Both the position numbers and the translations under genes were made by a program. Shown piece by piece: positions 1-64,000 of a DNA stretch of 64,000 nt (positions within the stretch are counted from its first letter, which is position 1; each line of letters opens with the position of its first letter). A model generated the notes under the pieces. The model had not been told where the DNA came from. It did no database searches and saw nothing but the letters and a program-made list of their open reading frames with translations. Source of the stretch: Patellaria atrata CBS 101060 (taxonomy: Eukaryota); contig MU006089.1 in assembly GCA_010093705.1 (NCBI GenBank), positions 1,552,455 through 1,616,454 of the forward strand, given 5' to 3'.

Positions 1-408
1 CGTCTTTTGTCATTCGATATTACGCGGACGACTTCCGTGTGTTAGTAAGACTTTGGTGATGCGAAGGTACTCAATTATTCAATTACGGTCCGACGAGAAG
101 CGAAGGCGGGCGATTCGGGAGACGAGATGCCGATCGAGGGGGTAGAGTGTGGGACAGGGGTAGCTACGTCAGGATAGACCTATATTTACGAGTATCAATC
201 CCCGGCGTACAACAATTTCCATCTCACGATCATAGTCCTTTACGTTTAATACCTTCCTACTACTCTACACATTCTCCCCATCTATACTGTATCCCTCCTA
301 TCCATTTGAGCTAGACCTGTCTTCAAACCCAACGCAATCCCGACCCACATAGCTTTTCCACTTATCACCACCTCGAGCAGAAGTATAGACGAAACCAATT
401 CCTCCACA

Positions 409-1404
409 ATGTCCACATTCAAAGTCGAAGACTGGTCCCAAGGACCCCAACTCTCCGAATTAGACCCCCTCCCCTCCCCTTCCGACTTAGAGGTGCAACT
501 CGACCTCGTCGCCACCGCCCTCCACCCCGTCGTCCGCTCCCGCGCCTCCGGCCAACACTACTCAGCGCGACAGCTCCCCCACACCGTCGGCGTCGACGGC
601 GTCGGAAGAACGAAAGACGGCGACCTAGTCTACTTCACGACCTTCAGCCAGTCCGGCGGCAGCTTCGCCACCCAGCTCACCGTGCCCAAAGCAAACATCA
701 CCCCGATCCCGACGGCCCTGCTCCACGAGAGCCGCGAGCACGCCATCGACCTCGTCGCCGAAAACGATCTCAGCGACACGAACGCCGCGGTCAAGGTCGC
801 CGCAGGCGTCAACCCCGCCATGGCGAGCTACATGGCGATTCGCACGCGCACGACCGCTCTCCCGAAAGGATTCACGGCGCTCATACTCGGCGCGACGAGC
901 GCGGCGGGGAGAGCCGCCATACACATCGCGCGGCACCTGGGTGCGGGGAAGGTGTTCGGACTCGCGCGGAACCAGGGCGCGTTGGATACGTTGGGTCTCG
1001 ACCGGTCCATCGTGCTTAAGGACCCGGCGGCCGAGACTGAGTTCGGGGATCTGAGGCGCGTGGATCTCGTGCTCGATTTCCTGTACGGGGAGCCCGTCCG
1101 AGCTGTTTTCGCTGCTCTGCCTCCCTTCCGACCTATCCAGTACGTGCAGATTGGCTCTTTGGCTGGTCAGTCTATCGATTTGCCGTCGGCGCTGCTGAGG
1201 GGGAAGGATGTTACGCTTCGAGGGGCGGGGCCGGGGGCTTGGAGGTTCGATCAGTTGCAGGCGGAGTTACCGGGGTTGTTGGAGGCGATGGTGGGGTTGA
1301 AGGGGCCGGAGACGAGGACGGTGAGGTTCGAGATGGTGGAGGAGGAGTGGGGGAAGAAAGAGGGGAGGGAGAGGTTGGTGTTTGTCGGTAATGGGGGCAA
1401 GTAG
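409..1404 (+). CDS. Medium-chain dehydrogenase/reductase (quinone oxidoreductase-like, GroES + Rossmann), intronless
   Basis: 331-aa ORF. N-terminal 'HPVVRSRASGQHYS...LPHTVGVDGVG' GroES-like segment, nucleotide-binding 'LILGATSAAG', 'VDLVLDFLYG', 'YVQIGS'. No catalytic zinc Cys/His motif. Strong GC bias at third codon positions. Confidence 0.85.
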   Translation: MSTFKVEDWSQGPQLSELDPLPSPSDLEVQLDLVATALHPVVRSRASGQHYSARQLPHTVGVDGVGRTKDGDLVYFTTFSQSGGSFATQLTVPKANITPIPTALLHESREHAIDLVAENDLSDTNAAVKVAAGVNPAMASYMAIRTRTTALPKGFTALILGATSAAGRAAIHIARHLGAGKVFGLARNQGALDTLGLDRSIVLKDPAAETEFGDLRRVDLVLDFLYGEPVRAVFAALPPFRPIQYVQIGSLAGQSIDLPSALLRGKDVTLRGAGPGAWRFDQLQAELPGLLEAMVGLKGPETRTVRFEMVEEEWGKKEGRERLVFVGNGGK

Positions 1405-1785
1405 GTCAGAATGAATGAGGAGGGCTCGTTTTGAGGGGAAGGTAGGCTGGGCTTGTGATGGCGTGGTGTAATATTAGCGAAGCTCAATCAGTTGTCACTT
1501 TAAGTGGGCGTATAGGACGAAATAAATTATAGGTGAAAGATGCTAGTTGAGTCAAGAGAAAGAAGACCGACATGTCGGTCATGACTTCGTATAGTTATTA
1601 ATATATATACAACGAATGACAAGCAGTAGCTAGCTTTTGAAGATACTCCAAACCACGCACATATGTTCCAAAGCGCTCAACGCGGAGATCCAGCTCTTAC
1701 CAAAATGATGACTCTCGGCAGCAGCACTCTGTAGAGAATGAGCTCAGCTCGCAGATACACCTGCATGTATCTAAGTGAGGGAAGA

Positions 1786-2775
1786 CTAGACGCATTGAAA
1801 GTAGTACGGGTTCCACTCCTTGCAAGTCGACCCGGCCGCACACGTCTTGGAACCGATATAGTTGATCCCACCACACTGTCCATACTTCGCGACAGCGCCA
1901 GCCACCGGGCTCGGAGCCGGCGCTGTAGTCACCGGCTTCGTGACGAGAGTGGTAGGCTTAGGGGCAACCGGAGCCTTGGAGGTAGTGACAGGAGCAGCGA
2001 GCGCCTTGGAGGTAGTGACGGGAGCAGCAGCTGGTCTAGATGTGGTAGGTTTCGGAGCCGAATCAACCGGAGCGCCGACGCCATTCCAGACCCTAGGACC
2101 AGGGATCTGGTACGAGGTAAACCCGCCGTAGAGATCGAACAGGACGCCCGGGTCGTTGGCGCTGTAAATACCCGGGATGGCTGCGCCGGCGGGGAGCGGG
2201 ACGCCCCCGGTACCCTGGACCTCGATCTGCACGCACTCCATGTAGAACTGGGCGCCCTGGAGGCGGAAGCCCTCGTGGAGGGCGATGATCTCCGGACGGA
2301 GGAGATACTGGCCCGCGGCGATGTTGGGGATCTTGACGGAGTGCTTGCCCCTGTTCTGCACGAGGCGTTCGACGGCCCACTTGCCGGCTGCGAAGCCGTC
2401 TTCGGCGAGCTTGAGCCAGACGTTGCCGGCACCGTTGGAGGAGCTCGGCGCGATGTAAGTCATGACGGGCCCGAGGTGGGAGATGTCGATGATGTCGTCG
2501 CTCGCGTCGCGCGTGTTATGATGCCACTCGAACGTGACCTCGTCGCCGGCTTTGACTTTCAGCGTTTTGGCCGCCGGGCTGTTGTTCACGTTGCAGCGCA
2601 TGTCGGGGGACGTCACGTCGACAAGGGGGCTGTTGTTGGGTGGTGATCGGATGTAGCCTGAGGCGCTGTTTCCGAGGCCTTGGTCGACACCGTTAATGAA
2701 GACGGCGAAGACGGTTGCGTGGGCGTTGGCTAGCTTAGCAACCGCTGCTAATGCGAGGAGGGCGAAGGTCTTCAT
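1786..2775 (-). CDS. AA9 (GH61) lytic polysaccharide monooxygenase with Pro/Thr linker and C-terminal CBM1
   Basis: Signal peptide ends ANA|H, placing His1 at the mature N-terminus. Second His in 'SHLGP'; 'EIIALH' and 'GAQFYMEC' motifs; CBM1 '[32 protein letters not shown]'. Intronless. Confidence 0.96.
1973..2031 (-). repeat. 30-bp direct duplication in the AA9 linker (AAPVTTSKA x2)
   Basis: gccttggaggtagtgac(a/g)ggagcagc occurs twice in tandem. Confidence 0.8.
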
Positions 2776-3999
2776 TTCGATGAGGAGAAGGTCTTAATGA
2801 ACTTTGAACAAGAATTGGTTGCAACAAAGTATGTTTAACGAATGTAAGAGGTTGACCAGAAATGAATGTATGATTGAATAAACAACGGACAAATGAGTGT
2901 ATAGTTCAGTAAGAACAAGAAAAGAAGGTCAGCTTGCTGCCTGGCCTTCTACCTACGTGGGAAGACAGTGATGTTTATAAAGAAAACGGAAGATGAAGCC
3001 ATGATCATGCATGTTTCTCCCAGAAGAACCGTCAGTCATTCAATAGGACCACCACTATCTCCCCAACCCCTCTATGACTAGCTATGTATAAGGCTAGAGG
3101 CCATATCTCCGTGAAGGATAGGACACAGCAGTAGTGAAGTGTAGCACTAGGCGCCGCTAAATATCGTGATGGAACAACAGCCAAGCAGGACGTTTAATAT
3201 AAATCTGATAAGGCGTCTACCCAAGAGCTCGGTATGTGGATCGAAATCGATCAAAACCAGGAAACACGAGCTCCTGACGCACCCAAGCACCCGGTCCATG
3301 TTGAAGATCTGAGAGATGAAACGGGTTGGCGAATGTCAAAAGCGAAAACGACATTTAAACGAGATGATTGATCCAACGCCACACGAGAATTTGGATCATG
3401 CATAAGGAAACGCTTTTGACAGATGCTGGGGCTCTGAGAGGAGGAAAATACTTGCCAAGATTAATTCTCCGATTATCATCTCCACTGATCTTGAAAGTTG
3501 ATCGATGCTGTACCACTTCTGTGGCAGTTCATTTGGGAGAATCAGATCGGTGTTTTGAAGTCGAACGGCTTGCCTTTTTTTGCCGCTCGATCGATCAACA
3601 CCCGCGAAATCTATCCGGGCTATCCCTTATATATCAAGCAAGGCAGTTGACAGATATAAAGAACTCACTTAAATGAATATTTCGTGCCGGTCTGTCGTGT
3701 AGTTGGTAGGTTGTGAGGCGTGTGAGGTGTGTGAGGTTGGATGTGTTCGAACGGATGGAGTTGATGGGGAGAACAGCGCTAAACATTCTAGTTTCACGAT
3801 TATAGCTCCTCCGTTATCACGACATCGCTAGATTGCAGAGGAGTATTATGCAGGTTTTGCTAAATGCTCTCTGTTATGCAAAGTGCAAGTACCTTAGGAA
3901 CAACTCGATAATTCATAACCTATCATTAGTCATGTTAAAGGTCGTTGTTCGGCATATCCGTCGCCTTGTCAGAGTCTTTGTTTCTATATCTCGTCCCAT

Positions 4000-5120
4000 C
4001 TAGCCGTACCGCTGCTTAGCTAAGGCCCGTAACATCTCCATCGTCTTCTCTTCCTTGGCTCTATGTTCCGCAAGACGTTCCTCTCTCTCCTCAGCCCTTG
4101 CTCTTAGTAACTCTTCTCTGCGTATTTCACGCTCGTTCTTCTTCCGTTCAGCTTCCTTCTTCCTAGCTTTATATCCTTCTATACAATCTCCGCCCATAAG
4201 ATCCTGATCCTTCACCTCTTCTACACCGGGGGATTTCGCTTCCCTAAAAGATCTCATTACAGCGGTGGTCTCACTCTTCTTTTCGAGTTTCTTTTCACGG
4301 CTTCCCGGATCGGGTCGAGGAATTAGATCTTCGATCCGCTCCTTCTGCTCCTTGCGATCCAATTTGCGAGCATAACGAATATCATCAAGCTTATAAGCGG
4401 CATCTTCATGGACCAATTCTAGGAAGACGTCAGCATAATAGGAAAAGTACGTTAGAATAGGGCTTTACCGTCTCGTAGCGCTAGATCTTCTCTATTGGGT
4501 ATTGATGGACCTGACTTCCTATCGATTCTAGGTACTGGCGGTGGAGGACCAAACTCATCTTCGCTTCCCCCATCATCTAGCTGTGGTGGGCCTCGTGATT
4601 CATATTCTGGTGACTTGCGGCGATGGCGCTTGAATGAAGTATCAACACCATTGTTATACGAAGCGGTGGGCTGCATGGTCTTCTGTCTTGTTTCAGGATC
4701 ATACCACCCCTCTGCAAGTTCTCTACGATTCCTCACAAATGTTAGTATTCATGTTTTTCATGTATAGAGTGTGTGCAATTGTAGAACGAGTGGTACATAC
4801 CACTTGCCCATGAAGCTCTTCCATCTCCCTTTTGCCTCGTGCTCATCCATATCCTCTAGAAGGAGCTGCTTCTGTATGTCCAAATATGACGCAAACAGGG
4901 GTTTGTACTCCTCGTAGTCCCGCTTTGAAAGCTCCTTTGCATTGAATGGTAGTCTAACCGGTTTTTCTGCCGGTGGAGTGCGTCTACGCTTGTAAGAAGA
5001 GGTGTGGTGTCTCTCTGGGGACCTTTCCCGATCTCGAGATGATCGTTTAGCTGAAGACCTATGGGGAGATCTTGATCTCGACCGTCTTCGATCATGGTAG
5101 TGGGAGTTGTTAGACGGCAT
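4000..5120 (-). CDS. Uncharacterised RS/charged-rich protein, probably nuclear; 3 exons (5120-4801, 4731-4469, 4418-4000)
   Basis: Three ORF pieces join in frame through introns 4800-4732 (GTATGT...CTAAC...GAG) and 4468-4419 (GTAAAG...TAG), giving 'WKSFMGKW|NRRELAEGWYDP' and 'RD|ELVHED'. RS-rich N-terminus and coiled-coil-like C-terminus. Confidence 0.8.
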
Positions 5121-5848
5121 ATTCAGTTATCAAATGAATTGGTTGAAATTTCCAATTATCTGTAGCCTTTTGAACACCTGGAATATTCGTTGACGGGAAG
5201 TACGAATGTACTCTATCCAAGAACCTTTCGAATCTCGTCAGAGCCGAACGTTCAATGTTACTATCGCGAGTCATGAATGCCGAGGAAAGCCCGACGATTT
5301 CATCCTCAGATAAATTTTGCAACCTCAAGTCTCTTTCAAATCATCAGGAACATCTCCTACGCGACAATCAGCAGCACTAGCGTACTCTCTCTGTGGATAC
5401 ATTTACTTAAGACGATGTATCTGTCTTTGCATTGATCTATCAATCATCGTACTTTTGTGTTGCAACTTCTATAAAATAAATCGCTTAGGTCAAACCATTG
5501 TGAGTACAATAGCTATTATTTTTTCCAACCTGATGATGAATACTTCTTCAAACGATAACTTCTGATTGTCTCATGACGTATCAAAATCATTCAAGCTCAA
5601 CAGTCTGAAATTTGCCCCCAATACTGCTTCCCTTAGGCCAGTTCTACGTGTTAATATGCTAATCAAGCAATAGGGTTGTAATTGAGAGAATGTACCTTCC
5701 TCACTATACCCGCAGTCGCTTTCTATATTTCGACTTAGGGCTAGTTTAACATCGAATGACTAAGTGTAGCAATATCAAATATGTACAAGCTCTATGATAA
5801 TTCTACATTTGTGCTGAAACTTACCAGGTGTCTAATCTATGAGGGATC

Positions 5849-7308
5849 CTAAGGCCTATAACTTGATGTTGAATAAACTAATCTCCCTTTGACCCATACA
5901 GCTATGGTATTCCTATCATCACCATTGTAAACCCATTTTGCTACTCTATCATCCCATTTCTCCCACCCAAACACATCAACAGGGCCAATGTCATCCTCTG
6001 CATTTGCCCCTGCATTCCTAACCTGCCCCAGTCCGATTAACTGCGCATCCCAATCCATACCGACGTCGAAACCGCCAATCTTTCCGTCCAGCCCCACGAC
6101 TTTCGCACCGCCACGCGTGGCAAGGTATAGCGCTTCTTCTGTCGATAACTTGGCCTCATCACCATCACTCATTGCCACATATCTCGACACCCAGATAGCT
6201 TGTCGTGCCGTTTCTAGGATACTCGGACTAAACCCCCCAGATACATCAGTACCTAATCCAACATCTATGCCGGACTCTAGCAACTTCCGCACTTTAGCAC
6301 ATCCCGATGTGAGCGCTGTGTTGCTAGCGGGACAGTGGCTGATCTTGGATCCGCGCTCTTTCACCAGTGTAACTTCTTCCTCGGTTAGATGGACAGCATG
6401 TGCGAGGATCATCTTTGAGGTTAGCAAGCCCGTCTTATCGTACACGTTTGCGTACGATGAGCTTTCCGGGAACAGCTCCTTGACCAGCGCAATCTCAGGT
6501 TTGTTCTCCGAGACGTGTGTCTGACATGGTAAGTTAGTTTCCTTATGGAGCTTCCCGAGAGCATGCAAGCAATCCAACGTGCACGATGGTGCAAACCGTG
6601 GCGTTATTATCGGACAAACGATCTCGTGCTCAGGATCTATGCGCTTGATATGGTCTATACAAGCTTTCGTCTTCTGAATTACATCATCGGCGCTCTCGTC
6701 CTTGTAGAAATCCGGTGCGAGTGTGTTCATACACACGCGACCGATGAAAGCTCGCTGACCCTTCTCAAGACATATGTCTGCGAGGAGATTGGTCGAAGGT
6801 ACATGGATAGTGGCGTAGTAAGCAGCAGTGGTGGTGCCGTGAGAGAGCGTTCTGTCTACAACACGATTGTAGACCTTACGGGCCTTGGAGATCTCGGAGA
6901 GTGAGGATTCGAGCGGAAATGTGTAAGTGTTGAGCCAGTCGAGGAGAGTGGATTTACCGAAGATGCCTGCGTTGGGGTATTGAGAGGCGTGGATGTGGGT
7001 GTCTTGTAGATGGATCAGTATACTTGGAATGTAATGTTTGTGATATGTTAAATTGAAGATTCCTAGACATCAAAGTCAAAAGTACCTATAAATCCGGGGA
7101 AGAAAAATCCATTATCAGATATTTGCACTATCTTCGCGTTCTCCCATCCGTCCTTGCTCTTTATGTCTTCCAGGCTTCCTACATCCCGATCTACAAACAC
7201 AATTTTGCCAGCCTCGTTAACGCCTATAGCACCCTTTTCACAAATTTCTAGCTCTTGTAATGTTTTGGAATGGACGAAAGCACCGAAATATATCGTGCGC
7301 TTAGACAT
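5849..7308 (-). CDS. GUD1: Guanine deaminase (amidohydrolase family); 2 exons, intron 7085-7003
   Basis: The spliced product reads '[39 protein letters not shown]'. Also 'ITPRFAPSC', 'QTHVSEN', 'ILAHAVH', 'SHCPASN', 'GLGTDVSGG'. Confidence 0.93.
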
Positions 7309-7790
7309 GGTTAGTGGGGGAGTGGAGGGGTTAGATGTGGGGCTGTAGAAGTTATAAATACTTTTATCGTAGATTATGAAAAGGATCAGAGGAGAGAACA
7401 GCTGGGATTTTTAAACGTCGAATATGATATCGGTCTTTATCTATAGATGTTTGTAGATCTTAGATCTGAGCTAAAAGCAAATGCAGAGGTAATGATTGGT
7501 AGATCGGGGAAGTAGATTGAGCTGGAACGGCAATCCGAAACGACGGTAGCCGCCGTGCTCCGTATATGTAGTTCTCGTTACGAGCAATCGTAAGTAGTTC
7601 ACGACATCTATTTCAGAATATGCCATGAAACTCTTTGGTTCTTATTAGTTACATCACAGAACGAGAAAGACGTTCTACCATGGTATACAGCACCGAAATT
7701 CGACAGACTTCCAGGACCTTTTTTCGATACCGGACCAACGCCTATGATTGAGATCCAACCCATTGCGCAATGATTCGGAATATTGTGTTC

Positions 7791-9838
7791 TTACATTGCA
7801 AAATAGTGGATGCCCGGAGGACCTTGCTCATTATAGTCAGGACGGGTCATGTATCCCTTGTTCAGCCCTTGGTCAGCGATGAAGACGACCTTCGCTGCCA
7901 CCTGAGCACCTAAGAAGACCGCTTCCTCTGTACCGCTATCTTTCCATTCGGGAAAGTACTCTGGGAATTTAGAAAACCTTATAGTAGTCGGTGCCTGACC
8001 GTGGGATGTATGTGAGTGCTGATTGAGCGCATTTGGGACGGGGTTGCCTGGGCTTGAGTGGGGAAGTTGAGCTGTTGTAGCTGCGAGGAGAAGCGGATTC
8101 ACGCTGCTACCGCCGCCTCCGTGAGGACCGAGCTGCGGTTGTGGGGTGCTGGTACCGGTTCCGGTAGGGGTTGAAATTCCCGACGGAATCTCTGAAGTGA
8201 AGATCGTTGCGGAGGATGGCGAGATGAGGTATTTGCCCTGCAAAACTGACATAAGAGCTTCTTTGAAACCTATCGTCAATGCATTAGCCAGCACGTCGTG
8301 CCTATTAGAAATATTGTAAGGAGGGAAACGGACCTCTGATTGCTGAACCATTTCCTACTACGATTAAGTTTTCCCAAAGAGCACCTCTTTTGCCGGTGTC
8401 TTCGACGGCAGATATCGTTCGATGTATCGCGTCCGCGAGATACTCTAATATACCACCACTTGCCGCTTGAAAACGTTCGGTACCCACAGTGATTTCTCTT
8501 CGAATGGTTCCATTCCTGGCAGTACCCCAACCAGCGGTGCCGTTTGTTTCTATTGCTGATGCTGGTTCGGATTCAGCGCCAGCCTGACGCTTTTGTGGTC
8601 CTTCGTCTAGCACCGCACGCGCCTTAGCACTATCTTCGATGGACAAATTATTCTTTAGTGCATCAAGGAGAGCATGATCCTCATAAACAAATGTAGCGTG
8701 TTCTCTTTTTGAATTTGGTAACTTGACGGGCTTTGCAGCAGCAGCTGAAGCGTCAGTCGCTCCTTTCTTCTTTGCGACAATCCTGTCCTGCTTTTCCTTT
8801 TCCTTCCTCGCCAGGTATTCATTCATTTTCCCTCCAGCGACGATGCTAGCTACATCTAAAACACCTTCGTTGTCGTCCTCCATAGGTTGCTCCTCGCCAA
8901 CTTCCGTACCGAGACCAGGACCCCTCGGTACGTTACCGATAGCTGCTCCTGATTCCACTTCGGCAATCGCACCAGTAGAAGCTACAGCTGCTGGGTTCAT
9001 TACGGTATCTGGAGCGCCATCGCCCATACCAGAGCCCGGTAGAGGCGTGCCCTGGGGTAGTATCTCGCATATAGGATTCCTTTTCAACTGTTCGGCCATG
9101 TCTCGAGTGAAGCCCTTGGATTTTAACACCTCATGTAGCCTTCGTGTCATAGCCTCACCGCCGCAATCAGTTAATGAGACCATTCGTCCGGTTTGATGGA
9201 CGCAGAATTCAGTTATAGCGGTAACATCCGCTTTACCATACCCAACGTCTACAACCAAGGCGTTTTCTTTCCCAAACGCCCAGCTAGTAGCTTTCGCCGA
9301 GTCCATCAGAGTGAATGCAGGCATCTTGAATTTCTCAAAAAAGAATTGCGTGATCTTCTCTTGCTCCTTCGGAGTCCAGCAGGGCTGAGCCACGAGTAGA
9401 ATGGGTGTGTGAAAGGGCGGGTTCAAAGCGTTAAACACATGTGTCATGAGCGCAAAGAAGCATGACCAGTCCATAATTTTGCCCTCGACAATTGGCCATA
9501 CGGCGCCTTCTTCTGTGACAAAATCCTCCTCATATGTGACATCCTCCTCTTTTTCCCCTAAGCTTTTTTGCATTTCACGAAGCTCATCCTTCTCCTCCTG
9601 AAGTATCTGCTTGGTTTCCTTCCTTCGAACTTTGAAGGGTTCCCACTCTCCTTCCTTCTCGGCTGGGAATAGACGCGACCGAACGCGTACTCGAGCTGGT
9701 GTGAGCGATTCGGGAAGACCGTATTGCGCAAGAGTGGTCTGCGAGCCAGGTGCAATAATCTACATGCCATCATTAGCATAAGTCACATGGGCTATCCGGT
9801 CTACAAACAATTATCTGTTCTTCCTTGAATGGCGGCAT
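7791..9838 (-). CDS. ARP9: Actin-related protein, Arp9-like (SWI/SNF-RSC subunit); 3 exons, introns 9808-9760 and 8333-8270
   Basis: 'MPPFKEEQII|IIAPGSQTTLAQYGLPES', 'AVWPIVEGKIMDWSCF', 'QFFFEKFKMPAF', 'LVVDVGYGK', 'LWENLIVVGNGSAIRG|FKE', 'FLGAQVAAK': a divergent actin fold. Confidence 0.85.
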
Positions 9839-10090
9839 ATTGCTCAGCACGAGTTAACTGTAGGTTGTTAAACTTCATCGCGAATCGTAAAGCTCTAAAA
9901 TGCACGTTCGTTCACCGTTCCGAAGTATAGCCGGAACAACCAGCTCTTTGCTTGTGATCATTCAAGACAGCGTGAAACTCCGCAATTGACAGTATCCCGA
10001 TATGCCTTGAGACAAGAAGCAAGTCCACCTGGATACTTTCGATCTCATACCACGCCTATAAAGGCAAATATCTCAACCAGCGCCTCCGCA

Positions 10091-13000
10091 ATGGTCACAA
10101 CTTCCACCTCCGCGCTGGGGCAAACTGTAACCCAGTCAGCAGTCGCTACAATGGCCAAGCAACAATCTTCTTCGTCCTTTGGACTTCTAGGGCGGATAAT
10201 TTTGGCGGGGCTGCGTGTGGTCCCCAGCATGCTTCTATGGATTATAACCTTTACCACCATCACATTGCCGACATGGATATTCACACTCTTCTCCATGAGC
10301 TTGACGTTCACGATGAATTTCACAACACTGTTTGTAGCTCTCCGCAGAATTACTGAGTTTCATCCTGACAAGTATGTTGATAGTGTCATCATATTCCTCA
10401 TATGCGGGTCCACCCTCAGTTGGATCGTGAGATACCGTGTCCTGAATATGTACCAACGCTTGCCCCCAGAGCCACAACGTCAGGAGCCTCAGTTAGAACT
10501 ATTCCCCGACCAAGAAGAGGGCACATCTAAACGAGGTCTACACAATTACTTGGATGAGTTTCTTAGTGCTATAAAAGTGTTTGGGTATTTGGAAAGACCA
10601 GTGTTCCACGAATTGACCCGGACAATGCAGACACGGAAATTGATTGCGGGCGAAACGCTTTTATTAGAGGAAGAGAAGGGGTTTTGTCTTGTAGTAGACG
10701 GAATGGTCCAGATATTTGTCAAATCCAGTCGAGAAGGCCCTGGATCAGACCACGATTCTAATTCTGTAGGTGAGGAATCGCAGGACGATGAGCGGCATGT
10801 GCATAAACAAGGCTACCAGCTTTTAACAGAGGTTAAGAATGGTGCTCCAATGTCATCTCTTTTCTCGATTCTCTCGCTCTTTACTGAGGACATTAAATTG
10901 AAGCACCAAGATGAAGAAAGACTAGACTCAGCTGCATCCAATGCGCCCAATGGTGGAACCAGAATTCCACCATCAGAATCGGTTGGTAATATTACTCCGG
11001 AATCGGAAACCCCTAGTATGGCTCACACTCCACAAACTCCTGATCCTCAAATCCTTACCCGGCAGAGGTCATCGACAATGACCAGTCCAACTGCGGGTGG
11101 TCGCCTTCCATATATCCCCCCTTTATCACTCGATACCGGTTACGAGGAGAGAACCTCACCCAAAAGATCCCAGCCTGAACGAAGTCGATCGAAACCGAGA
11201 AAAGCAAAATCCGCACACCCAGACATTGTTGCAAGAGCCACAGTTGATACCACTATTGCTATAATTCCAGCCACTGCTTTTCGTCGTCTAACAAGGGTCT
11301 ATCCACGAGCCACAGCACATATAGTACAAGTTATACTGACTAGATTGCAACGTGTAACCTTAGCTACCGGACACGCATATCTCGGTCTGACCAGTGAAGT
11401 TTTGAGAACTGAACGCTTGATGAACAAATATACCACATACGATTTGCCCGACTTTCTACGTGACTTACCTTTAGAGCGTCTCAAGGACAAGTTTGCAAAA
11501 GTACGGTTTTAGTGAAACGAGATTGACAAACGATAGAAGCTGATGAATTAGTAGGAGAGAGAACGTATCGGTCCAGAAGAGGGGAGGAAAGGCATAGCTC
11601 TACATAACCCTTCGGCGGGGAAACGTAGGAGAGCTAGCAGCATTCTCAGAAAGGACGCAGTAGCTCAGGCTCGACTTGCTGCTACTCGTGGATCACATCA
11701 AGGATCACCCAGCGGTGTCGAGCCTATAACGAGAATCAACTCACCGGAGGGTGATAGAAGTGGGGTTAGTGCTGGTATGTAATTCCTCTTTGCTTCTTTG
11801 GATCATAGGGCTCAGAGACGATTTTAATCATCGATGTTAAGGTGACCTTCTGACCAACATGAATGCACCTCGAGGCGGACGTCATAGCCGCATGAGCTTC
11901 TCACAGCCGTATCAAACACCAGCTGCGCTACGTCGAGACATACAAAGTCCTTTGAGCCAGCAAGATTATTTCAATCCCTTTCCCGCTTCTATGCGTCGTA
12001 ATCCTCTTCAACGGCAAGAATCTGTAGATGAAGAGACTATATTCAGAGAGTCAGTTCTTGACTGCATGTTCAAGGCGATTGGTCTTACAAACATTAAGAA
12101 TGCTCTACCTGGTCCCGATTCTGTAGAACAATCACCTAGGCTTGTTTCCTTTGATGCAAGACGTCAAAAAGCAGTCTTCAGCAATGCATTCGGATTCATG
12201 GGCCCGTATGAACCGTCTGGCGATGGAGACAACGAATCCGTCATGTCCACGTCGTTATCGACAGTTAGCGTTAATGCTTCTCGGAGCATATCTGACGAAC
12301 TTATTGATGATATTGAAATAGTCTTTTTCCCGAAAGGATCGGTTCTTGTTGAACAAGGCGAAAGGAACCCGGGCCTTTATTACGTCATTGACGGGTTCCT
12401 AGACGTAGGTGTTCCTGTGGATGAAGAGTACGACAATGCAAATGTTCTTGGTACACAGCCCTCTGCTGGAGGTTTAGATGCCTCTGAGTTGTTCCGAGAA
12501 ACCCCTCTTCAAAAGGTTTCATCTCATTCTTCTCGTACAACACCAATTGGCCTCAATAAAGATGCGTCAAAGACTAAGAAGCAATACCGGAAAAGTCTCT
12601 TCTTGACGAAACCTGGCGGACTAGCCGGCTACCTTGGGACAGTATCCTCTTATCGCTCATTCATTGACGTGACCGCAAAGACTGATGTTTATGTTGGGTT
12701 CTTACCTAGGGCAGCCATCGAGAGGATAGTCGATCGTTATCCTGTAGTTCTACTTACGATGGCCAAACGCCTAACAACCCTTTTGCCGCGACTGATACTT
12801 CATATCGACTTCGCCTTAGAATGGGTTCAAGTAAATGCTGGTCAGGTCATTTATGACCAAGGTGACGAAAGCGATGCTATCTATATTGTTCTCAACGGCC
12901 GATTGAGAGCGGTTCAAGAAAAAGAGAACGACGAAATAAAGGTGATAGGAGAATTTGGTCAAGGTGATAGCGTGGGCGAACTTGAGGTTCTCACTGAAAC

Positions 13001-14863
13001 TGCACGTCCAGGATCACTACACGCAATTAGAGATACGGAGTTAGCCAAACTCCCAAAGACCCTATTTAACAGCCTAGCACTAGAGCATCCCGGCATTACG
13101 ATTAAAATCTCAAAGATCATTGCTACGAGAATGAGGACCCTCATAGATGATCCTTTTCACGAGCAAGGCAAAGAAAGAGCCAAAATCGCCAGTCGAAGTA
13201 ATACTTCATCGACTATCAATCTACGTACGGTAACCGTGCTTCCAGTGACTGCTAGTGTGCCGGTAGTCGAATTTGCCAGCCGACTTGTCAACGCGCTCAC
13301 CCAAATAGGGACTCCGAATGGAGTTGTGTCTTTGAACCAAGCAGCCATTCTGAACCACCTTGGCCGTCATGCTTTCAACAAGATGGGAAAATTAAAATTA
13401 TCGCAGTATCTAGCTGATCTCGAGGAAAAGTATGGCTTAGTCTTGTATGTTGCGGACACTCCAGCAAAATCACCGTGGACCCAAACCTGCATTGCTCAAG
13501 CTGATTGTATTTTGCTCGTTGGATTAGCGGAGGGCTCTGCTGCGGTCGGAGAATACGAAAGATTCCTCTTGACGACGAAAACCACGGCACGAAAAGAGCT
13601 TGTACTGTTACATTCCGAAAGATATTGTCCTTCGGGGATAACACGTAACTGGCTACGGAATCGGGTGTGGATCAATGGAAGCCATCACCACATTCAGATG
13701 TCCTTTCGTACAAACCCTGAGCCTGTCCATTCTCATACAAAAAGATTTGGCACTGCAATCAAACAACGTGTTCAAGTCTTACAGGCTGAGATCCAGAAAT
13801 ATACGTCGCGGAGAGTGAGACAGACGCCATTGTACTCAGCGGATACTCCCTTTAAGGGTGATTTTCATAGACTAGCTCGCCGACTATGCAGTAAATCAGT
13901 TGGACTTGTACTAGGCGGAGGTGGCGCGCGAGGAATTGCCCAAGTTGGCATTATCCGAGCATTGGAGGAAGCAGGTATACCTATTGACATCATCGGGGGA
14001 ACCTCTATTGGAGCATTTATAGGAGCATTATACGCTTGGGATGCAGACGTCGTACCCATGTACGGTAGAGCTAAGAAATTCGCAGGTCGAATGGGTAGTA
14101 TGTGGAGGTTTGCTCTCGATCTCACGTATCCCTCGTAAGTTGTTCTACGTTCCCACGGTTCTTAAGCTAATCGAGCAGCGCATCTTATACCACTGGCCAT
14201 GAGTTCAATCGCGGAATCTTCAAGACTTTCGGTAATTCTCAAATTGAGGATTTCTGGTTGGAGTTCTATTGTAACACAACCAACATAAGTAAAAGCAGGT
14301 CAGAGGTCCACACCAGCGGTTATGTCTGGCGATACGTCAGAGCCTCTATGTCCCTTGCCGGTCTTCTACCTCCGCTTTGTGATGAAGGCGACATGCTACT
14401 CGATGGCGGCTATATCGACAATTTAACGGTAGCACACATGAAATCACTTGGTGCAGACGTGATTTTTGCTGTTGATGTTGGGTCCCTTTACGACAATACT
14501 CCGCATCAATTCGGAGATTCTCTTTCGGGATTTTGGGCTTTATTCAACAGATGGAATCCCTTCTCCTCGTACTCTAATCCACCCACCTTATCAGAAATTC
14601 AAGCACGGCTCGCATACGTCTCAAGCGTAGACGCCCTTGAGAGAGCGAAGACTACACCTGGTTGTCGCTATATGAGACCACCTATCGATCCTTATGGGAC
14701 TTTGGACTTTGCAAAGTTCGATGAGATCTACCAGGTCGGCTATCAGTATGGGAAACAATATTTATCAGAGTTGAGGGAGCAAGGTGTCCTGCCGGTAATG
14801 GAAGAGACTGAGGAGAAAAGGAACCTGAGAAGGACAATGGCACCTAGAAGAGCAAGTATTTAA
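10091..14863 (+). CDS. NTE1: Lysophospholipase NTE1 (cNMP-binding domains + patatin domain); 5 exons, introns 10330-10383, 11501-11554, 11775-11841, 14135-14178
   Basis: N-terminal transmembrane segments, cNMP-like repeats, '[10 protein letters not shown]', nucleophile 'GTSIG', 'LLDGGY'. All four introns are GT-AG and keep the frame. The ATG at 10091 was chosen over the upstream TTG. Confidence 0.95.
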
Positions 14864-15722
14864 TGTGGTTGCTGCACAGTCTGCTTTCGGATTTGGCACT
14901 CTTCTACTTTCCCATCATCAGCAGATCACATCTTTCAATGCTGAGCTTGGTTCCTAGGCATAGTATCACTGATACCCATGTAGTGTGACGAACTAAACGC
15001 AAACATAATCATCTTACTATCCACTCCTTACTTACGAAATTCTCTACCAGTTTCTTACTGTACACTTATCGTAAGGTGAGCTCCGACATGAACTACATAC
15101 GGACTGGAAGATGTCACGAGCAGTTCGATTCAACAGTAAGGTATGTCTCCCATTGCTACTGTTAGCCCAGCTTAGTTTCTATACGCGACCTATACGTTTA
15201 CCAACAGAACCTTGACCGTGGTGGGTTTTCAATATTGCAGTATATGTATGGTTGCCCCAATTTTCTGTTTTGGCTAGTTTTACTGTACTGTACGACTCAT
15301 GAGGTTGAAGGAACTTTCAAATCAGTCGTATAGAGCTCTATGAATAGTACGGCATTATCTGGACGCATTTTGGTACAGCAAGCGTATAGTAGCATAAATA
15401 CCTTATCCTATCAAGGTAGTTGTGAAAAGGTTCGAGTGTATAATACCTCTGATCCATTTCTTTTTGGTACCTGACTGTCTTTGAGTCAATTTTAGCAGTA
15501 CTCCAAGGCGTCCTTTCACTATTAGCGGATATGGTAGCTGTACCTTCCTCACATCTCTCACATTCCTCAACTAAGTCTATACAAATCTGTTCCTCGAAAA
15601 TAATTCTTTATTATCTTCTCCACGGGTACTTTATTTCAATACATTTCATAATCTTCCCTTCATTGTGATTCTTTCAAACGTTCTTCACTACAAACCCTCT
15701 TTGTATCAACCATCCCATCGTC

Positions 15723-16870
15723 ATGGAATCCACATTGGACACGTCGTATCAGTTTTTAGAAACGGCGGACAACCCGGATACCAGCCCTGTCGAACCACGC
15801 TAGAGTATAGCAGTCGAAAACTCCCCTATAGCGTTTGGGGACGCGGAATATGCAGATGTGACGATAAACTGTGGTGATGTCTTAGAAAGTACATAGACTT
15901 GTCGTATGCAAGCAGTCTGCAACCTTTAGACTTGTCTTGCAGGATGCAGACTGGGTGGCTGCCATCTCCTCGGTCTGAAAAGAATACGCTAACGCATGGT
16001 ATTAGACCAACAGTATGAAAACAATCCATTTAAAAAGTCACCCTGACCCGGAAATAAGGAAGCGCGTTCAAGCAGTGCTTCACCGTCTGCTTGATTTCAT
16101 TTACAACGGAGGCTATGCGGATGATTTTAACATCACATTCATTTCCGAATGTGCTCCGATAATCAAAAATGAGCCAGGAAACGAAGCCCAAAGGGAAGCC
16201 CCTAGGACCGAATGGGGAAGTAGAGAGATTAATACCATCCTCTCAGAGCCTCTACCGCTTATTCTTCAAAAGGCGCTGAACAACTTGGACGTCAGTACGC
16301 TTAGTGAAGAGTACCAGCTCAGTGATCTTACCGAACTTGCTGCACGCAAGTTCACAACCGACTTTTCCGAAGCTTACACCTACCTTGAACTTCCTAGTTT
16401 TTTGAGAATCAGTGTACAAATATGGCTACGAACAGGGAAGCTTCGCTTCAACTGTGCGATGCGATAGCCATGGCTTGCAGAGAGCATCTCGATAAGCTCA
16501 TTCCCTCCACAGACTTCTGCAATATCCTCAATCGAATCCCACGTCAAGCCGGAAAGGTTTTGAAATATTTAGCGAGCAGAGGAGGGGTTGCGATGACGTC
16601 TTATCGTGAGCTTTGCGAGCGAGTTGGCCGAGATAAAAGCAGCTGCTCTTGGGTGGCAAAGGGAGAGGCAAGAATACGAGATGAGGATAGCGAAGATTAC
16701 CAGAGACCGCCAGGCCGCTCTGACTTCGAAGGACAAAATACAAGACCACGTGGTTTCTCAAGACAAGAACGTTGAGAAAGAAAATAAGCAACTGCGTCAG
16801 GTGAATAAGTTCTTAATCTGAGAAGCGAATAGATTAAGAAAGAAATTGGACGCTTTTGCGTATGAAGCAC
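15723..16870 (+). pseudogene. Disrupted BTB/POZ-domain protein gene with C-terminal coiled coil
   Basis: ATG 15723; in-frame TAG 15801; 'YADVTINCGD', then a frameshift plus TAG (15883), then 'KVHRLVVCKQSATFR'. Probable intron (CTAAC...TAG, ending ~16005). 'LLDFIYNGGY', 'LSEEYQLSDLTELAARKF'; further frameshifts near 16430 and 16600. Confidence 0.72.
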
Positions 16871-17146
16871 ATAAATAGGAGTGGTGCAGGCAATGTGGTG
16901 CAAGGCCTTTCAATGGAGTTTCCATTTCGGAAGGAAATGATACCAATGGGGAAGTCAGATCTACGATGTAGAGCATGTCTGACCAGTCATGGGTATCTTG
17001 AGAACTTGTGAAGCACAATTGGATGCAGGAGGCTATAGAAATTCATGATATTTGAGCAATATCAATTTGGAGTAGAGAAATACTATTTATGCCGTCATGA
17101 ACCAATAAGGAGCTCCGGATTACTGTTCAAGGGCTAGCCGGATGCT

Positions 17147-17160
17147 GCTTATCGATAAGC
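17147..17160. promoter_or_regulatory. Perfect 14-bp palindrome GCTTATCGATAAGC (inverted GATAA pair) ~440 bp upstream of GCV2
   Basis: Seen directly. The core TTATCGATAA recurs at 46925-46934. Function is inferred. Confidence 0.4.
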
Positions 17161-17596
17161 CAGCGACATCATCTTGAGAGATGCGAAGCAACTGATAGGG
17201 AGTAGATAGTGAATCTTCTCACCGACAAGACCCGTTTTTACCCGTTTCACACTCTGGACTCTCAAATATTATCTCCAAAAGTTTATCATACTCCTTCGGG
17301 CATCCATCAACCCGGCGGTCATTGTGAGCGGTGAAGCTCACATATCTACCACTACGTTTCTTTAACCTCTAATAATCCACCTTACGTGCCGTTTCTCATA
17401 AGAACGTTGCAACGTTTCTTTAATACGAAGTTCAATTCCTCATATATAGCGTTCCTTAACTAAGCAAACATCTTTGAAACATCCTTAGCTAGTTACATCA
17501 CCGAAGACTCAACTTCGCACCATCCAAGCACGAAACCATCCAAATCGTAGTTTCACACAAGTCGGGCGCATTATACAGAAGCCATTGAGCTTCGAA

Positions 17597-20500
17597 ATGC
17601 AGGCATCATTTCGTAGACTCTCCTCAAGCACTTCTCGTCTGTTGCCACACTCGCGGATAGTCGCCACAACCCGGACTCCGAGTTATGTATTATCAGTAAC
17701 AAATAAGCAATGCGCTTCTGTTAAGCGCATCAGACCCAATTACATACGAACATTCTATTCTAGTACAGCTGCAGAAGCTCTTGAACCAGATCCACGATCA
17801 CAAGATGGCACAGTCCAGCACTCCGCCTTCGCACCTCTCGACACCTTCCCTCGACGTCACATTGGGCCTTCCGCACAGTCCGCCGAGGAGATGCTGAAGG
17901 CCCTCGACCCTCCAGTAGATTCTTTAGACGAATTCATAAAACAAGTGCTGCCTAGTGATATCCTCTCCTCGAGGGATCTGAAGATAAAGGGGCCAAAGGT
18001 GCGTGATAAAGACGGAGAAAGCACAAACTTCTCTCAGGACGGTTATACAGAGAGCCAATTGCTAGCCAGGCTGAAAGAGATCGCGAGTGGAAATAAAGTC
18101 TACCGGAGCTACATTGGCTGCGGATATGCTGGAACGAGAGTACCGGAGGTCATAAAGAGAAATGTACTCGAGGGGCCAGGATGGTACACAAGCTATACAC
18201 CATATCAGCCTGAAATCAGTCAGGGGAGGTTGGAATCTCTTCTGAATTTCCAAACTTTGGTGTCAGACCTTACCGCATTACCGATGGCTAATGCGTCCGT
18301 TCTGGATGAACCTACGGCAGCAGCGGAAGCTATGACACTATCGGTAGGTACTCTCCCAATGTCAAGGCAAAAACGCCCGAACAAGGTCTTTTACGTCTCG
18401 CACCTCTGTCATCCCCAAACAATTGCCGTTCTGGAATCTCGTGCACAAGGGTTTGGAATCAAGATCGAGGTAGGGGATATACTTGGAGGTGGATTCGAGA
18501 GACTCGATCAGATAGGAGAAGATCTAATAGGAGTTCTCGTTCAGTATCCCAATACTGAAGGACGTGTCGATGACTTCAAGCAGTTGGCAGACAAAGTTCA
18601 TAAGCTTGGAGGAACTGTTAGCGCTGCGACGGACCTTCTAGCATTGACTGTCCTGACCCCACCAGGTGAATGGGGAGCTGATGTTGCTTTTGGCAATGCG
18701 CAAAGATTTGGTGTACCATTCGGTTATGGAGGCCCTCACGCCGCTTTCTTCGCGTGTAGCGAGAAGCATAAACGTAAAATTCCCGGCCGCTTGATTGGCC
18801 TTTCCAAGGACAGGCTTGGTGACCCTGCTGCTCGACTGGCGCTTCAGACGCGTGAACAGCATATTCGTAGAGAGAAGGCGACGAGTAATATCTGCACTGC
18901 GCAGGCGTTACTAGCCAATATGAGTGCTTTCTATGCTATATATCATGGTCCGGAGGGACTGAAGGCGATTGCGGAGAGATTAATCACTTCAGCGCGCGTT
19001 TTGCAACGTGCAATATCTGATCTAGGATTCCAAACCGGCGATACCCCTGTCGCCTTCGATACGGTCGTTGTGGATTTGACGAATTCAGAGACCAAAGCGA
19101 AAGAGATCGTTGAGTGGGGCGCAAAAGAAAAAAGTATTAACCTTAGAATTATTGACGAGAATCGCATCGGAGTTACCGTTGATGAGACTGTGGATAAAGA
19201 AGATCTAGAGGATATCTTGGAGATATTCCGGAACTTTGGATCTGGCACCAAACCTGACGTTGAAAAGTTGGCTCAAGAAGTCGGGTTTCCTGTTACTGGA
19301 TTATCTCCTACTTTTAAACGCACATCATCCTATCTGACCCATTCCGTATTCAACTCGCATCATTCGGAGACCGAATTGCTCCGCTACATCCATCATCTTC
19401 AATCAAAAGATCTCTCCCTGACCCACTCTATGATACCACTTGGTTCTTGCACTATGAAGCTTAATGCAACCACTGAAATGATACCGGTAACATGGCCAGA
19501 ATTCTCATCCGTACATCCATTCGTACCAATAGATCAGGCAAAAGGTTATGAAACCTTGATCAGCGAGTTGGAAGCCGACCTTGCAGAGATCACTGGTTTC
19601 CATTCCATATCTTTACAACCGAACTCTGGTGCTCAGGGAGAGTTCACTGGGTTGCGTGTCATTCGCAAGTATCTTGAACAGCAGCCGGGCAAAAAGAGAG
19701 ATATTTGCCTCATCCCAGTATCCGCACACGGTACGAATCCCGCAAGTGCAGCGATGGTGGGGATGCGTGTCATCCCAATTAAATGCGACAATATCACTGG
19801 AAACTTGGACATGGAAGATCTTAAAGCTAAGTGTGAGAAGCATAGTGGTGAGCTTGGAGCTATTATGGTGACCTATCCAAGTACTTTTGGTGTTTTCGAA
19901 CCGAAGATAAAAGAGGTCTGTGAGACAGTCCATAAGCACGGAGGCCAAGTATATATGGATGGCGCCAATATGAACGCACAAATTGGGTTGTGTTCTCCCG
20001 GGGAGATCGGTGCTGATGTCTGCCATCTCAATCTTCATAAGACATTTTGCATTCCGCACGGTGGTGGAGGCCCCGGTGTTGGCCCTATCGGAGTCCAGGA
20101 ACATCTTGCACCATTTCTGCCGGGCCATCCTCTCGTAAAGACGGGAGGCGAGAAGGCGATTGCTCCAATTAGTGGCGCGCCCTGGGGAAGTGCAAGTATT
20201 CTTCCCATTAGCTGGGCTTACATCAAGATGATGGGCGGCTTTGGGCTTACACATGCTACTAAAATCACCCTCCTGAATGCTAACTACATCCTCTCTCGAC
20301 TCCGATCACACTATCCAATCCTGTACACCAATTCGGAAGGTAGATGCGCTCATGAGTTCATCCTAGATGTTCGGAAATTCAAAGACACCGCTGGAATCGA
20401 AGCAATAGATATCGCCAAACGTCTGCAGGACTATGGTTTCCATGCCCCTACTATGAGTTGGCCGGTGGCCAATACATTGATGATCGAGCCAACCGAATCC

Positions 20501-20876
20501 GAAAGTAAAGAGGAACTTGATCGATTCTGCGATGCATTGATCAGCATTCGAAAAGAGATCGAAGAAATTGAAAAGGGAGCGCAACCGAAGGAAGGAAATT
20601 TGTTGAAGATGTCACCACATACCCAGAAAGATCTTCTTATCGGAGAGTGGCAGCGACCTTACACTCGTGAGAAGGCGGCGTATCCGCTCCCGTGGTTGAA
20701 AGAAAAAAAGTTCTGGCCGAGTGTCACCCGGCTTGATGACGGTAAGATAATCTTGTTTGACATTTCTGATCATGCACTGATTTTTTGCAGCTTATGGTGA
20801 TACCAACCTGTTTTGCACATGTGCTCCCGTCGCCGATGAGGACATGACTGGAGCAGCTGCACCGTCACCTACCTAA
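17597..20876 (+). CDS. GCV2: Glycine decarboxylase (glycine cleavage P protein), mitochondrial; intron 20742-20790
   Basis: Arg/Ser-rich targeting peptide, 'YTPYQPEISQGRLE', 'TREQHIRREKATSNICTAQAL', 'LGSCTMKLN', PLP lysine in 'HLNLHKTF'; last exon 'AYGDTNLFCTC'. Confidence 0.98.
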
Positions 20877-21479
20877 CATAACGTGTTTAGTTCGTCGCAT
20901 TAATATAACATCACCTCGCGCAAAGCATGGCGTTGGGGATCTTCATCAATCTACACGGCGTTTAAAGTTATAGCAAGGCTTTAACAGCCCCCCTTTGCCT
21001 TTTGTGTCGGGTTCTTGTGGGAGATTATTTCCATCATTTAGAGCCAATTCCCTGCAAGGGAAGTAATTTAAAAAAGTAATACGAGAATCATATCCTATAT
21101 CAACTTTGATACTTCATGCTCTTCAAAAAAAGAAATCTATAGTTGGTGTAGTTTGTGGAATAAGCAAAAAAAATATCCACGTGATAGCGCATCATGCTAA
21201 ATTTGGTCTTAGGCGTGACGCGCACCCTTGCCGATTCTGTAGAACTACCTTAATCAGTTATCCTTACAGTATAACCCTCCCGTTCTCAGTTCTGCCTGTT
21301 TTGTACTTGGTACGGCTACGAGTCTTCAAAACGTTCTCTATCCCCTTTTCTCTTACTGTGATGACGAAGACTATTCGCAAAGAGCGTACAGTAGGGACGA
21401 ATATCACTACGGGGGAGAGATAGAACGTCCTTAGCTGGTCAAGGTTGCATTCATTCTTCATCGAAAACAATACCAACCA

Positions 21480-22753
21480 ATAGAAAACGTACAAGAATCG
21501 AATCCACTTCGAAATGACGACTCGGACGACCATATCAACCGCTTACCTCCACTTCCTAATGAGATATAGAGTGAAATATTCCTCTCCCTTCCTCAAGCAG
21601 ACCTAGCGAGCCTTTGTACCGTCTCCCTCCGCTTTGACAATATTACACGTGAGAGTCTATATCGAATTGAAATAGAGTCTAGTATCCAGCTCGACAACTC
21701 TTTGGAAGTACTAGCAAATCTCCTCAATGTGGTACTGAAATACCCCGAGCTTGCCCGTGCTGTCAAGCATTCTACCTTTATCCGTCTCATGTGCATAGAA
21801 CCTAAGACGAATATGTCAGCAAAAGGTATTTTTCTACGCGTCTTTTGTAAAGACAGAACATGTGGCAACCTACTATCAAGGAAACTCAAATATCCTCGTA
21901 TGAACAAGCATGGGCCCAAGATATACTCGATGGGCGGGAAGAAGCATTATTAGCACTTCTGATCACCCGTCTCACGGAAATTAAGATGCTCACACTGAAT
22001 GTTTAGCATGAACAGCAATTATGTGCGTACCTCAACAGGGTTCTGGAAGCAGCGGTTGAGCAAGATGGAGGGTACCAGCAGTTCTCCAAGTTGACGGAAC
22101 TCAAGATCAGATCTTTCCCATTCGACAAGCATTGTTACACATTAAGTTCGACGGTCTTCTGGCTACCTCAAATTCGCAAGGTCCATGTGGAGGATTATAG
22201 GATTGGACTCTACAGTGGTATCCCTGATCGTACTCTCTGCCAACTTACACACATAACACTCCGAGACGCCTCGTTATCGGTTACGGACCTCTCCTTGATC
22301 TTCGAATGTTGTACTGGCTTGACACATGTTCACTTCAGCGACGAAAATACCCGTCCAATGCCGAACATGTTTCCTGCTCCAATAGCTTCTAGGTTCACCT
22401 TAGAAGAATGCTACGTCCGTGTACCCTACTGGTATATGGGCAGAGATACGGATCTACGCTTATTTAGAAACCTGCAAGTCGTGGACCTGAATTCAGTGTT
22501 CTTCTTAGGAGGTCCCACTAGGACTTTGAATGGGTTTTGCGTGCCCCCTTCTTCGTTGCACAAGATCAAGATTCAACTCTCACTATCTTTTGTAAGTTGT
22601 ACTATTGCGAATGTTCTTTCGCTAAGAGAAGCATGTGACGCCCGCTATTTCCCGAACCTGAGGAAAGTCTATATTGATGTAAATGTAGGAATACCCCGAG
22701 TCCACCGATGGGAGGCAACTTTGGAAGAATTTGGAATCGAGCCTAGCTACTAG
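21480..22753 (+). pseudogene. Disrupted F-box / LRR-like protein gene
   Basis: F-box 'LPPLPNEI*SEIFLSLPQADLASLCTVSLRFDNITRESLYR' (TAG 21567), then 'LLNVVLKYPELARAVKH'. Frameshift between ~21770 and 21890, then 'W...DGREEALLALLITRLTEIKMLTL', TAG 22004, and LRR-like repeats to 22753. The probable start is ATA at 21480 instead of ATG. Confidence 0.72.
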
Positions 22754-23766
22754 GAGGGTGGTAGGGACTATTGACGCTCCCGTGAGGAACCTCATACTCC
22801 GTGAAACGAACTTTGGTATTTGTTGAGCCGTCGTAGACCTTAGCACCTCCACAGTGGGTCCGCATTCATCGGGCTCTGTACGCTCACAGAATATGTACTG
22901 GCTGGCCATCAAGTCCGAAAACGGGATGGACTTACGTATTCCGTACGGCCAAGTTTAATAACGCCTAGGAGTCCTCTGGACGTTTTAGTTTGGCCTGTAC
23001 AGTCCATTTGGAGCCCTGTCCAGGGTTGAGCGTACAGAGCACGGTTTTAGACCTTCAAGTTCTCAATACGGCTCAAGTCTTTCGTGCGTTCTCACCTTTC
23101 CTTTGTCGCAGGGCCGGAGACGGCTTGAAGATAGACTGTACAGTACGGGAAGGTACCACAACGAGGAGGGCATAGGAATCATACAGCGCGGGCATTCCCC
23201 GACTTTATATTACATCACCGGGTGTTCTTGCATAACTCTGTTAGATCCAACGGGAATTAAATAGGGTACACAGTACCGTGTTAGTTGAAAAGTATATAGT
23301 TCTCAAGTTCCTCTGTATATGCAAACTTACCCTATGGACATACCGTCATAAGGAGTCTGTACAGAACGTCAATTGAATCTGTCAATGACTCCATTTCCTC
23401 GAGGAAAGACTCAGTGCAATCCGCGTATAAGTAGATCCTACCGCCCTCGAGCCATCAGGAAACAAAGGTAGCTGTAATTGGGCGTTCGCACGATGTCTAC
23501 TCAACTGAGGTCGTAAGTGCTGCCACCCATTCGTCACTCATGCCTGGATCTTCCCTACCAGACTCAGCATCAGCCCGAAAAATGTGCGGTCGTAATAGGT
23601 ATGATACTGGCTCCAGAGGGAAAGATCCCAATACGAAAGACAAATCCGTGAGAACCATTAAGAAATTAGAAGGAGAACATCCTGCTAACCCCAAGGTAAC
23701 GATCAAACTCTCGACATGAAAGGACCTAGGGATGACTAGCTCCCATTCCAAAGCCTGCCCCTAAGT

Positions 23767-24477
23767 CTAATCATTTATCTCAAAGCTTGTGCCACACCCA
23801 CAGCTGCTCTTCGCCCCCGGAATCTCCGTCACCTTGAACTCGCTTCCAATCAACTCCATCACAAAATCGATCTTACTGCCCTTTATCACCTCTAAGCTCG
23901 ACTGATCAATCACCACATTCGCCCCGCGTCCGTCATCGCTCTCGAATACCGTGTCGTCTTCCTCGGGTGATCTTTCGGAGAGATCGTCGAGTGAGATGCT
24001 GTATTGGAAGCCGTGGCAGCCGCCGGGCTCGACTGTGATCCGTAGAGCGAGGGAGGGGTTGGAGTCTTTGGTACGGATTTTAGAGATGCGCTGGACTGAG
24101 TCTTAGCATCACGTATCTGGGAAATATTCGGAGCAATGTATGAGTGGACTACGTACCTCTGATGCTCGCGGGTGGATGCGGAGGATCATCTCGTTGCCAT
24201 TGTCGTCTTTGCGCGGGTTTAGGACTGCTTTGGCCGTGTGGGAGGTGGAGGATGAGATACCTCTGGATTGAGGAGGTATGATCGCTTTTCTTATAGGATA
24301 GGGTGTAGGACGGGGTCTAATGGATGGAGCTAGGAACTCGAGAAGCGGTGGCGCTGCGGGGAGTGTTGTCAATGTTCGGATAGCCCGGGGTGAGGGACGA
24401 GGTGAGGATCGTGATGTAGCAATGGAGCGTCTAAGCGCTCTCAGACAGGTTGAGCATATATTTGGCGCTGAAGCCAT
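23767..24477 (-). CDS. ISA2: Mitochondrial A-type Fe-S cluster assembly protein (IscA/HesB, Isa2-like); intron 24156-24091
   Basis: Targeting peptide. Exon 2, missing from the ORF track, reads 'LRITVEPGGCHGFQY...IDFVMELIGSEFKV...AKSSCGCGTSF'. Confidence 0.92.
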
Positions 24478-24725
24478 TGTATATCGTGTGAGCGTAGGGT
24501 GTTGGGGAGACAGCGGCGCGGTCAATATGAGTTCTGACGTCGGGTTTGAACAAGAGATGCTTCATAGGCGGTGAGGATTATCTGTCGCCTCGGTCTCTAC
24601 AATTGCGGGACGAGAGCGGCTATTTGCGGTCAATCTTATGTTTTATTTATGCTCTGCTGGCCAGTATAGCCGGCAGTTTGATTTCTTACGACTCTTTTTC
24701 TAATCTTCTCTTAGATTTTATCATT

Positions 24726-26382
24726 ATGGCTGCCCAAACTTATCAAAATGACCCTCAATCGCACACTCTGGCGTATGCTAGAGCTCTCGATGCGGAGGAA
24801 CCACTTCGACACCTCCGAGACGAGTTTACAATACCCTCTAAAGCGGACGTGAAGAGAAACCGGATTGAAAGGACGTGTGCGCACTCCTAGAATCATGTTC
24901 AATTGTCTTATGATTAAGAATTCCTAGACTCAGACGCGCGCAAAGATTTGCAACCCAGTATCTACCTTTGCGGTAACTCCTTAGGCCTACAACCCAAGCG
25001 TACATCGCACTATATACAGAAGTACCTTCAGACATGGGCTACTAAGGGCGTATATGGACACTTCAAAGAATTGGAAGATCAGATCACATCTCCGTGGCTA
25101 CAACTTGACGATGACGTCAAGGTCGAGATGGCGAAGCTGGTGGGCGCCCAGCCGGAGGAGGTCGCTGTAATGCAGACGTTGACGGCCAATCTGCACTTGT
25201 TGATGGCGAGCTTTTATCGGCCGACGAAGGAAAGGTATAAGATCATATTGGAGGGCAAGGCGTTCCCATCTGATCACGTACGTGGTGGAACATACGCCTC
25301 CCTACCTACCCCTATTCCACCTCTTTCGTCGTTTTTTGTACATCCAGCAATCCTGACTGACAAGCCGACAGTATGCTGTCGAATCCCAGATTCACCACCA
25401 CTCCCTCTCCCCCTCCGACGCTATGGTGCTCATCAAACCTCCCGCCGACAACAGTCCCTACCTCCCTACCTCTCATATCCTCTCCATAATTGACGAACAC
25501 GCCTCCACCACCTCCCTCCTCTTACTCCCCGGAATACAGTTCTACACCGGCCAGCTCTTCGATATCGCCACAATAACCGCACACGCACACTCTCGCGGCA
25601 TTACCGTGGGATGGGACCTCGCACACGCTGTCGGTAATGTCCCACTGAAACTGCACGAGTGGGCCGTCGATTTTGCGGTCTGGTGCAACTATAAATACAT
25701 GAATTCCGGCCCGGGAGCAATCGGAGGACTCTTCGTTCACGAAAAACACGGAAGCGTGGGGACTCCACCACCTGCTTCCGAAAGTACAACACCATCTGAA
25801 TCAGAAAGACAACCCTCCGCGCCTCCTTACCGTCCCCGCCTGTCCGGCTGGTGGGGCTCTGATAAACAGTCCCGCTTCGCCATGACGAACGCCTTTGTGC
25901 CCATTCCGGGCGCGAGCGGTTATCAATTGAGCAATCCGTCGGCCGTCGATACGACGGCTGTTCTTGCCTCACTCTCTGTCTTTGCAAGCACAAGTATCGA
26001 CGAGTTGAGGAAGAAGAGTCTGAGGTTGACAGGATACTTGGAGTATCTCCTCCTTTGGGACCATGGCGGTAGTGTCTATGAAATTATTACCCCTTTGAAG
26101 GAGGCGGAACGAGGTGCACAACTCTCTGTAAAACTGAAAGAGGGCATGTTGGAGGGAGTGATGAAAGTGCTCGAGGAGGAGGGCGTTGTGGTCGATGAGA
26201 GACGGCCTGATGTCGTGAGGGTCGCACCGACGCCTTTGTATAATACCTTTGAGGATGTGTGGCGGTTTGTCGATGTGTTCAGGATGGCTTGCAGCGGTGT
26301 AAGGATGGGTGAGAAAGAGGGAGAGGGAGCAGTGATGGTGGAGGCCGCGAGCGAGGATAAGGGGTGGGGGGAAGTGAAGTGA
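24726..26382 (+). CDS. BNA5: Kynureninase; 3 exons, introns ~24877-24927 and 25278-25371
   Basis: '[13 protein letters not shown]', '[19 protein letters not shown]', 'KAFPSDH|YAVES', '[10 protein letters not shown]', PLP lysine in 'WCNYKY', 'RLSGWWG'. The first donor position is approximate. Confidence 0.96.
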
Positions 26383-26574
26383 CAAAAGTATAACCTCAAA
26401 TGAAAACTTATGAACACCATCAAGATGGAGAGATGAACTTGTAATGATGATCATTGATGAAGTCGCTCTAACCCCCGCAATTAAGAACAGGATATACTCC
26501 AACAACATGCTCCGTCGAATCTCAACTAATCCGAACTATAACGCCTTACCTTATCCATACCAATGCCCACTTCA

Positions 26575-29500
26575 TCATGACAGCGCCTTGAGCGCAAAGG
26601 AAAAGATACTATCCATCGCAACCCACTGCCTCCCATTCTTTTCCAAATGCTTCTTAACAGCTTTCGTGACCGCCCCGAACCTCTCCCTATTATTATCAGC
26701 CAACACCTTCACCAGCTCCGCCTTATCCACAACCTCTCTACTCCCCTTAGCTGCCTCGACCTCTTTCGAGACCTTCTCCTTCGCCTTATCTACATCAAAG
26801 AGACTCGAGAAGTACAGAAGTTGATTATACATCATCTTCTCGGTGTACTCGTACTGCATGCTCATGCGACCGGCGCAGCCCTTGCCCAAGCTCTGCGGAC
26901 CCAAGCACATGTGGCCATAGACACTCATCTGGCGCGTGCGCTTGCTGCACTCGGTGCAGATGAGCCAGGCGTCGTAGTACCGGGCGATCTGCTGGCGGAG
27001 CTGTGCTTCGACTTGGGCGATGACGCTGTAGTTCGGGAAGATGTTGCCACAGCCGCCTTTTGAAGAGGGACACGTGATACCTTGGTGGCTGACTAGCGTT
27101 GGGGAGTTGACGAGGCCTCTGAAGACAAAGGAGATGGTACAACGAGGGCAACGTAGGCTAAGTGGAACGGCAGACTGGAAGCGCTGTTCGTCTGTCAATT
27201 GGGATTCCAGGGGTTGGATCTCGGCGTCTTGATTAGGGGATGAGGATGAAGCGCTTGTGATGCGGTATTTGGTCGTATCGAGTCCTAAACAGCCTGCTAG
27301 ACGAGTGACGTCGGTGCCTGAAATGGGAGCGCATAGACGCTCGACGGGTGGGAGGATCTGTTTGTGGAGATAATAGTCGACGTCGGGTTTGAGATTTGGG
27401 TCTGCCTTGAGATCATCTGGTGGGAACGCGTTCTGAGCAGCCGATGCGTTTGAGCTGTCATTCTTTCCTGTTATAATGAAGGACATGACGTCTTTTGCTT
27501 TAATATGTTCGCCTTTGGCCATACGGCGGAGAGCTACTTGGACTGACGGCATGCTTTTCGCTTCAGGATAATCCTTGGGGTCCTTGCCGAGTTGCGTGTA
27601 GATGATATACTTGTGGTTGGGTATCGAGAATGCACGCATTTTCTCGGTGAGGTCTCGGAGATAATCATGAATCTTTTCCACCACGGTTTCCGGATCCTCT
27701 CCTGATAGTAAGAAGTTCAATAATGCGGAAGACGTATCCTTCGACAATTGGCAGTACTCCCTTCTTCTCATATCGAGACCCTTGACTTCGAGTTGTTCAA
27801 TGTACTTATCATCTACCTTGATCATGTTGATAGCGGCGTACTTCTTCTTCGCGTGGAGTAGAAGTCTTCTGAAAACATTGTCTATATCGATTTCAAGAAG
27901 CCTATACCGCTCGTTGACTGAGCGCTTGAAGTCGTTACCAACCTTCATCGCATCTTGAATATTATCCATATTCGTGTTGATCATGACGGAATCAGTATCT
28001 CCGTAAATGACACGCAGCATGTTGGACTCAGCCAGCTCTTTGGTGCTCTGAAGGATCTCACGACCTTTCGCAGTTGTGAGCATAGCCAAAGGTCGTGCAT
28101 AGAAACGAGACTTTGTATAACCGAGACAGCCATACATGGAATTGGCCGTAAGTTTGAGGGCCAATTGCTTGATATCCCATGTTTGAATTTGATCTGCTGT
28201 AGCAGTCTTGTCTTTCATGGCTTTCTTGACATCTCTACGCCTTTGGACTAATGTCGCGATAAGCTTTGGGAGGATACCTAAAGCTTGATCTCCAGGAACT
28301 TCTGGGACTTGATCGGTATTTTCCAACTAGAGAAGATTAGCACGAAACGTTGAATGACCTTGTAGTCAACTTACAAGATTCGACCTTTCAACTGTTGTAA
28401 AACAGATGTTGTACTCCTGGATGATACTAGGATATAAACTGTTGAAGTCCATGACAAGAATGAACTTGTCGTATAAACCCTTCTCAGGCTCGAACACGAG
28501 ACCACCCTTGAACTTGTCTTTCTTTTTAGCATTGACGCCATCCTCCCCTTGAGCATCTTCATCTTCCACAGTCTTACTGGGCTTGCCGAATACTTTGTCA
28601 GGGCTGATGTACTTATTGCGATGGAACTCATGGAGTAGAATATATTCGTTTCGTTCGGCTCTAGTTCCGCTGAGTGTCCTTGCCCATGAATTTCCGGCAA
28701 GGTTAGTGAGGACTTTGCTGAGAGGAAGCATCTGGACTTTCATAGCAATCGCTGCGATGAAATAGGTGTCCGCTTCGCAATGCTTTACATAATCCATAAG
28801 CCCTCTGGGATCTGTTGCCCATGTCTTCAGAGCATTCTCATTATCAAAGTCTTGCCTAACACCTCGTTTATTCAAAACAAGATCACACATTTCAGTTAGG
28901 CTCCATGACTGGCATTTCATCATAAGGGACTACAGTGTAATGTTAGTCATATCCCACTTAGTATAGAGCAGAGGCTCACCTTTCCCAGGTCATTTGCTAG
29001 ATCGCAAAGAAGTCTACCCGAAGCTAACTGCCTCTCAGCGAAGAAGCTACCACCTCCTTTACCCATATTTGATGGCCATTGAGTGCGTTTGAGTCGACCG
29101 ATCCTGTGCCACCCTGGTGTCTTACGCTCTTTCATTCTGTTTAGAAGTACGGTATAGTCGACATCTTCTAGCTTATGGCCCATGAGAACGTCTGGATCCA
29201 TCATAGCTAGAATCGCCAGGAATTTACTTAGGAGACCCATCTCATTACGTTCCATTTGGATGCTTCCTTTATGCTTGCTAATCTCCTGTTGGAAACCAAT
29301 GGGGTAAGAATTACCATATGGACGCATTACTGTATATGATTTGCAGGGCAACTCGTCTACTGGAGTTGTATCAGTCAGTGACACATTCGAATAAACTCTA
29401 GCGCTTGCAACAAGAATCTCCTGCTTGTTGTCCTTTGCGTTGAATGTTGTTCGCAAGGAAATGCTCATCAAGGTCAGTGATGGGATTTCCAGATTATCGG

Positions 29501-31176
29501 AGTCCGGAAGAGTTGTAATAAGATTTGGTTTCGTGACCTGAAGCTCAAGTTTACACCAGGACGCGTTGTTTACAGCGTGAAAGTCGGCCCCTTGGATTTG
29601 TAACCAGCAGGGACCCATGATGTTCTTCCAGAGAACGAATTGTTCAAATAAGGCAGTATTAGCCCCAAAAACGTGCGAGAACGTGTCTCCTCTGAGATCG
29701 GTTGAAAGAGCAGGTTTTGTGTAGGGATAAAGAAGTTTCAAGTAGTCTGCTTCCTTCGGAATACCAGGCAACTCGAACGCATACTTCCTAGTGCAATCCT
29801 TGATCTTATGCATATCAACGCGCAGACGCGCCATAATCTCATCAACCTCATCGGATACATCGCTCATTCCGACCTCCTCTGAGGTGTCCCGACCATGTCG
29901 TTGACGGTATTCGCGGGGGAGGAAATATAGCTTCCTAAGGATATTGTCCACCTTCACGAAGCAGCTGACGAAGTTGCCAGTACTTTTGTCTTTAACTTTT
30001 CCAAATAGACAGAGACTGCCATTCACTTCGGTGTAATCCAACCAAAACATTCGTAAACTTCCGTCCTCCTCTAGGGCGGCGTCCGGCTTCAACTTTCCAA
30101 ATGAAGCCGTCTCTGGGGCTGGACTACTTAATATGTTGAGTTTACTCGTAACAGCATTCAAAGCTGAGGCGTCCAGTTCCTGTAGCGGACGGGTGGGAGA
30201 AGAACTATCGGGTGTGGGATACTCTGTTTTCTTCATTTTGGGCAGAGGTTTACGGCCTGCCATGTTTACACTAGCTGTATTCGCAGAGGCATGACCAACG
30301 GCTTGTGTGACTTCCATCATCTCGTCATCATCCTCTTGCTCTACCTTCACTGTATTTTGTAATTTCCTTTCCACAGCCTTTGTCACTGGTGATGACGGTA
30401 GTGGATCACTCATTGGAACATCATCATCGATTACGGGCATATATCCATCGTCATCGTCGAATGTCACAGCAGGCGGCAGGCTATCTGCTATAACATCATG
30501 ACGTTGCTGCTTGCTAGACGCCTTAGGTTTGGAGATAGGGGGAGATAAAACGCGTGTCTTGCGACGTGACTCATTCTTTATCGTCCGAGGAACAGGCCGA
30601 CGGCTAGGAAGGTTTGTGTCTACTTCGCCTAGAAGATCAGCCATAAAAGCAGCGTCTTCTGCGGTCGCCACAGGCTATTCTCAAATTAGCAACTGTATAC
30701 AGAGAGCATTTTGCGGGACAGGAACCTTATGTTTAGATGCAGCAACAGCAGCATTCGCATTAAAGTACTTGCTGATACCATTGTTGATCTTATTCTTCTT
30801 TTCTCGATCTTCGTCGCGTTTTCGTTTTACTATGGCGGGTGAACGGCATTAGAAATTCCTTGGATGATACTTAAGGATTATTAAAAGAATACATACCTGC
30901 TTTACCTTTCGATGGTCGCTCTTCCTCGCTCTCACTGGAGTACTTTTGCCTCTCATCATCCCATTCCTCTCTACCATCGTCGGCGTAGCCCTCGCCATTG
31001 TCGTCTACGACGAAATCATCCTCATCTAGACGTTTCCTGACAACTTTCTTATAACCCTCCTCGTCAACTTCCTCGTAAATACTCTTCTCCTCTTCAACTT
31101 CGTAAGTGGAGATACGCGTCTTGCCCGCTGCACGAAGGGCCCTAAGCTCCGCCAATTTCGCCGCTCTGGCAGCCAT
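26575..31176 (-). CDS. POL1: DNA polymerase alpha catalytic subunit; 5 exons, introns 30896-30830, 30725-30675, 28979-28930, 28374-28327
   Basis: '[16 protein letters not shown]', B-family motifs '[11 protein letters not shown]', '[12 protein letters not shown]', 'IYGDTDS', and C-terminal Cys4 zinc modules. The introns join the ORF pieces in frame. Confidence 0.98.
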
Positions 31177-31298
31177 GTTGAGAATAGGGGTTTTAAGAGA
31201 TAGAACAAGTATATCCAAAGGATGGGACACGAGTTTTTAAATCTTCAGAACATTTGTGAGAAGCATTGTTTGAGTATGGCGAAGAAGAGAGATGCGGG

Positions 31299-31391
31299 AC
31301 GCGACTTTATCTCGCTTCACGCGTCCCCTGTTAAAGTGGCCTTGTTAATTGATGGTCTGTGCGCATTTCGCGTCATTGTTGATTTTCGCGT
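31299..31391. promoter_or_regulatory. Cluster of four MCB-like elements (ACGCGW) in the POL1/REX2 divergent promoter
   Basis: ACGCGA 31299, ACGCGT 31319, TCGCGT 31368 and 31386. MCB/MBF control of POL1 is established in yeasts. Confidence 0.6.
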
Positions 31392-31510
31392 CCCATCCCC
31401 AACCCTCTTGTACGTTTGATTATTCATCTCTCTTTCTGATTGATAATTCCGTCATGCTATACAAGAAGATCTCCAAGTGTACATAAAGGGAAATTACGAA
31501 TTTGGTCGAC

Positions 31511-32142
31511 ATGCCCGAATCAGTTTCCAAGGAACCGTTGGTATGGATTGACTGTGAAGTACGCATCACACTTGGATAGTCACCTCAACTCGTTTTGTCT
31601 AATCCCCCTAGATGACTGGTCTAGATATAGAAAATGATACGATTCTTCAGATTGCATGCTTCGTAACGGATTCTCAGCTTAATCTGCTTGATGAGGAGGG
31701 ATTCGAAATTGTCATACATCATGATGAAGAAGTTTTGACAAAAATGGGAGAGTGGTGTAGAGAACACCACAGCGCTTCCGGTCTTACGGCAGCGGCCATA
31801 TCTTCGACAATCACTGCCGAACAAGCTGCGAACAACTTGTTTGAATACATAAAGCGTTTCGTCCCAGAGAAGCGAAAGGCTCTGTTAGCGGGCAACAGTG
31901 TTCATGCAGATCAAACATTTCTCCGTAAACAACCTTACACCCCAATCATCCAGCATTTGCATCATCGAATCTTGGACGTCAGTGCGATCAAAGAAGCAGC
32001 GAGACGATGGGCTTCAGAGGATATTCTGGCTAAGACTCCACAGAAGCAAGGGCTCCACGAAGCTCGTGCAGATATTATTGAGAGCATCCGAGAAGCAAAG
32101 TATTATAGAGATGTCCTTTTCCAAGCACCTGGAGAGCGTTAG
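31511..32142 (+). CDS. REX2: Oligoribonuclease (DEDDh, Orn/Rex2); intron 31559-31611
   Basis: 'PLVWIDCE|MTGLD', 'LLAGNSVHAD', 'HHRILDVS', 'HEARADIIESI'. Confidence 0.95.
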
Positions 32143-32750
32143 GGTGTGAGAATCACAGAAATTGTACCTACCTATACTCCCTCATACGAAAACGTAGCAT
32201 TTCGCGTGTGTTTTCTCACTTCTCGGCATTACACAAGATCCCATAAGGTACATTGTAGCTCGGACGGCGTCACTCATTCACTTCAAGGAAGGATAACCGC
32301 TCGGATTAGCAACACACGAACCCACGTAATACGTTTCCGGTGTTTTATCTCCTCTGGGGATATACCGTAGTTAAATTTTTTATTCGGTTATTTCCTAAGA
32401 AAATGACACTAATCGTGGTTCAAATGAGATGGATCCGAGGGGAACAGCATCGCCAGTCAGCAATTTGACCCTCAAGATGCTGAGTATGGTCCTCTAATAC
32501 CTTACTCTTGTTCGTCCGAAGCTTTGGGTGAGGAAACTTGGTTATTTGATACTGACAGAAAGGAACGTTATGGACCCACAACCACACGATCAATCAGAAT
32601 CTTGATACGCAACCGGTTGGGTATAAAATTCTCATCATTTCCCTCTCTCGTCCCCAAAACCCTTCCACAATCCTCTCGCATACCAACCTCCCCTCTATTT
32701 TCATACGAGCAATTTCTTCTGACGATAAATCGCACAGAGAAACAAACAAA

Positions 32751-33314
32751 ATGAAATTCCTTCTCAGCATCCTGATACTGATCCCAATGCTCAAAAAAGT
32801 ACTGGTGCTGTTCATGGTCCTCTACACTGAGATTCCAGGGGCCGAACCATTCCACCTTATAGACCGCGAGTTAGGCCGTAATCTCGTAGTCGCCGAATCT
32901 TTAGTGGCCGCACTATGTACATTGGGTTCCGTTATGGGACTGTTTTTGACCTAGCGTAAGGCTCCTCGGACATATGCTATCAACTTATGGCCTCTATGTT
33001 TGCTCGGGATTCTGGTTCTCCAAGTCCCCCTGGGTATACAGCATACCTTTAGGTGGTTCATCCTTTAGCCAAACACCAAAGGCGATCTCACTTTCACCAA
33101 ACCTCCAACGACATCCTTTTCACACACACTTCATATCAACCGGTTCCATGGCATTCGGTTAGGCCCAATGGCCCCCCACTACATCCTTGGTGCGGTCTTC
33201 CATATCCGAGTTCATCAACCGACTTACCACGAGCTCCCAAACAAACCCAGCCGAGGGAAGAGCAGCATCACCACTACGTCGTCAAGCGCTACGTACCGCC
33301 GCAGCTCAGGATAG
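32751..33314 (+). pseudogene. Small membrane-protein-like frame interrupted by two in-frame TAG codons (or a 67-aa ORF ending at 32954)
   Basis: ATG preceded by AAA and a hydrophobic N-terminus. Reading through TAG 32952 and TAG 33066 adds further hydrophobic segments without any frameshift. No family recognised. Confidence 0.35.
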
Positions 33315-34236
33315 CAGCCAGAGTACCCACCACAGTGCAAGGTATCCACATGATCCTAAATGTTCCAAGCAGCCAGACTATTGACAATCGGGGATCCAAG
33401 CAACCAGACCGCCGACAATCGCGGATCTCTTCCGCTACCACATATACCCACCATCAGTACTTACGGCGGAACGGGTGAATGAGTGCACGTACCTAGCATT
33501 CTCGAGTGGGGAGGCACGCTTGCTGGAATATTACACTAGCTCTAGGAATTACTGGATGTGTACAGTATGCGGTTTGCAGGTTGTGACTTGTACTGTATCG
33601 TATCAGACCCAATGTATCACTTCGATTTGGGGGATAGGTTTGGATGTACTTCATGTAGATCACTGTACTCCAGCTGTATTTTGTTCAACAACATCAATCC
33701 ATATCATACTTCTATTTCTTTCAACCGAAGCCAAGCGCTCATATGATGAACTTGTCTTATACGAGGACATCTATACTACCTTAGTGTCCAATATCTACGA
33801 ACATGGACCAAGACACAGGACTCTTTACACGTCCACAAACCCTACCCTTATCTCGAATCCCTTCACTGCCCTCCTGCCAGCTTTCCACCCTACCAACCAG
33901 ATGTGGATACAGTGAGTTCTGTGGAGTAATATAGAACTGTCCATCCGTTGAATTATCCAATCAGTACGATATAGCGTAACCGTATACCGTATTGGCTGAA
34001 AGTAACATATGAATAACTCACAACGTACAGAAGAAGTACGATCGCTTACCGTGGATACTCGAATAGCTTTTTTCAGATAAGTCATTGCCATTCATGCAAT
34101 ATTGGTATATTAGTACAGTACATATTTCCAACATCCAGTTTCCAAACCCACCGTTCCCTATTGATTCTCCTCCTTTATCTTTATATGCCCCAACAAAACC
34201 CAAAAAGTCAGCTCAAACACCTAAGAAAGAAATTCC

Positions 34237-35997
34237 CTACACAGTCGCCGACTCCAATTGTTTCGTATCCGCCGCTCTACCCGCAACACTACTCTTCCTC
34301 CTCTTCGCAACCTGCACTCTCTGCTGTCCGATACTCTGCGCAAAGTTACTCCTCGCACGGATCTGCGGACCCTTTTTATAGAAGATGTAGATCGGGACCG
34401 TCACGACTACTGCGATGCAAGCAAGGATAGTGGATGCGTATTCGACGGGGCGGCCTGGGATGTAGGCGTACATAGGTGCGGAATACATAGCTGCAACACC
34501 AGCAAGGAAATCACGAGCGAGATCGTTGCCACCCGTTGCTGAGGCGGCGTAGGGGCCATAAGCGGCAGTCATGTAGTCGATTGAGGATTGGTAAATCGCG
34601 TACTGGGATTTTTATTAGTAATAGTCACCAGGAAACAATATATTTGATCATACATTCGCTATACCGACGAGACACGAGAATATCATTGGCGCTATCCAGG
34701 GGATGCCGTAGTCTGGTCCTAGACTCGTCCACGCAAAGCCGAACATACCGACAGCTTCTAGAGGAGCGACTAGAGTAGATGTATTAGCAACAACGGGCTT
34801 TATTCTCTGGATATTGGGTCCTTACGGTAGAGGAGCCACCATAGCCGAACTTCTGGTTCAAGACGATCAGGATCCTTACGGCGGATTCCACGGAAGCGGT
34901 GTATGGACGGCAGGTAGGAAAGATATGCAAGGATGTATCCGATCAATAGCCTAGGAAAAGTTGATTAGTATGATTAGATGACATTATTGAAGGGCTGAGA
35001 TTCAATCTTACGGTATGAAAGCAAGACTAATACCAATGGTCCCAAAACCCCATTTTTCATAGACAGGTTGGAAACCTTGAAGGAAAGTGAAGATCAGTGC
35101 ATCGCTAAAACCAGAGAGGAGCGATAACCAAAGCACGATAGGCTCTGTAAAGAACATGTAAAAAGGTCGATAGACAATCGTCCAGAACTCCTTCAAGGTT
35201 ATCCGCTTCTCTTTAATTTCATTTGGTCCGTAGATATTCGTTTCTCCCGCAGCCCGTCTCTTCTTTGCTTCACGGTCAAGTAGGATTGTTGCCCTAGTCT
35301 CCGGGTTTGCGACAAGGTGAACAAACTGGACGAACCCTCCGATGATCAGCTGTATCCAGAAGATCCATGCTAAACTGAGGTTGTGTTCTACGAATCCTCC
35401 AGCAACGGCACCAACCACCGATCCTCCCACTGAGGAAAGCACAAGAAATGCAACAGCATATTCTTGTTCATTTGGTTCCCACATATCAGCGAGGACACCC
35501 AAAGTCACAGATCCGCCGGCAGTGCTCAATCCTCCTAGAAATCGACAAATAACGTAGGTCCCATAGTTTGGCGCAAGTGCGCATGGTATTTGCCAAATAT
35601 TGACCAAGAACAAACTAGCCTGTTGAATGGGCCATCTCCCAAACTCCTCACTCCAGGGGGCCCACAACTCACAACCGAAAGCATATGCGACGAGAAACAT
35701 CATCTGGGGTATGCGAGCAACCTGCTTTGTAGTGTGGAAATTTTCTGATATAGCTGCTACGCCGTTTGCATACATCGATGCATTCAGATTCATACTGATT
35801 TGAATCAGAAAGACGACACCTAGAATCTGCCATTTCCGCCAAGTTGGAAAAGAATAGCCAAGTTTGTCCCAAGCATCAGCCTCTGTGAGCTCAATCTTCC
35901 CATCTGCTCTCTTTTGTGGGCTAGGAGAACGGGATTTCTCGGGCATATCTCGCTCGGCACGGTCGCCATGCTCATATCGGGGGTCTGAGGTCGCCAT
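34237..35997 (-). CDS. MFS transporter, DHA1 multidrug-type; 4 exons, introns 35011-34951, 34825-34770, 34653-34603
   Basis: 'WAPWSEEFGRWP', 'RFLGGLSTAGGSV', 'PETR', 'RPFYMFFTEPIV', 'PEVRL', 'IDYMTAAYGPYAASA'; about 12 hydrophobic segments after splicing. Confidence 0.92.
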
Positions 35998-36960
35998 TGT
36001 CGAGCTGATGGGTGTAGTTTAGTTTCTTTGGACTAGACTCAAGCGAATACTCGAAGACTCGAATATATATGTCCAAGAATTTGTGACTCTCATACGGTGT
36101 CTTAGTATGAGTTGTATATGGAAACAAAAGAGATAAGAATATGAGACTTGTGAGTTAGAAAATGCTTGAAGACAAGGCACGGTCTCAAAACAAAAACAAG
36201 GGAGAGAAAAGGTACTTCAGACTGCCGTGAGTACGTGACTGGAAATAAGCATAGCAGACGGTCTTATCAACGCTTATATCTCTTGGGGGAAGATCTTAAG
36301 CATTTTATAAAAGAAACAAGCTTGCGGTGTCGACTTGCGACTTTACAATAGAGCATTCTTGACTTGGCCTACGTCAATGGCTACCGGGTGCGCGATCCCT
36401 CCCGCGTCGTCACCAATAACAATTCGACATGGAGAGTTAGTACGGACGTTGGATATGCTTATCCCATCGAAGATCGTACACCTCGATACACGTTAGAAGC
36501 GTAATTTGTGCGACTACTACTGTAGTACTTGAATGCACTGTCAGAGGGCCTGATATTCGTTCGTCGGAGTTCGGAATGAGGCGGTGGAGAAGAATCGAAT
36601 AGACGGATGCGTATGATGCGTTTAGGATACTCAGGGGTTGGATCACCAGCACCGTCATGACTTGTACACCAACAGTCTGGGAGCTGGGAAACTCGAAATC
36701 GGTATTGAGCTGCACAGGCAGACTGTGATAGACGAGCAGATAATTTCATCCCTAGGAGTGTAATTCCCTGGCTTAGAAACTTATACTTGACCTTCTGCTT
36801 CGAAGAAAGGGAAGTTTTTAGCATCGGCAAAACTCGCTGACAAAGCTCCCTATTCCCACTTCTGCGCCGAGGAAAAACCATACACCACCGCATTTCCTTA
36901 TCAAGAGTTATTATACTTGACTAATATATTATAAACACCGTTCAGATTACATCATTGCCA

Positions 36961-37032
36961 GGGCGTTTAGCTCAGTGGTAGAGCGCCCGCTTTGCATGCG
37001 GGAGGTCGAGGGTTCGATCCCCTCATCGTCCA
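36961..37032 (+). tRNA. tRNA-Ala (anticodon UGC), intronless
   Basis: Full cloverleaf: GGGCGTT/ATCGTCC acceptor with G3:U70, D stem GCTC/GAGC, anticodon arm CCCGC-TT-TGC-AT-GCGGG, T arm GAGGG-TTCGATC-CCCTC, discriminator A, then T-runs. Confidence 0.96.
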
Positions 37033-37314
37033 TTTGTTTTGCTTTTGCTGGTTTCACAACCTAGGTGTTTACTTTGTGCATGTTAGCTGGTTAAGTTGAT
37101 AGTATGGAAGAGATTTTTTTGAATGGTGGGGGAGTTGGTAGGTCAATCTTGGCTGGAAACGGGTGAAACTATCGTGACAAATCACTTTTTACAGTACGAA
37201 CTTGACGGAGTATGATTTCAATTGTTTTTACAATTTTTATTCATTCTCTATTCTATTCAATCTATCTATAGTCGTCTCTCATACCGACATGAGCATACTG
37301 AAGACGAATCCCCT

Positions 37315-38636
37315 TCATGATCTCCCAGAGACCTTGTAGGTCGAGTCAATATCTCCCCACTTGATCTGGCTGAAGGTGACGGAGGTATCAGGTTGAGACT
37401 CTTTGATAACCGCTGGGTCACCCTCAGTGTCAGTGCAGGGACCAGCCTCGCCGCTATCGAGCCACTTCATGAACCCACCCTCATCCCACCAGACGCTGAA
37501 AGCAAGAACCATACCCCGGGACAAGGCAGCGCCCATACCGGCAGTAGCACCGAGATCCATGTAGCGTCTGGAGCCGGTAAGCTCGCAGAAGTTATCCTCT
37601 AGGTAGTCTTGCTTCGGCAGACCTTCGACGTTGATCATAGCGTTTTGGATGAGCTTTCCATCCTGGATATAGAGACGTTTGATGGCGACGAGCTTGCCGT
37701 TCTTTTGGGGGAACTGGGTTACGACAGTGAAGGGCTTTTTGGTGTCGACTTTAAGACCATCCCGGCCGTAGTACTGCGTCTGGTTGACCCTGTAAGGGTT
37801 GTAGCCGCAGCCGTTCTTGTCGCAGACACCTTCGAATGCGCACTCCTCGCCGGTGCACTCGTAAAGGCCAGTTTGGTTGCAAGGATGGGGTGCAAGATGA
37901 GTTGACCTGGAGTTGGCCTCCCAGATATCCATCTCATTGCAGCATGAACCTTTACCTTCAATGTTTCCCTGTGCTGTATTAGCGAGTCGGTTCACAGTTT
38001 AGGATCCATCTAGTAACTTACAACACCGTTAATGAAGGGAGTAGTGAAGCATTGAGCATCACAGTATCCAGTTCCGTAGTAAGCACCACCCTTGTTTAAG
38101 GAGCTCTTAGCACCATCTGCAGCCATCTCTGAGAGGTACAGAGCGCCGTTCATGCCGCAAGGTAACTTGGAAGCGTCGACATCAAAGGTGAGTTCCTTGC
38201 CTGTCAACTTGAGCATTTCATACTTCTGCTCATTCGGAGCTAGAAGGTAGACGCGAGGGCTAACGACTGAGCCATCCTCTTTGATTTGCCGAAGATAGAG
38301 GCTGCTTCCTGAAGTCTTGACTCCGTATTGGGTATAATCCATAATACCATCCATGATACAGTTCTCCGCGCATGACGCTTCATCAGGGCAAACAGTAGCA
38401 TTAGGCGCCTGTCCCCAGCTTCCGCAACCAAGACTAGGATTGTCTTTTTGGTATACGGGATGAGCGAGTGAGTCTAAGACAATCGCATTATTCTGCTTGA
38501 CACAACCACCTCTCTTTGTGCACTTCCATGTGTCGATCTTAGGATGTACCTCGCGGGTTGGGCCAGGCTTTTGGGCCGTGGCAAACCCGAAAAGAAGGGA
38601 AGTGAGAAAGACAAGAGCTGGAGCCATTGTGGTCAT
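37315..38636 (-). CDS. GH7 endoglucanase (EGI/Cel7B-like), no CBM; intron 38021-37969
   Basis: Signal peptide ending at Gln, 'VSPRVYLL', 'KLPCGMNGALYLSEM', 'YGTGYCDAQC', catalytic 'CCNEMDIWEAN', 'WLDSG'. Short loops suggest an endo-type enzyme. Start is 38636 or 38627. Confidence 0.94.
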
Positions 38637-40568
38637 TCTATGTTAACTGGGACAAACCGAGCTCATGTAAACAGTAGAGCGCGATAGCCCTTTTTATAAG
38701 AGCCATTTTCACCCTGGTGTTTACTGTGACGGTCTGTCGGTACTGCGGTTCATCATTAACCAACTCAATTGAGATTGTGCCCAGAAAGCAGCACTATAGG
38801 ATTCTTTCTAGAAGGTCAAAATGGAAGAAATCAAGATTGAAACTGCCGCAGAGCCATGCCATGCCGGCTCCGCGGGCCTGTCGTAGGCTTTCAATTGGCG
38901 CTGACCTGAGAGAAATAGATGAAAGAACAGACATTTCCCGGAATTCAGATAGGATGAGCGTAGTTGAAGTCGGTAACCAGATCGTTTTTATATTAATTTG
39001 CGGGCATGTATACATTGTATGGGGGCGGGGGAGACAAGGGTAACAGACGGCAAGACCTTGATATAATTTGTGGAGGAGGCGTTAACGCCTTATACTGGTC
39101 TGTGAGCGGCTGAATTGTCCCAGTTTGGGGTTTAAAATCCACTTGATCTCATGAAATACTACTTATACATTCGCCGATGTAGGAATTAATAGACTTCTCT
39201 CCGTCTTAGCTCGACGGAAATGGGATATTTCAACCAGAAATCGCTTCGGTTAATTCTGAAGGGGACTGGCTGACAGCTCAATTATCCCAGTTCAGCAGGT
39301 GGCCGTTAGAATGGCGCCAAACCAGGTACAAACCTAAAGCTGGGCTCTAAACCGAGTTCAACCCATCTTCCTGCAGACAACAGAGCGGAACAGAGTGTCA
39401 TATGACGCCTTTGAGGCTCCTGGCCATTTATTAAAATGGATACAAGCATGCGTATTCACCATCCAGTTCTTAGGAGAACTAGATGGTCGATTCGAAGGCC
39501 TGCGGTATAGGAGAACTGGTGCGAAAAGGAGGAGATAATCCAAGCGTAGTATATTTACATTTTTCATTCTTTTCGGTAACTCATTATTGGAATGGGTTAT
39601 AGATGTGAGGAGGGGATTGTGATCCTTTGAGAGTAGGACTGGAGATGTATAGCAACTTATTCCACCTCCAGTCTTCATTCTGAACACATATTTCTTCTTT
39701 ACATAAGCAAGAGCTAGTCGTTACAAGAGAAGGGTTTCTCCTTTGGACGATAATATTTTCTCGTAGTGTAGGTAGCTATCTACATCACTCCTCTCCAAGT
39801 GACTTTCCAGGAATGTCCCCTTATCCGTCAAAGTTAGCATTTCCCTATACTCTTACAGAACAACTACTGCGAACGCAGTATGTCAAACCGAGTTTCCTTT
39901 GCCTTTCCGGTCAAATGATCCAGTATGTACGGTTGTGCATCATCCATACGTTTTCCGCTTTCCTCGACACTGGCACTCATTCCCCTAAATCTTTGCTGGG
40001 AAATCCTTTCCTAGTTCCGCGACATCCAGTTTTTCTCGAGAAGTCCAATCTTAGACAGGCCAATTATCTTTTTTCCCTTTGACGATTGGAAGGACCTGGA
40101 AGCATTGGCAGATGTCCAATTCCCTGTACGTCTCAGTAGAGTATTCAGGTTACTCTTAATGTTCTTGATCGTTTCGAATAATGTATTGAGTGATACTCAT
40201 TTGAGTATAAGCGCTCTCCTGCTCTTTTTCTAAGTACAACACTCCAATATTGGAGAGGTAGTTCTGTACTCGTATCGACTTATTCAACCTGTGAGAACTG
40301 GTATTCCTTTGTAATTCTGTCCTGGATGGAAGTATCTAAGAACATTGAGGAGTTACGCGCTGGTCAAAGAATGCAATGCCGGTCATAGGATATGCAGGGC
40401 CACGTTAGATGTTCTTCCATTAGTTATATGGATCTCCCGCAAGTTTGTTAACGGGATTTGATGAAGAAATATCAAGAGCACGGACATACTAGGTCACGGT
40501 ACGAAGTCACAAACTGATCTTATTCCTACGCCCTATTATTTTGCAAGTCCTCCCCCACTTTCAATTAT

Positions 40569-40791
40569 GGTATAATAGCCTAGTGGTAGTATGCGGTACT
40601 TGCTCAAGTCAACCTCCTGCGTTACAACTGGTACGCGGGTTCAACCCCCGGTTGTGGCTGCTTAAGGACACTCACTTGAGATTCAGAAGGAAATAGAATC
40701 TTCTACTATCATACCATTCAATTGCCACAGCAAATCAGTTCGCCTGGTTTCCGGGATCCCTGAGGAGGATTTTCTTTTGTAATTTTTTTTT
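40569..40791 (+). ncRNA. Unassigned Pol III-type structured RNA locus (tRNA-like or SRP-like head, A and B boxes, oligo-T end)
   Basis: A box TAGCCTAGTGG 40576-40586; B box GGTTCAACCCC 40638-40648 within a T-arm-like hairpin; several nested complementary segments to 40768; T-runs at 40770-40791. Confidence 0.55.
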
Positions 40792-41194
40792 AATCGTTTA
40801 TTTATCTCCTCGACGTATCTCGGTATGATAATAGGATATTATTCCGGGTTTTTTTTATAGCGGTCGTTCTCCTGCTCTATTACTTCCTTGAACAGATGCG
40901 ATTGAAATGTGACCTGATGCTGAATCTGCATGCCGTTGTTTGTTAGGCGGCCACTCTGGTCTTGATCATTCACGAAAAGCTCTCGCGAGCTTGGTATAAA
41001 ATATAACTTACCCATCCACCCCACGAATCCAATAAATCTTCGTTTCCGTCATTCGTTTCCTCATCCACTCCAAAACCTGGAGCTTGGTACCTTTGGCGCA
41101 TTTTGCCGTTGCCTTGTCGACTTCTCCTGTAAAGTCTCAAGTCTTGGAAATTAGCAGTACACCAATATCATCCACAATCTTAGAACCACCGACC

Positions 41195-42284
41195 ATGGCA
41201 TCATCCCTACCTTCTACCTGCGCCGCTTGTGGCGTGCCAGCGACGACTGTTTGCGCTGGCTGCAAAAACGCACCAGAATCTGTCGTCACGGTCTATTGTA
41301 CAAAGGATTGTCAGACCAAGCATTGGAAAGATCACAAATGGAGCTGCAAGAAACTGCAACTACGGAAACAACTCTACCGAACGGCTTTATTTGTTCAACA
41401 ACTCTGGTACATCTATCGCAGCCGTACGTACGACTACAACATCAGTCGCGTGACGACCAATGATGGCATCCTCACCCTACATGGCGGCCCTCATCATTCC
41501 GATAGGCTACCTAATAGAATATATCGCCTTCCATCAAGTCTCGAACCAGGCAGCGATGAGTGGAAGAGCGTGTTGTGTGCACATATGTGTCAGGACGCGG
41601 TTGTTGACACACAAGTGTTGATCACAAAATACATCAAAGGTAAATTGGTCAAACCTTCCACAACAAGCGCTATAATCTCATGGAAAAATCATAGGATTAT
41701 GCAACTATCTTCGGGAAGTATACTTCACACCCAAGAATCCGATGGTGCTTGAGCATGTTCGTTATGACGGCACTCCGCTCCAGAATAGGGGCCAATACAG
41801 TCATTGTGTGTTCCAGGTTGCGCTTGCCAATGGAGAAAGATATGCCATCGATATAAGCGGTGCTCAATATGGCATATACACTCCATTCGCAACTTGGGAA
41901 AGGTACGAAGCACAATACATCAAAGAAACTACACATATCTATAACATTGGACACACGGCAATGTTTTTGGCGAATCCTATATCGATATTTGGCTATCGTG
42001 CTATTGGGAATGCAATGATTATTATCCTGGAGAGGAGTCTTATCAGGGTGGAGACAATCAGGAGTAGCACAATTGAGGAGCTCTTGAAGGCTGCGGATAT
42101 AAAGTGGAACGCCGAGCTTCCTGTATTCCTGGATCATATTGACGCACTATTGCATGGATATCTCAAACGAGCAAGGCGGATTGCTGAAGTGAGTCGTAAT
42201 GCTCCAGTGAGGAAAGAGATATTTCTGCAGGCTGGTGAGAAAATCCTTGCTACTAAATGGGTGGAGGTAGAGAAATGGTCATGA
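41195..42284 (+). CDS. MYND zinc-finger protein with an uncharacterised, possibly transglutaminase-like, C-terminal domain; intron 41640-41694
   Basis: 'CAAC...CAGC...YCTKDCQTKHWKDHKWSC'. The intron joins in frame to 'HCVFQVALANGERYAIDISGAQYG'. Confidence 0.85.
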
Positions 42285-42764
42285 GTGAGTTGTATTTGAA
42301 ATTAGGACAAGAACATCTCACATGGAGAACTGGACAGAAGGAAATATCAAGCTCAGGAAAACTCTTGTATAGTACATACCTAACATATCACCGGTTGTAA
42401 CAACATGATTACTCAAGCTCGCTCATAGCCAACTTAAAATACAAACTTAATGGAATTAGGAAAATGTGTGACATATGACTGTATCTCGCACAAAGGAGAA
42501 TATACCGCTTGATATACCATTATGGTATTACGGAATTGAGCTTTTGATATAATCGTTGTCGCTCATAACGATGAAGTGGTATCATACATACTTTGGATTC
42601 TCCTCTCAGCTACTTCTCACCTCAGGGGGTTCAGATATAGCTTCCGTAAAGGGGCCGCATGCTAAGCCCGATATTACCCCCAAAGAAATGGCGGTATCTA
42701 GCGAAGTTTGGCCGACGCGTACAAAAGTTTACAAGTAAACCTCTGTAGTTAGAATTGTCCAAAG

Positions 42765-43950
42765 ATGAGATTACGTTCGCCTTCAGCATGGCATACAATT
42801 GCTTTAGCTATTGGGTTTCTCTTTGTACAAGCAGCACACGCTTCCCTAGGTGATCGTCTACCCGACTTCAAAGATTGTGTCAAGGTACGCCGGTCGAAGA
42901 CTAGGGGAATCAGCTCATAACCCGCTCCCATCATGATATATACGTCTTGCTTACAATTGCATATAGGTATGCAAAGAGGTGAATTGCGATGTTGAGAAAC
43001 CGACTTATATTCGTACGTCCACATTTCCCCTCTACCCCACCTGATCCTATCCTTATTCCTACCTTCCAGCCCTCCGACACCGTCTCCTCCTGTGGGATTG
43101 TCCCTCCGAATGCGATTACACGTGCCAACACATCGTCACTGACACCCGCCTTGCGCGGGACCCACCCTACCTCCAACCGGTGCTCCAATTCCACGGAAAA
43201 TGGCCCTTCCACCGTTTCCTGGGCATGCAGGAGCCCTTTTCCGTCATATTCAGCCTGCTGAACTACCTCGCACACGACCACGGCATGGAGCGTCTTCGCA
43301 GTGAGGTCCCGGCCAGCTACCCGCTGCGCGTGTATTACCTGCTGTTCGGGTACATCGGGCGCGTCTCCTGGCTCTTCAGCATCCTGTTCCACACGCGCGA
43401 CTTCGCCCTCACTGAAAAGCTGGACTACTTCGCCGCCGGCGCCAGCGTGCTCTACCAGCTCTACTACACCCCGATCCGCGTCTTCCGCCTTGACCGCCGC
43501 ACCCCCGGGAAGCAGAACATCCTGCGCGCTTGGACCGGCCTTTGCGTCCTCCTCTACACCCTGCACGTGGGCTACCTCTCCCTGTGGTCCTGGGACTACA
43601 CGTATAACATGGCGGCCAACGTGGCCGTGGGCGCCGTATCGAACGTCCTCTGGAGCTGGTTTAGCTGGCAGCACTACCAGAGGCTCAAGCGGCCGTGGGC
43701 CGCGTGGCCCGGCTTCATCGTCGCCTGGATCATCATGGCGATGAGTCTGGAGCTGCTGGATTTCGCGCCCTGGCGCGGTTTCATCGACGCCCACAGTCTG
43801 TGGCATCTGGGCACCGTCTTGCCGACCGTGTTGTGGTATAAGTGAGTTCCCTGCGTAACCATTCCTTTGGGCGAGGGCTAAGTTAAGGGATACAGCTTTC
43901 TGATCAGAGACGCGAAGGAGGACCTGCAGGGTATGAGACTCAAGGCCTAG
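42765..43950 (+). CDS. PER1: Per1/PGAP3 GPI-remodelling phospholipase A2; 4 exons, introns 42885-42966, 43013-43069, 43842-43895
   Basis: 'ASLGDRLPDFKDC', 'LLWDCPSECDYTCQ', 'QFHGKWPF', 'FHTRD', 'EKLDYF', 'LELLDFAP', 'IDAHSLWH'. Confidence 0.96.
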
Positions 43951-44486
43951 CATGGAAGGATTTTTCCTCCCTCCCACACGTACCGTCACTTACACATCTG
44001 TACAGTGTCGCAGAAGAAACAGTTTTAGTCTGTTCTACCCCGCTGGGTTCTCCGTTTTTGCGTGTACGCCTTTGGCTCAGGGCGTTTTGGTGTGGGGTTA
44101 CAGAATGCATATTTGACTTTTGTGGGGGAAAGATGGTTGCAGGATGTATAGAGGAATGCAATTTTTTGTGTGAATAGATAGTGGCGCCATTGAGCGTACA
44201 AGAACTCGTAGTTGATAGTACTTGGATCGTTGAGATCACGGTGCTCCCGTACATATTAGGGTCATCACAGGGACATTTGCAGGCATTCTAAGTTCGTTCA
44301 CACGCAGATATGAAAAGAAGAGGACAATGTTCATTTGTTATTGTTTCTATATGTACACTACGCCATCCATCAATCAAACGTTGAAAGAGTCCCTTTACGG
44401 ACAAAATATCCGAATACTGTACGCCAAACCCCGGCCATGGATATATGATGACGTGAAACCCAAAATGTTACCAATCTAAAAGCGAA

Positions 44487-46631
44487 TCATAACTCGTAGT
44501 TCTCTCCTTCCCACTCTTTACACCGCCCGAACCAACTTCTCCTAGCGCATGTTGGCTCCGTTGGTGTAGAAGTAGGCAATACTGCAGTAGTAGGTGAGGG
44601 ATCGACGCAAATCAAGCCAAACCATTCTTTCGATCTACACGAATGCGATGTAGATGAAGGAATCTCGCTGGTAGGCGTCGGAGAAGCCGTTGGTTCTGGT
44701 GTCGTAGTGGGATCTTTACATCCAAACCAACCCGGGTGCTCACACGAGGTCGAGGTGCTTGACTGTGAGCCTGTGGACGTGGGTTCTGATGTTGTAGTAA
44801 TCGTAGGAGCAGGAGCTGCAGTATCCGATGATACACTTGTGGTTATAGTGGTACTCTCATCCTTACAGCCAAACCATCCCGGCGTTTTGCAGGTGGAAGT
44901 TGAAGTACTTGTGCTCTCCGTTGTAGAACCATCAGTCGTCGTCGATTCATCCAGACATCCCCACCAGCCAGGCGTTTTGCATGTTGCTGTTCTTGTCCGT
45001 GTACTATAAGTCGAACTGCTAGTCATTGTAGTTTCGGAACTGTTACTCTCGAAGTATTTCCAAAGGTAACAGTCCGTGCAATTGGATTGAACATTACATT
45101 TGGGGACGTCATCGTACTTTTCTATAACATCGTGGATAACGCTCCAAATACGATGTGTTCCTGCACCAACACGCCAACCAAGGTCTTCTACCGTGTCGTA
45201 TACACAGGATGCACCATTGTGGCACACACTCTGCATCGCATATCCACCGATGGTGCATACAGAACTGGCATAGTTACAAGACCCCATGTAGATCGGATCA
45301 GCGGTATGGCCGAAGTGATTTCCTCCGGTCATGTAACGGGCCTGGTGTGCTCCAATATGATATCCTGGAGGTGTAGGAAGTCCAAGACGTGAAGCGGGCA
45401 TAGCAGCCGGGACGGCTTCAAAAGTAATAACCGGCAGCCCGTAAGTTAACCCAAGAAGACTGCTCACCGCACCTCCCAAGGAATGGCCGGATAGCCAAAT
45501 ATCAGCGTCCGGATAGTATGCTGACACATTCCGGTATAATTCTTGTGCCGCATAATAATAACGGTTCTTCTCCCTTAAGGCTTTAACTAGGCACGTGGAA
45601 TTGCAAGTATACGCTGAAGTTTGACAGTCGCAGACTTGCCTCCATAAGTACTGCCCACCTTGGCCACAACAGCAGCTGAAGAAAAGGTTATCATTCAGCT
45701 TGTCGTTGGTGGTCGTTCCTGAACCGTCAAAGACAGCTGGAGCTTATTGATTAGTTAGTATAAAAATACCCTGCGACCACAAAGTGAAGTCAAACATACA
45801 AGTGCCTTTTAACCCAATAACTATCGTTCTATTAGTCGTATCAGCGAAGATATGACCCCTCAGTCCGTCATTTGACCATCCGAAATCTTCTGTATAATTG
45901 AATCCACTACCAACCTAAGGCCGGTGTTAGCAAGTGTGTATCAAGTATTACATCGAGGACCATACATCTTCCCATTCTCCTGTCCCATGTTCTTCTATAT
46001 AAGCATTTGCTGCCATACGTGCAAAACTCACGACCGTCTCTTTGTCCGTCACATTGGGTCCATCGATCTTGTCTATCGTCCAGTCGGACGCGGAGAGACT
46101 GACGGGTCTCCCATGCATTCGTCCGAACTCTAAGATACCGTCGATATAGTCATGACTTCGATCGGCAAGTCTTTCTATACTGACGGTGTGTGACTTAACG
46201 CGGAGGGGCGGGGCAAGCTCCTTCGTGGAAAAAGAGGTATCCCAATCATCTACTATGTAGTACGGTGTATCTCTCGGGATATCTAACCTTCGGTGTAGAT
46301 GTGGGTATTTGTATGTCCCATGATGGAAGATATGTTGGAGTCTCTGATATGTATGTATTAGCCACATGGGATATTTCTTGAAGGCATCTCTACATACGAA
46401 CTCAAGGATCTGGGAGCCTTCATCGGACGACTTCTCGTGATCGCGTCCTGACCCCGGAAGAGGAATACCAGGCGGCAAGTAAGGTATATCTCGGAAGTCC
46501 TCCGGAATAAGAGCAAGAGGTGCTATAGCGGAGGCCGGGTGGAGAATATATGATGATAGCGCAACGGACAAGAGCACCGTGGCGGTTACTCTGCCTGCAG
46601 AGCGACAAATGCGGGGATGAATCGGAAGCAT
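44487..46631 (-). CDS. ATG15: Autophagy-related vacuolar lipase Atg15; 4 exons, introns 46397-46344, 45965-45915, 45799-45743
   Basis: N-terminal hydrophobic anchor, 'LQHIFHHG', '[13 protein letters not shown]', '[13 protein letters not shown]', lipase 'GHSLG', '[12 protein letters not shown]', Ser/Thr-rich tail. Confidence 0.95.
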
Positions 46632-47060
46632 ATCGCGACCTTTGTTATGAGAATCTCAGAATCATGGACAAGACGTGCGTAACACCATTCAAAGTGAGAA
46701 GGAAGAGGTTGAGAGATGGTTGAAAGTATGATATGTTGAATGTTATGAATACATTAGGTTTAGCGATGATGACGATTGGGGTCACAAGCTAACCACAAGG
46801 CAACCAGAAGCATCGAGATCAGCCACTTTACGAGTCGCCTTAAGAAGAAGCCTCAAAGAGCTCAAATCCCCTATGACACCCCAAACGGTTCGTGTCATCG
46901 GGGAACCTTAGGGTAATAGTTCCGTTATCGATAAAGCTGTTCTTGGCTGTTTTGCGTACAGCTCCGTGTGTGAGATTATCACCGTTCATTCTACAGTAAA
47001 GAACGCCAGATTCTCAAATGAAACTCTGTTTGTGTATATGTTCATCTAATCTCCTTCGAA

Positions 47061-49402
47061 ATGCAAAGTAGTGCTTCTGCTGGAAGTGATGCTACCGCTA
47101 GGCCTCGTCCTCTGCAGGCCTCCCAGTCCTTTACCCGGCTTGAATCCGCGACTCAGAGCCCATCACAACGTAGTCGAGCGAGTACGCTTCAAGGGCCACC
47201 TCTCCCGGAGGTGAATTATCCTCAGGATATCTCAGCATCTCCAGTTCCCGAACATAATGACGAGAGTGGTGATATCTTTGCTTCAAAAGATGGCGATCCT
47301 GTCGACGGCGACGATCATGCGGATGATCCACTGCCTAAGCTTGCTACAAACCTCGATGAGCTTCCTATTGAAATTAGAAGCTTGACAGAGAGGTAATTCA
47401 GCTAGCATAAAGCTTAAATTGCTCTGACAAACTAAGATACAATAGGTTTCTCGACTCACTCTCTGCTAAAGCACATCCCACCCCCTTATCAATTGATGCT
47501 GTATCGGATCTCTTCCAGGACTTCTATGTACGCGCCGAAACTCATATATCTACCCATATTGCCACTCTTTCCTCCCGTATAGGACGCACTCAATCCCCGT
47601 CTCCTTCAGTATCCTCAAAAATCTCGACTACATCTGGCAGATCGGCTAGTGGAAATGTCAGAAAGAGCAGCACACCGGCGGAGTCACCTGGAATAGAGCA
47701 GCAGATGCTGACTGCATCTGAAATCAGTGGTAGAAAGAAGGCACGTAAGCAGCTAGAACTTCAAAGAACCGCGCTAGAAGAGGCTGTCGAGCGTATCGTA
47801 TGCCAAAAGGTGTACGAAAAGATATACAGACACAGGAGTACAGATGACGAGGAACGGGATGAGAAATTACGGTCACGTACAGCAGCATTATCTCTATTAG
47901 GGATCGGTCTACGTGAGCTACTCGTGAACACGCAGGATGCTGGACCCGATGCTCGTTCAATGTCCATCGAGAAAGAGGAGGAAATCCGCGAGTGGCTTAC
48001 AGATGCTTGGAACAATATCCAAAGAATGAACGATGAAAAATATCCCCTTGGAAAGTTACAACATCTCACGGCCGCGCATAAGAGTATCGTTGATACTTTA
48101 TCTCGGCTCTTCCCCGCGTCATCATCAGCAGACGAGATACTTCCTACGGTCATATATACTTTAATCATATCTCCTCCAGAAGGACTCAGCGTCATCAGTA
48201 ATCTTCACTTCATCCAACGATTCAGGGCAAGTAGTAAGATAGATGGTGAAGCAGCTTATTGCTTAGTGAATCTGGAGGCCGCTATCTCTTTCCTTGAAAC
48301 AGTCGACCTAGCCTCATTACGAACAGATGAAGCTCCTCAGGGGCAAAAGTCAAATACCCGTCCAACAACTCCTCGATCAGAAAACAAAGCACCTCCGATG
48401 AATCTTGGCCTTGCTATTACCCCTGCTCCAGGGCTAACTCCATTATCGGTAGAGTCTAATGATCTCACCGTAGGTTCAAATGACAGGGCCCTCCCTTCCC
48501 CCCGTCAAACCCGTCGACTCAGTTCCCTTCTTCAAACTCAAGCAACCCGCCTCGAAAGTGCCACCGATTCCGTCCGCGATTCCATCCTCACCAGCGCCGA
48601 CGAAGCAATCGACAGCATCAACAACACGCTAAACGAAAGCTTCAAGTTCTTCTTCGGTCGTCTGCGGGAGCAACAGACGAGTAACGATCCAAGCAAGCAA
48701 GAAGTCATCGTGCCGAAAACCCTAGAAGACGCTCGCAAACTCGTATCTCCCAGGACCACTGGCGAAGACGACAGTAATATGATGAGCGCCACGAGCTTGG
48801 TCATTGAGGACGTCACTACTGCTTCCGTAAACGAAAAGTCTGTAAAACCTGAATCTCATGTCCTTGACCTCGTAGCTGGTCGTAGACCCCGTGATCGTAG
48901 CGTAGATAGCACTCAGAGCGCGACCAGCACGAAAGGGGTAGGGGCCAAACCTCCACCGACAAGCGCTCCATCTTCATCAACCGCACCGGCACCATCCGCC
49001 GGCAACGCAGCCGTTGAAAGCATGCGTAATCTCGGCAACACGCTCAACCCTCTCAAGGGCCTCTCAGGTATCAACATGATCCCGCGATTTGGCCGTGCTA
49101 ATCCCGTAACCCCGGCACCCGCACAGGAGAAGGACAAAGAGAAAGAGAAAGAGAAGTCGGGGACTCGCTCGCGCTCGGGAACACTCACAGAAGCCAAAAC
49201 CGGTCAGGTAAAGAACATACCGAAAGAAAAAGAGCATCCAGCTCTCGCGGCCATAGAACAGCTACGCAAGACCCCTCCCCCGGTGAGAAGGTTCCTGGAG
49301 ATGAAAGATGCTAAGGATATCAAGCTAGGAGAAGTTGAAGAGCTGTTGAAGGAGTACCAGAGGCTGGCAGGCGCGATTAGGAGTGCGATAAATGCTGGTT
49401 GA
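47061..49402 (+). CDS. VPS9-domain Rab5-family guanine nucleotide exchange factor (Muk1-like); intron 47393-47445
   Basis: 'PLGKLQHL', 'SSADEILPTVIYTLI', 'SNLHFIQRFR', 'GEAAYCLVNLEAAISFLE'; C-terminal 'VEELLKEYQRLA'. Confidence 0.9.
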
Positions 49403-49629
49403 TAGAATGGGGGTCAAGTGAAGTGGGATTTCTTTGTATTTCTCGGCGTTGGGATGGGGAATGGGCCTGTTGCATAGCGGGCGGGATATGGTATGGAGCC
49501 TCTGGTTATTAGATCGAGGGCGTGTATAGTGGTTCATGTACGTTATACTAAAGCTATTCTCTTTGAGACTTTGCACTCACATACTGGAGTCCAAGATTTC
49601 TCAAGTCGACATATCTGAGCTCTTGTTCC

Positions 49630-50490
49630 CTAAAAAAAAAAGCAAGGGCTTTTTTGGTATTTTGTTTATGGTTAGTAATCGAGTAATTGACACGGTTATT
49701 CAAGATCTCGAGAGAAAATCTGAAAGTATCATGTGCGGTATGACTTTTTCAGATGAGAAGTAAAGCTCAGTTTCGCGTTCACGTATCCAAAGTCTTGGTA
49801 CCATGGACTGATGAATTCAAAATTCTTTTGAACGACACGAATTTTTTTCGTCTTTACTCAATATTGCGCAGGAAGGTATGTGCTATAGTTATATAAGATC
49901 TTCGCCAAAAATCTCGACGATCCATGTGCTTTTGAAGTTTAGTTTAGTTTCTCTTCATGAGAGATGAAACCTGATTACCTGAGCGTATATTCTTTAAAAA
50001 CAGCGAGATTTCTTTTTTGGTCTTTTACTTAATACTGCATAGAGAGATAAAAACTTTAATTATCTTAAGATCTTCGCAAAAAATGTTGGAGATGGGTGTG
50101 CGATATGGACTTTTGGGTTGTGAAGTGAAGTTTAGTTTTTTGAGACGAGACAAGTTAAACTGATAAAGAGGACGGGAGTCGGGTAAGTCGCGTTGACGCA
50201 CGAACTATATCCGAAGTCTTCAGATATATCATGATATGCACGTCTTCGACATTCTTTTTGCCGGCACGAATTTTTTTGGTCGTTTGTCAATACTTAGTAT
50301 AGAGATAATTGTAATAGTAATCTAAGGTCTCCCGCAGAAAATCTCGAGGATCGATGTGCGATATAGACTTTTAGGTCATAAGTGAAATTTCTCTTGACGA
50401 GATGAGACGGTAGCAAACTGCACGAGAGCCATCGGAAACCTTGGCATAAGTTCTTGAGGTAAGAAGAGTTCTTTTTTCGTCTTTGATGGG
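49630..50490. repeat. Degenerate tandem array, about 4 full units plus 1 partial (~170-260 bp), AT-rich, non-coding
   Basis: A recurring ordered set of blocks, ATTCTTT...TTTTTT(C/G)GTC...AAG(A/G)TCT...AAAAT...TGTGCG.TAT.GACTTTT, with AAG(A/G)TCT anchors at 49702, 49895, 50067 and 50324. Confidence 0.7.
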
Positions 50491-50709
50491 AGAATATTCT
50501 CGCATTGATCTGTGTTTGCTGCTGGAACTTATGGTGAATCTAACAGTGTCACGATACAACTAAAGGAGAATCCCCACCATGCTGATAGATATAAACGAGT
50601 CTCGAATTCATAATCATACACTATCCTCCATAAACACTACAAATATATACTAAACCCGAAATTTAGCATCCCGGTTACAAACAGACACCCCACAAACCCG
50701 TCCCTATCC

Positions 50710-52437
50710 CTACCCAACAACCTCCCCTCCAAAGCCCACCGGTCTCCTTCCCTCCCTCCCCTCCACATGAGGTACAATCGCCATAACCTTATATAACCTC
50801 CCCATACCCTGAGGCCCCCTATCCACCAACCTCCTCCACGCGCCCTCGATCCTCTCCTTCGCGCCATCACCATCCTTTCCAGCCGCAACACCTTTCACCA
50901 ATATGTCCACCCTCTCCGCACCGCCCATAGCGCGCAGCCACGTCCCCTGCTCCACGGGCCCATGGACCTCGACCCCGGGACTTGCGCTGATCGCCGCGTC
51001 TGCTAACCCGACGAAATCGACGTCGGCGGAGATGTCGACGAGGCCAGGTGATGTGAAAGGGGAGCAAGGCTTGTGTGCGCGGATTCCGCGAAGGGAGTGT
51101 GTGGGGATTGTGGAGGCGGGGCCGTAGTCGATTATGAGGGCGGCGCCGGAGGGGTGAGGTTTCTGGAAAGGAGGTGGTTGCGGTGACGATACGGTTTTTC
51201 CGGAAGTAGGGCGTGATTTGGGAGGTGATTTTGGGGTAGGGTTGGCGCCACCGATAAGGGTTGCGATGGTTGAGATGGTGGAGAGGGAGGAGGGGGAGAT
51301 TTCGATCACGGCGTTGGAGGTTGGGAGGAGAGCGGTGTAGCGAGGGGATAGGGAGGGAAGGTACAGGCTATGTGGAGTTGATGATTTGGGGAGGATGAGT
51401 TGGAATTCGGGGATTGATTCTTTAGAGGAGGTGCTGGAGAACCGATCGGGCGCCCGGGTGGGTGCTACGAGGAGTTCGCGCCATTGGTTTGTTTGAGGAA
51501 GCCGAGAAGAGCGCGTAGGAGATGTGCCAGTTGTGGAGGTAATTACAGAGGATTCAGTGGGAGAGGGAGTGACGGACTGGAAGACGTGGATGGGAAGGGC
51601 GTCGAAGAATTCGTGAGCGATGATGAAGGGCGATTTATCGACGGCTATAGAGAGATCAGACTGTGAGGTTACACGAGACGAGACACGCATACCTTGAGGA
51701 ACGAATTTGATATCATCATACCAAATGATCTTGGTACATTCTGAATATTTGCACGTACTTTGGTACCCGTATTCGATGTCCTGGATTGGAGCGTCTCCAC
51801 ATAGCAGCTTTCTCTGCGCTTCTCGCAGCGAGGGACTAGCTTCCACCAAGTAGATCGCATCGATACTTGATGCTAATGGTTTGAAGTTCCGTATAGTCTA
51901 TTGTAAACGTCAATGTCTCGTTCATCTAGGCATTAGACGTCTTAATACCATACTCGTAGCATATCATCCATCAACGTCCCTCTCCCCGGCCCAACCTCAA
52001 CAAGTTGTACTCCCGAGCTCATTTTGCCCTGCGACATCCATTCTGCAAGCACCCAGATACCAATAAGTTCGCCAAAGACCTGGGATATCTCGGGGGAGGT
52101 GACAAAATCGCCTTTCTGTCCGAACTGGTCTCGTCCCTCGGTGTGGGCCGTGTAGTAACCGCTATCGGGAGAGGTCAGACATTGGCGCATATACGCCGCT
52201 ACTGATATGGGGCCTGTAGTCTGAGTTGTTGTTAGGTTTTCTCTAGGACTAGATATTGTATTGAAACCATACCGTAATAGCCTCAGCGAGACTTTTGGCT
52301 AGTGGTGTTGACCATTGCCGTGCGGTCGCCGAACTGGACGACCATCTCCCGCAAGCAAAGGTTCGTGGTGCATTGCAAGGACATTTATTTGAAATCCGTC
52401 TGCATACTTCAACCGGAAGTCGAAAGCTCGGTCGCAT
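50710..52437 (-). CDS. NDUFAF7: Mitochondrial protein arginine methyltransferase NDUFAF7/MidA (complex I assembly); 4 exons, introns 52272-52221, 51953-51898, 51692-51645
   Basis: 'GPISVAAYMRQCL', 'GDFVTSPEISQVFGE', 'LVEVGPGRGTLMDD', 'IIAHEFFDALP', 'LIIDYG', 'DISADVDF'. Confidence 0.95.
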
Positions 52438-52559
52438 CACGTTGAGTTGTTGCGATTGCAGTTTCTATCAAGCAGGTTGAGGTCACAAAATTAATTTGGA
52501 GCTCGAGCTTCGGACATGATATCGTCGTCAAGGCGCACTACACGACAATCCACCTCAAC

Positions 52560-54152
52560 ATGAGCAGCAAACCTAAATCCCGCTGGGCCGACGATGAAGA
52601 CGATGCAGCAGTAGAAGCGCAACGGAAGCGCGAGAAGGAAGAGAAAAAGCGCGCAAAGCTCGAAAAGCAACGCAAGCAGGAGGAAGAGCTACGGCGGAAA
52701 GCGGAGGAGTCCACTCTCGCAGCAACGAGCAACGGGACGCAAGACTTATCAGATAGGCCTGCAAAGAGACGGAAGACCTCGCCGGATGGCGAAGAAAAGC
52801 TCCTTGCGGAGAGACCCAGAAAGTTACTGCGGTACGCTGCTCCATCATGGGGCCCTTGCAGGAATGTCGAGAACTTCGAACGACTGAATCATATCGAGGA
52901 GGGGTCGTATGGATGGGTTTCAAGAGCTAGGGAAACCGCCACGGGTGAAATTGTTGCATTGAAGAAGCTGAAGATGGATAATACTGGTGACGGCTTTCCT
53001 GTTACTGCTCTACGTGAGATCCAGACCTTGAAGGCGTCGAGGCATCGCCATGTCGTAGATCTTCGGGAGATAGTTGTGGGAGAAACACTGCAAGAGTATG
53101 GTCATATCTTTCTATCAACAAGGTTAAGCTGCTGATCGTATGGGAGTGTCTTTCTCGTAATGGAATTCCTGGAACACGACCTTAAGACTCTACAGGAGGA
53201 TATGGCAGAACCGTTTCTCCCGTCAGAGATCAAGGCACTTCTTCTACAGCTCACATCTGCAGTAGATTACCTGCATGATAACTGGATATTGCATGTACGT
53301 ACTTAATTCCGCCAAACTGAAGCTGTTCTGACTAGTATACAGAGAGATCTCAAAACATCTAACGTATAACGAGCACCACCCACCATATTGTAACACTTCT
53401 AATCAACCGGTAGATCCTCATGAACAACCGTGGCGAAATCAAAATTGCAGATTTCGGTATGGCACGGTACTTCAGCGATCCCCCACCTCCAAACCTGACC
53501 CAATTGGTCGTGACTCTCTGGTATCGTGCCCCTGAGCTTCTCCTCGGGGCCGAGAAATACGATACTGCCATCGATATGTGGAGTCTAGGCTGTATATTTG
53601 GGGAACTGCTAACCAAAGAGCCGCTCCTGCAAGGCAAAAACGAAGTCGACGAGCTGACCAAGGTACTCCATCTTTCTCTCGACCCACACCTGCAACTCTA
53701 ACACGTCTTCCCAGATCTTCGAACTCTGCGGTATCCCAACCGAAGAAACCTGGCCCGGCTTCAAACGCCTTCCGAACGCACGCTCCCTCCGCCTTCCTCG
53801 CAACGACCGAGCCCTCGGCTCCGTCATCCGAGCCAAATTCCCCTTCCTTACTAATACCGGGACGCAACTGCTCTCCTCCCTCCTATCCCTAAACCCAACC
53901 AAACGGCCCTCAGCAAGCGAGATGCTCGCCCACCCGTACTTCCGAGAAGATCCACGACCGAAAGCAACGGAGATGTTCCCCACGTTCCCGTCGAAGGCTG
54001 GACAGGAGAAGAGGAGGCGCAGAGCGAGCCCGAATGCGCCGAAGAGGGGTGATGCACCACGGTTAGGCGGTGAGGCGCTGGATTTAAGTGGTATCTTTGC
54101 GGGGAGGGAGGAGGAAGAGAGTGGAGCTGGATTTCAATTGAGGTTGGTGTAA
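52560..54152 (+). CDS. CDK11/PITSLRE-like cyclin-dependent kinase; 5 exons, introns 53096-53146, 53295-53342, 53364-53413, 53663-53714
   Basis: 'IEEGSYGWV', 'VALKK', '[10 protein letters not shown]', 'H|RDLKTSN|ILM', 'ADFGMAR', '[14 protein letters not shown]', and the CDK11-type tail '[12 protein letters not shown]'. Confidence 0.93.
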
Positions 54153-54508
54153 TGAGTATATAGTGAGTTCAAAACGACAGAAGCGGGATATGTCCCGTCT
54201 CCTCTGTTGTGATATCTAGGACTTCATCGAAATTAACCCAATAATTAACAGTCTCGTATTACTTGCTTAATGATCGCATAAAGGTCCAGAAATGCGCAGG
54301 GGAAGGATATGATGTGATCCGCTCAACCGCGTCCCGACTTAAGTTTCACACATAACGAAATTCACAACATCGTCAAGGAGATCTATTATAATTAACTAAA
54401 GAAATCAAATTATCAAAATCAGAGCAACGTATCGTCAGGCATTGAAACAAAAAGGGCCACACCCATAACTCCTCCAACCGCAAGACAAACTAGAACTGAA
54501 ATCTATTC

Positions 54509-57500
54509 TCAAACATTCTCATTCTCGATCAATTCCGTCAAGATATCTCCCACTCCTTGAGTCAATTTCTCCGCTCCACCTATATCTAACATTTCTTCCG
54601 GCGCAAAGACACCAACATCGAGTCCGCCATCGCGGATAGTCGCTTCGATGTCAACGGAACGCTATAACATGCCGATCAGCAAATCATTCTTGGTATGATA
54701 GAGGTTGAAGACTCACCAAAAACGCATCCCGAACCAGATTTTTCTTCATCTCTTCGAACTCGGTGAACTGAGTTCCGCTGCTGGGTTCAACAACCCGAGC
54801 ATATCTCTTCCTTGTCTCCTTTCTCCTATCAGTGTCTTCGTAAACTACTATCCCCTCTTCTATGTTTTCCTCTACATCCTCTTCGGGTAACTTCAAGAAG
54901 TTTACTACAACGTCGACCTTTATTCCGGTCCACTCGCGTATTTCCCACAGTCCTACACCCGCATTTTCCTCTCCGCTGACTTTTTGCAAATCGTCTTGAA
55001 CCGCTTTTGCGATTTGGGCGAGAGTCTCTGGCCCAGTACTGATACGCAGCGGCACAATATTTAGGGTCGGGAAAGGGAGGCCGGACAGATCTCCATCAGC
55101 GATGACGTGAGCACGGTTGGCAAGATATATGCCTATGACAACGTCCGTACTCGAGGTGTCACTAGACACTCGCATTATATGCGCTCTAGCATACACGGCA
55201 AGGAAAAGAGCTTGTACACTGACACCCTCTTTTCTCGCTAGGGTTTCTAGTTCCGCACCTTTAGATAAGAGACGAGGGATATGCATCTCTATCCTTCTAG
55301 ACCTCGTACTCAGGGGCTGTGGGGCGAAAGGCTCATTTTGCGCGTTTTTGAGGTAGGAGGACCAGAACGCACGGCGAGCCTGCATTGCGTCTGGCTTGTG
55401 GGTGAGAGTAAGGAATTGCTTTGTGGACTCTAGAGTTGTTGATTGGAGCGATTGAGCCTCATTGCGGCAGAGTGCTTGGAGTCGTGAAACTATTATAGGA
55501 AGACTGACACCGTCGTAAAGAGCGTGATGGATTTTAAGGGTTAGAGTCCAACCTTGAGGATTCTCCATGGCGTAAAGGCGGACAAGTGGTTGAAAAGACG
55601 GTGTGCTGTCTGGAGAGCCCTGGTGGAAGGTGCCGGCTACTTCTTTAAGGACCAGCTGGATGAGCGGAACTGAGCGGTCATTAGTAGCTACGAATAGGGT
55701 TCGAAGAATGGGAGTCTGTTGAACTAAAGACTCCCAAGCCTTCTGAATCTGCTTGATGGTGATGTTTCTTTTGATTTGGTAGATGAATTCAGCGTAGAAG
55801 AGCTGTGCCTCAGTATTTTGCCAGTTTGAAAACATGTAGGCCTGACCTGCGGTTGCTGGTAGCACGGTTTCGACATTGTCATCCGATAGCCCAGCGATGT
55901 GAACTATTTGCTTGATATTGATATCCATAAGCGCTCGAGATAATATCTTGTCTGGTGAGTCATTCGTCGTTGAAGGCTTTGATGAGTCTCCATCGATTAT
56001 TTGTGCTATTGCTTGAATAGTGCCAGCTTTCAGCATCTCGCTAACACTAACTTTAATAGATTCCTTTCGAAGCAAAGATGTGACTTTGATGGCGCTGATA
56101 GAATCTAGACCCATGTTAAACACATCCATGTCCTTGGTGATCTCATTCTCTGGCATTTTTGAAACAGCGGACAATGCGGCTCTTATCGCTAACTCTGTAT
56201 CTGTCCATTCTTCTGATGCAACAGAGTCGTGTCGGCGATTGCTTCCACCAATGCCATTGGTTTGAGGGTTATCCTCCTTGAAGGTAGGTAGGCCACAGAC
56301 TGATACACCGGCATTATTGAATTCTAACGCGGGAGCAGTAACTTCTGAAATAATATTCTCCAGGACTACGTCAAGGCTGTGAAGCATCTTTGTGACTTCT
56401 TCCTCGTTGAAAACTTCATCCGAGCAAGCTGTTCGCCAGATCAAGCCTCCAGGAACCAATTCAGCTTCGACGCAAACAGGATACTCCACATCTGAAGCAC
56501 CCCCAACTGATTCGTATAACGGCCCATAAGCATATGTAGACACTTCTGGATGCTTCTGATAAATAAACAGTGAGTCAAATATGCCCTGTTTATGGCTTTT
56601 CATCATTGCTTGCGCCTTCCGCAGAGGAAAATGCTGATACTGTCTGATGTTTGACATATTGTTTTGCATATACTGCAACATGTCCTTCCGCGATCCATGT
56701 AAGATTGAACGCACTGCGACGGTGTTCATAGTCGGGAAGATGATTTCGTTTGCATCTTCCCCGTCTCTACCGGAGAGTACGACTCCGAACACGATATCGA
56801 GCCGATGAGTAAAGGATGCGAGGAAAAATGACCAACAAAGTTGGCCTACAGCTTGGAACGTGATACCTTCTCGTTTGCAGAAAGTATTGATAGCGTTTAA
56901 GTTGACGCTGCTCTGGTGTTCTTGTCTATGGATCTTGGTACTCGAAATTTCCCCAAGTCTATTGCGAGGGAAGACTGTCGGGGTAGCCCCTGAAAGGAAG
57001 TCGCGCCAAAACTCATGTGCTTCGGAACGAGAAGAGTCCAATATCTCTTCAAGAATATTCTGGTAGCCAGTTCTTGCGATATTTTCCTCTTGGTAAGCTC
57101 TACTAACATCATGATGAAGCAGAGAGAGTGACCATCCATCATAAAGCGAATGAGCAATCGAAATAATGAGTTGAGGTCCATCTACTGTCTGAATTAGGGT
57201 CAACTGGAAAAGTCTTCCCCTTCCATTCTCTTTTTCTGCATCTTCCCGAAGGGTTTCGATCAACTTATCAATGTCGTCCGTAGCTGCAAGATCTCGCGCC
57301 TCCCATGGAAGCTCTTGTTCTCCGTGCACTATTTGAGCAAAAGATGTATCAATATCCGGGTCATCGATCCTCTCAAATGTAGTCCGAAGGATTGGAATAT
57401 GATCCCAAACAACTTGCCATGCTTTCTTCAACTTCTCTACGTCGGTCGAGGGAGAAAGTTTCAGAACATCATGGTTATAGTACCTCCTGAATCCAGAGTT

Positions 57501-60500
57501 GAGCATTTCTGCAACCATCCCTTCCTGTAGAGGTGTAGCGGGGAATATGTGCTCCACATCCTGCTCGATTTCACTGCCTCTTGATAAAGATTGACGTAGC
57601 TTTTCTTCATCTTCACGCAAGACTGAACCCTTTATTTGTCCTTGCTCATCTACATTTCGTTGCTTAGATGTGAGTTCCGCTAGTTGTGAGATTGTGGGAG
57701 CTCTCATGATTGCGCTAACAGACAGATTCAATCCATGTTTCTTGAGGCGGGATGAGAGTTTGATTGCATCGATACTGTCCAGACCGAGCTCGAGGATAGA
57801 CATGTGAGGACCGATTTCTTCTCTATCAGCGCCAGCTAAAGTCACTATTTCACTGCGTATTTGTTTAGCTTCGCTAGTCCAGTTGAAGTTTCCCGTTCCA
57901 TTAACAGCTATTTCCATATCATTGCTGGATTTATGCTTGCTCGTAGAACGGTTATTGGAGACCGGGAGATCAAATGTCCTAGATATGCGCGCTTTCGGAT
58001 CTTCTAGCAACGAGCACAACGCAACTTCAAACTGTGAGAGAAGCTTATTCAGTGTAGCTTGATCAACAACGCGGCCCTGAGCCACAAGTGTCACAAAAAG
58101 AGCATTACCCTGTCTCTGTTCAACTTCAAGCGCGAGCGGATAATCTGCCTGAGGTTCTTCTTCCAAGGGAATCCAAAGATTCTCAATATCGCTATCCCCC
58201 GCCTTTTTAATAGCCTTCTGGAAAACAAACAATGTGTCGAACAGGGAATTACCTGTAACTCGTTTACACCACTTCATAATGTTTCTTAAAGGTGTATGCT
58301 GAAAGGGGATAGCGGAAACATTGAAGTCGTGACACTTCTGAATTGCTGAAAACCATTCGTCCTCGCGAGTTAGTTGGATGGAGAATGGGATGGTGTTGAA
58401 CAATGGCCCAATGACCTGCTCAGCTCCTTCAAAGTCCATAGTTCGTCCAGACACGACCATGCCAACTGTCACCTCACTTTGTAGTAACTGAGATAGAACA
58501 GTCATCCATGCCGCTTGCACAATCGCTTGCGTTGTTACATTCAACGACTTTCTTATTGGCTCGAGTTTATCGAAGTTATGAAACTCTTTCGTCACCAACA
58601 GATCTTTCTCACAAACGTTTGGATTTTGAACGGGAATTGGGTTGAAAGCTACCCCATCAAGATGTTTTGTCCAGAATGCTTCAGCGTCTCGAGTTTCACG
58701 CAATGGGCCGTACGGCAATGCTTCTTGGAATGGCGGACCACATGTATCTAACAATTTGCCCCTGTAGACATCTTCAACAAGCTGTAGTATGCGTGGGAAG
58801 CTATTTCCATCATACAAAGCATGCATTAAGTGTACAGCAAGTACAATCTTTGAAGGCGCTCGGATGAGTACTAGTTCAAAAGGTCGTGTTATGGAGTTTC
58901 TGTTCGCTTGCCACCAATCCTGATGTTTGGCTATGAGGACTTGGTGAAGCCCACTGTCTTCCTCGATTCTAATGACGTTCCAAAGAAGCGGAGGATTACG
59001 TAAAGCGACTTGAACGTGACCATCGTCCGTTGGAACGAAGTACGTTCGTAAAATCTGAATGGAGTTGTATACCGACTGCCAACTCGTATGCAGGGTGTGA
59101 ATATTGATCTCAATGTCAAGATTGAAATGGAATGTATTAAAATATAATGGCTTATCGTTTTCTAGTGATCTCGAGATTATTCCTTGCTGTAATGGAGTGC
59201 ACGGAGCTACACTTTCGATATCCATGGGATTCGCTTTGAGATAGCGAGCTGCAAAATTCTTGTATCGATGTTCACAAGCAGCAATTTGTTGCTTCGCTGT
59301 TGTAATGAACCCTTCATCAAAACTGGTTTGCCTTGAGGAGCTCAATGCCTTAGCAAGGCTCCTAATGGTCCCATTCTGCATTACGAGGGATGTCTGAGCA
59401 TTAGGATAACCAGTATTCTTCAACTCTCTCGTGAAGCCGATTGCAGAAATTGAGTCAAGTCCAAGTTCGAAAATGCTTGAATATCTAGTGATCACCTCGA
59501 CTTCCACCGCAGTCATTTTAGCCAAGATATCTCTAATCTTTTCCTCGTCAGGAGACCAGTTATTGTCTTTAGCAGATCCATGATTCGAGAGTTTCTGTAA
59601 GTCCTCGCTCGAGAGTGCATTGAACAGATCTTTCAACTTCCTTGAGTCGGCTTTGTTATTTGCGGATAGAGGCATACTCGTCAACGGGATAACATGTGTG
59701 GGTACCATGTATACCGGAAGCCTAGCACGACAAGTATCTTGCACTTCATCTACAATTTCAATTGCCTGATAGTCGATTTCTGGCTCAGTTTGTTTTCCAT
59801 TATGTCTCCAGTCAGAAGTTACCACGAAAGAAACAAGTTGTTCGCGTTGTTGCTTTGGATGTTTAAGAACAAGTGTAGCAAGTTCCGTAACATCTTGAGT
59901 TCCTTGCTTGATCACACTGTTGATCTCTCCAATCTCTAGACGTTGCCCACGAAGCTTGACTTGATCATCTATACGGCCTAGGAAGTCAAAGGTGTTGTCA
60001 TACAGTATACGGACCAAATCTCCAGTTCGGTACACGCGTTCACCATATTTCTCGAGAGTAGGAAAGCGTTCTTTGGTCAAGTCTGGCCGGTTCAAGTAAC
60101 CCTTACCAACAAGCTTCCCAGATACACACAGTTCTCCAACAGCCCCGCGTAATACAGGTATCTGTGTCCCCGGGTGAAGGACGTATGAACCTACGTTCAA
60201 GAACTGTGGCCCAATATTCGAAGGTTTCCCGTTGACTGGAACTTCCGGGTACATCGTGACACCAATTGTAGTTTCTGTGGGGCCATATCCATTGTGTATT
60301 GCTCCCTTAGGACCCCATATATCAAGAATCTCTTGCTTTAATTGTTCTCCACCCGTAATAAAGACACCGCTGCAAAGGGCCGGGACATCATCAGGGTGGA
60401 TGATTTTAGCAAGACTTGGAGTCAAGTCAAGATGCGTAATTTTGAGTTTCCTTATGGTTCCAGGAAGATCTTCAAAAATTACGTCTCTCGGAGCAGACAC

Positions 60501-63500
60501 TACTCTAATACCAATGGACCAAGACCAGAACTGCTCGAGAATGGAAACATCAAAGTGGAACGAAGCGAACTGGAGCCAACGAGAATCCTCAGTAGTACGA
60601 TGACCAAAAATCCGTTTAAACGAAAGCAATGCTTGGACAGCATTCTCATGGGTAAGCTCACAACCTTTGGGGGTTCCAGTTGTACCTGAAGTGTACAAAC
60701 AATAGCTAAGGTCTTGCGGGCTCACTTCTCTAGACAGTTGAGGTGGGTCTGATGAAAAATCTTGCCATGGCCAATGGTCAAGATTGATGACAGGTGTACT
60801 AGCTTCAGTAATGATGTCCTTCGATAGACTTTCCAGAGACAGAACCAGGACAGCTTTGGAATCTTCCAAGATATATCTCTTTCGAGCTTCAGGTGCTGTT
60901 GGATCTAGTGCTACGAAAGCACACCCAGCTTTCAAAATTCCAATCATGGCAAAAGATGCTTCCGGACATTTTTCAAAACAAATTGCGATGAGTTTACCGG
61001 GCTCGACCTGTCTGTCTCCGACCAGTAGATTTGCGATCTGATTGCAAATCTCATCCAGCTCGCGATATGTCCAGGTCCGACTGATTACTTGTCCATCATG
61101 GACGCTAGTTGCGAACTCGAAGGCCACCTTTTGCGGCGATTTTCGAGCTGTATGCTCTACAAATTGATGTAGCTGTTCTACCTCAGACATTAATTCCGGC
61201 TCTCGAGCTGGTGTGACCGAAAGAATAGAACTATCGTCCACATACGCGCCATTTGTTTCCCCGTTTGGCGTTGAAACTAGATGCATGAATGTTCGTTCAT
61301 ATTGTCTCAGGAGCAACTCAGCTTGTTCCTTTGGTAGTAAGTCTGAAGTAAATGTCAAACGAAGTCTAAGCTCATCATTAGAGATAGGTTCAAGCTCTAG
61401 AGATACAGCGTAGTCTGCTGTGGCTTCCTCTTCGAGTAGCTCCCACTGCTTCGAGCGGCTTTCGTCTCCGGATATCTTCTGGTATGCAAATATGGTATCA
61501 AAGAGCGGAACATCTGTGTGATTAGCCCATCGTTGAATTTTATTCAAGGGTGTAAATTGATAATTTTGAACTGAGACGTTGAAATGCATCATGCTATCGA
61601 GTAATTCCCGATTGCTCTGTCTGTTCTTCGCAGAAACTGGGATCGTCGTGATACAGGGAATGGCTGCAGATTCCGCTCCATCAATAGTTCGGCCAGACAA
61701 GACAACACCAAACGTTACTGATGGTTCTCCAATATAAGAGGACAGTATACGGGCCCATGCTGCTTGACCAGCAGCTTGAATTGTGATGTTTGCCTCTCGA
61801 CACGCAGCTTCGAGATCGCTCTTCTTCCGCGAGCATACTCTCACGGCTACTTCAAACTTTCGTACATCGACTTTCAGGGGTGACATGTTTGGGAATCGGT
61901 TTATAAGTATGTCACTACTTATATCTTTCCAAAACTGTTTCTGGTCTTCGGTCTCAGACGTTCCGGCGTGTAGAATAGTGCCTAGGACAGGCTCGATCGG
62001 ATCAAGTTCTGGCAATTGTTCGTTGTGACACACTAGCGCAAGGTCGTCTAGTATCATGCTCAGACTTCGTGCATCGTATAAAGCATGTAACATGGAGAGA
62101 TCAAAGACTAGTTGATTGTCGATGTGATGGATCACAGACCGCCATGGTGGTAGGTGTATACTATCTAAAACATGGGCTGCTGAGTTCTCCCTCCACCGAC
62201 GGACATCAAATTTTCCATCATCTTCTGATGATAGAACATCCACTGGTGTTTTGACGACACCTGGTTGGTAGGTGACCATAACAAATTGCGCTTCAGGATC
62301 GTTAATATTCGTAAATCCAGTTCTTAGTATCTGGTATCTTTCGACGATCTTTTCAAATGCTCCTTGCAAGATCTCCCCCGTCAGCCCCTCTGGGACTTTG
62401 AACTGTACAGAATTGTAGTAGCGAAGTCCACCAGATTGAAGGAACTGCGCAAGGATACCTTGCTGAAGAGGAGTACATGGAAAGATACTCTCGACGTCCT
62501 CTTTCTGTATCTTATATGTCTGGTAAACAGGATGAGAAAACTTTTCGTGGAAACCTTGGAAATCAAACGTGGGCTGGAATTCGGCGCTAACATCAACTCT
62601 ATCGTTCAGAAATTTCACAAGGTCAGCAATTTTCGGGTGGGATAAGACATCCGCTGCGGACACTTTGCGGCCTGATTCTCTCAAGCGACTAGCAATTTGA
62701 ACTGCGCTTATGCTGTCCAATCCTAACTGGTATATTGTTTGAGACTTGATGATTCGTTGACTTGAAATGGGAGATAAATCAGTTAGGATATCGCGTAGAG
62801 CGGATTCATCTTGAGACCATTGGGATTCGAGATTATCCTCGTCTTCGTCTCGGTCTTCGTCCTTGTATTTTTCTCGGAATAACTCGTTGAGGGCCTTTCT
62901 ATTGACCTTCCCAGCAGCAGAAAGGGGGAAACTTTCGACAAAGATAAAGAAGTTCGGCACCATGTACGATGGTAGAAGTTTACGGCAAACATTGGCGATA
63001 ACTTTCTTAATCGTCGATTCGTCTGATCGTCCAACATCTCGTTTGGTAGTCAGAAACGTGACGAGTTGCTCTTTTGAATCATCAGATATGCGGGACAAGA
63101 TTGTGGTAACGTCTTTAACCGTGGGGGTGGCTTTCTTAACAACGTTGCTAATCTCGTCAAGTTCCACACGGAGACCGCGAATCTTGATCTGATCATCGGA
63201 ACGGCCAATCCATTCAATTGTGCCATTGCTTAGCATGCGGGCGAGATCTCCAGACTTGTAAAGTCGTCTCTTATCGCGAGTTATGAAAGCGGAGTTTGTC
63301 AACTTATCATTAGCATGATACTCTCTAGCAAGCTGAGCGCCTCCGATGTACAACTCCCCTATGCCCAGCTTTGGTACGAGCAGACGACCGTCTTTAGATA
63401 GAATATGGAAACTTGTACTCGGGAAGGGATTTCCTATGACTGAGGGTTTCACCTCCTTCGTGACTGGAAAGATTGTACAACAAAAAGCGGCTTCCGTAGG

Positions 63501-64000
63501 ACCGTAGGAATTCACACATATGTCCTCCCATTCGTCGATCAATTGTTGAGACATGGTTTCTCCAATGCAATAGAGGTATTCTACACTCGGTACAGCTGAT
63601 CGACGTAAACCTCTTGCTACAGAGGGAGTCAGATCTAGCATGGTGATCTTCGTCGAATTTATGATCCCGCTCAAATCATTCAACATTGCATTCTGAGTTG
63701 CAGCACATAGAGTAAAACCATACGACCATGCCATGAAACAATCGTAGTAGCACATATCGAAGGTGATTGCCGCAAATTGTAGGAGTCGAGAATTTTTACG
63801 CCATGGAACAATGGACCTTGAGTTCTCGATGGTCTGCACGGGGCTGCGGTGTTCCACGCTGACAGCCTTGGGTTTCCCAGTCGATCCAGATGTATACAAA
63901 CGGTATGCTAGATTACTAGGCTTCAGGCCTCGAATATTGACGTTATCTTCTGGTTGAGATTGCACCTCGTCCGCATTGATTAAGAGAATCTGGTCTGACC
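54509..64000 (-). CDS. Ferrichrome/ferricrocin-type siderophore NRPS (SidC/NPS2 family), 5' end outside the window; visible domains (A)-T-C-A-T-C-T-C-T-C; last intron 54716-54662
   Basis: The frame is open to the window edge. Two A3 motifs (YTSGSTGKPK, YTSGTTGTPK), four 'GLDS' carrier sites, four 'H(A/S)LYD' condensation cores; terminal exon 'SVDIEATIRDGGLDVGVFAP'. The T-C-T-C ending is characteristic of ferrichrome synthetases. Confidence 0.93.

Follow-up and report, generated by a model that had tools for sequence, protein, structure and literature searches.

The element at about 40556-40792 on the plus strand of the window (the whole 64-kb stretch of DNA analysed here) belongs to a set of at least seven copies that are diverged in sequence, dispersed through this genome and set in unrelated flanks. 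It is about 240 bp in size and consists of a tRNA-related head with an A box and a B box, a body unrelated to tRNA and a T-rich tail. We consider it probable that these copies make up a low-copy, tRNA-derived, T-tailed family of SINE-like repeats (or of SINE-like retro-pseudogenes) in a filamentous, Dothideomycete-like ascomycete. This reading draws on what was observed for the family, namely the boxes, the multi-copy dispersal, the unique flanks, the decay of sister copies and a T-rich tail common to the window copy and one further copy.

Copy number and layout of the repeat unit

We searched public sequencing runs with positions 40480-40880 and found two runs of one sample (X1 and X2) that contain all 38 of the 38 sampled words. 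Both are labelled RNA by guess and are probably DNA, with contigs up to 67 kb long and an even cover of intergenic DNA; since they come from one sample, we count them as a single observation. Their contigs were aligned over 38000-44000, and the sister-copy figures given here and below are those among the matches listed. In X1, each flank is covered by one contig at flat depth (311 over 38201-40411 and 338 over 40814-43024), and the two bins over the element reach 694 and 918. In X2, depth over the element is 1004 and 1381, compared with 466 and 458 in the flanks. The bin 40814-41014 is at single-contig depth.

The contig graph breaks within the element in both runs, where one contig stops at 40622 and the next begins at 40594. 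The graph branches at this exact-match core (40594-40622), which is identical in at least one other copy. At least six other contigs, each with about the depth of a single copy, carry matches to 40574-40680. Identity is roughly 85-95%, and 3-8 letters are changed per 46-75 nt. The sister contigs have lengths of 14.6, 29.5, 5.3 and 0.4 kb in X1, and of 1.6 and 1.3 kb in X2. Because nothing else matches the flanks of the window copy at 85% identity or above and the sisters lie in different large contigs, the copies are not segmental duplications. The original prediction had made a new RNA class depend on a single copy, and the six or more others found here speak against it; the tRNA-derived SINE, which it had named among several options, fits about seven dispersed and diverged copies. 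Within the rest of the 64-kb window, blastn at word size 7 detected no further copy, the best stray match having an E value of 0.77.

The tRNA-related head occupies 40569-40659. It is a defective cloverleaf, with GGTATAA and TTGTGGC as the strands of its acceptor stem, a poor D stem and about 19 extra nucleotides between the D and T arms. The A box TAGCCTAGTGG (40576-40586) matches TRGCNNAGTGG, and the B box GGTTCAACCCC (40638-40648), which is also the T loop, matches GGTTCRANNCC; the T arm has a canonical 7-nt loop. An anticodon-arm-like hairpin, CAAC-CTCCTGC-GTTA, lies at 40610-40624, and its loop has U33 and reads CCU.

Both boxes proposed in the original prediction stood up to scans of the 64-kb window, in which each consensus occurs elsewhere only in a tRNA-Ala gene. 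TRGCNNAGTGG has two matches on both strands compared with 0.66 expected, and GGTTCRANNCC has two compared with 1.17 expected. The positive control for these scans was the tRNA-Ala(TGC) gene itself at 36961-37032 (+), which is a true gene by ARAGORN, scores 68.8 bits in Rfam and is followed by short T runs. In the element, the A box and the B box lie on one strand, in the correct order and with a spacing of 51 nt. Simple arithmetic from the box expectations puts the chance of such an ordered pair on the order of 1e-4 per window. The pair exceeds chance, and the tRNA-like head is real.

The tRNA-unrelated body (40660-40769) diverges among the copies more than the head does. It is followed by the T-rich tail (40770-40791), which opens with the first T4 run 3' of the head at 40770, has a second T4 at 40775 and closes with T9 at 40783-40791, the sole run of nine or more Ts on the plus strand of the window. 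This tail is probably a Pol III terminator. Among the pieces listed, one sister reaches 40756 and then continues as ...CTTCTTTTGCATTTTTTT, in agreement with the window's TTTTCTTTTGTAATTTTTTTTT, which suggests that the T-rich tail belongs to the repeated unit.

At the opposite end, the 5' leader (40556-40568), with TTTCAA at 40559-40564, was compared with the loose ends of sister contigs and is likely to be the Pol III start region. Two sister contigs have AATTTCAAG in common at a similar distance 5' of the A-box region, and the window copy reads CTTTCAA at 40558-40564, which suggests that the repeat unit starts 5' of 40569. The ATG directly 5' of the head is present in another sister contig as well (both alignments were made by eye). 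The unit, which lies within about 40556-40792 and has no terminal inverted repeat, fits a SINE in its size; a piece of some longer element, or a MITE, would fit less well.

Two other kinds of element were tried and rejected. A MITE was set aside on the lack of terminal inverted repeats at the unit ends; the best inverted pair from the head, 40569-82 with 40832-45, is 86% over 14 nt, and its right arm lies outside the repeated part. An LTR primer-binding site at TGGTATAATAG was dismissed on the finding that sister copies differ there.

For the SINE-like family we propose the following mechanism. In a source copy, TFIIIC would bind the A box and the B box inside the element, and Pol III would start a few bases 5' of the head, cross the tRNA-unrelated body and stop in the T-rich tail, yielding an RNA of about 210-230 nt. 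This RNA would then be recopied into scattered genomic sites, presumably by a LINE reverse transcriptase. The window copy has partly lost its acceptor and anticodon-like pairing through transition-type changes, several of them in CpA/TpG contexts. Pol III transcription, retroposition and any RIP-like origin of the transitions are steps that we infer. Transcription of the window copy may still be possible, since its A and B boxes keep to the consensus and a strong T run has been retained.

It is also conceivable, but in our judgement unlikely, that tRNA-like pseudogenes or another short repeat spread as DNA, through ectopic recombination, small duplications or as unrecognised non-SINE pieces, and never as a self-propagating Pol III retroposon; the boxes would then be leftovers of a founding tRNA gene. 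We found no flanking direct repeat of at least 9 nt around the unit, whose family ends are only roughly placed so that short or decayed target-site duplications could escape; nor was a poly(A) or simple-repeat tail or a partner LINE seen. These negative results agree with spread as DNA, as does the very low copy number of about seven. Furthermore, the similarity among copies seems to run a few bases 5' of the plausible start site (TTTC before CAA), which counts against RNA copying because a copy made from RNA would lack these bases unless transcription starts further upstream. The tail, too, holds a full terminator-like T run, as if DNA had been copied. Against this stand the unique flanks of the window copy and the placement of its sisters on different large contigs, together with a unit confined to the span that a Pol III transcript would cover, about 240 bp from promoter head to terminator. 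There is also a precedent for tRNA SINEs with a T tail in wheat and Aegilops (PMC4223381).

Divergence and decay among sister copies

Beyond the core, the sister copies are known from 30-letter loose ends, which we aligned by eye. At 40624, six contigs per run read G, and A is found in the window's own contig only. With a G here, a fourth pair would form in a CAAC/GTTG stem that encloses the canonical 7-nt loop CTCCTGC, and the change in the window copy is of the TpG->TpA type. One sister reads GCCCCAA at the 5' end where the window copy has GGTATAA. By eye, GCCCCAA pairs at six of seven positions with the window's 3' acceptor strand TTGTGGC, whereas the window's GGTATAA forms four Watson-Crick pairs, two G-U pairs and one G-G with that strand. 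These sequence differences suggest that the family ancestor was closer to a tRNA than the window copy is.

Compared with the GCCCCAA sister, the window copy shows eight differences over about 29 positions and one indel. Six of the differences are transitions; four change a sister C to a window T, two or three of these in CpA. The pattern hints at RIP-like or deamination decay of the window copy, and we take it as a hint only, because the RIP indices of the whole element are unremarkable: TpA/ApT is 1.06 (86th percentile of same-sized windows) and (CpA+TpG)/(ApC+GpT) is 1.11 (45th percentile). The head alone has a RIP-like look, with a TpA/ApT of 3.0, but its 91 nt are too few to judge. A remark in the original prediction about TG->TA changes thus holds in part: several differences from the sisters are of the CpA->TpA or TpG->TpA type when aligned by eye, while the indices over the whole element give it no backing.

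The sisters themselves carry damage in and around the B box. The invariant A of this box is changed (40644 A>T) in two sister contigs in X1 and in three in X2, and one sister contig has 40647 C>A. In the T stem, two sister contigs have 40636 C>A, with no compensating change among the differences listed, and the B-box region is unalignable in two loose ends. One sister copy (one contig per run) has a joint from 40657 to 40726 and is missing the 68-nt body segment 40658-40725; most of the distal domain is gone with it. Most sister pieces end by about 40680, and the loose ends past 40680 and 40683 need indels or diverge. The 5' region is rather different in two sister copies, indicating a heterogeneous family. 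Judging from the B-box substitutions, the 68-nt deletion and the body indels, most copies are decaying.

These comparisons bear on a further possibility, that the copies constitute a small functional Pol III gene family for an undescribed RNA of about 210 nt with a tRNA-like head, the window copy being active and the others pseudogenes. The window copy does have perfect A and B boxes at a workable 51-nt spacing, and 3' of it come the window's two longest plus-strand T runs, first T9 and about 60 nt further on T8. In addition, no known Rfam family accounts for the element, and no difference is listed among the aligned sister contigs in the 28-nt core at 40596-40623. This invariance, however, may only reflect the seeding or cutting of contigs at common words. 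We regard a functional family as very unlikely, given that the folding is no better than that of shuffled sequences (see below), that the differences between copies break pairs and boxes and do not compensate, and that the window copy itself has a derived A at 40624 and a damaged acceptor stem. Nor did exact-motif metagenome scans, a weak test, reveal a homologue outside this genome. A decaying SINE-like family remains our preferred reading of the copies.

Folding and searches for known RNAs

The original prediction described an end-to-end helix built from nested complementary segments, and every motif it listed is present at the position it gave. CCTCCT at 40613 is complementary to AGGAGG at 40763, GCG at 40619 to CGC at 40741, AACTGGT at 40626 to ATCAGTT at 40734 (one G-T) and GTTGTGGC at 40651 to GCCACAGC at 40724 (one T-G). 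The arms of two hairpins, CTTAAG at 40661 with CTTGAG at 40675 and GATTC at 40680 with GAATC at 40696, are likewise in place. A competing helix of TGGTATAATAG at 40568 with CTATCATACCA at 40706 has one mismatch, and its 3' arm is absent from the sister copy that carries the 68-nt deletion.

As a significant fold, the end-to-end helix was not upheld. Folding of 40568-40775 gave a z-score of -1.39, with 18 of 200 shuffles as good, and folding of 40569-40791 gave -1.58, with 21 of 300 as good. The z-scores of the tRNA-like head and the 3' extension taken separately were -0.26 and -1.11. A lower value of -2.64 (3 of 300 shuffles as good) was obtained for 40613-40768, an interval picked post hoc to begin and end on the outermost helix of the original prediction and one of six tried. 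The nested helix model itself reaches only -29.9 kcal/mol versus -61.5 kcal/mol for the minimum free energy (MFE) structure, which pairs differently and makes no use of it. The 200-nt stretch free of T4 is ordinary as well, because 46% of the gaps between runs of four or more Ts in the window are at least 200 nt long. The structured-RNA reading of the element fails: it finds no support, as the fold is no better than shuffles and no Rfam family matches. Nor is the proposal of a new structured class of Pol III RNA supported, for the fold is ordinary, the distal domain is deleted in a sister and the element is not single-copy.

We then consider the element as a tRNA gene. ARAGORN at default settings, with or without introns, called no tRNA at the element, and the Rfam tRNA model RF00005 was absent there even at E<=10, whereas the same tools gave the nearby tRNA-Ala 68.8 bits. 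Both results agree with the defective cloverleaf of the original prediction. At -ps80 with introns allowed, ARAGORN places a 'tRNA-Arg(cct)' on the head, with a 13-nt intron at the odd position 32/33; this call is no evidence of a tRNA, because the relaxed scores also give two spurious tRNAs within 600 nt. A true tRNA gene was rejected, as neither ARAGORN at default nor RF00005 yields a cloverleaf. Intron-containing readings (Leu-CAA and Arg-CCU) were tried by hand and also rejected, neither producing a canonical set of arms.

Searches for other RNA families gave a similar picture. No Rfam family matches the element at gathering thresholds or at E<=1. At E<=10, over 40400-40900, there are chance-level matches only, to Afu_335 (minus strand), TCL6_2 and RAGATH-25, and none to an SRP, RNase P/MRP or plus-strand snoRNA family. 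At 15.4 bits (E 3.4), the Afu_335 match on the opposite strand falls short of the gathering score, which is 50, and leaves the C box unaligned. Two scans of metagenome contigs for exact core motifs returned 0 matches each; they required exact words and are a weak test, and no close relatives were to be expected because the nearest protein relative is just 78% identical.

In the leader-promoter Pol III genes RPR1 and SNR52 of budding yeast and in plant tRNA-snoRNA dicistrons, a tRNA-like segment with A and B boxes also lies 5' of another small RNA, and a T run forms the end. Those genes are conserved and present once, and the RNA downstream is in each case one of a known family. In contrast, the downstream part of the present element matches no family, is its least conserved portion and is partly deleted in one copy.

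The other readings of the original prediction take the element as a single locus: a new structured RNA, an SRP RNA in shortened form or a snoRNA precursor with a tRNA leader. Both the nested complementary segments, present at their places, and CTGA near the 3' end are in their favour. We nevertheless give them almost no credence. The element is multi-copy, no SRP, snoRNA or tRNA family appears at E<=1, the model is far from the MFE (-29.9 versus -61.5 kcal/mol) at a z-score of about -1.5, and the distal 68 nt are missing in one sister while CTGA is altered in another. For the SRP derivative in particular, no SRP family was found in 40400-40900 even at E<=10. The snoRNA precursor fares no better: the one sister copy extending as far as 40760 does not keep CTGA there, and the sole snoRNA match is the one of 15.4 bits on the opposite strand.

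Related repeats and genomic neighbourhood

Several SINEs of plant-associated filamentous ascomycetes (Mg-SINE, Foxy, Nrs1 and the Blumeria SINEs) have tRNA-derived heads of Pol III type. They are longer, at about 0.5-1.3 kb, and more numerous, and they have A-rich 3' ends. To our knowledge, SINEs have rarely been catalogued in Dothideomycetes. Our literature search found no paper on a SINE in this fungus or in Dothideomycetes, and we do not claim from this that there is none.

A closer likeness is offered by AfuSINE2 of Aspergillus fumigatus, described by Kanhayuwa & Coutts 2016 (PMC5063351) as low-copy (1-5) tRNA-related SINEs of 140-493 bp whose heads lack a cloverleaf fold. The two resemble each other in their ascomycete host, in low copy number (1-5 there, about 7 here) and in size (140-493 bp there, about 240 bp here). 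Both also have a tRNA-related 5' region with A and B boxes but no cloverleaf, followed by an unrelated body (PMC5063351). Unlike AfuSINE2, the present element shows no likeness, in a comparison by eye only, to the eight AfuSINE2 sequences printed in PMC5063351. Its A and B boxes are perfect, whereas those of AfuSINE2 are degenerate. Target-site duplications, reported there for AfuSINE2, were not found here, and the 3' end of AfuSINE2-1a is given as (ACT)n, while that of our element consists of T runs (PMC5063351).

The 3' end finds a better parallel in plants. The Au SINE of wheat and Aegilops is presented in PMC4223381 as a tRNA SINE that has both an A box and a B box and closes with a short poly(T) at its 3' end. 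The element likewise has the two boxes, and it ends in T runs, not in poly(A). It departs from Au in that Au is a plant family with thousands of highly conserved copies, compared with about seven diverged ones here, and in that the T tail is interrupted here (T4, T4, T9).

In all, this is a repeat of a known kind that had gone unannotated. The candidate "new RNA class" is thereby removed, its tRNA-like head and T run being explained by a familiar short dispersed repeat. SINE tails rich in T rather than A are documented only for plants in the literature consulted (PMC4223381), and a low-copy family with such a tail and with Pol III boxes still intact would supply a case from fungi. Such copies can mislead the annotation of tRNAs and non-coding RNAs, and they are usable as insertion markers.

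The element is intergenic and lies about 400 nt 5' of the first ATG of a MYND gene on the same strand. This setting allows a more far-reaching version of the SINE-like reading, which we rate as quite unlikely: the window copy would be a live source gene of an undescribed T-tailed tRNA-SINE family in a Dothideomycete, from which Pol III would make an RNA about 215 nt long. Its boxes, bound by TFIIIC at 400 bp 5' of the MYND-finger start codon, would also act on that gene, for example as a boundary or through promoter interference.

Between the element and this gene, a T8 run lies at 40849-40856 (+), 60 nt 3' of the T9, and the two are the only runs of eight or more Ts on the plus strand of the window. 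The T8 run is outside the repeated part and may be a back-up Pol III terminator or mere AT-rich intergenic DNA. A 27-nt stretch 5' of it resembles the element's own tail at 70%. Close by, GGTATGATAATAGG at 40822-40840 (+) is similar to GGTATAATAG at the element's 5' end and is complementary to 40697-40715 (19 nt, 84%). Three related words (40822-40840, 40697-40715 and the 5' GGTATAATAG) thus fall inside 270 nt, possibly by chance.

Among the neighbouring genes, a two-exon GH7 endoglucanase occupies 37315-38642 (-), with Pfam E values of 1e-68 and 1e-78. The short interruption between its two ORF pieces, at about 37999-38009, is presumably an intron. Among its solved relatives, the best matches carry the name endoglucanase I (E 5e-96). 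The MYND zinc-finger ORF at 41036-41752 (+) has a Pfam E value of 1e-7 and its first ATG at about 41195; a possible later exon is the ORF in an overlapping frame at 41676-42284 (+), to which no Pfam family matches. Further on, a piece of a Per1-family gene (post-GPI attachment factor) at 43045-43845 (+) has one NCBI match at 98% identity, a protein named from a Dothideomycete, and the next best match is at 78%, which indicates that this protein collection holds no close sequenced relative. The long ORF pieces at 44487-46655 (-) contain GHSLGG, a serine motif of lipase type, and have a repetitive tail rich in Ser, Thr and Pro in which 'CKTPGWFGC'-like units recur.
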